This document shows, one piece after another, positions 1 to 64,000 of a DNA stretch of 64,000 nt. Source of the DNA: Octopus bimaculoides (Eukaryota); NCBI RefSeq assembly GCF_001194135.2, contig NC_068994.1, positions 28,770,028 to 28,834,027 of the forward strand, read 5' to 3'. The position numbers were made by a program, and so were the translations under genes. Under the pieces are notes generated by a model. It was given only the letters and a program-made list of their open reading frames with translations, was not told the DNA's origin and ran no database searches. The number at the start of each line of letters is the position of its first letter. Position 1 is the first letter of the stretch.

Positions 1-171
1 CTGTATTTGATTGAGAAACCAGTGGTTTACCGTTAAGTTAAATGTTTTTAAGAGATAAATTTTGAAAGCTGCATTCCCTCGCTTTCAGTAAATATGTTGC
101 TTATTTTTTGGTAGCTTTTTACTTATTTAGTCCCTCGAAGCGTGAGGCATTACTACACAGTTAATGCCCTT

Positions 172-210
<39 letters not shown>

Positions 211-215
211 GTATA

Positions 216-414
216 AATGTGCCTCTAGGCTTCTTCAGAGGGTCTAAGTGGTTGGGAGGTTTAATATATATAAGAAACAGTTAACAATAAGTACAGTGTA
301 TTTGTCTTTTTGAAAGGGCAGAAAAAGACAAACACACTGTACCTCTTGTTAACTGTTTATATGTATTAGCCCTCCTAACCACTTAGACCCTCTGAAGAAG
401 CCTAGAGGCACATT
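216..414. repeat. Fold-back inverted repeat (about 95-bp arms, 10-nt loop), probably PLE-derived
   Basis: 216-311 (aatgtgcctctaggcttcttcagagggtctaagtgg...gtcttttt) is the imperfect reverse complement of 322-414; loop gaaagggcag. Confidence 0.9.
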
Positions 415-1295
415 CATCATCCAAACTTTATCTGCCCATCCCTGCACAACACTGAGGAGATGCAGATGGCATGGAGGATTTTGTTGCCTCTTGGCAGAAA
501 CGGCCGTAAGGAACTAGAACCTACTGTCAATCTGATCTTTTGCTCTTTTCTGTAATATTAGTACCTGTGTGTGTAACACAGTTATTACATGTGTATGTAT
601 TCTTCCAATACTTTCTAATAAATAGACATACTCAAATGACTACCGCCTGATGTATGTCTTTTTGTATCCTCTCCATTTTCTTATTTGCCATATAAATTAA
701 GGGTAAACCACTTTTTACCCCTGCCCATACATAACACTCAATTGCGAGATTGCCACACTCAATTGCGAGATTGCCACACAATAACCAGCACTTGGGTATG
801 AATACCAGCAGTATATTGGATAGATAGTTGATTGGTTTCCCAACCTCTNNNNNNNNNNNNNNNNNNNNNNNNNNNNNNNNNNNNNNNNNNNNNNNNNNNN
901 NNNNNNNNNNNNNNNNNNNNNNNNNNNNNNNNNNNNNNNNNNNNNNNNNNNNNNNNNNNNNNNNNNNNNNNNNNNNNNNNNNNNNNNNNNNNNNNNNNNN
1001 NNNNNNNNNNNNNNNNNNNNNNNNNNNNNNNNNNNNNNNNNNNNNNNNNNNNNNNNNNNNNNNNNNNNNNNNNNNNNNNNNNNNNNNNNNNNNNNNNNNN
1101 NNNNNNNNNNNNNNNNNNNNNNNNNNNNNNNNNNNNNNNNNNNNNNNNNNNNNNNNNNNNNNNNNNNNNNNNNNNNNNNNNNNNNNNNNNNNNNNNNNNN
1201 NNNNNNNNNNNNNNNNNNNNNNNNNNNNNNNNNNNNNNNNNNNNNNNNNNNNNNNNNNNNGATATATATATGTATCTATACACACATACACACAG

Positions 1296-2557
1296 ACATG
1301 CAGGAAGTAAATAGACACCTTTAATTTTCAAAATCTTTTATTTCATATGCAAAGCAAACAATTGAAATGTGATCGATAGGCAGGACTACATACTTTAGTA
1401 TTTAGTTGACATTCCTTTTGCAGTTTTTAATTCAGAAACTCTTTTTGGCATTGAACTGATGAGCTTTGTGATTGTCTCTTGTGGGATTTCTACCCACTTT
1501 TCACGCAACAATCAAAACAATTCATCTTTAGATTTAGGTTTCTGTCGAGTTTTTCATATAGCTCTATCTAGTATGCTCCAAAGATTTTCAATTGGTTTCA
1601 CGTCAGGAGATTGGCTCAGCCAAAGAAGCTTTTTGATCCCATTTTCAGTTAGCTATTGTTGATTCCATTTCACTGTATGGCATGGAGCCCTATCTTCCAT
1701 GAATAAAAACTCATTTTACGTTATCTTATCATGTGACTACGTCGGAAGTAGTCCTTGCTTAAGTATTTCAATGTATTTTTCAGAGTTTATTGTTCTAACA
1801 CATTCAATTAGCTCAGAACGACCATTGCTGGCGACAGCTCCCTATACTATTACATAGATACCGCCATGTTTCACAGTTGGTTGTAGTTGTTTCAAATCAA
1901 ATTCTTGATTGGGAAGCCTCCAGACCCAAACACGTCCACTGTCTGAAAATAATGCAAATCTGGATTCATCTGAGAAAATCACTCTATCCCAAAATGAACT
2001 GGATTTTTCTGATATCTCCTTAGCCCATTTCTTTCTTTTCATGATATTCATTGGTTTAAGGAGAGGTTTTCTTGTAGCTGCTCATCCATAATACCCAAGC
2101 TTATGCAGATATGTAACATGTTCTGGGACTAACTTCTAGCTGTTTTGCAATGTTAAAAACCTTCAAACAGGGTTCGTTTTTCACAATTCTCTTCAAATAG
2201 CGAAGCTTCCTTTCCAAGGACCCAGGTCGGTCGGGACAAGAGTCTGTTGATTCTTTTCCTTGGCTTTTGAATTGCACTATAATTCTATTAACAGTAGCAA
2301 GAATTTTAAAATTTTCGGCAATTTTTCTCTGGCTGAGACCAGCCTCAGATTGCCCAACAATACCCCCACTTTGAAAATCTGACAGTTCTGCTGAATTTTT
2401 TGTGTGTGGCATGGTTACTCTTTGCAGATGTTTAATATAATGGCACCTGGAATGTAAAAGAATAATTACATTGTAAATTCTACACCGCTGAAAACATATT
2501 AAAACGCTTAGATCAGAAATTTTGAAATTTTAAAGTGTCTATTTACTTCCTGCATGT
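1296..2557 (-). mobile_element. Tc1/mariner DNA transposon, decayed transposase
   Basis: TIRs acatgcaggaagtaaatagacac (1296) and gtgtctatttacttcctgcatgt (ends 2557). Minus-strand fragments give an HTH N-terminus (MPHTKNSAELSDFQSGGIVG), [16 protein letters not shown] and FMEDRAPCH, with frameshifts and stops. Confidence 0.92.
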
Positions 2558-2571
2558 GTGTGTGTGTGTGT

Positions 2572-2605
<34 letters not shown>

Positions 2606-4615
2606 CATCATCATTATCATCATCGTTTAATGTCCGCTTTCCATGCTAGCATGGGTTGGACGATTTGACTTAAGACTGGCAAGCCAGAAGGCTGCACCAA
2701 GCTCCAATCTGATCTCGCAGAGTTTCTACAGCTGGATGCCCTTCCTAACGCCAACCACTCCGAGTGTGTAGTGGGTGCTTTTATGTGCCAGCGGCACAAG
2801 GGCCAGTCACATGGTACTGGCAACGGCCACGCTCAGAAAGGTGTTTTTTACATGCCACTTGCACGGGAGCCAGTCCAGNNNNNNNNNNNNNNNNNNNNNN
2901 NNNNNNNNNNNNNNNNNNNNNNNNNNNNNNNNNNNNNNNNNNNNNNNNNNNNNNNNNNNNNNNNNNNNNNNNNNNNNNNNNNNNNNNNNNNNNNNNNNNN
3001 NNNNNNNNNNNNNNNNNNNNNNNNNNNNNNNNNNNNNNNNNNNNNNNNNNNNNNNNNNNNNNNNNNNNNNNNNNNNNNNNNNNNNNNNNNNNNNNNNNNN
3101 NNNNNNNNNNNNNNNNNNNNNNNNNNNNNNNNNNNNNNNNNNNNNNNNNNNNNNNNNNNNNNNNNNNNNNNNNNNNNNNNNNNNNNNNNNNNNNNNNNNN
3201 NNNNNNNNNNNNNNNNNNNNNNNNNNNNNNNNNNNNNNNNNNNNNNNNNNNNNNNNNNNNNNNNNNNNNNNNNNNNNNNNNNNNNNNNNNNNNNNNNNNN
3301 NNNNNNNNNNNNNNNNNNNNNNNNNNNNNNNNNNNNNNNNNNNNNNNNNNNNNNNNNNNNNNNNNNNNNNNNNNNNNNNNNNNNNNNNNNNNNNNNNNNN
3401 NNNNNNNNNNNNNNNNNNNNNNNNNNNNNNNNNNNNNNNNNNNNNTGCCTCGGTGAGGCCTAAAGTTTGAAGGTCGTGCTTCACCACCTCATCCCAGGTC
3501 TTCCTGGGTCTACCTCTTCCACAGGTTCTGTCAACTACTAGGGTGTGGCACTTTTTCACACAGCTATCCTCATCCATTCTTGCCACATGTCCATACCAGC
3601 GCAATCGTCTCTCTTGCACAACACAACTGATGCTTTTTAAGTCTAACTTTTCTCTCAAGGTACTTACACTCTGTCGAGTATGCACACTGACATTACACAT
3701 CCATCGGAGCATACTGGCTTCGTTTCTTGCAAGCTTACGCATGTCCTCAGCTGTCACGGCCCATGTTTCACTGCCACGTAACATGGCTGTTCGTACACAT
3801 GCATCATACAATCTGCCTTTTACTCTGAGTGAGAGACCCTTTGTCACCAGCAGAGGTAAGCGCTCTCTAAACTTTGCCCAGGCTATTCTTATTCTAGCAG
3901 CTACACTTTCAGTGCACCCTCCCCAGTTACAAACTTCGTCACCTAGGTAGCGGAAGCTATCAACTACTTCTAGTTTATCTCCCTGGAGTGTAGCAAAGGT
4001 TGTTTTCTGCACATTTTCAGTGTTAATTGCTCCTGAGCATCTGCTACATACAAAAACTATTTTGCTAGTTAGCATTCCTTTGATATTGCTGCACCTCTTA
4101 TGTGTCCATAGCTTACACTGGGTACATCTTATGGAGTTTCCACCTACGCCTTTTCTACAGATTGAGCAGTGCCATCTACCTGAAGGAGTTTGTGTTTTGT
4201 CTATCTTCCTACTTATTAGGACTTTGGTTTTAGCTAGGTTGCCTCTCAGGCCCTTCGATTCTAGTCCTTGCTTCCACAGCTGATCTTCTCCACTAGTTCT
4301 GATAGTGACTCAGCAATTAGTGCAAGATCATCAGCATAGAGGAGCTCCCAAGGGCATCCCGTCTTGAATTCCTATGTTATTGGCTGGAGGACTATGATAA
4401 ATAGGAGGGGGCTGAGTACTGAACCTTGGTGGACCCCTACCTCTACCCGGAATTCTTCACTGTACTCATTGCTAACCCTCACCTTACTGACAGCGTCCCT
4501 GTACATCTATCCCTAGTTTCCTCATTGACCACCAGATAAGGGAGCGGGGGACCCTGTCAAAGGCTTTCTCCATGTCAACGAAAGCTAGGTACAGAGGTTT
4601 ATCTTTGGCTAGGTG
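2606..4615 (-). mobile_element. 5'-truncated RTE-clade LINE (RT C-terminal half, 3' UTR spanning a gap, (GAT)n tail)
   Basis: Minus strand GCPWELLYADDLALIA (YADD at 4327-4338), KTK, DSFRYLG, GSETW, RRLRWYGHV, GRPRKTW; the tail ends aaagcggacattaaacgatgatg at about 2606-2640. Confidence 0.92.
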
Positions 4616-4689
4616 ATGATGATGATATATATATATATATATATGGTGGAGTTGTCATGTACATCTGCATGGACCTCACACCCCAGGTC

Positions 4690-6500
4690 CTTTTGTCACA
4701 CTCAAATTCAGTATGTGATACACTAATTGTACATATAAAACAACCCAATGTAGTTATATGTACTACATATTGCCCTCCAGTTGCTCCAAATCATGCAGTC
4801 AAGTTTGAAAACTACCTTACAAAAATAGAAGTTCTAGTCACATTAGAACAACACATAAGTGTACTTCTTATGGGAGACTTCAATCTGCTGAATGTCAGAT
4901 GGCCTGATGGCCTTTCTCTCCCAGAATGGCACGATGCAAACAAGGACATGTGGAGTCCCTCCTGAACTTCATCAACACTTTGTACATTGAACAAATAGTT
5001 CTCAAACCAACCAGGGTAAGTAATATACTGGATCTCTGCTTCACATATAATATGGATCTTGTCTATAATGTGAAAGTGACACTGATGCTACTCTTGGATC
5101 ACATGGTAGAACTGACCATGTATGGATCAAAGGAGACCATGGACATGCAGCCTACAAGAAACTCTCAAAATCTTTAGAGCTTGAACTTCCAAAAGGCAAA
5201 CTGGAAACAAATTGGGAAAGAGATCATCAGACTAAACTAGCCTAAATGTCTCTCCTGACCGGACACCGACATGAAACTTCAACAATTCATGTCTGTAATG
5301 CAAGCCATATGCTACAAATGTGTCCCGGAGAGAAAGGCCACACGAACAAAATCCCTAGGGAGACGAAAATTCTTATGAAACGGTGTACAAAAATTTCAAA
5401 TTGCTTAAACAAATTGAAAGTAGTGAAAAATCCCACCTGAAAATACAACTGCTGGAAATTGAAAAAAATCTGCAACTCTCCTATGGAAAAAAAAAAAAAG
5501 AGCAGACAAGGAAGCCTGGGCTATAGACAATTTAAAATCTAACTCCAGAGCCTTCTACAAGTTTGCCAAAGAAACAGCCTCAGTGCACTGCAGGATAGGG
5601 CCACTCCTTGAAAAAGATGGTTCACTCACAGGAAACCCAAGGAGGATAAGTGAAATACTAAATGAGCAATTCGAAAGTATTTTCAATCCACCCCTAGGAC
5701 ACTTGCAAGTCAGCAACCCAGCTGACTTTTTTACCACTGCAGATATAAAAACAGAAGCAGTGATGATTGATTACATCAATATAAAAGATGATGTAATAAA
5801 GGCTATAGATGAAATAAACCTGAACTCAGCTACTGGCCCTGATGGATTCTCAGCAATCCTTCTAAAAGCATGTAAGTGTGTCTAGCAAGACCACTGGAGT
5901 CCCTCTTTCAGAGCTTCCATGCAACTGGCAAACTTCCAAGCAAGCTGAAGGAGGGTAAAATATGCCCTATTCTTAAAGGAGGTAGCAGAGCAGAGGTCAA
6001 AAACTACAGACCTATATCTCTGACCTCACACAGCAGCAAGGTCATGGAACGAATAGTCAGAAGAAAACTAATCGCCTTCCTTGAGGAAAATGAATTGCTG
6101 ACTGACACTCAACATGGTTTCTGATCAGGAAGAAGCTGCCTGACTCAGCTCTTACACCACTATGACTGGGTGTTGAAACAGCTGCTTAACCACTCAAATG
6201 TGGAAGTGATATATCTCAACTTTGTAAAGTCCTTTGATAAAGTCGATCATGGAATATGTCACAAACTCCAAATTTGCCATCAGGATATAGGACAAGATGC
6301 TGCAATTGCCTGGGCTTTAGGGGACCACAGCTCTTCAGGATCTTCCCGAAGGGCCTGAGAGACCTACATGGGGTGAATGTGGGTGTTTTCAAAATGTAAC
6401 TAGATGTTTTACTGTCAAATGTCTCAGGTGAACCAACTTCACAGCAGGAAGTGCAGATGAGGGCAGCAAATGTCAATTTCTAAAAAGAATTAGTGAAGTA
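4690..6500 (+). mobile_element. CR1-clade LINE ORF2 relic (APE endonuclease, RT, internally deleted 3' end)
   Basis: Fragments LMGDFN, PTRVSNILDLCF, SATGPDGF, KNYRPISLTSHSSKVMERIV, QHGF, VIYLNFVKSFDKVDHG. 6290-6480 resembles the CR1 C-terminus also seen at 33310-33570. Confidence 0.88.
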
Positions 6501-6569
6501 AAATTATGTAACAACACCATGGTGACAGCTCATGAGCTGAAACTAGATCAAATCAAATCAAATCACATG

Positions 6570-6582
6570 TATATATACATAC

Positions 6583-6614
<32 letters not shown>

Positions 6615-6684
6615 ATGTATATGTGTGCGTGTGTGTATATATGTATGTATGTGTGTGCATATATGTATGTGTGTGTATGTATAT

Positions 6685-6746
<62 letters not shown>
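6570..6746. repeat. Compound (TA)n/(TG)n/(TATG)n microsatellite running into an assembly gap
   Basis: Direct reading. Representative of many similar tracts, e.g. 172-214, 20700-20790, 35600-35660, 36260-36480, 40920-41235, 63850-64000. Confidence 0.95.
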
Positions 6747-7110
6747 NNNNNNNNNNNNNNNNNNNNNNNNNNNNNNNNNNNNNNNNNNNNNNNNNNNNNN
6801 NNNNNNNNNNNNNNNNNNNNNNNNNNNNNNNNNNNNNNNNNNNNNNNNNNNNNNNNNNNNNNNNNNNNNNNNNNNNNNNNNNNNNNNNNNNNNNNNNNNN
6901 NNNNNNNNNNNNNNNNNNNNNNNNNNNNNNNNNNNNNNNNNNNNNNNNNNNNNNNNNNNNNNNNNNNNNNNNNNNNNNNNNNNNNNNNNNNNNNNNNNNN
7001 NNNNNNNNNNNNNNNNNNNNNNNNNNNNNNNNNNNNNNNNNNNNNNNNNNNNNNNNNNNNNNNNNNNNNNNNNNNNNNNNNNNNNNNNNNNNNNNNNNNN
7101 NNNNNNNNAT

Positions 7111-7730
7111 GTACTAGCTGTTGGACCTGGCATTGCTCAGGTTCTCCATGTTGAAGTTAAGCCCACCTCTGACCGCATATTGAAATCTTCTATGTTCCCC
7201 GTGCTAACTATTACAAATTAAGATTTTATATCTGGTTTGGCAGGGATTTTACCCGGTTAACAAACTCCTACACACTGGACCATCTGAAATCGCAGTCAAA
7301 CTTTTGGGTGTACCTCGACCCGTTGAGAGTGATGTTTGTTTAGTTCTCTCCCCTTAATGCCATCCTCTGTAGAGAATTGATCAGTGTCCACTCTTAACCA
7401 AATCCGAAGAAAAGTGTTATGGTTATGTCATAAAATAGAATCCATGTGACCATTTACATGAAAATATCCCATTGACTTTTAAATCCCAATACATTATATG
7501 AATAATCAATGTTTCATATGTCAAAGTGCTTAATTTTACTCATGTTCGTTATTTTATTGTGAGCGAATTTTGAAGATTTCTGCCTTTCACCAGTTTAATT
7601 TAATTCTACCACATGACTCTGACCATAAACTTTACCTAAATGTCAAATTTCATCAAAATCGGTTGAATTCTGTAGAAGTAACAGCATAAAGTATTAATCC
7701 TATGGGTAATTGCATACAAAAAGCCTATTG
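7111..7730 (+). mobile_element. Possible non-autonomous Helentron/DINE-1-like element
   Basis: Starts tactagctgttggacctggcattgctcagg and contains aaatttcatcaaaatcgg, motifs resembling DINE-1/HINE elements. No coding support; it ends in a gap. Confidence 0.35.
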
Positions 7731-9204
7731 NNNNNNNNNNNNNNNNNNNNNNNNNNNNNNNNNNNNNNNNNNNNNNNNNNNNNNNNNNNNNNNNNNNNNN
7801 NNNNNNNNNNNNNNNNNNNNNNNNNNNNNNNNNNNNNNNNNNNNNNNNNNNNNNNNNNNNNNNNNNNNNNNNNNNNNNNNNNNNNNNNNNNNNNNNNNNN
7901 NNNNNNNNNNNNNNNNNNNNNNNNNNNNNNNNNNNNNNNNNNNNNNNNNNNNNNNNNNNNNNNNNNNNNNNNNNNNNNNNNNNNNNNNNNNNNNNNNNNN
8001 NNNNNNNNNNNNNNNNNNNNNNNNNNNNNNNNNNNNNNNNNNNNNNNNNNNNNNNNNNNNNNNNNNNNNNNNNNNNNNNNNNNNNNNNNNNNNNNNNNNN
8101 NNNNNNNNNNNNNNNNNNNNNNNNNNNNNNNNNNATATATATATATATATATATATATATAGGCCAGTAGATAAGGATAGTAAAAATTGTCTGCTTTTTA
8201 AAATCATCGGCTATACAGACCACTAGTGATCTGTATGGTCAACTTAGATAGATTTTGTAGGCAGGGATTTGGTTACTAGAAGCTGACTGTATCACTCCTG
8301 GCGTACCGAGCTTACAGAGACCAGATTAGCAAATTACTTATGCAGACATTGATGGAGTCACCAACAAATAGTGGTTTTTCCTTGAAGAGGGGCAAATAGA
8401 GGAGAATTGATTAGGTTTAGTAAAGCATTAGTAATAGAACAGAGAAAAACTTAGAAGAGGCACTTAGGAAAGGTATCGCAACTGACAAGCTGGGGGCAAG
8501 ATTGGCTCTGGACCAATTCTTCAGTGCTTAGCATGAAGAATGCATTGTTAGGGCTAAGGTGCATGCTCTAAGGGACAAGGAAACGAAAGGCATTTCATCC
8601 AGTTCACTGCCTTAATGATGATGATGACGACGACGATGACAATGCAGTACCAGGCAGTGGCTTTCATGGCTCTTGATCTTAACTGATTGGATGTGTTATC
8701 ATGTAGATTGTTTTGTCCTGGTTTAAAAGATGGGCTACAATAAATATATTCTGCTCAGTGCCACAAATTTGCTTGTCAGTTATTTGACCTTAACCAGTTG
8801 AGCATGTCCCTTGGTAGCTGATGATATGTGCATCTCTGATCATGAGCAGAAGTAGTGGGAGAGCATCATAGCCATGTGTGGAGAGGAATTTTGGAGGGTT
8901 TGAATAATTCACCTCTGGAAACACAGGTGTTTCGTTCATCATCCTTAAACAAACCCTATTCAGGGACCTTTTGAGCAGAATGGGCTACTCGACCTGATGA
9001 AAATTCTAACTTGCAAGGTCATGTGCTGTTTATCTTGATATGAGATCACCATATTGTGTACATATCGTTGTGATCCATGTATCCTATGTACCTTTATCAG
9101 ATGGGTAGTCATGATGGGTATACTGGGCTTCGTATATTTTACCCCAGTGTCATTTTGATGGCATGCACTGCTCTCTCACTCAATAATAATAATAATAATA
9201 ATAA

Positions 9205-9410
9205 AGGTGGAAAGCTGGCAGAATCATTGCTGCATCAGACAAAATGCTTAGTCGCATTTCTCTCAGCTTTCTGTTCTGAGTCACCAAGGTCAGTTTTTGC
9301 CTTTTCATTGTTCTGATAAAATAAGTACCACTTGAGCGCTGGGGTTGATGTAATTGACTAAACCTCCCCACAGAATTTCAGGCCTTGTTCCTGTAGTAGA
9401 AAGAATTGTT
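9205..9410 (+). mobile_element. tRNA-derived SINE family A, decayed copy
   Basis: Aligns by eye with the better copy at 55712-55935. Other copies at about 19845-20070, 20070-20285, 44860-45035, 57330-57500(-), 58230-58400(-), 58400-58560(-). Confidence 0.75.
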
Positions 9411-9554
9411 ATTGATATTAAAATTATTATCATTACTAGTGTTTCATATTAGTCTTTTGTAATGTTATTGATATTTTTATTAATTTGGTTCTACTGAATA
9501 TATATATGAAACAGGAAAGATCCTTTTCACACATCATGGATGATAACTAAGCTT

Positions 9555-12500
9555 ATCTCATCTCATCTAGGTCATCCCGTAGGACGCCCCAAAACTGTTT
9601 CCACACATTTTCCCCATTCATCTCGATCTTCCATAATGGTCCTCAGCTCCTGTACCCCTTCCATACCAGTATCCTCCAGCAAGTTGTCGCTACAGGTCAT
9701 CTTCCTCCTTCCTTCCTTGGTTCTTCCTTCTGTTGGTTGCCAGAGCACTAGCTTGTTAGCAATTTCATCAGCGTGTCTGATGCAGTGTCCAGCTATGCTG
9801 TATCTTCAATGTTACTTTTGGTAGTCCCTGGTATAAGTCGGTGTTTGTTGTATGACTCTTCCAGGAGACATTGAGTACCATTCTAAGCATCCAACTGCTT
9901 CTTCAGTGCTTTAGTGAACATTCATGTTTCAGCCCCGTATAGAACAGACTCTATTGTTGCCAGAAATAACCTCATTTTCAATTTCCTTGCTAACTTTGAA
10001 CTCCATACCTTTCTCAATTTATAGCATGCACTCCAGGCAAGAGCTTTCCTTGCTACGATGTCTTTTTCAGTACTTTGTGTCCACACACCAAGGTATTTGA
10101 AATTTTCAATTACTTTCAGTGACTTACTGTCTCTCACTTTCACTGACAGGCATTTCGTGATTGAATACTTGCAGCTCTGTTTTGTTTCCATTACAGTACA
10201 ATCCTACCTTCCCCGATTCCTGCTCTAATTCCGTCTCTCCATCAGGAGTGATCACTTTTGCTCTGGTGTTCTCATATAGCTTACTTATTGCTCTCAGAAT
10301 TCTTGGTGGAATATCATATGCTTTAAGTATCTTCTTCATCATTCCTCTATGTACTGAATCAAAAGCCTTTTTTAAAGTCTACATAGATAACGATAGCCTT
10401 CTTGTTATGGCTCTTAACTCCCTCTATCAATCTTCTAAGTGCAACAGTGTGAGATGTTGACTGTCCTGATCTGAATCCATTTTGATTTGGTCGCAATTGT
10501 TTGTCTATCTTATGTTGTATTCAGTTAAGTCAACTTCTGGATCCTTCCCAAGTAAGTTGTAGAAATGAGTGTACCACTTCTTGATTCTCTCATCCTTTGA
10601 TTTCCCTTTGATGATTCCCTGCTTTGCAGCTTTGCAACCAGTGATAGAGCTAATCAGCCACCAGCTTTCTCCATGCTTACTCTTTGTATCTGCATTTTCG
10701 ACCTGGGAGATCACTTCATCCAGTTCTTCTTCTTGAATCTCTTGGTACACCTGTTTTAGACCCTCTTTCTTTCTTTGTAAAGTTGGTTTAGTACCATTGT
10801 TGGCAACTTTTTGATAGTTGCTGAAAGCCTCTTGTACTTCACTGCATGCTTTTTCTACCCTAGCATCATCAGCTAACTGTCTCCGTTTCATCCTCTTCTT
10901 TATCAGTATCAGTTCTGCTGCCGCTTCTTCATTTAATTGGCATAAACTTGCAATATTGCTCTGTAACAGTATCCCTGTTGTTCTGCTGCCGCTTCTTCAT
11001 TTAATTGGCATAAACTTGCAATATTGCTCTGTAACAATATCCCTGTTGTTGGATAGTTCAGCCAATCTGTTATGCATTGTGACCGTATTAAGCTGTTGAA
11101 GTTCTGTATTTTGGAATGTAGACCAATTGTAGCATTTTTTCCTTGCAGGAGTTTATCTTGTACGTAGACTAAAACATAGTCTGGCTGTCACTAAGTGATG
11201 GTCACCCCCTAAGCTGCTTAAGCTGTTATATGCTTCTACATTGTGTACAGAATTCTTCCTTTTCTTATTAATTAGAATGTAATCAATTTGGGACCTGCTA
11301 CCATTCATGTCGGAGATAAATGTCCATTGTTTTCCTTTCTTTTTCTTGAATAAAGTGTTAGTGATGTGAAGATTACATTCTGTTGCATGATTCAGGAGAA
11401 GCTGGCCATTCTTGTCGGTCTCTTTATGGAATGTGTAGCATCAAAATCACCGCATTCTATGGTAACATGGTATTTTGGTATTTCATTGATGACATTTGTC
11501 AGTGTTTCATAGTGCTCCTCTGCATCCTTGCTTCCCTCTGTGGGTGCATAGTTAATAACTACTGTGGTGGATGGGTTTCCATTGAACGTGGCTGTGACTA
11601 TTCTGTCATTTACTGGTATTACTTCAGCCTATGCTTTCTCTGCCAAACTGTTGATTACTAATCCTACCCCTCCTGCTGCAGCACCATTAGTACTTCTCCA
11701 TGCACTTGTTATTAGTGTGCAGCCTTCAAGTTGTTCAATGAGAGTAGGTCTTCTTCATGCACTATCTTGTGTTCAACTACTCCAAGGATGTTTAGTTTGC
11801 ATTTGTTAAAGTTATTAGCCATCTCCAAATGTTGCTCTTTTCCTTAAGCATTCTGACATTAAGTGTTCCAATTTTCAGGTACCTTTTACTGTTCATAAGT
11901 TTAATTCCTCTGTTCTCGCCATCAGCTACTTCCAGTTGGATTTAAAGTAGTACCTTCATCAATCTTTATGCGACTTTCTTGAACATCTGGAATGTCTGAG
12001 TCAGGGGCTCTAACCCTAGTGCTGTTAACGTGTGGATTCATAGAGGTGTCAGTTGCACATATTATAGGAGTCATAGGGTGCTGCTTCATGTGGTCCTGCA
12101 GTTTCCATCTAAATAGGAATATTAGGATCTCATCCATTGTCTTGTATTCAAGATCCCCTGCATGACATCCTGCTAGTTCAAAGCCAGGAATCTGATCTGT
12201 TAGGTCCTGCCAATAACTAAATCCATGCCCTGCTGCTGACACTTCGATTTATTGTCATTAAGGTTTTGTCTGTCTCCTACCCTTTGATCTGTCTGGCCTG
12301 GTAAGACCTGCCTGAAGATTTCTCTCCCTCCAGCATAGCTCTCTGGGTCAATGGAGCACATAAGCACTTCACCGCGACAAGGTACTTGTTGAACTGGCCT
12401 TTGATTACACAGTAGTTCTTCTGCCCTTTGACAAGTCTTATTTTTCGTCCTGCAGGGTGTCCTACAATCACTCTCCTCACCAGTTACCAGTAGCACTCAA
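9555..12500 (-). mobile_element. RTE-clade LINE, second family, near full span but internally deleted and frameshifted
   Basis: Minus-strand APE motifs (SQIDYIL, DHHLVTA), KAKQGIIKGKSKDERIKKW, MMKKILKAYDIP, ITPDGET, ENFKYLG, ESVLYGAET; (GATGA)n tail at about 9555-9570; 68-bp tandem duplication at 10913-11048. Confidence 0.88.
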
Positions 12501-13610
12501 GAGCTACCTGACTATAAAATGGCTAAAACAAGTAAACTAAGTTTAATGAGTGTCTGAAGAGGATGACATTTCTTACTATTTCAATCAGGCATAATTTATG
12601 AGTCTTGTGTTATGTATCACATATAATTATTTATGTGTAATGTGATTTGAAGCAGAATGCAACTGAAACAATTGTAACTAATGTTAAACTTGTGTTATAC
12701 TAATGTCTTCATCTATCTATCTACCTATCTATCCATCCATCCATCCATCCACCCATCCAAAACCCACTCACTTCAGCAATGTAAGTACATGTGGGCCGTT
12801 TGCAATTTCTTCTCCTTCTTTGGACTTTTCCCATTCTCCTTTCCAATGGAGAGCCATGCTCAAAACCTTAACCCCTTAGTGTTCAGATTAATTTGTCAAG
12901 TGTAATACTTATCTGTTCACATTAATTTTGATTTATTCAGGTTCAAGTGGAGTGTCCACAATACTTGCTTGTAACTTTGTTAATTTTTTACATACAGATT
13001 TGAAATTTTGTAAATGGGTGCTTATATGCCAGTGGTTTATAGTTACGTAATTTTAGCTGATCTTTCTGACTAAATTTGACTTTTATGGGCAGGTAAATTT
13101 AATTAACAGGTGTAAAAACAATAACATTATGAATAAACACTAAAATTCATATTCTTAATACATCCTACCTGCTTGGTTTGCTACTAAAATTATCCCAGAT
13201 ATCAACCGCCAACAATTTTACATTTTTCAAGATGAGGTACATTAATTTGAATTAATTAAAATACAGGTGTAATTGGCACAAGATTTTATTCTTTCTCTGT
13301 ATTTCATTCAAATATTTTCATTGAAAATAAAGTACAAAACTTTTTTACTAGTCAATATACCATTGGCTATGTACTCTTATACAATTTAAGGAATTCATTT
13401 ACATAACAGAATGCCTCTAATAAAAAAAAGCTCATTAACAGGTGAGACAAAGGTGAATACAGGTGTGTAACATACTGAAAATTAATATGCATTTCTCACT
13501 TTCACATGTTATTTAAAATAAAATGAAAAGGAATATATGATAAAATAATATAGTTATAAAATAATATAGTTATGACATATTTCTGTCATGAAACTGCCCA
13601 AAGCACCCTT

Positions 13611-25049: not shown

Positions 25050-26900
25050 AAAGCGGACGTTAAACGATGATGATGATGATATATATATGTATGTATATAT
25101 AATATAGTCATAGAAGGTGTAGAAATGGCGTACTCTGAATGAATAAGGTAATGTAATCTTATGACAGAAAGAATTCCGCGAATTAAGTACTCCAAAGCTA
25201 GTTGGAAGGATGGGGGTTCTGTGTGAGCATAGGTGGTATATATAATGTGGGTAGAATAAGGTGTTTATAGCTAGGGGGTCTTTTATTGTAGGTCTATAGT
25301 CATGAGTTTATGAAAAATACTCAAGTAAGATTTTTTTATATCTTTTATCTTTTATTTGTTTCAGCCATTATACTGTGGCCATGCTGGGGCACTGCCTTGA
25401 AGAATTTTTTTTTAGTCAAATGAATCGGCTTATTTTTTCCTTTTAAAGCCTGGTACTTATTCTTTCAGTCTCTATTATAGTTATCTATATTGTATTTGTA
25501 AATTCAAATTATAAGCACAAGCATGGTTATGTGGTTAAGAATCTCACATTGCAACCAGATGGTTGTGGGTTCAATACCACTGCACCGCACCTTGGCCAAA
25601 TATCTTTTACTATAACCCCAGGTCAGCAAATGCCTTGCGAGTAAATTTAGTTGATGGAAACTGTGGAAACCTGTCGTGTGTGCATATATGTATATGTGTA
25701 TGTTCTTGTGCTTGTGTTCCTACTACATGACAACTGGTGTTGGTTTGTTTACATCCCCATAACTTAGCAATTAGGCAAAAGAGACTGACAAAATAAGTGC
25801 CAAACCTAAAAATGAGTACTGGTGTCGATTTGCTTAACTAAAACCCTTCGAGGCAGTGCCCCTACATGGTCATAGTCCAATGACTGAAACAAGTAAAACA
25901 TAGCAGTTATATAAATGGGACAACACTGTTACTGCATATAAATATCACAGATTACATTTCAAAATAGCCATTCAGCCATTCAATCAGCAAAGACTTGTGA
26001 TATTGGTAAACTGGGAGCTGGATTATTTGGTCTGGTTGTGTTATATATATATGTAAACAATCAATATCACATAATTATTGTATGTGCATTGTTAAACATT
26101 GTGAAATTGCAGTGCTTCATCCAGGGAGGACTCCTTTAAAGATGTTGTTTAAAAACACAGCATACCTCAAAGAATCTTTCTCACTTCTGGGGCAATTTTA
26201 TGTTTCACCTAGCTTTGAGATATTCTGATTTTTATACATAGTACATCCTTAAAGGGTTCTCTCCTGGATGAAGTTTCACAGCATCTAATAATACACTACA
26301 CATTAAGTGTGTGATATTGATAATGTTTACATTATTAAGCTACTTCAAACACAAAATATATAAATATATCTATATGTGCATGCACACACACAGACTCTGA
26401 GACTTTGAGACCAGGTCACTATGAGGGCTCTTAATATTTTGAGGCTCCTGTGAGAGGTCATTTGAGTTTGCAAGCTCACTACAATAGATATTCTGAGATG
26501 GTGAGTTACTATGTGGGGTAGGGGAGGGGAGGAGTTTGAAATTGAGACTCATTTGAGATTGTAATATTGTGAATGGGGGGAAGGGTAGTGTGAGTCTGCT
26601 TCCTTGACATGTCTAGTGATTTTGTCCTTGTACTTTTGAAGAACAATTTATATGAAAATGCACTGACTAATCAACCCTGATTTAGTCCTTTATCAAAAGA
26701 AAGTTTAAATTTAATTAAAAACTGTTATATTCAGATTGTAAGCCTAATAGTGATTTGAGAACTCCTTTGTTTTATCCAAAGTGTACCTACATTATGTTTT
26801 AAATATAAAATAGATAAATTTTTTTTGTTATTGACAATCACAAATGAACAGTTTATGTAACTGACCTGTTTTTTTTCTTTTTCTTTTTTCTGTTTTCTAG

Positions 26901-27067
26901 TTCTTCATGGAAAGGTTTCCAAGACAGTTCATTGGAGAATCTCTTCTACTGAAAGTGCCCAGATAAATTCAACATTGCCATTCTTGACAACAACATAACT
27001 GACACCACTACTGCTTCTACTGTCTCATCTTTCACAAACCATTATACATAAACTTCAGGAAAATAAA
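26901..27067 (+). other. Candidate spliced exon, possibly the terminal exon of an upstream gene or a 5' UTR exon
   Basis: Branch-like ctgac, long polypyrimidine tract and ttttctag ending at 26900. One frame is open to TAA at 26996-26998, and AATAAA lies at 27062-27067. No upstream partner exon was found in the window. Confidence 0.35.
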
Positions 27068-27304
27068 AAGGAAATTGCCACCATAAATATTTTCATAAAC
27101 TGAACCAATAATCATAAGTTTTTAGAAGGAAAACAAGGCAAAAATACACACTGCTGTCTGTGTAATTGACTACGAAAAACCAATCTAATGTTGGAAATAG
27201 TTATTGTCAGTGGAGATCAGTATTAATGTGTGTCTGTAGATATATAAATATATAGATGTAAAAAGACACAGGTACACACACACACACACACTCACATAAA
27301 TAGC

Positions 27305-27336
27305 TAGCTAGATAGATAGATAAATAGCTAGATAAG

Positions 27337-27391
<55 letters not shown>

Positions 27392-27428
27392 GTAGGTAGA
27401 TAGATAGGTAGGTAGATAGATAGGTAGG

Positions 27429-27478
<50 letters not shown>
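27305..27478. repeat. (GATA)n satellite with three 16-bp TAGGTAGGTAGATAGA higher-order units
   Basis: Direct reading; higher-order units at 27389-27436. Confidence 0.93.
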
Positions 27479-29897
27479 TTGTTGGAAGTTAAGTTGGTAA
27501 ATAACTAGAGACAGTTACATAGACAAATAATGTATCAATATAATATATAGATATCATTGACACTAATATATCTAGAAATTAGTAGTTAGAAAGATAGATG
27601 AATAAACAGGTTAACAGATAGATTTAGGTTGAAAGATTTAAGCTGATAAAATATATATTTATCAACATCAACAGATGTCTTGGGATGAAGGCTGATAGAT
27701 ATAAAACTGTGACTGTAAATATATAGTCTGCTGTTTAACTGATATTACTATAATGCATACTCACAGCTTATTATGAGAGAAGGGAGAAAAGAGAACAATA
27801 TATAAAAAAAAATTGATATTTTATTAAAAGTGTTAAGTCAAATTCATGAGTGCATGACTGCATGCATGGTGCAAGGTTTTTATCATTTTACAAGGACATT
27901 TTGGCTGCAATGTACCTGTTAATTGCAGGATAAGGTCAACAGCAGCAGACATCATACTTTAAACTCAATGAACTGCAGTTCTGGAATATCTCATATGTAA
28001 CTAATCTAAACTCCATTTAAGCAAGTAATAGCGTTAGATGTAGCAGCAGCAGTAGTAGTAGTATAGCCAAAACTAGATATTTTATAGAACACAACTGGAA
28101 GGTATTTGTGAGTTGAATCCATAATTAGTTAGTGATTGTTTCATTTCACTTCTATTTGGTTGCTAATGCCTTTCATAGAATTAACATTGCACTGTTTCAT
28201 TCCCTGATCTCTGTAAATCTGAGGTATGTGAATAATTAAGAAGTTATTGTTTTTGTTATTATTTATAGTAGTGTTGTGGTTGATGGCATAGCACAGCAAT
28301 GAATACTTGTTTTCTGACTTTGCCTACTTTACTAAAGCCCTTAAAAAAGTTATGAACAACACAATATCACCTTCCATATTCTCTTCTCTACATGATTAAG
28401 AGATCGTGTTTAATTAAGAAAATTCTTTCATCATTAGATCGCCATCATCATCATCATTATTATTATTATTCTTATTCTTTAAGAATTTGTGTAAATGTGT
28501 GAATTTGCAGAAGCTGTCAACCCATGGCTATAGTGTGGAGAAGATAAATGTAAAAACAGGAATATATAAATGGAAATAAAACATTACAGTTGTTAACCGT
28601 AGGGTCAATAAAATTGCAAAATAAACACCCTACTGTCATTGTTGTTACCATCATCATCATCATCAACAATAACATCATCATCATCAATCAGAACTGGCTT
28701 AGCTATTTTTTTACAGTCATTTGATGTAAACCTGTTGCACTCAAACTCACTAACTCCCCGTCTTTTTACCTCACAAGTAATCTCACTCATACTCAGATGC
28801 AAAAGTCACACGGGTAACTGTGTGACTTTCACATGCTCATTCATATAGACTGTTCCATAGAACATTTTCAATGTAAAGACATACTCATGCTGCACAATCT
28901 CCTGCTCATACACATTTGAAGAAAACACAGACAGACTCTCTCTTACACTACAGACTCAATGATATAAACGCCAGTCTCTGAAAAGAAGATTTCGTTACAT
29001 TTAACCCTGATTACCCACATTCTTCAGTCTATGAGGACATGAAAAGCTACAAGTACTTCCCTACTTGTTTTAGACTAACTAACAGTTAAAGAAAAAAAAA
29101 AAGATAGTAAAAAGAAACAGCTACCCATAGTTTCAGTTTGGAAAAAATTATTTCACAAATTATTTCTGTAAATATCGATACTTCATAGACATATATATGT
29201 AATCAACATGGATATATCCACTTGATTGTGTTGGGAATTACAAGTCAGTTGATATTTAGTAATTGATGAAAGGTGGTGGCTCTTCTCATGTTTGCATTGC
29301 ATAGACGTTGGAGGCCAGTCTCATCATTTATATCATCTATTAAAAATAATCTGTCATAACTTCTACAATCCTTAATTATTTTTAAATATTAATTTGATAT
29401 TTATTGTGTTAAGTTAAAGGAGTGGGGGCAGGCAGGTCACATCGAACTCATCTTTTTCAATTTGCTATCTCATTCATATCATAGACATCAGAAAACATAA
29501 ATACACACACACACACACCCATGCAGAGAAATTGAGAGAGAGAGAGAGAGAGAGAGAATGGGAAGTTAACAGAAAAATAAGTAATGAAACCAATATTTAT
29601 GAGCCCAAATGATTTATTCATGAAGAAGGGCATGATTTTTCTAGTTTCTGTTGTATTAAAAAGCTCTTTTTGATCTATTCCTGGATAGAAGGCTAGTCTG
29701 TTGCTGGCTAATTTCACTGCTATCACCATCAGCAGACTCTTTAAGTGGTGCCTGTTTTATCCATTCTACTGAAAAAGTTTGACAAAATACAAACCAAAAA
29801 AAAAATAATAAAAGGGCATGATGAAGTAAATAGTTTAGGTGGATATAGCTTAATTATGTTAGATGTAAATGAGGTGTTTTTGATATTGACCTAATAT

Positions 29898-30029
29898 CAC
29901 TTCCTGCATTCATAGACCAGCTGCACTAAGCACCCACTTTAAAAAGTATATGTGCAAAATATATAACAAGGGGAGATCTGCAGAAGATAGTGAATTGGTT
30001 CCAGTATTTAAGTTATTCTCTTCAGCCTG
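29898..30029 (+). promoter_or_regulatory. Putative promoter and non-coding first exon of the zinc-finger gene
   Basis: ETS-like CACTTCCTG at 29898-29906, TATATAA at 29960-29966, donor ctg|GTGAGT at 30030, and a pyrimidine-rich acceptor ending ttcag at 30423, 15 nt before the ATG. Confidence 0.4.
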
Positions 30030-30311
30030 GTGAGTTTTTTTTTTCATTCCAACAATGGACTGCAAGAGACTTCTGCTGCATCAAGACAACAATAAATCAA
30101 TGTTATAGAATTTGGATGTTAACTCTTTACAAGATTGCTCTTCACAATTTGCTTTGGTTTTTGATTTTTTATATGCCTATTTTTGGAGCATATACATACA
30201 TCAGTACACTTTTTACACTGACAACTATTTGTAATATACCTTAAATGAATTTAAATACAGATATTTATATACAGCTATAAGTATATGTTTATATGTATAT
30301 ATATACACATT

Positions 30312-30344
<33 letters not shown>

Positions 30345-30438
30345 ATTTTCAAAATTCCATTCTAACCCTCCAAAACAAATTTTTCATTATCTCCCTTCTC
30401 TTTCTTGACCAATCTACATTCAGTGCAAACTGATCATA

Positions 30439-31893
30439 ATGGAAAAATCTTTCACATGTGAAATTTGTCAAAAGACATTCACCCGTCGATCAAACTTGAC
30501 CCGACATGTCTCAAACTGTCACAGAGACAGAGAAGTAGTAGAAAAATCAGAGAACAATGTCAGCATGGAAGAAACCAACGACGTCAGCTTGAGCAACAGC
30601 CCAATGGGTGTATTTTCCTGTAACATATGCCTACAAGGCTTTACCTTGAACTCTCAACTTCAAGCTCATGCTCGGGAACATGAGGCAGAAAGTGGTGTCA
30701 GTAGTGAGAACATAAATTCAGTTGCTAATACTGATACAAAAAGTGACGAAGTCAGTTCTAGTGTCGAGAGTCTTGGAATGGTGAACCCTTCTATTAGCCC
30801 AATTATTACTACTGATAACAATAATTTGAATAATGGTCCTGATGTTGCTTCTTCAGAAGTTGTTGTCACCACAGATGTGTTAAATCATGATGTCACTTCT
30901 CCAGTTATGGTTGTCAATGGTGTTGTACGTGGTGATACTACTGTTACTCCCAGTCTAATCAACGAAACTATAAATACCACCACCACCTCCACCACTGTCT
31001 CAGCTATATCTCCCTCACCATCTCTTTTGGTTCGTCACTCAAGTCCTTACTCCTGCTCTATTTGTCAACGAGGCTTCTCCCAGCGATCACATCTTGACGC
31101 ACATGTTCGCATACACTCGGGAGAGCGGCCCTACCAGTGTAACCAGTGCGGGGCAGCCTTCTCTCGAAGAGGTAACTTGGTGCGTCATCGGCTGTCTCAT
31201 GGAGGTGAACGAAAACACAAGTGTACTGTGTGTGGACGGAGATTCTCGCAAAAGTCACATCTTCAAGTCCATTTACGGATACACACTGGTGAACGACCTT
31301 ACAAGTGTGACCGTTGTGGTTATGCCTTTTCTCGCAATGGTAATCTCGTCCGGCATCGACGAGCCAACAGCAGCGGCAAGCGTAAATACAGTTGTGTGCC
31401 TCCCACATTGCTGTCAACATCAAGTGGACAACAGTCAACATCAAGCACATCTTCATCGCAAGCTGCTCTCATATCTATGTGCCAAAATAATTTGGCACAG
31501 ACACAAATACAAACTAAAAATGTGGTGAGTGGTTCAAGTCAGAAGGGAGTGAAGACCCATGTTGGTAACAGTGCTGAAGGCAAGAATGCAGCAGCCTTAC
31601 ATCAGCAACAATTACTGCAAACCACTTCCAATACAACTACCACCACTGCAGTGGTAGCAACAGCACCAACTGCTGCAAGCACCAATGTGGTTCAATTAGC
31701 AAATGTCCCCTATCAAATAATGACAGCTCTCCCAAGTCCCCTAAATGCCATTCAGCCAGTGACTAGTTACCACTCCCTGGCTAATGTCCCCCATCAGCTA
31801 GTCACTGTTCCACAACCAATTAGTGTCCACCAACTGGCCAGTCTAGGTAATATTGCCAGCATCCCTCTTCACATTGATGTACCAACAACATAA
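30439..31893 (+). CDS. C2H2 zinc-finger transcription factor: two dispersed N-terminal fingers, a four-finger array, Ser/Thr/Gln-rich C-terminus; 484 aa
   Basis: Uninterrupted ORF with CX2CX12HX3-4H fingers at aa 5-28 and 59-81, plus four fingers joined by SGERP/GGERK/TGERP linkers; the last finger has N in place of the second His. A splice acceptor lies just upstream. No orthologue recognised; C2H2 genes are known to be expanded in octopus. Confidence 0.95.
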   Translation: MEKSFTCEICQKTFTRRSNLTRHVSNCHRDREVVEKSENNVSMEETNDVSLSNSPMGVFSCNICLQGFTLNSQLQAHAREHEAESGVSSENINSVANTDTKSDEVSSSVESLGMVNPSISPIITTDNNNLNNGPDVASSEVVVTTDVLNHDVTSPVMVVNGVVRGDTTVTPSLINETINTTTTSTTVSAISPSPSLLVRHSSPYSCSICQRGFSQRSHLDAHVRIHSGERPYQCNQCGAAFSRRGNLVRHRLSHGGERKHKCTVCGRRFSQKSHLQVHLRIHTGERPYKCDRCGYAFSRNGNLVRHRRANSSGKRKYSCVPPTLLSTSSGQQSTSSTSSSQAALISMCQNNLAQTQIQTKNVVSGSSQKGVKTHVGNSAEGKNAAALHQQQLLQTTSNTTTTTAVVATAPTAASTNVVQLANVPYQIMTALPSPLNAIQPVTSYHSLANVPHQLVTVPQPISVHQLASLGNIASIPLHIDVPTT

Positions 31894-33309
31894 AACTGTG
31901 TTTAATGTAACATTGTGATGCTTGCAAGCATTCGGCATAAATATGCAAAAAAAAAAAGAAAGAAAGAAAACTCCTGGAAAAAATTAGACCTTTCAGGAAT
32001 CTGGCCCTGGAGAACAGAGTAGTTTTTCTTTTTCTTATTTTAAACACTGAAGAAACAAAGGTTAAACCAAACAGAAAAAGAGGGTGACATGGTAACAAAA
32101 GAAATAAATTGACAGACTGACTGCATAAAATGTATAAAGAAAAAGGGTTAGTGTGAGAGAATAAGGGATAGTAGGATGAAAGAAAATTAGAAAGTATATG
32201 AAAGGGTGTGGAAAAGCATTAGGATAAAAGAGAGCTAGAAGATTGAAAATGAAAGGGAATAGAGAAAGAGGTTGTCTGAGATAGAGGATAGTAAGAAAAG
32301 AAGTTTGTGTGTTTTAGGGAAAACAAATAAATAAGTGATTTTGTATATGTAGAATAATATGCATATGTGTGTGGGTGTGTATATTTTTTTTTACTTGTTT
32401 CAGTAATTTGATTGTGGCTATGTTGGAGCACCACCTTGAAGGGTTTTAGTCAAACAAAAATGACTTCACGACTTATTTTTAAAGCCTAGTACTTATTTTA
32501 TCAGTCTCTTTTGCTGAACTGCTAAGTTACAGGGACATAAACACACCAACACTGGTTGTCAAGTGGTGAAGGGGGGATAATCACACACACACACACACGT
32601 ATATATACATACAATAAGAGTCTTTTAGTTTCCATTTGCCAAATCCACTCACAAGGCTTTGGTTGACCCAAGGCTATAGTAGAAGGTATTTGCTCAAGGT
32701 GCCACGCTGTGGGATTGAACTTGGAACCATGTTGTTGGGAATATACATATATTTTCAGTTTCTCGCTTCCGTAGAAGCTTTCAGGAAATAAAGCATGAAT
32801 GGAGAAACTTAGGTGGTGGGTTCAGAAAAGTTAATCAGGAAGCATCAAATTACTTTCCCTTTTATTTCTTGTGTGCACACAAGTGTGTGTGTGTATGTGT
32901 GTATATATGTAAAACTTTGCATCCATTATTTGTTAGTGAGCAGAATAGTTTTTTCATGCAATTATTCATATATATATATATATATATATATTTCTCCAAA
33001 TGTTGTTTTTGTGGCTCAGTGCTCTTTTTACTGTTTACTACTTCACTGTGAAGCAACAGTTGGTGAAATCTGTTGTTAGAGGCACATTGAAGCAAACAGA
33101 GTTATGTTCCTTGCTCAAGAAAACAAGATGATTCTCATACTACAAATTGAAATCTTGTCTAACTGTTCTGTACTCTAACACTTAAATCTCAGAGAAATTG
33201 TGATGCATGATCGTATGATCTTTACTCTCTACTCTGAATTGTACATGAATATTCCACATTTGTTGATAACACTGAAATATGTGTGTGTGGGTATCTATCT
33301 GTCTATCTA

Positions 33310-33570
33310 GGGGTGCCATTGCATAATACCTAAGATCCCTCCTCTCAAAATATGGGACTAGACACTGTAGTAACTTGGGATTCAAGGGATCACATCTCTT
33401 CAATATCCTCCCAAACGAGCTGAGAGACCTATGTGGTGTGGATGTATATGTCTTCAAAACTAAACTGGATCTCCTACAATCAAAAATCCCAGATGAGCCA
33501 CCTTCACAGTAGGAAGTGTGAATGAGAGCAGCAGCATCAAATTCCCTCATTCATCAAATGCCAACTACTA
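33310..33570 (+). mobile_element. CR1 LINE 3'-end fragment
   Basis: Translates LGFKGSHLFNILPNELRDLCGVDVYVFKTKLDLLQSKIPDEP, a CR1-type C-terminus; similar to 6290-6480. Confidence 0.75.
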
Positions 33571-34575
33571 AAGGAGGATTAATGATGATGCAGTAATGCC
33601 AGTTGGCAGAGCCCCAGCATGGCCCAGCCATTGAGCTGAAACTAGTAAAGAGTAAAGGATATATATATGCACACACTTTTTCTAACTTAGAGGATGTAAA
33701 ACTGCTGTGTCTCTTTAATTTCTCTCATGTCTGAAATGTTAGATTTTCCACTCGCCATGGCAAGTTTACTGTATTCTATCAATTTTACAAAATACTACAA
33801 GTCTTGCCAATGCAGGAGTATGATGGTATATACCTGTGTGTACAAAAAATTTGAATACTGGAATAAATTTTAAGTAGTTAGGAGAAAGAAAAGTGGTTTG
33901 GCAAAACTAGTAAAAATTTCATTTCTGTTCAATTTATGATTTTGTTCAAAACCTTTGACTACTCTTCTCAACAATAAATTTTTACTGTTGTTTGAATTAT
34001 TTGTATTACTCTTTGCTGACAGTACTGCACTAATTTTTTGAGATTCTGTTTTCTAACATATATATACAAGTTTACATCACTATGTGTATATGATGAAAAA
34101 ATGTTAAAATTTGATGATATATATTAATATATATACTTCTATGGTATTATATTTATAATACATATGATACTACAAGTGTCATATTACATACACATGTATA
34201 TATTAACAGTCTCATTTGATTGAGGGTTTCTTTTCAACTCACTGTATAACGTATGTGAAACCTGACCATATACATGTGTCTGTTGCCTAGAGATGTCATC
34301 AAGTATATTTCCTCAAACTTTACATATGTATACATCAGTTAATAAAAGTCTCTCACTGATTGCTTTATAAAATATTTTACAACAGTAAAATCCAGTTTCG
34401 GGCCAAATTTCCTTGTGTTTGGAAATTTATGACAAGAAACAATCAATATGTGGGTATAAAAATCATCATAATGGCAAAATTTTGAGTTTTTTTTTTTTTT
34501 TGACAGAAATCAATTGTGAATGATGTATTTTTATTTTTACTTATGTAAAAAAAATAACAAAAACAATGCTTGCTT

Positions 34576-34610
<35 letters not shown>

Positions 34611-35601
34611 TTACACACACACTCATACTCACATGTGCACAGACACATACATAAATTGGTCAGTTGCACATAGATGGCTGATGAAATGGTCTGGTTATAT
34701 GGTTAAGATAATGTAATACATCATTGAACAAATAAAAAAAACCATTCTATGGAAACAACAGTAATACAGCGTGAACAATGTCTCTATTCCCGTTCTTTTA
34801 TTTTATATATGTGTGTGTGTGTGTGAGAGAGAGAGTTAAAAGCTTCTTTATTGGTAGAGAATTGATGTGAGGTAAAATAAACAAGTTAAGTTAGAAAATA
34901 TGTAAATGAATGTGAAATAATATTTACAAAGGTAGAAATCAGAGTAGTGGTGGCAGCAGTGAAATCTATTTCATTCAATTCAGTAAACTTTCTTTATCAC
35001 AAGAAACATAAAATGTGCTATAAAACAGCTCATCCAATCAGTTATGCCACATTTTCAAGACCTTTGCTTTTATGAACATCCAATTTGTACATGCCATAGA
35101 AAATATGAAATTTATACATTGCACATATGAAACATGAAATATGTACATTACAAATACAAAACTATTTCCATGTAATCACCATTGAAATTAACTTTTTTTT
35201 AAAAAATATTTAAGAAGACTTTTAAAAACTCTTTTTTCACTATCTTTGTAAAATTTCATGAATTTGTAACCATTGGCCATTTACAGTTTTGCAATGTTTG
35301 TGTCAGTGTCTATCTGCTGATATAATAATACATACACACACACATATATACACACATGTATTATATATGCCTTGTAGAGTAGAGAGTCTTTGGTAAGACA
35401 AACTTGTGAGAAGTTTACACTCCTGGTTCATGTAATTTCACCTCAATGACGTCACTAAATGCCCTAAAAAATGTATGAGTATTACAACACTCAATAAAAT
35501 TATATGTATGAAGTACATATATATAAATATATACATACATACACACACATAAATAACAATGTTTTAATTGAACTTTATTACATTTCAATGTATTTTTATC
35601 A

Positions 35602-35658
<57 letters not shown>

Positions 35659-36059
35659 TTCACACATGTATAGGTGCATAAACATCTTATTTGCTTCTGT
35701 TACGTAGGCATACAATCTGCATTTAATTTTTGACTAGAGTTTATTTGCAATATTTAAATGAGATATGTACTAAAAACAACAAAAAATTACACCAGCATTC
35801 ACATTGAGTACAAATCAGACACACACACACATACATACATACATACATACATACATGCATACATGCATACATACATACATGCATGCATACATACATACAT
35901 ACGTACATACATAGTAATCCCTTGCCATATTGCAGTACACCTATCATGGTTTATTATTTAAACTTACATCGATTCTTCCATGGTACTGTGTAGCATTTAT
36001 GATTAACTGTATACAAATTATAAAAATTATTAACAAAATATACAGTACAGTGCTGTTTT

Positions 36060-36264
36060 TACTTCGTGGATTTTCACCTACCACAGGGGGGTTTCGGAAT
36101 GTAGCACCCGTAATTGTTGAGGGATTACTGCATATATCATCATCATCATCATCATCGTTTAACGTCCGCTGATGATGATGATGATGATATATGCAGTAAT
36201 CCCTCAACAATTACGGGTGCTACATTCCGAAACCCCCCTGTGGTAGGTGAAAATCCACGAAGTA
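36060..36264. repeat. Perfect 95-bp inverted repeat with 15-nt loop
   Basis: 36060-36154 is the exact reverse complement of 36170-36264 (checked base by base); loop tcgtttaacgtccgc. Confidence 0.97.
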
Positions 36265-36480
36265 TATATATATATATATATATAAATACTTACATATGTA
36301 TGTATATATATATGTGTATATATATATATATATATGTGTGTGCGTGTTTGTATATATATATATATATATATATATAAATATATACTTACATATATATGTA
36401 TGCATATATATTTATGTGTATGTATATATATGTATACATATATGTGTATGTTCGTACATGTATATGTGTGTGTGTGTGTG

Positions 36481-36752
36481 GAGGCGCAATGGCCCAGTGG
36501 TTAGGGCAGCAGAATCATGGTCGTAAGATCGTAGTTTCGATTCCCAGACCGAGCATTGTGAATGTTTATTGAGCGAAAACATCTAAAGTCCCATGAGGCT
36601 CCGGCAGGGGATGGTGGTGAATCCTGCTCACAACGTTAAGGGTACACATGTCTGTGGAGTGCTCAGTTACTTGCACATTAATTTCACGAGCAGGCTGTTC
36701 CGTTGATCGGAACAACTGAAACCCTCATTGTCGTAACTGACAGAGTGCCAAC
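36481..36752 (+). mobile_element. tRNA-derived SINE family C
   Basis: A-box tggcccagtgg and B-box-like gtttcgattcc, followed by a unique body. A related head lies at about 41325-41390. Confidence 0.7.
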
Positions 36753-37241
36753 AACATATATATATGCACACACACATATATATGTATGCATATATATATA
36801 TATATATATATATATTGCATGATAGTATTGCCCTTACTTGTTGCATGAAAGAAGTACTGTAAGGGGGTAAGCATTAGGAAGGGCATCCAGCCCTAGAAGT
36901 GATCCAAAGTAGACACTAGAACACAATACAGTCCTTGGACCCATCAGATCTTTTCAAACCATCCAGCCTATTCTAGTGTGGAACATGGATGATGTTGATA
37001 TATATTATTAATCAGTTGTAGGATTTGTTAGAATCAAGATATTCTAACATACAGGATGGTGGGCATGGGTCAAGTATCACGCGTGTGTAGATGTATTATA
37101 AACATGCACCCATTTATATATACATATATATACAAATACACATGCACACACACAGAGGTTCCCAAGTTATAGATCCAACAAAGAAATGGTTCCAGTTATG
37201 TCATTTGTATAATAGAAGAACACAAGTGGAGTTTAAAGATT

Positions 37242-37586
37242 CACAACAGCTGTTTCAGCAGCATTTTTTTTATTGAACACTAGTTCAGTCATCATGATCA
37301 CATCATGAAAAAACTTTACTCCTATTGGGTGATTTTAAACATAGGTAAGAAAAAAATTCAAATCAACTCACCTTGCCAAGCATTAGCAGAGTAGGTGGGT
37401 ATATTTGAAATTTTAACAGTTCTTCAAATATACTCACTGGTTCTGCTGATACTCCAGGTGAGTCGATTTGAATTTTTTTTCTCTTACATATGTTTAAAAT
37501 CACCTGATGGAAGAGGATATTTTTCATGATGTAATCGTGATGATTTAACTATTCATCAATAAGAAAATGCTGCTGAAACTGTTGTG
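37242..37586. repeat. Imperfect fold-back element (about 170-bp arms)
   Basis: cacaacag...ttcagcagcatttt, catcatgaaaaa and aaattcaaatcaactcacct are mirrored in 37423-37586. Confidence 0.85.
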
Positions 37587-37637
37587 TATATGTGTGTATA
37601 TAAGTATGTATATATATATTTATATATGTATGTATAC

Positions 37638-37788
37638 TTTTTATTAAAGCCAATAAAATTTTCACAAACTGTTAATCAGAGTTCCACATTACCATTTGTT
37701 AGACAGTTTTAATTACAACTATCTGACAAATGGCAATTTGGAATTCTGAGTAACAATTTGTGAAAAAAATTTCAGCTTGAATAAAAAA
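37638..37788. repeat. Imperfect fold-back element (about 70-bp arms)
   Basis: ttttcacaaactgttaatcagagttccacattaccatttgttagacagtt pairs with aactatctgacaaatggcaatttggaattctgagtaacaatttgtgaaaa. Confidence 0.85.
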
Positions 37789-37876
37789 CATATTACTCTA
37801 CCTTTGGTATTCAGGTACTGTTTTTTCCACCATGTTTTGCATTTATGTGCTTACTTGTGCATATGTATATATATAA

Positions 37877-37972
<96 letters not shown>

Positions 37973-39304
37973 GTGTGTATGTATGTATATATGTATGCAT
38001 ATATGTATTTATATATATATGTGTTAATCTATGGGTTTAGTTTTGTCTACTGAAACTGATGCATCATTTTGGGTATGCATTTGCACAGTGAGTGAATGAT
38101 GAGAGTAATGAAGGACTTATTTAAATAATCACCTGAAGAAGCGCATTTTACACCTTGTATATATGATAATGATTACTTGGCATCTTACCAACGTATAACT
38201 GGTGCAAAAATGTGTTGAAACAATTGTTGTGATTTTAAATATAAAAAATGTCATTAATTTCTTTTTTTTGTCATTTATCTAAACATGTATGTGTAAACAC
38301 ACACACACATACACTCATATACATATATAGATATGTACTTATGTATATTGGCATTAGGAAGGGCATCCAGCCATAGGAGCGTTGCCCAATCTGATAGTAG
38401 AGCATGATGCAGTCCTTAGACCCATTGGATTGTGTCAAACAGTCTAACTCATTTCAGCATGGAACATGGATGTTAAATAATAAAATATATATGCATGTAT
38501 ATATTTATGTATGTATATGTATAACCTGCTAGAAACAGTAGCTCAATCATCTGTCTAATTTAAATAACAAAAAAGGATTTAGATAGTGTTGTCCTTGATA
38601 TCCCTAAAAGTACAGCATCATCATAGCTGAAGTGTCTTTGATCATATGGTATCTGTGCAATCACGGCTGACATAGGGCTAAACAACAGCTACACACTGTT
38701 ATCACATACACACAGTCACGTATACTCAACCACTGGGCAATTGATTGATATCCATGGCTCTCCCCCGCCTCTCTCAATCTATCTCTTTCTCAATATTTTT
38801 TACTTATTTCAGTCATTTGGCTGTAGCCATGCTGGGGCACCACCTTGAAGGGTTTTAATTGAACAAATCAACCCCAGGCCTTTTTTCCTTTTAAGCCTGC
38901 TACTTATTCTGTCAGTCACTTTTGCCAAACTGCTAAGTTACAGGAACATAAAAACACCAGCACCATTAGTCAAGCAATGGTGGGGGACAAATACAGACAC
39001 AAAGACATACATGCATAAATATACATACACATGCACGCGTGTGCACACACACACACATACACATATAAATGTGTGACAGGTTTCTCTCAGTTTCGTCTAC
39101 CAAATCCACTCACAAGGCCTTGGTTGGCCCTGAGGCTATAATAGAAGACTGAACCTGGAACCATGTGATTGAGAAGCAAGCTTCTTAACATACAGCCATA
39201 CTTGTGCTTATATATGTATGCCTATGTACACCCAGGCCTGCATCTATATATATATATTTCTATATATATATATACACGCACAGACATGACAAAAATAAAT
39301 ATGT

Positions 39305-40388
39305 ACACAGACATGACAGAAATAAATCTATTTAAATCTGAAATTATACATTCAAATTATTTATTATTAATTGTTATAATGTGAATATTTAATATTTAGT
39401 AGGCATGCCCTTTGAATCTTTCAATGCAAGGTCCCTATTAGGCATGTTATTGATCAGATGACGAATATTCTCTTGCAGAATTTCTTGCCAAGTTTCATGC
39501 AGTAATCTTAAAAGATCTGGCTTTGAAGATGCTTTCTAATTCTTTTTATGATATGTCCTGTCCATTATGTCCCAGAGGTGTTCAATAGGGTTCATATCTA
39601 GTGACTGGCTTGGTCATGGAAGCTTTTTAATGCCATTCTCATCCAACAAATCTTGGGTCAGTTTAGCTGTGTGACAAGGAGCCCCATCTTCCATAAATAA
39701 AGAGTCTTCTTTAATCATTGCACCACTGGAGAAGATTGGAAGGAGCCCTTTCTGCAATATGGACACATATTTATCTGAGTTTATGTTTCCCTCACACTCC
39801 ACCAGCTCTGGTCAACCATTGCTCCAAATTACTCTCCAGACCATCACAAAATAGCTGGCATGTTTCATTGTTGGGTGCACTCTTTTCTCTGCTTGATGTT
39901 GGCTGGTCAAAGAAGTGACTTCCTTCTTGCTGCTGTGCCATAGTAACCAAGTTTGTGGAGACACCTGACAGCTTTTCTGGGATTGATATCAACTTGTTCT
40001 GCCATGCCAGAGGCCTTGCAATGAGAATTATCCTCCACACTTCTCTTAAGAGAAGGGTCCTGTCAGAGGGCCCTGGCTGATCTGGGCAAGATGATGTGGA
40101 CTCCTTTATCTCTCTGTTGAATTTCACAATCACTCTATCAACTGTAGACTGTGGGGTCCCAAGGTTTTCTCTGATTTTATGCTATGTCCACCTTCAGAAT
40201 GACCCACAATACAGCCTCTTTGAAATTCAGACAGTTCCAAGGCTTCTTTTCTACATGGCATAATTAAACAGTCATATATAAGAACCTGAAACATAAAAAT
40301 GTCAACTAATAAAAAATATAAACCTTTGCAAATTAGAGTAAACATGAAACGATGTTTTATGGGGTGTCTATTTATTTCTATCATGTCT
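39305..40388 (-). mobile_element. Tc1/mariner transposon, same family as 1296-2557, internally deleted
   Basis: TIR-like acagacatgacagaaataaat at the left end and gtgtctatttatttctatcatgtctgt at the right end; MPCRKEALELSEFQRGCIVG, FMEDGAPCHTAK, DMNPIEHLW. Confidence 0.88.
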
Positions 40389-40991
40389 GTGTATGTAACT
40401 CATCGACTCCTGTTCATGGCATTATTGCCTTTATCCAGCTGACCATTTTTGCACCTGTTTCTCTCCATCTGTTGCTTTCCTCCCATTCTCTTGCCACCTT
40501 GCCTACATTCTCTGATTATTTTCTGTTTACCTTCTTGGACATGTTATTTTGAGGGTATGTCACCACCCATTCACCTATGTAAAATGCAAGGAAGCCATAC
40601 ATTTATTTCTTCCACAACAATAAGCCTATTCTTGTTTTTTCCCTCTCACCTGCTCTCATAAAGCAACCACTCTATGTCCCATCCACCTTTTCACTTCAAG
40701 GAACTTATAGTCTCCTCAGTTACAAGATGATCTTCCTTGTGCTGATGCCATGAAAAAGCTCCCCACACTCTATGTAAAGAGGTTGATGTTGAAGAAGGCA
40801 TCCAGCCATAGAAAATATGCCAGAACTGGGACACTGGAGTAAGATGTGGTCTTGCAGTCCATCGGATCTTGTCAAAACATCCAACTCAGACAGGAAATGA
40901 TGATCTATTGATCTATCTAACTATATATACATATATGTATGCATGTAAATGCATATACATATGTGTGTGTATGTGTTTATATATGTATATG

Positions 40992-41026
<35 letters not shown>

Positions 41027-41199
41027 ATTTTATATTTATATGCATGTATATGTCATGCATATAGATATATGCAGACTTTTTTGTGTGTATATATATATGT
41101 TTGTATATGTGTGTGTATACATATATGTATGTATGTGTGTGTGCATTATATATGTATATATGCATACATATATTTACTTATTTATATTATATATGTGCG

Positions 41200-41234
<35 letters not shown>

Positions 41235-41734
41235 TTTTACTTTCTTGTTTCAGTCATTAGACTGTGGACTTAAATGTTCTTTCTTTCTATATTGGCATGT
41301 ACATATGTATACATGTGTGTGTGAAAGCACTTGGCCTAGTGGTTAGGGTATTTGACCCATGATCGTCAAGTCATGAGTTGGAATCCTGGCTGCATTTTTT
41401 GTTCTTGTGCAACACATTTTGTTTCATGTTGCTCCAGTCCATTCAGCTGGCAAAATGCTTAGTACCTGTATTTTAAAGAGTCAGTCTTGTCACATTGTGT
41501 GCCAAGCTGAACCTCCCTCAGAACTCTGAGTATACAATGTTGAAGTGTGTTAAAATTTTTTTTAATATTTAGTAATGTTCATAAAGTTCACCTAGTACTT
41601 TTATACATTCTTAGTAATCATCAGATTGTAAAAAAATTTTTTTTTAAATAATAAAAACATGGAAACCAGACCATGTTGTAACTTTATTCAACTGATATAT
41701 TATTCTATACAAATTCAGAAAAAAATACATATGC

Positions 41735-41770
<36 letters not shown>

Positions 41771-42382
41771 TAAAAATATAAAAATAAAAACAGAACACAA
41801 AGGATTCCGCGGTACATGTGTTTCAANNNNNNNNNNNNNNNNNNNNNNNNNNNNNNNNNNNNNNNNNNNNNNNNNNNNNNNNNNNNNNNNNNNNNNNNNN
41901 NNNNNNNNNNNNNNNNNNNNNNNNNNNNNNNNNNNNNNNNNNNNNNNNNNNNNNNNNNNNNNNNNNNNNNNNNNNNNNNNNNNNNNNNNNNNNNNNNNNN
42001 NNNNNNNNNNNNNNNNNNNNNNNNNNNNNNNNNNNNNNNNNNNNNNNNNNNNNNNNNNNNNNNNNNNNNNNNNNNNNNNNNNNNNNNNNNNNNNNNNNNN
42101 NNNNNNNNNNNNNNNNNNNNNNNNNNNNNNNNNNNNNNNNNNNNNNNNNNNNNNNNNNNNNNNNNNNNNNNNNNNNNNNNNNNNNNNNNNNNNNNNNNNN
42201 NNNNNNNNNNNNNNNNNNNNNNNNNNNNNNNNNNNNNNNNNNNNNNTAAGTAAATGAGTGGAAATCAGACCAGTGAGTGCATTAAATTAATAAGGTACTA
42301 AAAGAGAATGACCCTCCTCAGACACAATAAAATATGCTTCAACACATGAATTCATATAAAGAATCTTGCAAACCATATATGT

Positions 42383-42430
<48 letters not shown>

Positions 42431-43864
42431 AAAACATAAATAGTGAGCGGTGTTCCACAGGGCACTGTTTTGGGTCCACTGCTTTTCATAGCGGCCCTCT
42501 CAGACATGCCCTCCACTGCCCAGATAGCTACACAGACGATATGAAATTGGTCACCAGTTTATTTATGCTAAGATGATTGTTTTTGTTAATGTTTTAGCAT
42601 TCAGATTATTAATGATGTTAAGTATGTTGAGGCATTCATATACAAAGAATAGATGAGTGACCCCCAAGATTAACATATATATATTCTTGTGTGATTTTAA
42701 GAGTGCTCTCAAACTATTAAAAATAACACTGACTAGTCGAAGCTGAAAAGCCCTTCTGGGCTTAATATATTTTTGGCTCAGAAGCCATGCAGTTTTCCTA
42801 ACCTAGGAATTATGAACAGTTTGAGGTATTTCCTCATAGGAAGTACTTTATCTTAATGTAGGCTGTTTTTGGCAAGTTAGAATGTTAAAATGGGAAGTGT
42901 TTCAACAGCATAAATCAAACATAAGAATGAATATTTCTTTACATGAGTAATAAGGGAGCACCTACATGGTTGTCCTAACTGCTAGAAATAGTAACCAAAT
43001 CACATTGTACTGTCATAAAAGAGGGAGGATACATTTTATAGTATAATCCTACATATTCCTGAAAGAAGACGTAGAGGAACAACTTTACTCACTGTTGATG
43101 GGGACAATTACAAAAAACATCTTGTTTATACAGCAGGTAGATCTGTTTATAAATGTCAGTAGCATTTGGCCTGTAGGCTGCATATTATAATCTATATACT
43201 CACAAGTCAAAGATGGAAAGTTGATTGTGCACCTACAACCCGGTGGATCATAGGAGCATCATTGAAGATTTTCATCTTTGTGTAGTGCAGTGGTGCTCAA
43301 CTGGGGTTCATTTGACCCATGGTGGTCCATATAAGATTTTGTTAAAATTCATGTCCAATAAATTCCTTATACTTCTGCAATACACAAAATATTTTAATTT
43401 TTTTTATACAAATCCTAATAATATTTAATTATAAAAATACAGTAGGACTTTTTTTTATACATTGAATAATAATGAAGGTCCAGTAGAGTAAAATAGGGGA
43501 TCAACAGGGCTCATAGGCAAAAATGCTTGAAAACTAATTGGTGCAGTGTATGTATAGGCCATATCCCTCATTTCTTTTTCTCATTTCACTCTCCTTGACT
43601 CCCCCACATTGGTCATTCATTCCTTCTCAATGAATCAACAGGGAGCTTCTACATGGCCACTTGACCTATTAATAATAGCACTTGACCTCCATCTGAAACA
43701 GAAGAAAGATACATTATATAATGTAATCCTACATACTCTTAAAATGCCAAAAGCCTTTGATCATAGGTTTGTTTGATCAAGGGGAATACTTCTAACAGCA
43801 GATATTTCCCTTTATAATTTTTGGCATCATATGTTGTCATTCATAATATATATATACTCTCTCT

Positions 43865-44224
43865 CTTTTTACTCTTACTTGTTTCAGTCATTTGACTGTG
43901 GCCATGCTGGGGCACCGCCTTTAGTCGAGCAAATCGACCCCAGGACTTATTCTTTGGAAGCCTAGTACTTATTCTATCAGTCTCATTGGTTGTCAAGCGA
44001 TGTTGGGGGGACAAACACAGACACACAAACATATACACACACACATATATATATATACATATATACGACGGGCTTCTTTCAGTTTCCGTCTACCAAATCC
44101 ACTCAAGGCTTTGGTTGGCCCGAGGGTATAGTAGAAGACACTTGCCCAAGGTGCCATGCAGTGGGACTGAACCCAGAACATTGTGGTTGGTAAGCAAGCT
44201 ACTTACCACACAGCCACTCCTGCA
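43865..44224 (-). mobile_element. tRNA-derived SINE family B, best-preserved copy
   Basis: Minus strand gcaggagtggctgtgtggtaagtagc (A box) and gggttcagtccc (B box), then ccttgggcaagtgtctt (CORE-like), an internal microsatellite and the 3' tail. Confidence 0.85.
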
Positions 44225-44226
44225 CC

Positions 44227-44280
<54 letters not shown>

Positions 44281-44520
44281 NNNNNNNNNNNNNNNNNNNN
44301 NNNNNNNNNNNNNNNNNNNNNNNNNNNNNNNNNNNNNNNNNNNNNNNNNNNNNNNNNNNNNNNNNNNNNNNNNNNNNNNNNNNNNNNNNNNNNNNNNNNN
44401 NNNNNNNNNNNNNNNNNNNNNNNNNNNNNNNNNNNNNNNNNNNNNNNNNNNNNNNNNNNNNNNNNNNNNNNNNNNNNNNNNNNNNNNNNNNNNNNNNNNN
44501 NNNNNNNNNNNNNNNNNNNN

Positions 44521-44568
<48 letters not shown>

Positions 44569-45319
44569 AAAGTACAAGTTAACTAGAAAACTTCACGATA
44601 AGTCTAATGTTTCACTAAGGCAAAAAGCAAACATCCCTTCTTTGGCAGTAAATTCCTTACAGTCATCAGAAATGAAACAAGATATTTTATGATCTAATAA
44701 GACTATGAACAGAGGTGGAGTAATGTTGTACGTAAGTTGCATAATTTGCTTAATTAGTGGCCAGTTTATGTATTTGCTTGAGATTAAGTTGGTGACTGAA
44801 GGAATTTTGGGGGATAACTAGGTTACAATTTATTGGGAGAATCTTTAGAACTGTGGGCAAAATGTTTGCAGTGTTTAGTTATGGCCTACTCACATTCTAA
44901 GTTCAAATCCTGTTATGGTCAACTTTATTTTCCATCCTTCTGGAACATGAAAAAATAATAAACTATTAGTCAGGAATCAATATCAACTACTTCTCTATAT
45001 CTGCCTACAAAATTGTGCCCTTGTGCCAATGAAGTTAATGGTCAGTTTGAAGTCTGGAAGGTCAGTGTATGGGGTGGTTAGAAAGTTTGAAAGGTAGGGT
45101 CTGTTCTAGGGAAGACAGTCTCAGCAAAGTGTTTAGTACATGACCTGTAGTTAAAAATTAAGGCACGCAAAATGATGTATACACACACACATACATGTGT
45201 ATATGCTCATACATGATGGTTCTTGAAAACACATTGCACAGTGATATGTGTGTGTATGTACATATGTATATGTAAATATACATATACATATGTATATATA
45301 TATAGACATATGTATTTAC

Positions 45320-45357
<38 letters not shown>

Positions 45358-45457
45358 NNNNNNNNNNNNNNNNNNNNNNNNNNNNNNNNNNNNNNNNNNN
45401 NNNNNNNNNNNNNNNNNNNNNNNNNNNNNNNNNNNNNNNNNNNNNNNNNNNNNNNNN

Positions 45458-46040
45458 TTAGGCCTCACCGAGGCAATGACTTGTGACCGAGACATTTGGA
45501 AATATGCAGTGTGTGAGAAGACCTGGCAAGCCAAGTGAGTCCATAATCCGAGGCCTCTGCCAGGGGTGTAGTCAGCCCACTTATGTGTACCTTTCCTTCA
45601 TTGGACACTAAACTTTGTTTGCAAAGACCTGTTGAGGCAAATGAAATCGATCCAAATTTGACGACTGGCACCCATGCCAACCTTTCTTTCATTGGACACT
45701 AAACTTGGCTTGCGAAGACTTGTTGGGGCAAGTGAAATCGAAATCGTGATTGAACCAAATTCAATGACTGGCACCTATGCCAGTGGAGCGCTAAGAGCAC
45801 CATCCAAGCGTGATCATTGCCAGAGCAGCTGTCTGGTTTCCGTGCCAGTGGCACGTAAATAGCACCATTTGAGCATGATCGTTACCAGCGTCGCCTTACT
45901 GGCACTTGCGAAAATACGTGAAAAAACATTTGAGCAAGGTCGTTGCCAGTGCCGCTGGACTGGTTCCTGTGCAGGTGGCACATAAAAAACACCATTTTGA
46001 GCATGGCCGTTGCCAGTACCACCCGACTGGCCCTTGTGCC
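45458..46040 (+). mobile_element. RTE LINE 3' end (last codons and 3' UTR) between two gaps
   Basis: LGLTEAMTCDRDIWKYAVCEKT continues the LGLTEA end of the 2606-4615 ORF; the UTR has repeated gtgccagtggcacgtaaa motifs as at 2780-2878. Confidence 0.85.
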
Positions 46041-47577
46041 GGTGGCACGTAAAAGCACCCNNNNNNNNNNNNNNNNNNNNNNNNNNNNNNNNNNNNNNNN
46101 NNNNNNNNNNNNNNNNNNNNNNNNNNNNNNNNNNNNNNNNNNNNNNNNNNNNNNNNNNNNNNNNNNNNNNNNNNNNNNNNNNNNNNNNNNNNNNNNNNNN
46201 NNNNNNNNNNNNNNNNNNNNNNNNNNNNNNNNNNNNNNNNNNNNNNNNNNNNNNNNNNNNNNNNNNNNNNNNNNNNNNNNNNNNNNNNNNNNNNNNNNNN
46301 NNNNNNNNNNNNNNNNNNNNNNNNNNNNNNNNNNNNNNNNNNNNNNNNNNNNNNNNNNNNNNNNNNNNNNNNNNNNNNNNNNNNNNNNNNNNNNNNNNNN
46401 NNNNNNNNNNNNNNNNNNNNNNNNNNNNNNNNNNNNNNNNNNNNNNNNNNNNNNNNNNNNNNNNNNNNNNNNNNNNNNNNNNNNNNNNNNNNNNNNNNNN
46501 NNNNNNNNNNNNNNNNNNNNNNNNNNNNNNNNNNNNNNNNNNNNNNNNNNNNNNNNNNNNNNNNNNNNNNNNNNNNNNNNNNNNNNNNNNNNNNNNNNNN
46601 NNNNNNNNNNNNNNNNNNNNNNNNNNNNNNNNNNNNNNNNNNNNNNNNNNNNNNNNNNNNNNNNNNNNNNNNNNNNNNNNNNNNNNNNNNNNNNNNNNNN
46701 NNNNNNNNNNNNNNNNNNNNNNNNNNNNNNNNNNNNNNNNNNNNNNNNNNNNNNNNNNNNNNNNNNNNNNNNNNNNNNNNNNNNNNNNNNNNNNNNNNNN
46801 NNNNNNNNNNNNNNNNNNNNNNNNNNNNNNNNNNNNNNNNNNNNNNNNNNNNNNNNNNNNNNNNNNNNNNNNNNNNNNNNNNNNNNNNNNNNNNNNNNNN
46901 NNNNNNNNNNNNNNNNNNNNNNNNNNNNNNNATATATATGCCAACCTCAACAGGGATCTTCTCTGCCCATCTCTGTGCCAGCTTCTAGAGCCAGAGGTGG
47001 TTTTCACAGCTGAATGCTTTGCTTTAATATAGACCACTCAACCATGAAGTGGGATTGCTAAATATTTTCTTTCTTTTTTCTACTTCATTGATGAGGCAGG
47101 TGGAATAATCGCCTCCCCAAAAGACAGATTAATACCTTTGTCAAGTTTTGAGTTCAACTCCTGCAGACCAGCACCTTAGTCATTTCAGCCATTGTGCAGC
47201 ATATACCCAATTCAGGTTGTTATATTATTTATATGTGTAAACATTGTATTAAATATTTCAGCATGGATAATTGTATATACTGTCTATAACATTTAAACAT
47301 GATTTGAGCATTATATTTCAAATACAGCTTGCACTGTTAAGTCATACCCTCCATCAGCTGTTGATTAGAGATAACAATTTCAGCACCTATAAGCTACATC
47401 ACTGCTTCAAGCATTAATGAGCAGTATTTGATGCTACCAGAGAATGTCTGAGTTATTTTGGTCCTCACCTCAGCATGGTCTGTTCCCTTCCTCTTATCCA
47501 TGTATCTACTAAAATCACTTTTAATCACTCCAATATGACCGCAGCCACTTGGCTGAAACACATAAATAAAAAAATAA

Positions 47578-47629
<52 letters not shown>

Positions 47630-47813
47630 AACAGAATAGGATTACAGGAGCACAAAGAAAATGTGAGCTGTGCAAGTCCAGAGCCAATTCTTTGCCTTCA
47701 TTCCCAGTAGACCACCAGTGCCCAACCTGCAACAGAACCTTCTGAACACTCATTGACTTGATTGGCCACAGCCAGATGCACTGTCACCTTTCTGCTCACT
47801 ACAGACATTGTTT

Positions 47814-47876
<63 letters not shown>

Positions 47877-47996
47877 TTCCTCTGTTTAGACGAACTTTCC
47901 TACCTTTTCGGACAAAACCTTTTGTAACCTTCGTCCTGTCTTTGTCCTTATATGTTTTTAATTGATATTAGCCCTTGTGGCCAATAAAACGAATTA

Positions 47997-48038
<42 letters not shown>

Positions 48039-48853
48039 CTGGATCACCTCCTTTAATGTCCCCTTTGTTGTGGTAAGACATGTGCTTCTGTCTCTTTGTC
48101 TCTTTGTCACACTTTAACCTTTCATACTCTGACACAAGTTCCCCTCCTCAAATGCCCCTGCCCCTGCCCCTCTCATAATTCCTTGTCGTATGAGTTACTT
48201 GGTTACACTGCCAGTGCTGGTGTCATGTTAAAAGCATCCAGTCCACACTATAACGTGATTGGCATTTGGAAGGGCATCCAGCTGTAAATATCATACCAAA
48301 ATTAGCCTCACCTGTGCTAGTGTCACGTAAAAAGCACTGGGTTCACTNNNNNNNNNNNNNNNNNNNNNNNNNNNNNNNNNNNNNNNNNNNNNNNNNNNNN
48401 NNNNNNNNNNNNNNNNNNNNNNNNNNNNNNNNNNNNNNNNNNNNNNNNNNNNNNNNNNNNNNNNNNNNNNNNNNNNNNNNNNNNNNNNNNNNNNNNNNNN
48501 NNNNNNNNNNNNNNNNNNNNNNNNNNNNNNNNNNNNNNNNNNNNNNNNNNNNNNNNNNNNNNNNNNNNNNNNNNNNNNNNNNNNNNNNNNNNNNNNNNNN
48601 NNNNNNNNNNNNNNNNNNNNNNNNNNNNNNNNNNNNNNNNNNNNNNNNNNNNNNNNNNNNNNNNNNNNNNNNNNNNNNNNNNNNNNNNNNNNNNNNNNNN
48701 NNNNNNNNNNNNNNTATATATATATATATATATATATGGACTCCTCATTCGCATAATCACCAAACCTGGAGCTTAACTATAGTTTGTCCATAGCACTTAC
48801 TCAGCATTACCTGACACCTTTGGGTCTTCTTGATACCACTACCTCTCATAACC

Positions 48854-48892
<39 letters not shown>

Positions 48893-49399
48893 GTCTTTTT
48901 ACTTGTTTCAGTCATTAGCCTGCAGCCATGTTGGAGCACCACTTGGAGAATTCTTTAGTCAAATGAACTGGCCCCAGTAGTTATTAGTCTTTTCTGCCAA
49001 ACCACTAGATTATGGGGACATAAACACACCAGCACTAGTTGTCAAGTGGTGGTCAGGGACAAACATAGACACAAAGACACACACACATAGATATATACAT
49101 ACATATTTATGGCAGGCTTTCAGTTTCTGTCTTTCAAATTCACTCACAAGATTTTGGCTGGCCCAAGTCTATAGTAAAAGACACTTGCCCAAGATACCAT
49201 GCAGTAGGACTGAACCCAAAACCATGTGGTTGGGAAGCAAGCTGCTTACCCCACAAACACACAGATACACAAAAATACAAACACACAGACACACAGATGC
49301 AATCACAAGAAATCCAAAAACAGCAGAAATATAGAGACAAAAAGTGACAACATGAAAAACAAGCAAAAAGAAAAATTATAGTGAGATAGGAGACCCCAA

Positions 49400-52300
49400 C
49401 TTAAAAGACTGCAAAATTGAAAGACATTGTGAGAGACAGAAGTGGTAAGTCATTACAATTTTGTAAAGACTGTAACTGAGAAAAATATTTATTTGAAATT
49501 TTATGGAAAAAATTATGGACACAAAGAATGAAGTGGTGGAGACATGCATGGCACCAATATAGAATAAAGTATGCTACATCAGCCGTGGAACATGAAGCGC
49601 AACTGTTAAAGTGCAGTTTCAAATGACTGACATAGAAAAGGAAGTATCAACAAAGACACTAAAAACAACGAAATTATGCTGCTACCCACATAGAATGGTG
49701 CAGAATGGCGAAAGTCATGGTAGAAGATATACCAGTTGGTTATGAAGTGATGTGGGTAGCAGCGGCAGTCATATATGACGTTGAAGAAGTATCCATCCTG
49801 CAAATGAAGAGGAGGGATGCTGTGAACTGGCGAGGTCAGACGATTGAGATGGTAATTCAAGCGGCAAACCAAACTCTGAAAAATTTACCCAATAGAGTGT
49901 TTGTGGGGTAGGGGCTGACAATGTGAGTGGCTGTGAAGGGACGTAGGCCCAGATGCTTCAAGTGTGGAGAGAAGGGCCACGTCTGCTCCAAGTGTACCAA
50001 AAAGAAAAATAAGAATGAGGCCCCTCCCCCCAAAAAACATCAGCAGACAGACCAGAAAGTGCAGCAGAAGGGAAGAAGGAGAGAACAACGGAAGAAAAGA
50101 ACCAAACTACCAAGGAGATGGAGTTTACAACAGTGACTCATAAGCGTAAGAAGGCACGGACAGACGTTAGGTATGCAAAAATAAACAAGAAACTGTTTAC
50201 GGATATGAAGGCGAGGTATCCGGAAGACATAAGAGACATAACCGCCAAAGTGGCAGAGGGTAAACATATTATAAGCCCAACTGCCACACCCAGGAAAAGG
50301 ACGGGGAAATAGGCGAATTTGTACAGCCCCTCCCCAAACTGAAAATGTGAGTAATCTCTTTCCTTTTATTTTTCAAAAATGATTAAGTTAGGCTGCATAA
50401 ATGTGCATGGACTGGGGTTGAAATGGAAACAGGCTTGTTTTCTGGACAACCTCAAGACAAGTGATATAGATGTAGCAGTCTCAACTGTGTCCAAGATGAG
50501 TGGATCACAAGTGTTCTCTCCTCTTCTGAATGACTGAGAAAATTATTTCTCCTAGCTGACAAGGAGTGGGAGGTGTGGTGGTCTTATTCAGGAAGAACTT
50601 GAACCCAGAGGATAGGCTGGTCGTCCTGGATGTAACTCACGAAAGTAAACAGTTCTTCAGGCTGGTAGCTGTGTACGCTCCTAACAAGCATGGGCAGTCG
50701 GGTTTTTTCCAAGACCTGGAGCACTTTCTAGTGACATCTAAAATGGTAGTTCTGTTAGGAGATTTTAACACTATACTCAATACATGGGTAGATAGTGTTG
50801 GCTCGATTGATAGGAAAGGAAATCCTGGCCTCAAGGGTCTACTAGAGAGCTATAATCTAGTAAGCCGTTACAGACTGGATGAGCCGTTTGTTCCACAGTA
50901 GATGTGGAGTAATAACGATGGCTCTCACAGATCTTACATAGATAGGATATTCATTAGAGGTAGAGATAAGACTACTTTTAGTTGTCCATAATTTGATATA
51001 GTACCTTATACGGATCACAAATTTGTGATGTGTGAGGTACACTTAGATAAATGTCATAGACAGGAATCCGGGTACTGGAAGATGAACAAGTCTATTTTGA
51101 CTTGTAAACCCTTCCATGCCCGGATTAAGGAGTTAATACAGAGGGCACTATATGGTGCCATCATTAATAATAGATGGTGGCATGCCCTCAAGAGAGCCAT
51201 TTGTTTAGAGTCTATTAGATTTAGCTATCAGCTAAGTTTATATAGATCTAGAATAGAGGGTGAATTAGTTAAGAACTTAGACGAGGCCTTGGAATCTGGC
51301 TCTGCATCTAGAGTGCTGGTGGTGAGAACGGTCTTGTACTGTCACCTCAACACCAAGCACGAAGGCTGCAGAGCTAGAGCTATGCTACATGCCGTGGGAC
51401 GAGAAGGTATTAATGATGCTGGTTGGGCACGTCGTGTGGAGAGTCAGAAGGGTAAAAAAGCCTCTATAAAGTCTTTAACAGATGAACAGGGGCGCAAGAT
51501 CTATGGACAGGATGAGATGCAAAAGACCTTTCATCAGCATTTCACACGGTTGTTCGGGCAGGATGGTGCACTAGAGTGTGGGGAGACCCTAAAGGGCTTC
51601 CTCGCCAGCGGGCCACGACTCTCGGCATGGAAGGCGAGGTGCTGTGAAGGGCTGATTACAGCTGCGGAGGTCAAAGAGGCGTTGGCCGAGTACACTGGGG
51701 GAAAGTCGCCGGGGCTGGATGGTCTACCCTATGAGTTTTATTGTAGCATGCCAGACTTGTTTGGGGACCTGCTGGCCAGCGTCTACACAAACTGGCAACA
51801 GGATGGGAGAATTCCCAGCTCTGTGAATCAGGGAGTGGTGACGCTGATCCAAAAGAACTCGAGCAAGGGGGATATTATAAGTAATTACAGGCCCGTAACT
51901 CTACTCAGTGTAGAGTTAGAGGTTTTGGCCAAGGTGTTAGCTAAAAGGTTGACACGTGTCATGGAGAAACTTGTAGGGAAGCCGTGCCATCCCAGGCAGG
52001 TCGATCCAGGACAATCTTCACCTTATCTGCTACACTTTAGACAGATTGGGTAAATTAACCGGCAAAGGTGAGGCATTGGTCCATTTAAACCAAAGTAAAG
52101 TGTTTAGTAGGGTAGACCATCAGTACCTGGTGGCAATCCTTGAAGCGGCTGGGCTGGGTCCTGACTTCTGTGGTTGGATCTTTGCCATGTATAGCAGCAT
52201 CAAATCCATAGTCCAAATAAATGGCTACCTGTCGAAGCCATTTCCGATCAAACATTCAGTTCATCAAGGGTGTCCCCTGCCTCTGCTTCTGTATGTGGTG

Positions 52301-52980
52301 TGTGTTGGCTCTTGAACCATTACTGCAGAAGTTGGAGAATTTTGTGGGGCACCCACCAATGAAATCAGTTGCAGTAAGTCTGTCTCTGCTTACGCGAATG
52401 ATGTCCAATGAGGCTCAGCTATCTTGTGTAGAGGAGGCTATCAGAGGATACAAGGTGGTGGCAGGAGCAAAAGTTAACAAGGACAAGTCCATCAGTTTGC
52501 ACCTCAGCACCTGGAGGAGCAAGTTGATATCGTACAGTGTCATGGGTCACTCGACAGATAGTTCTGTTAAGTTGCTTGGAGTTTGGTTTGGACCGGACTC
52601 CCAGACAGAGAAGAATTGGAGCAAGGTAGCAGACAGGGTGGAGGCCCTTGTCCGGAAGGTCACTGTCCCTGAAAGGAAGGGCGGAGGTGCTACAGAGGTT
52701 TATTGCATCTGTAATCACCTACCACCTGACCGTTGTCCCTTGCTCTGACACGTGGCTGAACAAGTTGGAGCAACTCCACTTCTGCATATTGTGAAAGGGA
52801 GGAAAGCCATTTGTGAGGTGCTCTGTTTGCTGCCAGGAACCACTAAAGGGTGGGTTAGGGATGCCCTGGTTGATGATGTGCAGACATGAGTTGAGGCTGA
52901 GGCACCTCTGGTGCTACCTGTAGGGTGATAAGGTGTGGAACCTGCTGGCAGAGGATCTCTTTCCGTGACCAGCCTCTTTG
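49400..52980 (+). mobile_element. Tx1/L1-like LINE: ORF1 with CCHC knuckle and ORF2 APE-RT, decayed and 3'-truncated
   Basis: ORF1 RPRCFKCGEKGHVCSKC. ORF2 starts MIKLGCINVHGL at 50379 and includes AVYAPN, LLGDFN, SYIDRIF, TDHK, GYWKMN, KSPGLDGLPYEFY, NYRPVTLL, QGCPL and a SAYANDV variant of YADD. Confidence 0.92.
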
Positions 52981-53289
52981 GAGCAATATTGTCACATTAA
53001 GTTAACATGACATCACTTTTATATATATATATATTATTTATATTATTTATATTATTATTTGATTTAATGCCATGCATCCATTTCCAAGTAAGTTTATCTT
53101 AATCTTTTCGATGCGACTCTACTCTATATTGTTTTCTCCCTCATCTTTTCCTCCCTTCGCCGTTTTCTATCTGTCTTTCTCTCTCTCTCTCCCTTTCTCT
53201 TTTTCTCCTTATCTTTTGCTCACACATGACCATCGTCCATCTTTTATTTCCTCACATGATCATCTTTCTTTTCCTTCAGGACTGTCCTA

Positions 53290-54017
53290 AGGACTGGACA
53301 TATTCATAGGAGCATCTTGGCCTGGCAGAACCCATCCTTTAGCCCATCCATCTGAACCATCTAATGTGATGCACGATTCATCAGTGAATATGACATTTCT
53401 GAAACCTGTTTTTGAGTACTTTCTTGCCCACCTTAGAAGTTTATCAATATTAGTTGGAAATATAGGAGGCTAGTGAGGAGATTTTTTCACAGAACCAATG
53501 TCGCAAAGGACTCTACACTTTTCATCTCTCTTTACTCCAAGAATCCCAGCCATACTAAATACCTTATCACTACTGAGTAGTGGGTTTTTAGCGACAATGC
53601 ATTTCAGCTGACGTTTATCTCTCAGGGACAAGTTCTTGAACCCCTTTCCAGACCTTGGTTTCCTGTTCTTTGTTATATCTTCAATTGTTTTCTTGATTGT
53701 TCGATGATCTCAACCAAGCTGCTTAGAAATGTTTAAAGAGGTCATGCCATCACTTAAAAGCTAAGTTATTTTCTGCTTTTCAGATACTGTAATATTTTTC
53801 TTTTTACCCATGAAATTATTGTAACCTGCAAAATAATAAAAACATATTATTAACACTGTAAAAATACAAATTCCAACATTTGTTTAGTAACTTCAGACAG
53901 CCATTTTCAGTAAATTCTCAATTACTCGTGAAAAACAGATCAGATGTATGTCAAATTTTAGCCACAATTAAGAAAGAGCATTTGTACCAACATCCTAAAA
54001 TTTTGACCTCCTATGTA
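53290..54017 (-). mobile_element. Tc1/mariner transposon 5' half, a different family
   Basis: Minus strand MGKKKNITVSEKQKI (ATG at 53811), DHRTIKK, NVIFTDESCITLDGSDGW; TIR-like tacataggaggtcaaaatttagg at about 54017. Confidence 0.8.
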
Positions 54018-54095
54018 CAAGTACATTCATTTTATTAAAAAAAAAACCCAATTTGCATAATATCTTCAGACAAGGTGTGTATATGTATATATATA

Positions 54096-54137
<42 letters not shown>

Positions 54138-54531
54138 TAACCCATGCTAGCATGGAAAGCGGACGTTAAACGATGATGATGATGATGATATATATATATA
54201 TATATATATAGACATATATATGGCTGACTTCCTTTCAAGTGTTGGGCCTCACAGAGGCAATAACCAAGGCCTTTGGCATTATGTCATACTTGAGAAGAAG
54301 ACCCATCAAGCCGAGCAAAATCTCAGTCATGGCAGATACCCATGTCATGCAAATGGCACCCATGCCAGTGGCATGTAATTATTGGATTACCTTAGGTTTC
54401 TCATCCATAGATTTAGCTGTATGGTGTATTGTCAGATCCTAAAGCCTGGCATCTGACGATATGTCATAAAACTAAACCTTTTATAGATGGGAAACCTAAG
54501 GTAATCCAATAAACTGGCCTTCTCCATTTTT

Positions 54532-55680
54532 CAGTTCTATATTTAAGAGATGAGGAATTATTTACATTATTTACATTATCTACATTTGACGGATATTCGT
54601 CCTCATCTTGTTTGTTGTTAACACAACGTTTCGGCTGATATACCCTCCAGCCTTCGTCAGGTGTCTTGGGGAAATTTCGAACCTGGGTTCTCATTCCTAT
54701 CGATGTTACTATTATTATTATTATAATATTATTATTATTATTATTAATCAGGTCGCTGCCGTGAATCGAACTCGGAACCTTGGGGTTAGTAGCCCGCGCT
54801 CTTAACCACTACGCCATATGCCCGTGGGCAATTATGGGGTGAATTTTAAGGCTTATAAATCTATTATTTTTCTATCCTTNNNNNNNNNNNNNNNNNNNNN
54901 NNNNNNNNNNNNNNNNNNNNNNNNNNNNNNNNNNNNNNNNNNNNNNNNNNNNNNNNNNNNNNNNNNNNNNNNNNNNNNNNNNNNNNNNNNNNNNNNNNNN
55001 NNNNNNNNNNNNNNNNNNNNNNNNNNNNNNNNNNNNNNNNNNNNNNNNNNNNNNNNNNNNNNNNNNNNNNNNNNNNNNNNNNNNNNNNNNNNNNNNNNNN
55101 NNNNNNNNNNNNNNNNNNNNNNNNNNNNNNNNNNNNNNNNNNNNNNNNNNNNNNNNNNNNNNNNNNNNNNNNNNNNNNNNNNNNNNNNNNNNNNNNNNNN
55201 NNNNNNNNNNNNNNNNNNNNNNNNNNNNNNNNNNNNNNNNNNNNNNNNNNNNNNNNNNNNNNNNNNNNNNNNNNNNNNNNNNNNNNNNNNNNNNNNNNNN
55301 NNNNNNNNNNNNNNNNNNNNNNNNNNNNNNNNNNNGTAGATAGTATGTTCTTGGGGTAGTTGTTTCTTAATAGATTGTTACTGAGCTTGATCATTTCCTC
55401 GTGGTGGGTATCACGATCGCTACTTATATTCTTTGCTCGGTGTTTTAGGCACTGAGCAATTCCTCTCTTTACACTGTATGGATTCACGGCAGCGACCTGA
55501 TTAATAATAATAATAATAATATTATAATAATAATAATAGTAACATCGATAGGAATGAGAACCCAGGTTCGAAATTTCCCCAAGACACCTGACGAAGGCTG
55601 GAGGGTATATCAGCCGAAACGTGTTAACAACAAACAAGATGAGGACGAATATCCGTCAAATGTAGATAATGTAAATAATG
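54532..55680 (-). mobile_element. 5'-truncated Penelope-like element with inverted partial pseudo-LTR and 12-bp TSD
   Basis: TSD ttctccattttt at 54520-54531 and 55681-55692. PLE thumb/linker motif PYSVKRGIAQCLKHRAKNISS...EEMIKLSNNLLRNNYP at 55336-55485; the ORF ends RIEK* at 54864 across the gap. About 54560-54767 is repeated in inverted form at about 55481-55680. Confidence 0.88.
54620..54665 (-). ncRNA. Minimal type I hammerhead ribozyme in the PLE pseudo-LTR
   Basis: GACAC CUGACGA A GGCUG(gagggtatat)CAGCC GAA ACGU U GUGUU: stem I GACAC/GUGUU, intact core, 5-bp stem II, palindromic ACGU stem III, GUU cleavage triplet. Activity is untested. Confidence 0.8.
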
Positions 55681-55711
55681 TTCTCCATTTTTGATATATA
55701 CTGCTTTACAA

Positions 55712-55935
55712 GGTGGCGAGCTGGCAGAAACGTTAGCACGCCAGGTGAAATGCTTAGTAGTATTTTGTCTGTCTTTACATTCTGAGTTCAAATTCTGCCA
55801 AGACTGACTTTGCCTTTCATCCTTTCAAGGTCAATAAATTAAGTACCAGTTGTGTACTAGGGTCGATCTAATCGACTGGGCCCACCCCCCACCCTAAAAA
55901 TTTCAGGCCTTGTACCTAGAGGAGAAAAGAATATA
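55712..55935 (+). mobile_element. tRNA-derived SINE family A, well-preserved copy
   Basis: ggtggcgagctggcagaaacgttagc (A-box region) and gagttcaaattc (B-box), with a body shared by several other copies in the window. Confidence 0.82.
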
Positions 55936-57267
55936 TACTGCTCTACAGCTTAGAGTATGCTTCTTCTTTCAGATTTATGTTTTTTATAAACTATAAATAT
56001 ATATATAACATACCTCTTTCAGTTTCCATCTACCAAATCCACTCACAAGGATTTAGTTGGCCCAAGGCTGTAGTAAAGGACACTTGCTCAAAGTGCCACA
56101 GAGTAGGACTGAACCCAAAACCATGTAGTTGGGAAGCAAGCATCTTACCACACAGTCACACTTGCACCTGTAAATCCAAAATAAATTTGACAAGCCAATG
56201 AGAGAGTCTCTGTACAGTATATCTGACCTGCTACAGAGAGCAGCCAAATCCCTTTTAAACTTCCAATACAATATTTTTAATGTATGCTTAAATTAGTTGG
56301 TAAATTATTTAAGATTTGGAAGAATTTAGCAAAATAACTAACTTTTTCATTATTAAGTTCATGTTTGGAACATAATGACATTACATAAAATTATGAAGAA
56401 AAATTTAACTTTAGATATAAACACTATAAAGAAAGAAAGTTTGAATGAATAAAAAGAAATCTAGGAAGTCTTGGGTGGATTGTAGGAAAAGCATATCCTA
56501 CTATCTTAAAAAAACAAAAACCAAAGACACATTGTATAGTGTAGTCCCAATATATACTGTTTGAAAAAAATAAAAGGCAGGATGGTCTGCATAGAACATA
56601 TTTGATCATAGGTCTTCATGAGTGCAGGTCTGCATTTAAACAACATTATAGATTTAAAGATATTTTTTAAATTACTAGAATTAACAAAAAAATCTTTTGT
56701 AATTTACAAAAATTTAAAAAAAGAAAATGAACAAATAGATGTCAGTCTTTGTCCCCCACACACACACATACACACTCTCTTGCGCGCTCTCTCTCTCTCT
56801 CTCTCACACGCACACACACACACTTTTTCCCTCTCTCCTCCTTCATCCAAATTAAATTCAGCAACTGCTCCTTAGGGAACTGCAACAATAACAACAACAG
56901 CAACACCAACACCAGGACAGTACAACAACAACAGGATAGTATCTTGTCCCAGCTGGTAAGAGAGATGAGGATCTGTTGGCTGTGTACTGGTGGTGGTGGT
57001 GGTGGTGGTGGAGTAAATGTACTGGGAGATGAAGGTGAAAAGTGTAGTAGGTCACCTTCAAGGAATTTGTCCTCCTCATCACATTTTACTCCTCACAACC
57101 GCAATTATTATCTTTACTTTTCATCCCTTCTACCAGAATAAAATAAGTACCAGTTAAATTCTAGGACCCCAATACAATCAACTATTCCCCCTACCCAACA
57201 CCCATTAATAATAATAATGATAATAATAACAACAACAACAACAACAACAACAACAATAATAATGATG

Positions 57268-57320
<53 letters not shown>

Positions 57321-57500
57321 TTCTACTATAGGCACAAGACCTGAAATTTTGGGGGAGGAATTTAAGTCAATTACATTGACCCCAATACTCTACTGATACT
57401 TAATTTATTGACACCCAAAGGATGAAAGCAAAGTTGATCTCAGCAGCATTTGAACTCAGAACATAAGGATAGATGAAACGCCACTAAGCATTTTGCCTGG

Positions 57501-58174
57501 AGATCTCTTCAGTTTCTCTCATAGAATTTTTTATTTTTGTTAACAAAACAGTTGGAAACTTCATATACTGGTGTAATTTCTCATGCTGAACACAGTTTAC
57601 TGCCAACATTTTTGACATTCCATATTTTAGAAGTTATTTCGTGTTAAAGTTGTCATATTTGGGTAATTTTAACCAATCAACGATGTGTATTCAGCTGAAG
57701 AAATCTACTGCTGTATGCGATAGTAATTGAACAGCGACAACTTTAAAGTCAACTCTACTAAATGTTACCACTCTGTTCTATTTTTTTTTTGTTTACTGCC
57801 TGTGTTGCATATTACACTTTTGTTTTTTTTTTGCTTTTCGATCGCTTCTTTGTACATTTACATTTACACTACTCATATAAAGAGGCAATCAGAAAGTAAA
57901 ACAAAAACACAAACAAAGCATGTAATATGCAACACTGGCAGTAAACAAAAATAAAATAGAACAAAGTGGTAACATTTAGTAGAGATGACCTGGAAGTTGT
58001 TCTTCGATTACTAATGCATACAGCATGAAATAACTTCTAAAATACGAAATTTTGTCAAAAATGTTGAAAGTAAACTGTATTCAGCATGAGAAATTACACC
58101 AGTATATGAAGTTTCAAATTGTTTAGTTAAAAAAAAAATAATTAAAAAATCTGTGAGCAAAACTGAAGAGATCT
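57501..58174. mobile_element. About 670-bp fold-back MITE, apparently inserted into a SINE A copy
   Basis: Terminal IR agatctcttcagttt / aaactgaagagatct. Outer (about 150 bp) and inner (57755-57815 vs 57920-57985) arms both pair. A related arm sequence lies at about 23085-23300. Confidence 0.82.
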
Positions 58175-58557
58175 TTATTGGATGCACTAACAATTCTGCC
58201 TGCAATTTCAGGGAAGGGGTAAGTCTATTTCATCGATACCCTGTACACAACTATACTTGACTCTGAAAGAATGAAAGGCAAAGTGGACCTTGATGGAATT
58301 TGAACTCTGAACATGCAGATGAATGAAATGTGGCTAAGCACTTTTCCTGATGTGCTAACAATTCTGCCAGCTCAGTTTTACCTTTTGGAACAAGGCCAGC
58401 AATTTTGGGGAGAGAGTACAAGTCAATTAGGTTGATTCCAATGCTCAACTGATATTTATTTTATCAAACTCGAAACGATGAGAACATTAAGAGCCAGGAA
58501 AAATGCCACTAAGCATTTTGTCTGACAATCTAACAATTCTGCCAGCTTACCACCTTC

Positions 58558-58606
<49 letters not shown>

Positions 58607-58814
58607 GTGATAATAATAATCTTTAAACCTTTAATCTTTAAACTGTTTCAGCTTTAAAGCTGTGGTCATGCTGGGGCACCAATAATTCTGGTACATGACC
58701 AATAATTTTGAGAAGAGGAAGTTGATTACATTGACTCCAATATTTGACTGGTACATTATTCCAGCCTTATAATGATGATGATGATGATGATGATAATAAT
58801 AATAATAATGCTAT

Positions 58815-60040
58815 TATGAAGGAAAAAATAAGAAACGAATACTACAGAATAAGACTCATACTAAAAACTAAACTCAACTCTAAAAATCGCATCCAGTAGT
58901 CCAATATAGTTTTAACATCATTAACTGGAATCTTACAGAGCTCCAACACCTGGACAGGAAGACAAGAAAAATACTAACTTCTGAGAACATGCACCACCCA
59001 AAAGCAGATGCTGATCGTCTCTACTTACCTAGAAGTAATGGGGGAAGAGGAATGATACAGGTAGAACTGTACTATAAGACCACCTCAATAACAATGAACA
59101 GGTACTTATCTAGCACAGAGGACTGGACACTGCAACTTGTGTGCAAACATGAAAGCAGCAAAAAATCACATTTGATTGGCAAGGAAGCTTGCAAATTCAC
59201 AAGGGAACTTGGCATTAACCCTAAAATTAACCCTGAAACCACTGCCACAAAACAAGCAAAATGGATCAAGCAAACTGTAAAAAAGAACAGGCAGAAACAA
59301 ATTGAGGAGCAATGGAGCCAGAAACCTCTGCATGGACGGTATATACTTCGAAGTTGAAATGCTGATGTAGATCAAGCAATAGCCCATCAGTGGCTGAGAA
59401 GTTCAGGACTGAAATCAGAGACTGAAGGTTTCATATTGGCAGCACAAGATCAAAGCTTGCTCACAAAAAACTACCAGGCTAACGTTCTTCAAAACAGTTC
59501 TGACCCTAAATGCAGATTCTATAACACATTTGATGAAACAATAGACCATCTCATCTCAGGATGTCCTGTGCTGACACCAAACGAATATAAAAATCGCCAC
59601 CATAGGGTAGGACAGTATTTACATTGGAAAATATGTAAACACTACAAATGAGCCAGTTGTTGAAGGTAAAAATGTCATTATCCTCTGGGATTTTGCAGTC
59701 AACACTGACAGAACAATTTAGGCTAATTAACCAGACATAATTATTAAAGACAAGGAAGAAAATACTTGTACACTAATAGATATAAGTGTTCCTACTGATA
59801 AAAATATATCTGTCAAGGAATTTGACAAATAAAGTAAATATAAGGACCTGGAAATTGAAATACAAAAGATGTAGTATCTTAAAACGAGAACTGTTCCTGT
59901 TATTGTAGGTGCCCGAGGTATGATAAAAAAAGGGATGACAGAAGCATCTAGATAAGATCCTAGGAGTACCATGTCTCAGAGAATCCAAAAGATTGTGCTG
60001 ACAAGTACTATCCACATCCTTAGAAAAACCTAATCCATTT
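58815..60040 (+). mobile_element. R4/Dong-clade LINE 3' fragment with restriction-like endonuclease
   Basis: ADRLYLPRSNGGRG, KPLHGRY, GLKSETEGFILAAQDQ, KCRF..ETIDHLISGCP..YKNRH, PDII..LIDISVP..KYKDL; preceded by (GAT)/(AAT)n. Confidence 0.9.
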
Positions 60041-60049
60041 AAATGTCTG

Positions 60050-61182
60050 TGTTGTGTTATATCCCATGAACTGTTTGCCAGGTATGGTATTCCTGATATC
60101 ATTGTGTCTGATAATGAAACTCAATTTACTTCAGATGAGTTCAGAAAATTTTGTAAAATGTTTGTTATTGAATATGTGACCACCCCACCGTATCATCCTA
60201 GGTCAAATGGACAAGTGAGGAGTTTTGTAGACACTTTTAAGAGGGTGCTAAAAAAGGTGAACCATGAAGTAATGGACAACCTTGTACTTCAACAATTTCT
60301 AAGAGTATACTGAGTAACACAATATGAATACCCTGTCTAAAATGTTACCCGCAGAATTGATGTTTGCTAGAAAGGTTAGATTCATCTTTGATAAGCTGAG
60401 TGAAAATAGAAAAAAAGCAAATAACACATATACTTCAAAATTCTTCAAGTTAGGTGACAAAGTTTCTTTTAAAACTTTTAGATATGGTAAAGAAAGCTGT
60501 GAGGATGGTGTAATTATTAAACAAATTGGTAAAATGTTATTCCTGGTAAAAGGAAAAAATGTCGAACATAAAGACATATTAACCAACTTAAAAGTGATGC
60601 ATGGAAAAAACAGTCATGAGAAATGAAATCCACATGGAAGTAGTTTACGGCATTTGAGGTACCAACACCCAGACAATTTGAAACTACATTTTTCTAGCAC
60701 CAGAAAACGGAAAAGAACAAAACACTGGAATTGTACCCTAAGCGTAAGAGATATCAAAACTCTGAGCAGAGTTTAATTCACAAAAGGGGAGATGTGAAAG
60801 GATTCTGACCGTTCCCAAGTGACTAAAAGTGAACCGATACATTGCAATGAAATAAAGAACTGTCAGCAATTGAGGATGTGCAACTGGATAAGCAGGTCAC
60901 TTATGAGTCATTGGCAGAGAGTGTTTAACCTTGTGCAACAGTAATAGTAGTGCATCGTCTGAATACTGTCTTTCCCTCTGCTTTGTTATATTATTTATCG
61001 AACATCAGGATATAAAATTAACTATGTTCAATCTTTAGACTCTGGCCATGTATATGTACTCCAAACTATGGAATGGTAAAACGCCAAAGTGAACCTAAGG
61101 GATTGAACTGACTGCCGGTGTTTTGTATGATGTAATACACAAATAATAAATAAAATGCTGTGCTAGTGAAACATATGTAACA
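60050..61182 (+). mobile_element. Gypsy-like LTR retrotransposon 3' end: integrase fragment, PPT and 3' LTR
   Basis: LFARYGIPDIIVSDNETQFTS...PPYHPRSNGQ (rve integrase); polypurine tract aaaaggggaga at 60782-60792; LTR TG(60793)...CA(61182) with AATAAA near 61146. Confidence 0.85.
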
Positions 61183-62953
61183 CGGATTGAATTGCAATTG
61201 TTCATTCATCTCCTTTTAATGTATTAATTTACTGCATACCATATGTGACTTATGTTGCTACTGAGATTGTAGTTGTGGATTACATGTTATCTTTATATTT
61301 TATCTTTTACTAGTAGAATTTTCTAGTTGAAAGAATTGGCTCCAGTACTTTTTTCACAACCACATGGGCAAATATGTATGTATGTATGTATTTATGTGTG
61401 TGTCTGTGTTTGTCTCCCCCATCACTGCTTGATAACCGGTGTTGGTGTGTTTGCATCCTCATAACTTAGCAGTTTGGCAAAAGAATATGTTGGAATAAGT
61501 ACTAGGCTTAAAAGAAGTCCTGGAGTTGTTTTGTTCAACAAAAACATTTTAAGGTAGTGCTCCAGCATGGCCGCAGTCAAATGGCTGAAACACGCAAAAG
61601 AATAAAAGAATATATATATATATGGAGGGTTTCTTTCAGTTTCTATCTACCAAATCCACTCACAAGGCCTTGGTTGAGGCTATAGTAAAAGACATGTACC
61701 TAAGGTGCCACACAGTGGGACTGAATCTGGAACCATGTGATTGGGAAGCAAGCTTCTTACCACCCAGTTATGTCTGTGCCTTTAAATAAACATTCTTAAT
61801 TTTATAACAGAATATTGGGAATATTATTAGCCAATTAATTAAATAATGAATTTATCAATGTTCCCTTGGTGTAGATTACTAGTTAATCGCATGAAAGCTC
61901 CCAAGTTAGTGACATATCAGCATGATACACACACACACGACACACACATACAGACATATACACATTACTGTCCGTATGAATATATTTAAGAATGCTTGTA
62001 TATATTCATAGATGTATGTATGTATGTATGTATGTATGCATGCATGTATGTATGCATGCATGTATGCATGCATATATGTATATGTATGTATGCATATGTG
62101 TGTGTGTTTGTGTGTGTGTGTGTATGTGTGTGTGTGTCTGTGTGTCTGTGTGATCAGTCAATGTTGAGAATTTGTAAGCAAAAAAAAACAGGTTTCTAAG
62201 GTTGCATATAACGCTTTATAAGTATACATTTGATATAGTATTTCCATTTATATATATGCACTTGATATAGCATTTCCTTTGCCAGAATATTTAAGTTACA
62301 CCAGAGAAAATATTGTATTAAAAATTTATCTAAAGACCAAGAGAAATAAGTGAAATAGCTGATAGGATTAAGCCTATGAATTTAGAATACAGCGATGTAT
62401 TTATATGTTTAAAACATAGTTAAGATTTGTTGTAGAATCAAACTAACAGGACACAGCCCAAATTTTCTGCAAAACTCTATGAGCAGCAAATTCACTACTT
62501 ATTCATTTCAGATGTTTTTCTAATACTTATCAGAGATCATTTAAAGCAGTCTAATTGAAAATAACTCACAGTTGTAAAGCAAAGCAAAAAAGTGTCTTAA
62601 TTTCAGCAGAGTAAGATTATTTGTATGACGACCATTAGAAAAGCACTAATACAACTCAAAAATATATGAATTTGTGAATATTCAAGTTTTGTTGCATAAC
62701 TAGAGCACAACACATGTTTTAAATATACAAATATACTTCAATATATTATCAATGTTTTAATTGTTTATACTGGTTATTAAGTTATTAACTATACAGGAAT
62801 GTCTTAGAAAATGTGTGTGTGTGTGTGATTCATGCCAATGACTAAATCCATTGCTACTCTGAGTTTCTCCCTATTGTATGTCAACTCTGGTAGCAAGGAG
62901 ATTTCATCAAATAAACAAACTGTGGAACATATATTGAATGCTATTTACAATTT

Positions 62954-63015
<62 letters not shown>

Positions 63016-63087
63016 TCTCTATATATATACTTTGTAACTTTTATGTAATTGTTTTGCAAGATTCCTGGTGTAAAATTGTGTTGAAAC

Positions 63088-63159
63088 AGATATTGTTATA
63101 TGTGGGGAAGGTTATATTTTCACTAAAGCACTATATACTTGGTCTTCACTTCTGCTTTA

Positions 63160-63202
<43 letters not shown>

Positions 63203-63384
63203 GTTAGTGTCTTTTGTCTAAGCTCATTCATCACACATCCTGTGACCTCTTCATCAACTCTTTATCCCACACATCTCTTGTTCTGCAAAATGGACTAAAC
63301 AGAACAAGAGGAGACATATGGGATAAAGAGTTACTGAAGCAATCACAGGATGCAAGATGAAAGAGCTTAGCCAAAGGACATAAA

Positions 63385-63425
<41 letters not shown>

Positions 63426-63503
63426 AGTTGAAGTGAAGACCAGGAATATAGCATACGTGTTTAATTAGCAAAAATATGACCATCCCCACATAAAACAATA
63501 TCT
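63088..63503. repeat. Fold-back repeat with an (ATT)n/(AAT)n tract inside each arm
   Basis: 63088-63225 pairs imperfectly with 63363-63503 (agatattgtt..tgtgggg / ccccaca..aacaatatct; cttggtcttcactt / aagtgaagaccagg). Confidence 0.85.
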
Positions 63504-63844
63504 CATATATATATATATATATATATATAGGAGAATTCACAAAAAAACAACAGACGAAGACAGGCGGTGTAAACAACAGAGAAAGTCTTTAACGTTTCGA
63601 GCCTACACTCTTCAACAGGAAGGAACACAGAAAGAAACAAGGAGTATAGTTCAAATTTACAGAAAACAAAAGACAAAGGCAGGTGAGGGAACAGTGAGCA
63701 AGTGTATTGCTTTAATGCTCGGTAAGAATGGAAAAGTCTTTGACATTTCAAGACTACAAGAGGAAAAAAAAATAGAGTGAGAACGTTAAAAAACAGAGAA
63801 AGAAATTAATGTGTAGGGATTACAGTTTAACATGGTGAAATATA

Positions 63845-63927
<83 letters not shown>

Positions 63928-63957
63928 TTATATACACACACATACATACATACATAT

Positions 63958-64000
<43 letters not shown>

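What the first reader, a model, noticed from the sequence alone, without database searches (positions are those of the whole stretch)
31048..31395. Zinc-finger array whose helices spell out the (GA)n microsatellite: candidate octopus GAGA-type factor
Seen: the four tandem fingers have recognition helices (-1 to 6) QRSHLDA, RRGNLVR, QKSHLQV and RNGNLVR, an ABAB pattern mirrored in the linkers (SGERP/GGERK/TGERP/SGKRK). Known: the canonical code gives R6-N3-R-1 = GAG and H3-Q-1 = NGA, and the Barbas modules RSDNLVR (GAG) and QLAHLRA (AGA) share these contact residues. Inference: read F6 to F3, the site is 5'-GAG NGA GAG NGA-3', satisfied exactly by GAGAGAGAGAGA. The isolated finger 1 (RRSNLTR) also codes GAG. 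These helices differ from Drosophila CLAMP (RKEH-type), and no BTB domain as in GAF is visible. A convergent GA-repeat reader in a microsatellite-rich cephalopod genome would be a system I know no description of.
Basis: partly seen in the sequence, partly recalled or inferred. Interest (0 to 1): 0.75.

Follow-up and report, generated by a model that had tools for sequence, protein, structure and literature searches.

The report
Conserved cephalopod zinc-finger, predicted GA-repeat reader
The finding is the DNA-binding part of a real octopus zinc-finger gene, kept almost unchanged in cuttlefish and squid-like relatives, whose four fingers are predicted but not shown to grip GAGAGA-type DNA, as unrelated fly and worm proteins already do.

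Summary
Window 31048-31395 encodes four tandem C2H2 fingers with helices QRSHLDA / RRGNLVR / QKSHLQV / RNGNLVR and linkers SGERP / GGERK / TGERP / SGKRK.

They lie in a 484-aa single-exon ORF (30439-31893, +) of Octopus bimaculoides.
- Finger 6 lacks its last zinc-binding His (Asn instead), and this is conserved.
- Finger 1 is absent from the decapod orthologue ORFs and from 1.25 kb upstream of the cuttlefish-type ones.
- GA/CT is the rarest of the three dinucleotide repeat classes present in this window.

The finger block is 87% identical to decapod orthologues although synonymous sites are saturated. Every base-contact residue is kept except position 6 of finger 3 (Ala to Thr).

The ABAB pattern is not chance (0.004 expected in 1738 four-finger windows). 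It recurs only in an O. vulgaris paralogue.

The predicted site GAGNGAGAGNGA matches 75 times in the window, always inside (GA)n arrays.

No BTB, KRAB or SCAN domain is present, and the C-terminal tail has no relatives outside cephalopods.

GA binding rests only on the recognition code; nothing was measured. GA-binding zinc-finger factors are already known (GAF, CLAMP, EOR-1). I rate it a plausible new member of a known functional kind, of moderate interest.

The parts
30439..31893 (+). Complete coding sequence (484 aa plus TAA) of a C2H2 zinc-finger gene, on one exon
   Evidence: ORF. An identical 484-aa protein is on record on O. bimaculoides chromosome CM046614.1. The 98%-identical O. sinensis / O. 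vulgaris model (490 aa) starts at the same Met.
30419..30423 (+). Possible splice acceptor (ttcag) 15 nt before the start codon, suggesting a 5'-UTR intron
   Evidence: Read from the sequence. This is inference only; no transcript data were available.
30451..30522 (+). Finger 1, isolated, C-x2-C-x12-H-x4-H, helix RRSNLTR (30484-30504). Found in octopus only.
   Evidence: Absent from the decapod orthologue ORFs and from the 1.25 kb upstream of the cuttlefish-type ones.
30613..30681 (+). Finger 2, isolated. Its framework is conserved but its helix contacts are not (LNSQLQA in octopus, ESAELEA in decapods).
31048..31116 (+). Finger 3, helix QRSHLDA (31081-31101), predicted triplet NGA (AGA by analogy with QLAHLRA)
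   Evidence: Decapods have QRSHLET.
31132..31200 (+). Finger 4, helix RRGNLVR (31165-31185), predicted triplet GAG. Invariant in all orthologues.
31216..31284 (+). Finger 5, helix QKSHLQV (31249-31269), predicted triplet NGA. Helix invariant in all orthologues.
31300..31368 (+). Finger 6, helix RNGNLVR (31333-31353), predicted triplet GAG. Degenerate: Asn replaces the last zinc-binding His.
   Evidence: The Asn is conserved in the decapod orthologues and in the terminal finger of paralogue P0030. AlphaFold2 still models a beta-beta-alpha finger with pLDDT about 84.
31369..31395 (+). Basic extension SSGKRKYSC, a probable vestige of a linker plus the first Cys of a lost finger. It may serve as a nuclear-localisation or DNA-backbone patch.
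   Evidence: GKRKYSC is invariant in orthologues. Parallel with the F4-F5 junction GGERKHKC is read from the sequence. The function is inferred.
31681..31890 (+). Conserved C-terminal tail motifs (TNxVQL..PYQxM..PS.L..QP and NxPHQLVTVPQxISxHxL...PLHIDxPTT) within a Q/S/T-rich region; presumed effector or partner-docking part
   Evidence: A profile of the tail finds only the cephalopod cluster among 1.84 billion representatives.

Best explanation
The region is the DNA-binding domain of a genuine C2H2 zinc-finger transcription-factor gene with a single coding exon. By its tail sequence the gene is found only in coleoid cephalopods. Its finger block has stayed nearly invariant since the octopus and cuttlefish/squid lineages split.

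The four fingers are joined by linkers of canonical length. They look like an ancient duplication of a two-finger unit (A = Q-1/H3, B = R-1/N3/R6).

Inferred mechanism: the array lies in the major groove and reads the purine strand 5'-GAG-(A)GA-GAG-(A/T)GA-3', with F6 at the 5' triplet and F3 at the 3' triplet. The site has a 2-bp periodicity, so the protein could bind a (GA)n.(TC)n tract in many registers, and long arrays could hold several molecules. The conserved C-terminal tail would then recruit partners.

Shown here: the gene, the fingers, the helices, their conservation, the non-random ABAB pattern, and that the degenerate site occurs in this window only within GA arrays.

Inferred only: DNA binding itself, the identity of the two N bases, whether F6 contributes, and any effect on chromatin or transcription.
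For: - Helices and linkers are as reported, and the only Pfam families found are zinc-finger families.
- The same 484-aa protein is on record on the O. bimaculoides chromosome.
- The sister-octopus gene model starts at the same Met.
- The finger block is 102/117 and 100/117 identical to the two decapod orthologues, although synonymous sites are saturated (pS 0.78; dN about 0.095). Between the two decapods dN/dS is about 0.016.
- Contact residues at -1, 2, 3 and 6 are all conserved except F3 position 6.
- ABAB is expected 0.004 times and is seen only in this family and in paralogue P0030. P0030 carries one full ABAB four-finger module and two partial ones.
- Code support: R-1 to G and N3 to A are well-defined preferences, and canonical linkers are a hallmark of DNA-binding arrays (PMC3668361). 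QLAHLRA is paired with AGA, and RSDNLVR sits in a design whose target contains GAG (PMC7317221 Table 1).
- GAGNGAGAGNGA matches 75 times in the window against 0.03 expected, and every match is pure (GA)6 inside one of seven GA arrays.
- AlphaFold2 folds all four units as beta-beta-alpha.
Against: - There are no binding data of any kind.
- Simple one-to-one codes have documented exceptions that depend on within-finger context and on position in the array (PMC4330361).
- Ala, Val and Thr at position 6 specify the 5' base of a triplet only weakly. F3 position 6 differs between octopus (A) and decapods (T), so the 3'-most triplet may not be AGA everywhere.
- F6 lacks its fourth zinc ligand and may bind weakly or not at all.
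- The F4-F5 linker GGERK is not the TGEKP consensus.
- GA/CT arrays are the least common dinucleotide class present here: 7 arrays, against 42 AT and 31 AC/GT.
- No expression data were available.
Confidence: 0.5

Rival explanations
1. It is an ordinary sequence-specific transcription factor whose true motif is a discrete site rather than the GA microsatellite. The site may be GA-rich, or a different sequence read by only two or three of the fingers.
For: - Code predictions for natural fingers are imperfect and depend on context (PMC4330361).
- The two N positions are set by weak residues, and one of them changes between lineages.
- F6 is degenerate.
- F1 and the F2 helix are not conserved.
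Against: - Even without F6, fingers F5 to F3 predict NGA-GAG-NGA, which is still a GA repeat if N = A.
- In real sequence the degenerate 12-mer is met only by GA arrays. Unless N = A is actively disfavoured, GA arrays would dominate the available sites.
Confidence: 0.3
2. It is one of the lineage-specific, rapidly expanding cephalopod C2H2 genes that target transposons or satellites for silencing, like vertebrate KRAB zinc-finger proteins. On this view the GA-like code is incidental.
For: - Cephalopod C2H2 genes are massively expanded, and a transposon arms race has been proposed for them (PMC12513265).
- The window is full of transposon fragments.
Against: - There is no KRAB, SCAN or other repressor domain.
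- The gene stands alone in the window rather than in a zinc-finger gene cluster.
- The finger block and its helices are under strong purifying selection across the octopus-decapod split. That is the opposite of arms-race turnover.
Confidence: 0.05
3. The fingers mainly bind RNA, single-stranded or triplex GA.TC DNA, or other proteins, not duplex DNA in the canonical way.
For: - Some C2H2 proteins that fail in DNA-binding screens are thought to bind RNA or protein (PMC3668361).
- The isolated F1 gives weak Pfam matches to zf-met and zf-C2H2_jaz, which are families of RNA-binding-type fingers.
- F6 is incomplete.
Against: - F3-F6 are canonically spaced fingers with classic base-contact residues (R, N, H, Q). 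Canonical linkage is described as the hallmark of DNA binders.
- The jaz and zf-met matches concern F1, which is not conserved.
Confidence: 0.1

Closest known systems
Drosophila CLAMP (CG1832)
   Same: - A multi-finger C2H2 protein with an isolated N-terminal finger plus a C-terminal tandem array and a Gln-rich region.
- It binds long GA-dinucleotide repeats. Its C-terminal four fingers suffice for DNA binding (PMC4945028).
   Different: - CLAMP has six tandem fingers and recognises a 15-bp motif. documents its conservation across Diptera, and that paper reports no strong mammalian homologue.
- The octopus protein has four tandem fingers, the last one degenerate, and its tail is cephalopod-only.
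- Sequence relatedness to CLAMP could not be tested here. Any likeness would be convergent function.
Drosophila GAGA factor (Trl/GAF)
   Same: Predicted preference for GAGAG-type sequence, and a Q-rich low-complexity region.
   Different: - GAF has an N-terminal BTB/POZ domain and C2H2 zinc-fingers (PMC5741055). From general knowledge it has a single finger flanked by basic regions.
- Here there is no BTB, and there are four tandem fingers.
C. elegans EOR-1 (PLZF-like BTB zinc-finger protein)
   Same: A multi-finger C2H2 factor whose ChIP-seq motif is a dimeric GAGA motif, with a suggested role in chromatin accessibility (PMC5741055).
   Different: EOR-1 has a BTB/POZ domain and the octopus protein has none. 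No homology was seen beyond generic fingers.
Designed zinc-finger modules for GAG (RSDNLVR) and AGA (QLAHLRA)
   Same: - The residues at -1, 3 and 6 of F4 and F6 (R, N, R) equal those of the GAG module.
- The residues at -1, 3 and 6 of F3 (Q, H, A) equal those of the AGA module (PMC7317221 Table 1).
   Different: - Positions 1, 2 and 5 differ. In particular Gly or Ser replaces Asp at position 2, so R-1 is not buttressed.
- F5 has Val and decapod F3 has Thr at position 6.
- The natural framework and linkers also differ.
Vertebrate KRAB/SCAN poly-zinc-finger proteins (e.g. ZKSCAN8, ZNF287, ZNF436; the names automatic annotation gives this gene's orthologues)
   Same: The generic C2H2 framework, with 50-54% identity over the four fingers.
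   Different: - There is no KRAB or SCAN domain.
- Similarity is confined to the finger framework, so the '-like' names say nothing about orthology.

Membership tests
C2H2 zinc finger (Pfam PF00096) | C-x2-4-C-x12-H-x3-5-H zinc-ligand pattern with a beta-beta-alpha fold | tested here: met
   Pfam zf-C2H2 scores E = 6e-34 with six stretches. F1-F5 have all four ligands. F6 has C2H plus Asn, so it is incomplete, yet it is modelled as beta-beta-alpha.
Canonically linked DNA-binding finger array | Consecutive fingers 28 residues apart, joined by five-residue TGEKP-type linkers | tested here: met
   F3-F6 start exactly 28 residues apart. The linkers are SGERP, GGERK and TGERP. GGERK departs from the consensus in sequence but not in length.
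GAGA factor (Trl/GAF) and other BTB zinc-finger proteins (EOR-1, ZBTB7/ThPOK) | N-terminal BTB/POZ domain | tested here: not met
   No BTB match appears in the Pfam scan at E <= 0.1. By reading the translations, no domain-like open frame lies on the + strand in the 30 kb upstream. The sister-species model starts at the same Met.
GAGA factor (Trl/GAF) | A single C2H2 finger flanked by basic regions that reads GAGAG (from general knowledge) | tested here: not met
   There are four tandem fingers plus two isolated ones.
CLAMP | Six tandem C-terminal fingers that are always present and highly conserved (PMC4945028) | tested here: not met
   Only four tandem fingers are present.
CLAMP | Sequence homology to CLAMP | not testable with these tools
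   No CLAMP sequence could be retrieved, and CLAMP did not appear among the listed hits.
KRAB, SCAN or ZAD zinc-finger proteins | N-terminal KRAB, SCAN or ZAD effector domain | tested here: not met
   The Pfam scan returns only zinc-finger-type families.
GA-repeat-binding factor (a functional class) | Measured preference for (GA)n DNA in vitro or in vivo | not testable with these tools
   Only a recognition-code inference is available.
GA-repeat-binding factor (a functional class) | Base-contact residues that match modules of known GAG and AGA specificity | tested here: inconclusive
   F4 and F6 (R, N, R) match the GAG module, and F3 (Q, H, A) matches the AGA module. F5 has V6 and decapod F3 has T6, and their 5'-base preference was not established.

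The most novel reading that the evidence does not exclude
Coleoid cephalopods evolved their own GA-microsatellite reader. This gene, perhaps together with a paralogue that carries one full and two partial GA-type finger modules, would bind (GA)n tracts genome-wide. It would act as the functional counterpart of GAF, CLAMP or EOR-1 (chromatin opening, insulation or promoter architecture). That would be an independent, convergent invention of a GAGA-type factor in a lophotrochozoan.
Probability: 0.2. Interest if true: 0.6.

Novelty: new member of a known kind. Interest (0 to 1): 0.38.

Why it matters
Cephalopods have about the largest C2H2 zinc-finger repertoires among invertebrates. The one dedicated cephalopod C2H2 survey I read does not mention binding motifs (PMC12513265). 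None of this gene's helix strings appears in the searched literature.

This gene is unusual within that repertoire. It stands alone, has one coding exon, is conserved across the octopus-decapod split, and gives a simple, sharply testable predicted target.

If binding to GA tracts is confirmed, it would give cephalopod regulatory genomics a first lineage-specific factor with a known motif. It would also add a lophotrochozoan case to the repeated, independent evolution of GAGA-type factors in flies, worms, vertebrates and plants.

If it is not confirmed, this remains an ordinary conserved zinc-finger gene.

Tried and rejected
1. Chance. Rejected: the ABAB helix pattern is expected 0.004 times in 1738 four-finger windows and is confined to this family and one paralogue.
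2. Recent tandem duplication. Rejected: third-codon identity between the duplicated fingers is no better than between unrelated pairs, so the duplication is old.
3. Hidden upstream BTB, KRAB or SCAN exon. Nothing domain-like was seen by eye on the + strand in 30 kb upstream, apart from retroelement-like frames. The sister-species model starts at the same Met. The frame is open between the putative acceptor and the ATG, so an upstream coding exon is not strictly excluded.
4. Homologue search with finger 6 plus tail. This failed technically: common linker words saturated the candidate list and even the query's own proteins were lost.
5. Tail-only profile against 1.84 billion representatives. It found only the cephalopod cluster, so no orthologue outside cephalopods was detected. 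Orthologues whose tails have diverged would be missed.
6. Search with paralogue P0030 to find the GA-type module in other phyla. It returned only generic poly-zinc-finger proteins at about 30% identity. P0030's locus is not on record, so its gene model could not be checked.
7. PDB searches with the four-finger block and with the N-terminal part. They gave only generic zinc-finger structures (ZNF568, Aart, CTCF and others).
8. Literature search for the exact helix strings. No hits.
9. Supplements of the two large zinc-finger specificity papers. They are not held, so no data-driven prediction for the QSHA, QSHV and RGNR core sequences could be made.
10. GA arrays in the decapod loci. Too little sequence to say anything.

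Full report
**What is at the coordinates**

The window is from Octopus bimaculoides. The 484-aa product of the ORF at 30439-31893 (+) is on record, identical, on chromosome CM046614.1 of GCA_001194135.2.

Translation shows six C2H2 fingers:
- two isolated ones, F1 at 30451-30522 and F2 at 30613-30681;
- four tandem ones that fill 31048-31368 exactly, followed by SSGKRKYSC up to 31395.

The helices (-1 to 6) are QRSHLDA, RRGNLVR, QKSHLQV and RNGNLVR. The linkers are SGERP, GGERK, TGERP and SGKRK, and the F1 helix is RRSNLTR.

One thing was missed. F6 reads ...RNGNLVRHRRAN, with Asn where the last zinc-binding His belongs, so it is a C2H-N finger. The segment after it (SGKRKYSC) parallels the F4-F5 junction (GGERKHKC). 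It looks like the vestige of a linker and the first Cys of a lost finger.

AlphaFold2, run on a six-row alignment, still models F6 as a beta-beta-alpha unit with confidence like the others: pLDDT about 84, mean 76. That model carries no zinc and does not show that the finger is stable.

**Is the pattern more than chance?**

F3/F5 share 17/28 residues and F4/F6 share 15/28, against 9-12/28 for the other pairs. Third-codon positions are no more alike, so the two-finger duplication is old.

The alternation (Q-1,H3)/(R-1,N3,R6) x 2 is expected 0.004 times if fingers were independent. It occurs only in this gene's orthologues and in one O. vulgaris paralogue, P0030. This sample is biased towards relatives of the queries. 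Arrays also grow by duplication, so the independence figure overstates the rarity. Even so, the pattern is clearly a specific, inherited feature.

**The gene**

- Pfam finds only zinc-finger families, with no BTB, KRAB, SCAN or ZAD.
- The 98%-identical protein model of O. sinensis / O. vulgaris (XP_029645087.1 / CAI9732720.1, 490 aa) starts at the same Met.
- A ttcag acceptor sits 15 nt upstream of the ATG, which suggests a 5'-UTR intron.
- The + strand of the 30 kb upstream holds only transposon debris and low-complexity frames.
- The gene stands alone in the window, not in a zinc-finger gene cluster.
- The rest of the protein is S/T/V/N-rich and Q-rich low-complexity sequence. It ends in a conserved motif, NxPHQLVTVPQxISxHxL...PLHIDxPTT.

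**Relatives**

Two orthologue groups were found:
- one whose 90% cluster contains an Acanthosepion (Sepia) pharaonis protein, CAE1243979.1;
- a second that looks decapodiform, from an ENA assembly of unnamed species.

Overall identity to octopus is about 50%, but the 117-residue finger block is 102/117 and 100/117 identical. Synonymous sites are saturated (pS 0.78) while dN is about 0.095. Between the two decapods dN/dS is about 0.016.

All residues at helix positions -1, 2, 3 and 6 are identical, except that F3 position 6 is Ala in octopus and Thr in decapods. The Asn of F6 and GKRKYSC are invariant.

F1 is missing from the decapod ORFs, and none lies in the 1.25 kb upstream of the cuttlefish-type contigs. 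The F2 framework is conserved but its helix contacts are not. The extra 'GAG' of F1 is thus not part of the conserved design.

A profile of the tail alone, searched with HMMER against 1.84 billion representative proteins, found only the cephalopod cluster. As far as its non-finger sequence shows, the gene is restricted to coleoid cephalopods.

**Predicted target**

Arg at -1 pairing with G and Asn at 3 pairing with A are called well-defined preferences (PMC3668361). A published design table pairs QLAHLRA with AGA. It also has RSDNLVR in a design whose target contains GAG (PMC7317221, Table 1).

F4 and F6 share R/N/R with the GAG module, and F3 shares Q/H/A with the AGA module.

The N positions depend on Val (F5) and on Ala or Thr (F3). 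From my own knowledge of the Barbas ANN and TNN modules, Ala and Val at position 6 accompany a 5' A, and Thr accompanies a 5' T. On that basis octopus would read (GA)6 and decapods perhaps GAGAGAGAGTGA. This step is inference.

All three linkers have canonical length, which is described as a hallmark of DNA-binding arrays.

In the window the degenerate pattern GAGNGAGAGNGA occurs 75 times, against 0.03 expected from shuffles. Every match is pure (GA)6 inside one of seven GA/CT arrays. In real sequence, then, the sites available to such a protein are essentially GA microsatellites, unless A at N is actively disfavoured.

**Cautions**

- Nothing was measured.
- Large selections show that simple codes have exceptions that depend on context and position (PMC4330361).
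- F6 lacks a zinc ligand.
- GGERK is not a consensus linker.
- GA/CT is the least common of the three dinucleotide classes present here: 7 arrays and 225 bp, against 42 AT and 31 AC/GT arrays. 'The microsatellite' of this genome it is not.
- With roughly 1800 C2H2 genes in octopus (my recollection of the genome paper), a neat-looking code in one of them is less surprising than it seems. The deep conservation is what lifts this one out.

**Comparison with known systems**

GA-repeat or GAGA-binding C2H2 factors are well known:
- CLAMP has six tandem fingers plus one isolated finger, binds long GA repeats and is conserved across Diptera (PMC4945028).
- GAF has a BTB domain and C2H2 zinc fingers; from general knowledge it has a single finger.
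- C. elegans EOR-1 is a BTB protein with several fingers and a dimeric GAGA motif (PMC5741055).
- That paper cites GAGA-binding factors 'from plants to humans', including the Arabidopsis BPC proteins. A held preprint describes vertebrate GAF/ThPOK (10.1101/559641, listed).

The octopus protein fails the defining features of the BTB families and of CLAMP: it has no BTB and four fingers, not six. It shows no relatedness to any of them beyond the generic finger framework. It would work like them without being a member.

The one dedicated survey of cephalopod C2H2 genes that I read does not mention binding motifs (PMC12513265). The Euprymna ATAC-seq motif analysis does not mention GAGA (PMC9023564). 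The helix strings appear nowhere in the searched literature.

**Verdict**

My probabilities are:
- about 0.5 that the in vitro motif is essentially a GA repeat;
- about 0.3 that it is some other discrete motif;
- about 0.2 that it acts as a genome-wide GAGA-type factor.

It is a new member of a known functional kind, and interest is moderate (0.38).

Noticed in passing
P0030 (O. vulgaris CAI9732359.1, 687 aa; not in the window): A paralogue on the same O. vulgaris chromosome as this gene's orthologue. It carries one full ABAB finger module and two partial ones: QRSHVSV/RLQNLER/QRSHLKA/RNGNLAR, then QRSHISV/QYGNMLR/QRTHLKV/RNGNLMR, then NMNDLER/QKSHMKA/RVGNLIR. The last finger ends in the same C2H-Asn...GKRWSC arrangement. 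Together they could read a much longer GA tract.
   Followed up: partly
window 29534-29557: A perfect (GA)12 array lies about 880 bp upstream of the gene's start codon, so a predicted target sits near its own presumed promoter. With seven GA arrays in 59 kb of non-N sequence this could easily be coincidence.
   Followed up: partly
window 23433-23513 and 25008-25049: Telomere-type hexamer repeats, (TTAGGG)n with about 13 imperfect copies and (GTTAGG)7 perfect, lie 5-7 kb upstream of the gene. These are interstitial arrays deep inside a 60-Mb chromosome.
   Followed up: no
window 13919-14284 (-): A fragment of a piggyBac-type transposase (Pfam DDE_Tnp_1_7, E = 1e-13, covering only the C-terminal third of the model).
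   Followed up: partly
window 4540-6355 (+), 2807-4075 (-), 50566-52748 (+): Open frames that look like non-LTR retrotransposon remains. Of the five tested against Pfam, only 4540-4962 gave a match (endonuclease-reverse transcriptase, E = 8e-5, below the curated cut-off); the other four gave none.
   Followed up: partly
whole window: 7.6% of the window is runs of N (assembly gaps), many of them directly abutting microsatellites. For example, the GA arrays at 44252-44280 and 44521-44567 flank one gap, so repeat lengths and counts are underestimates.
   Followed up: no
window 21423-21611 and 10912-11050: Two-copy tandem duplications of 93 bp (92% identical) and 68 bp (98% identical) in non-coding sequence.
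   Followed up: no
window 30613-30681 versus L003 1298-1375: The isolated finger 2 keeps its framework and the following AHAREHEAE motif across cephalopods, but its base-contact positions change (LNSQLQA versus ESAELEA). This hints at a role other than base-specific DNA reading.
   Followed up: no
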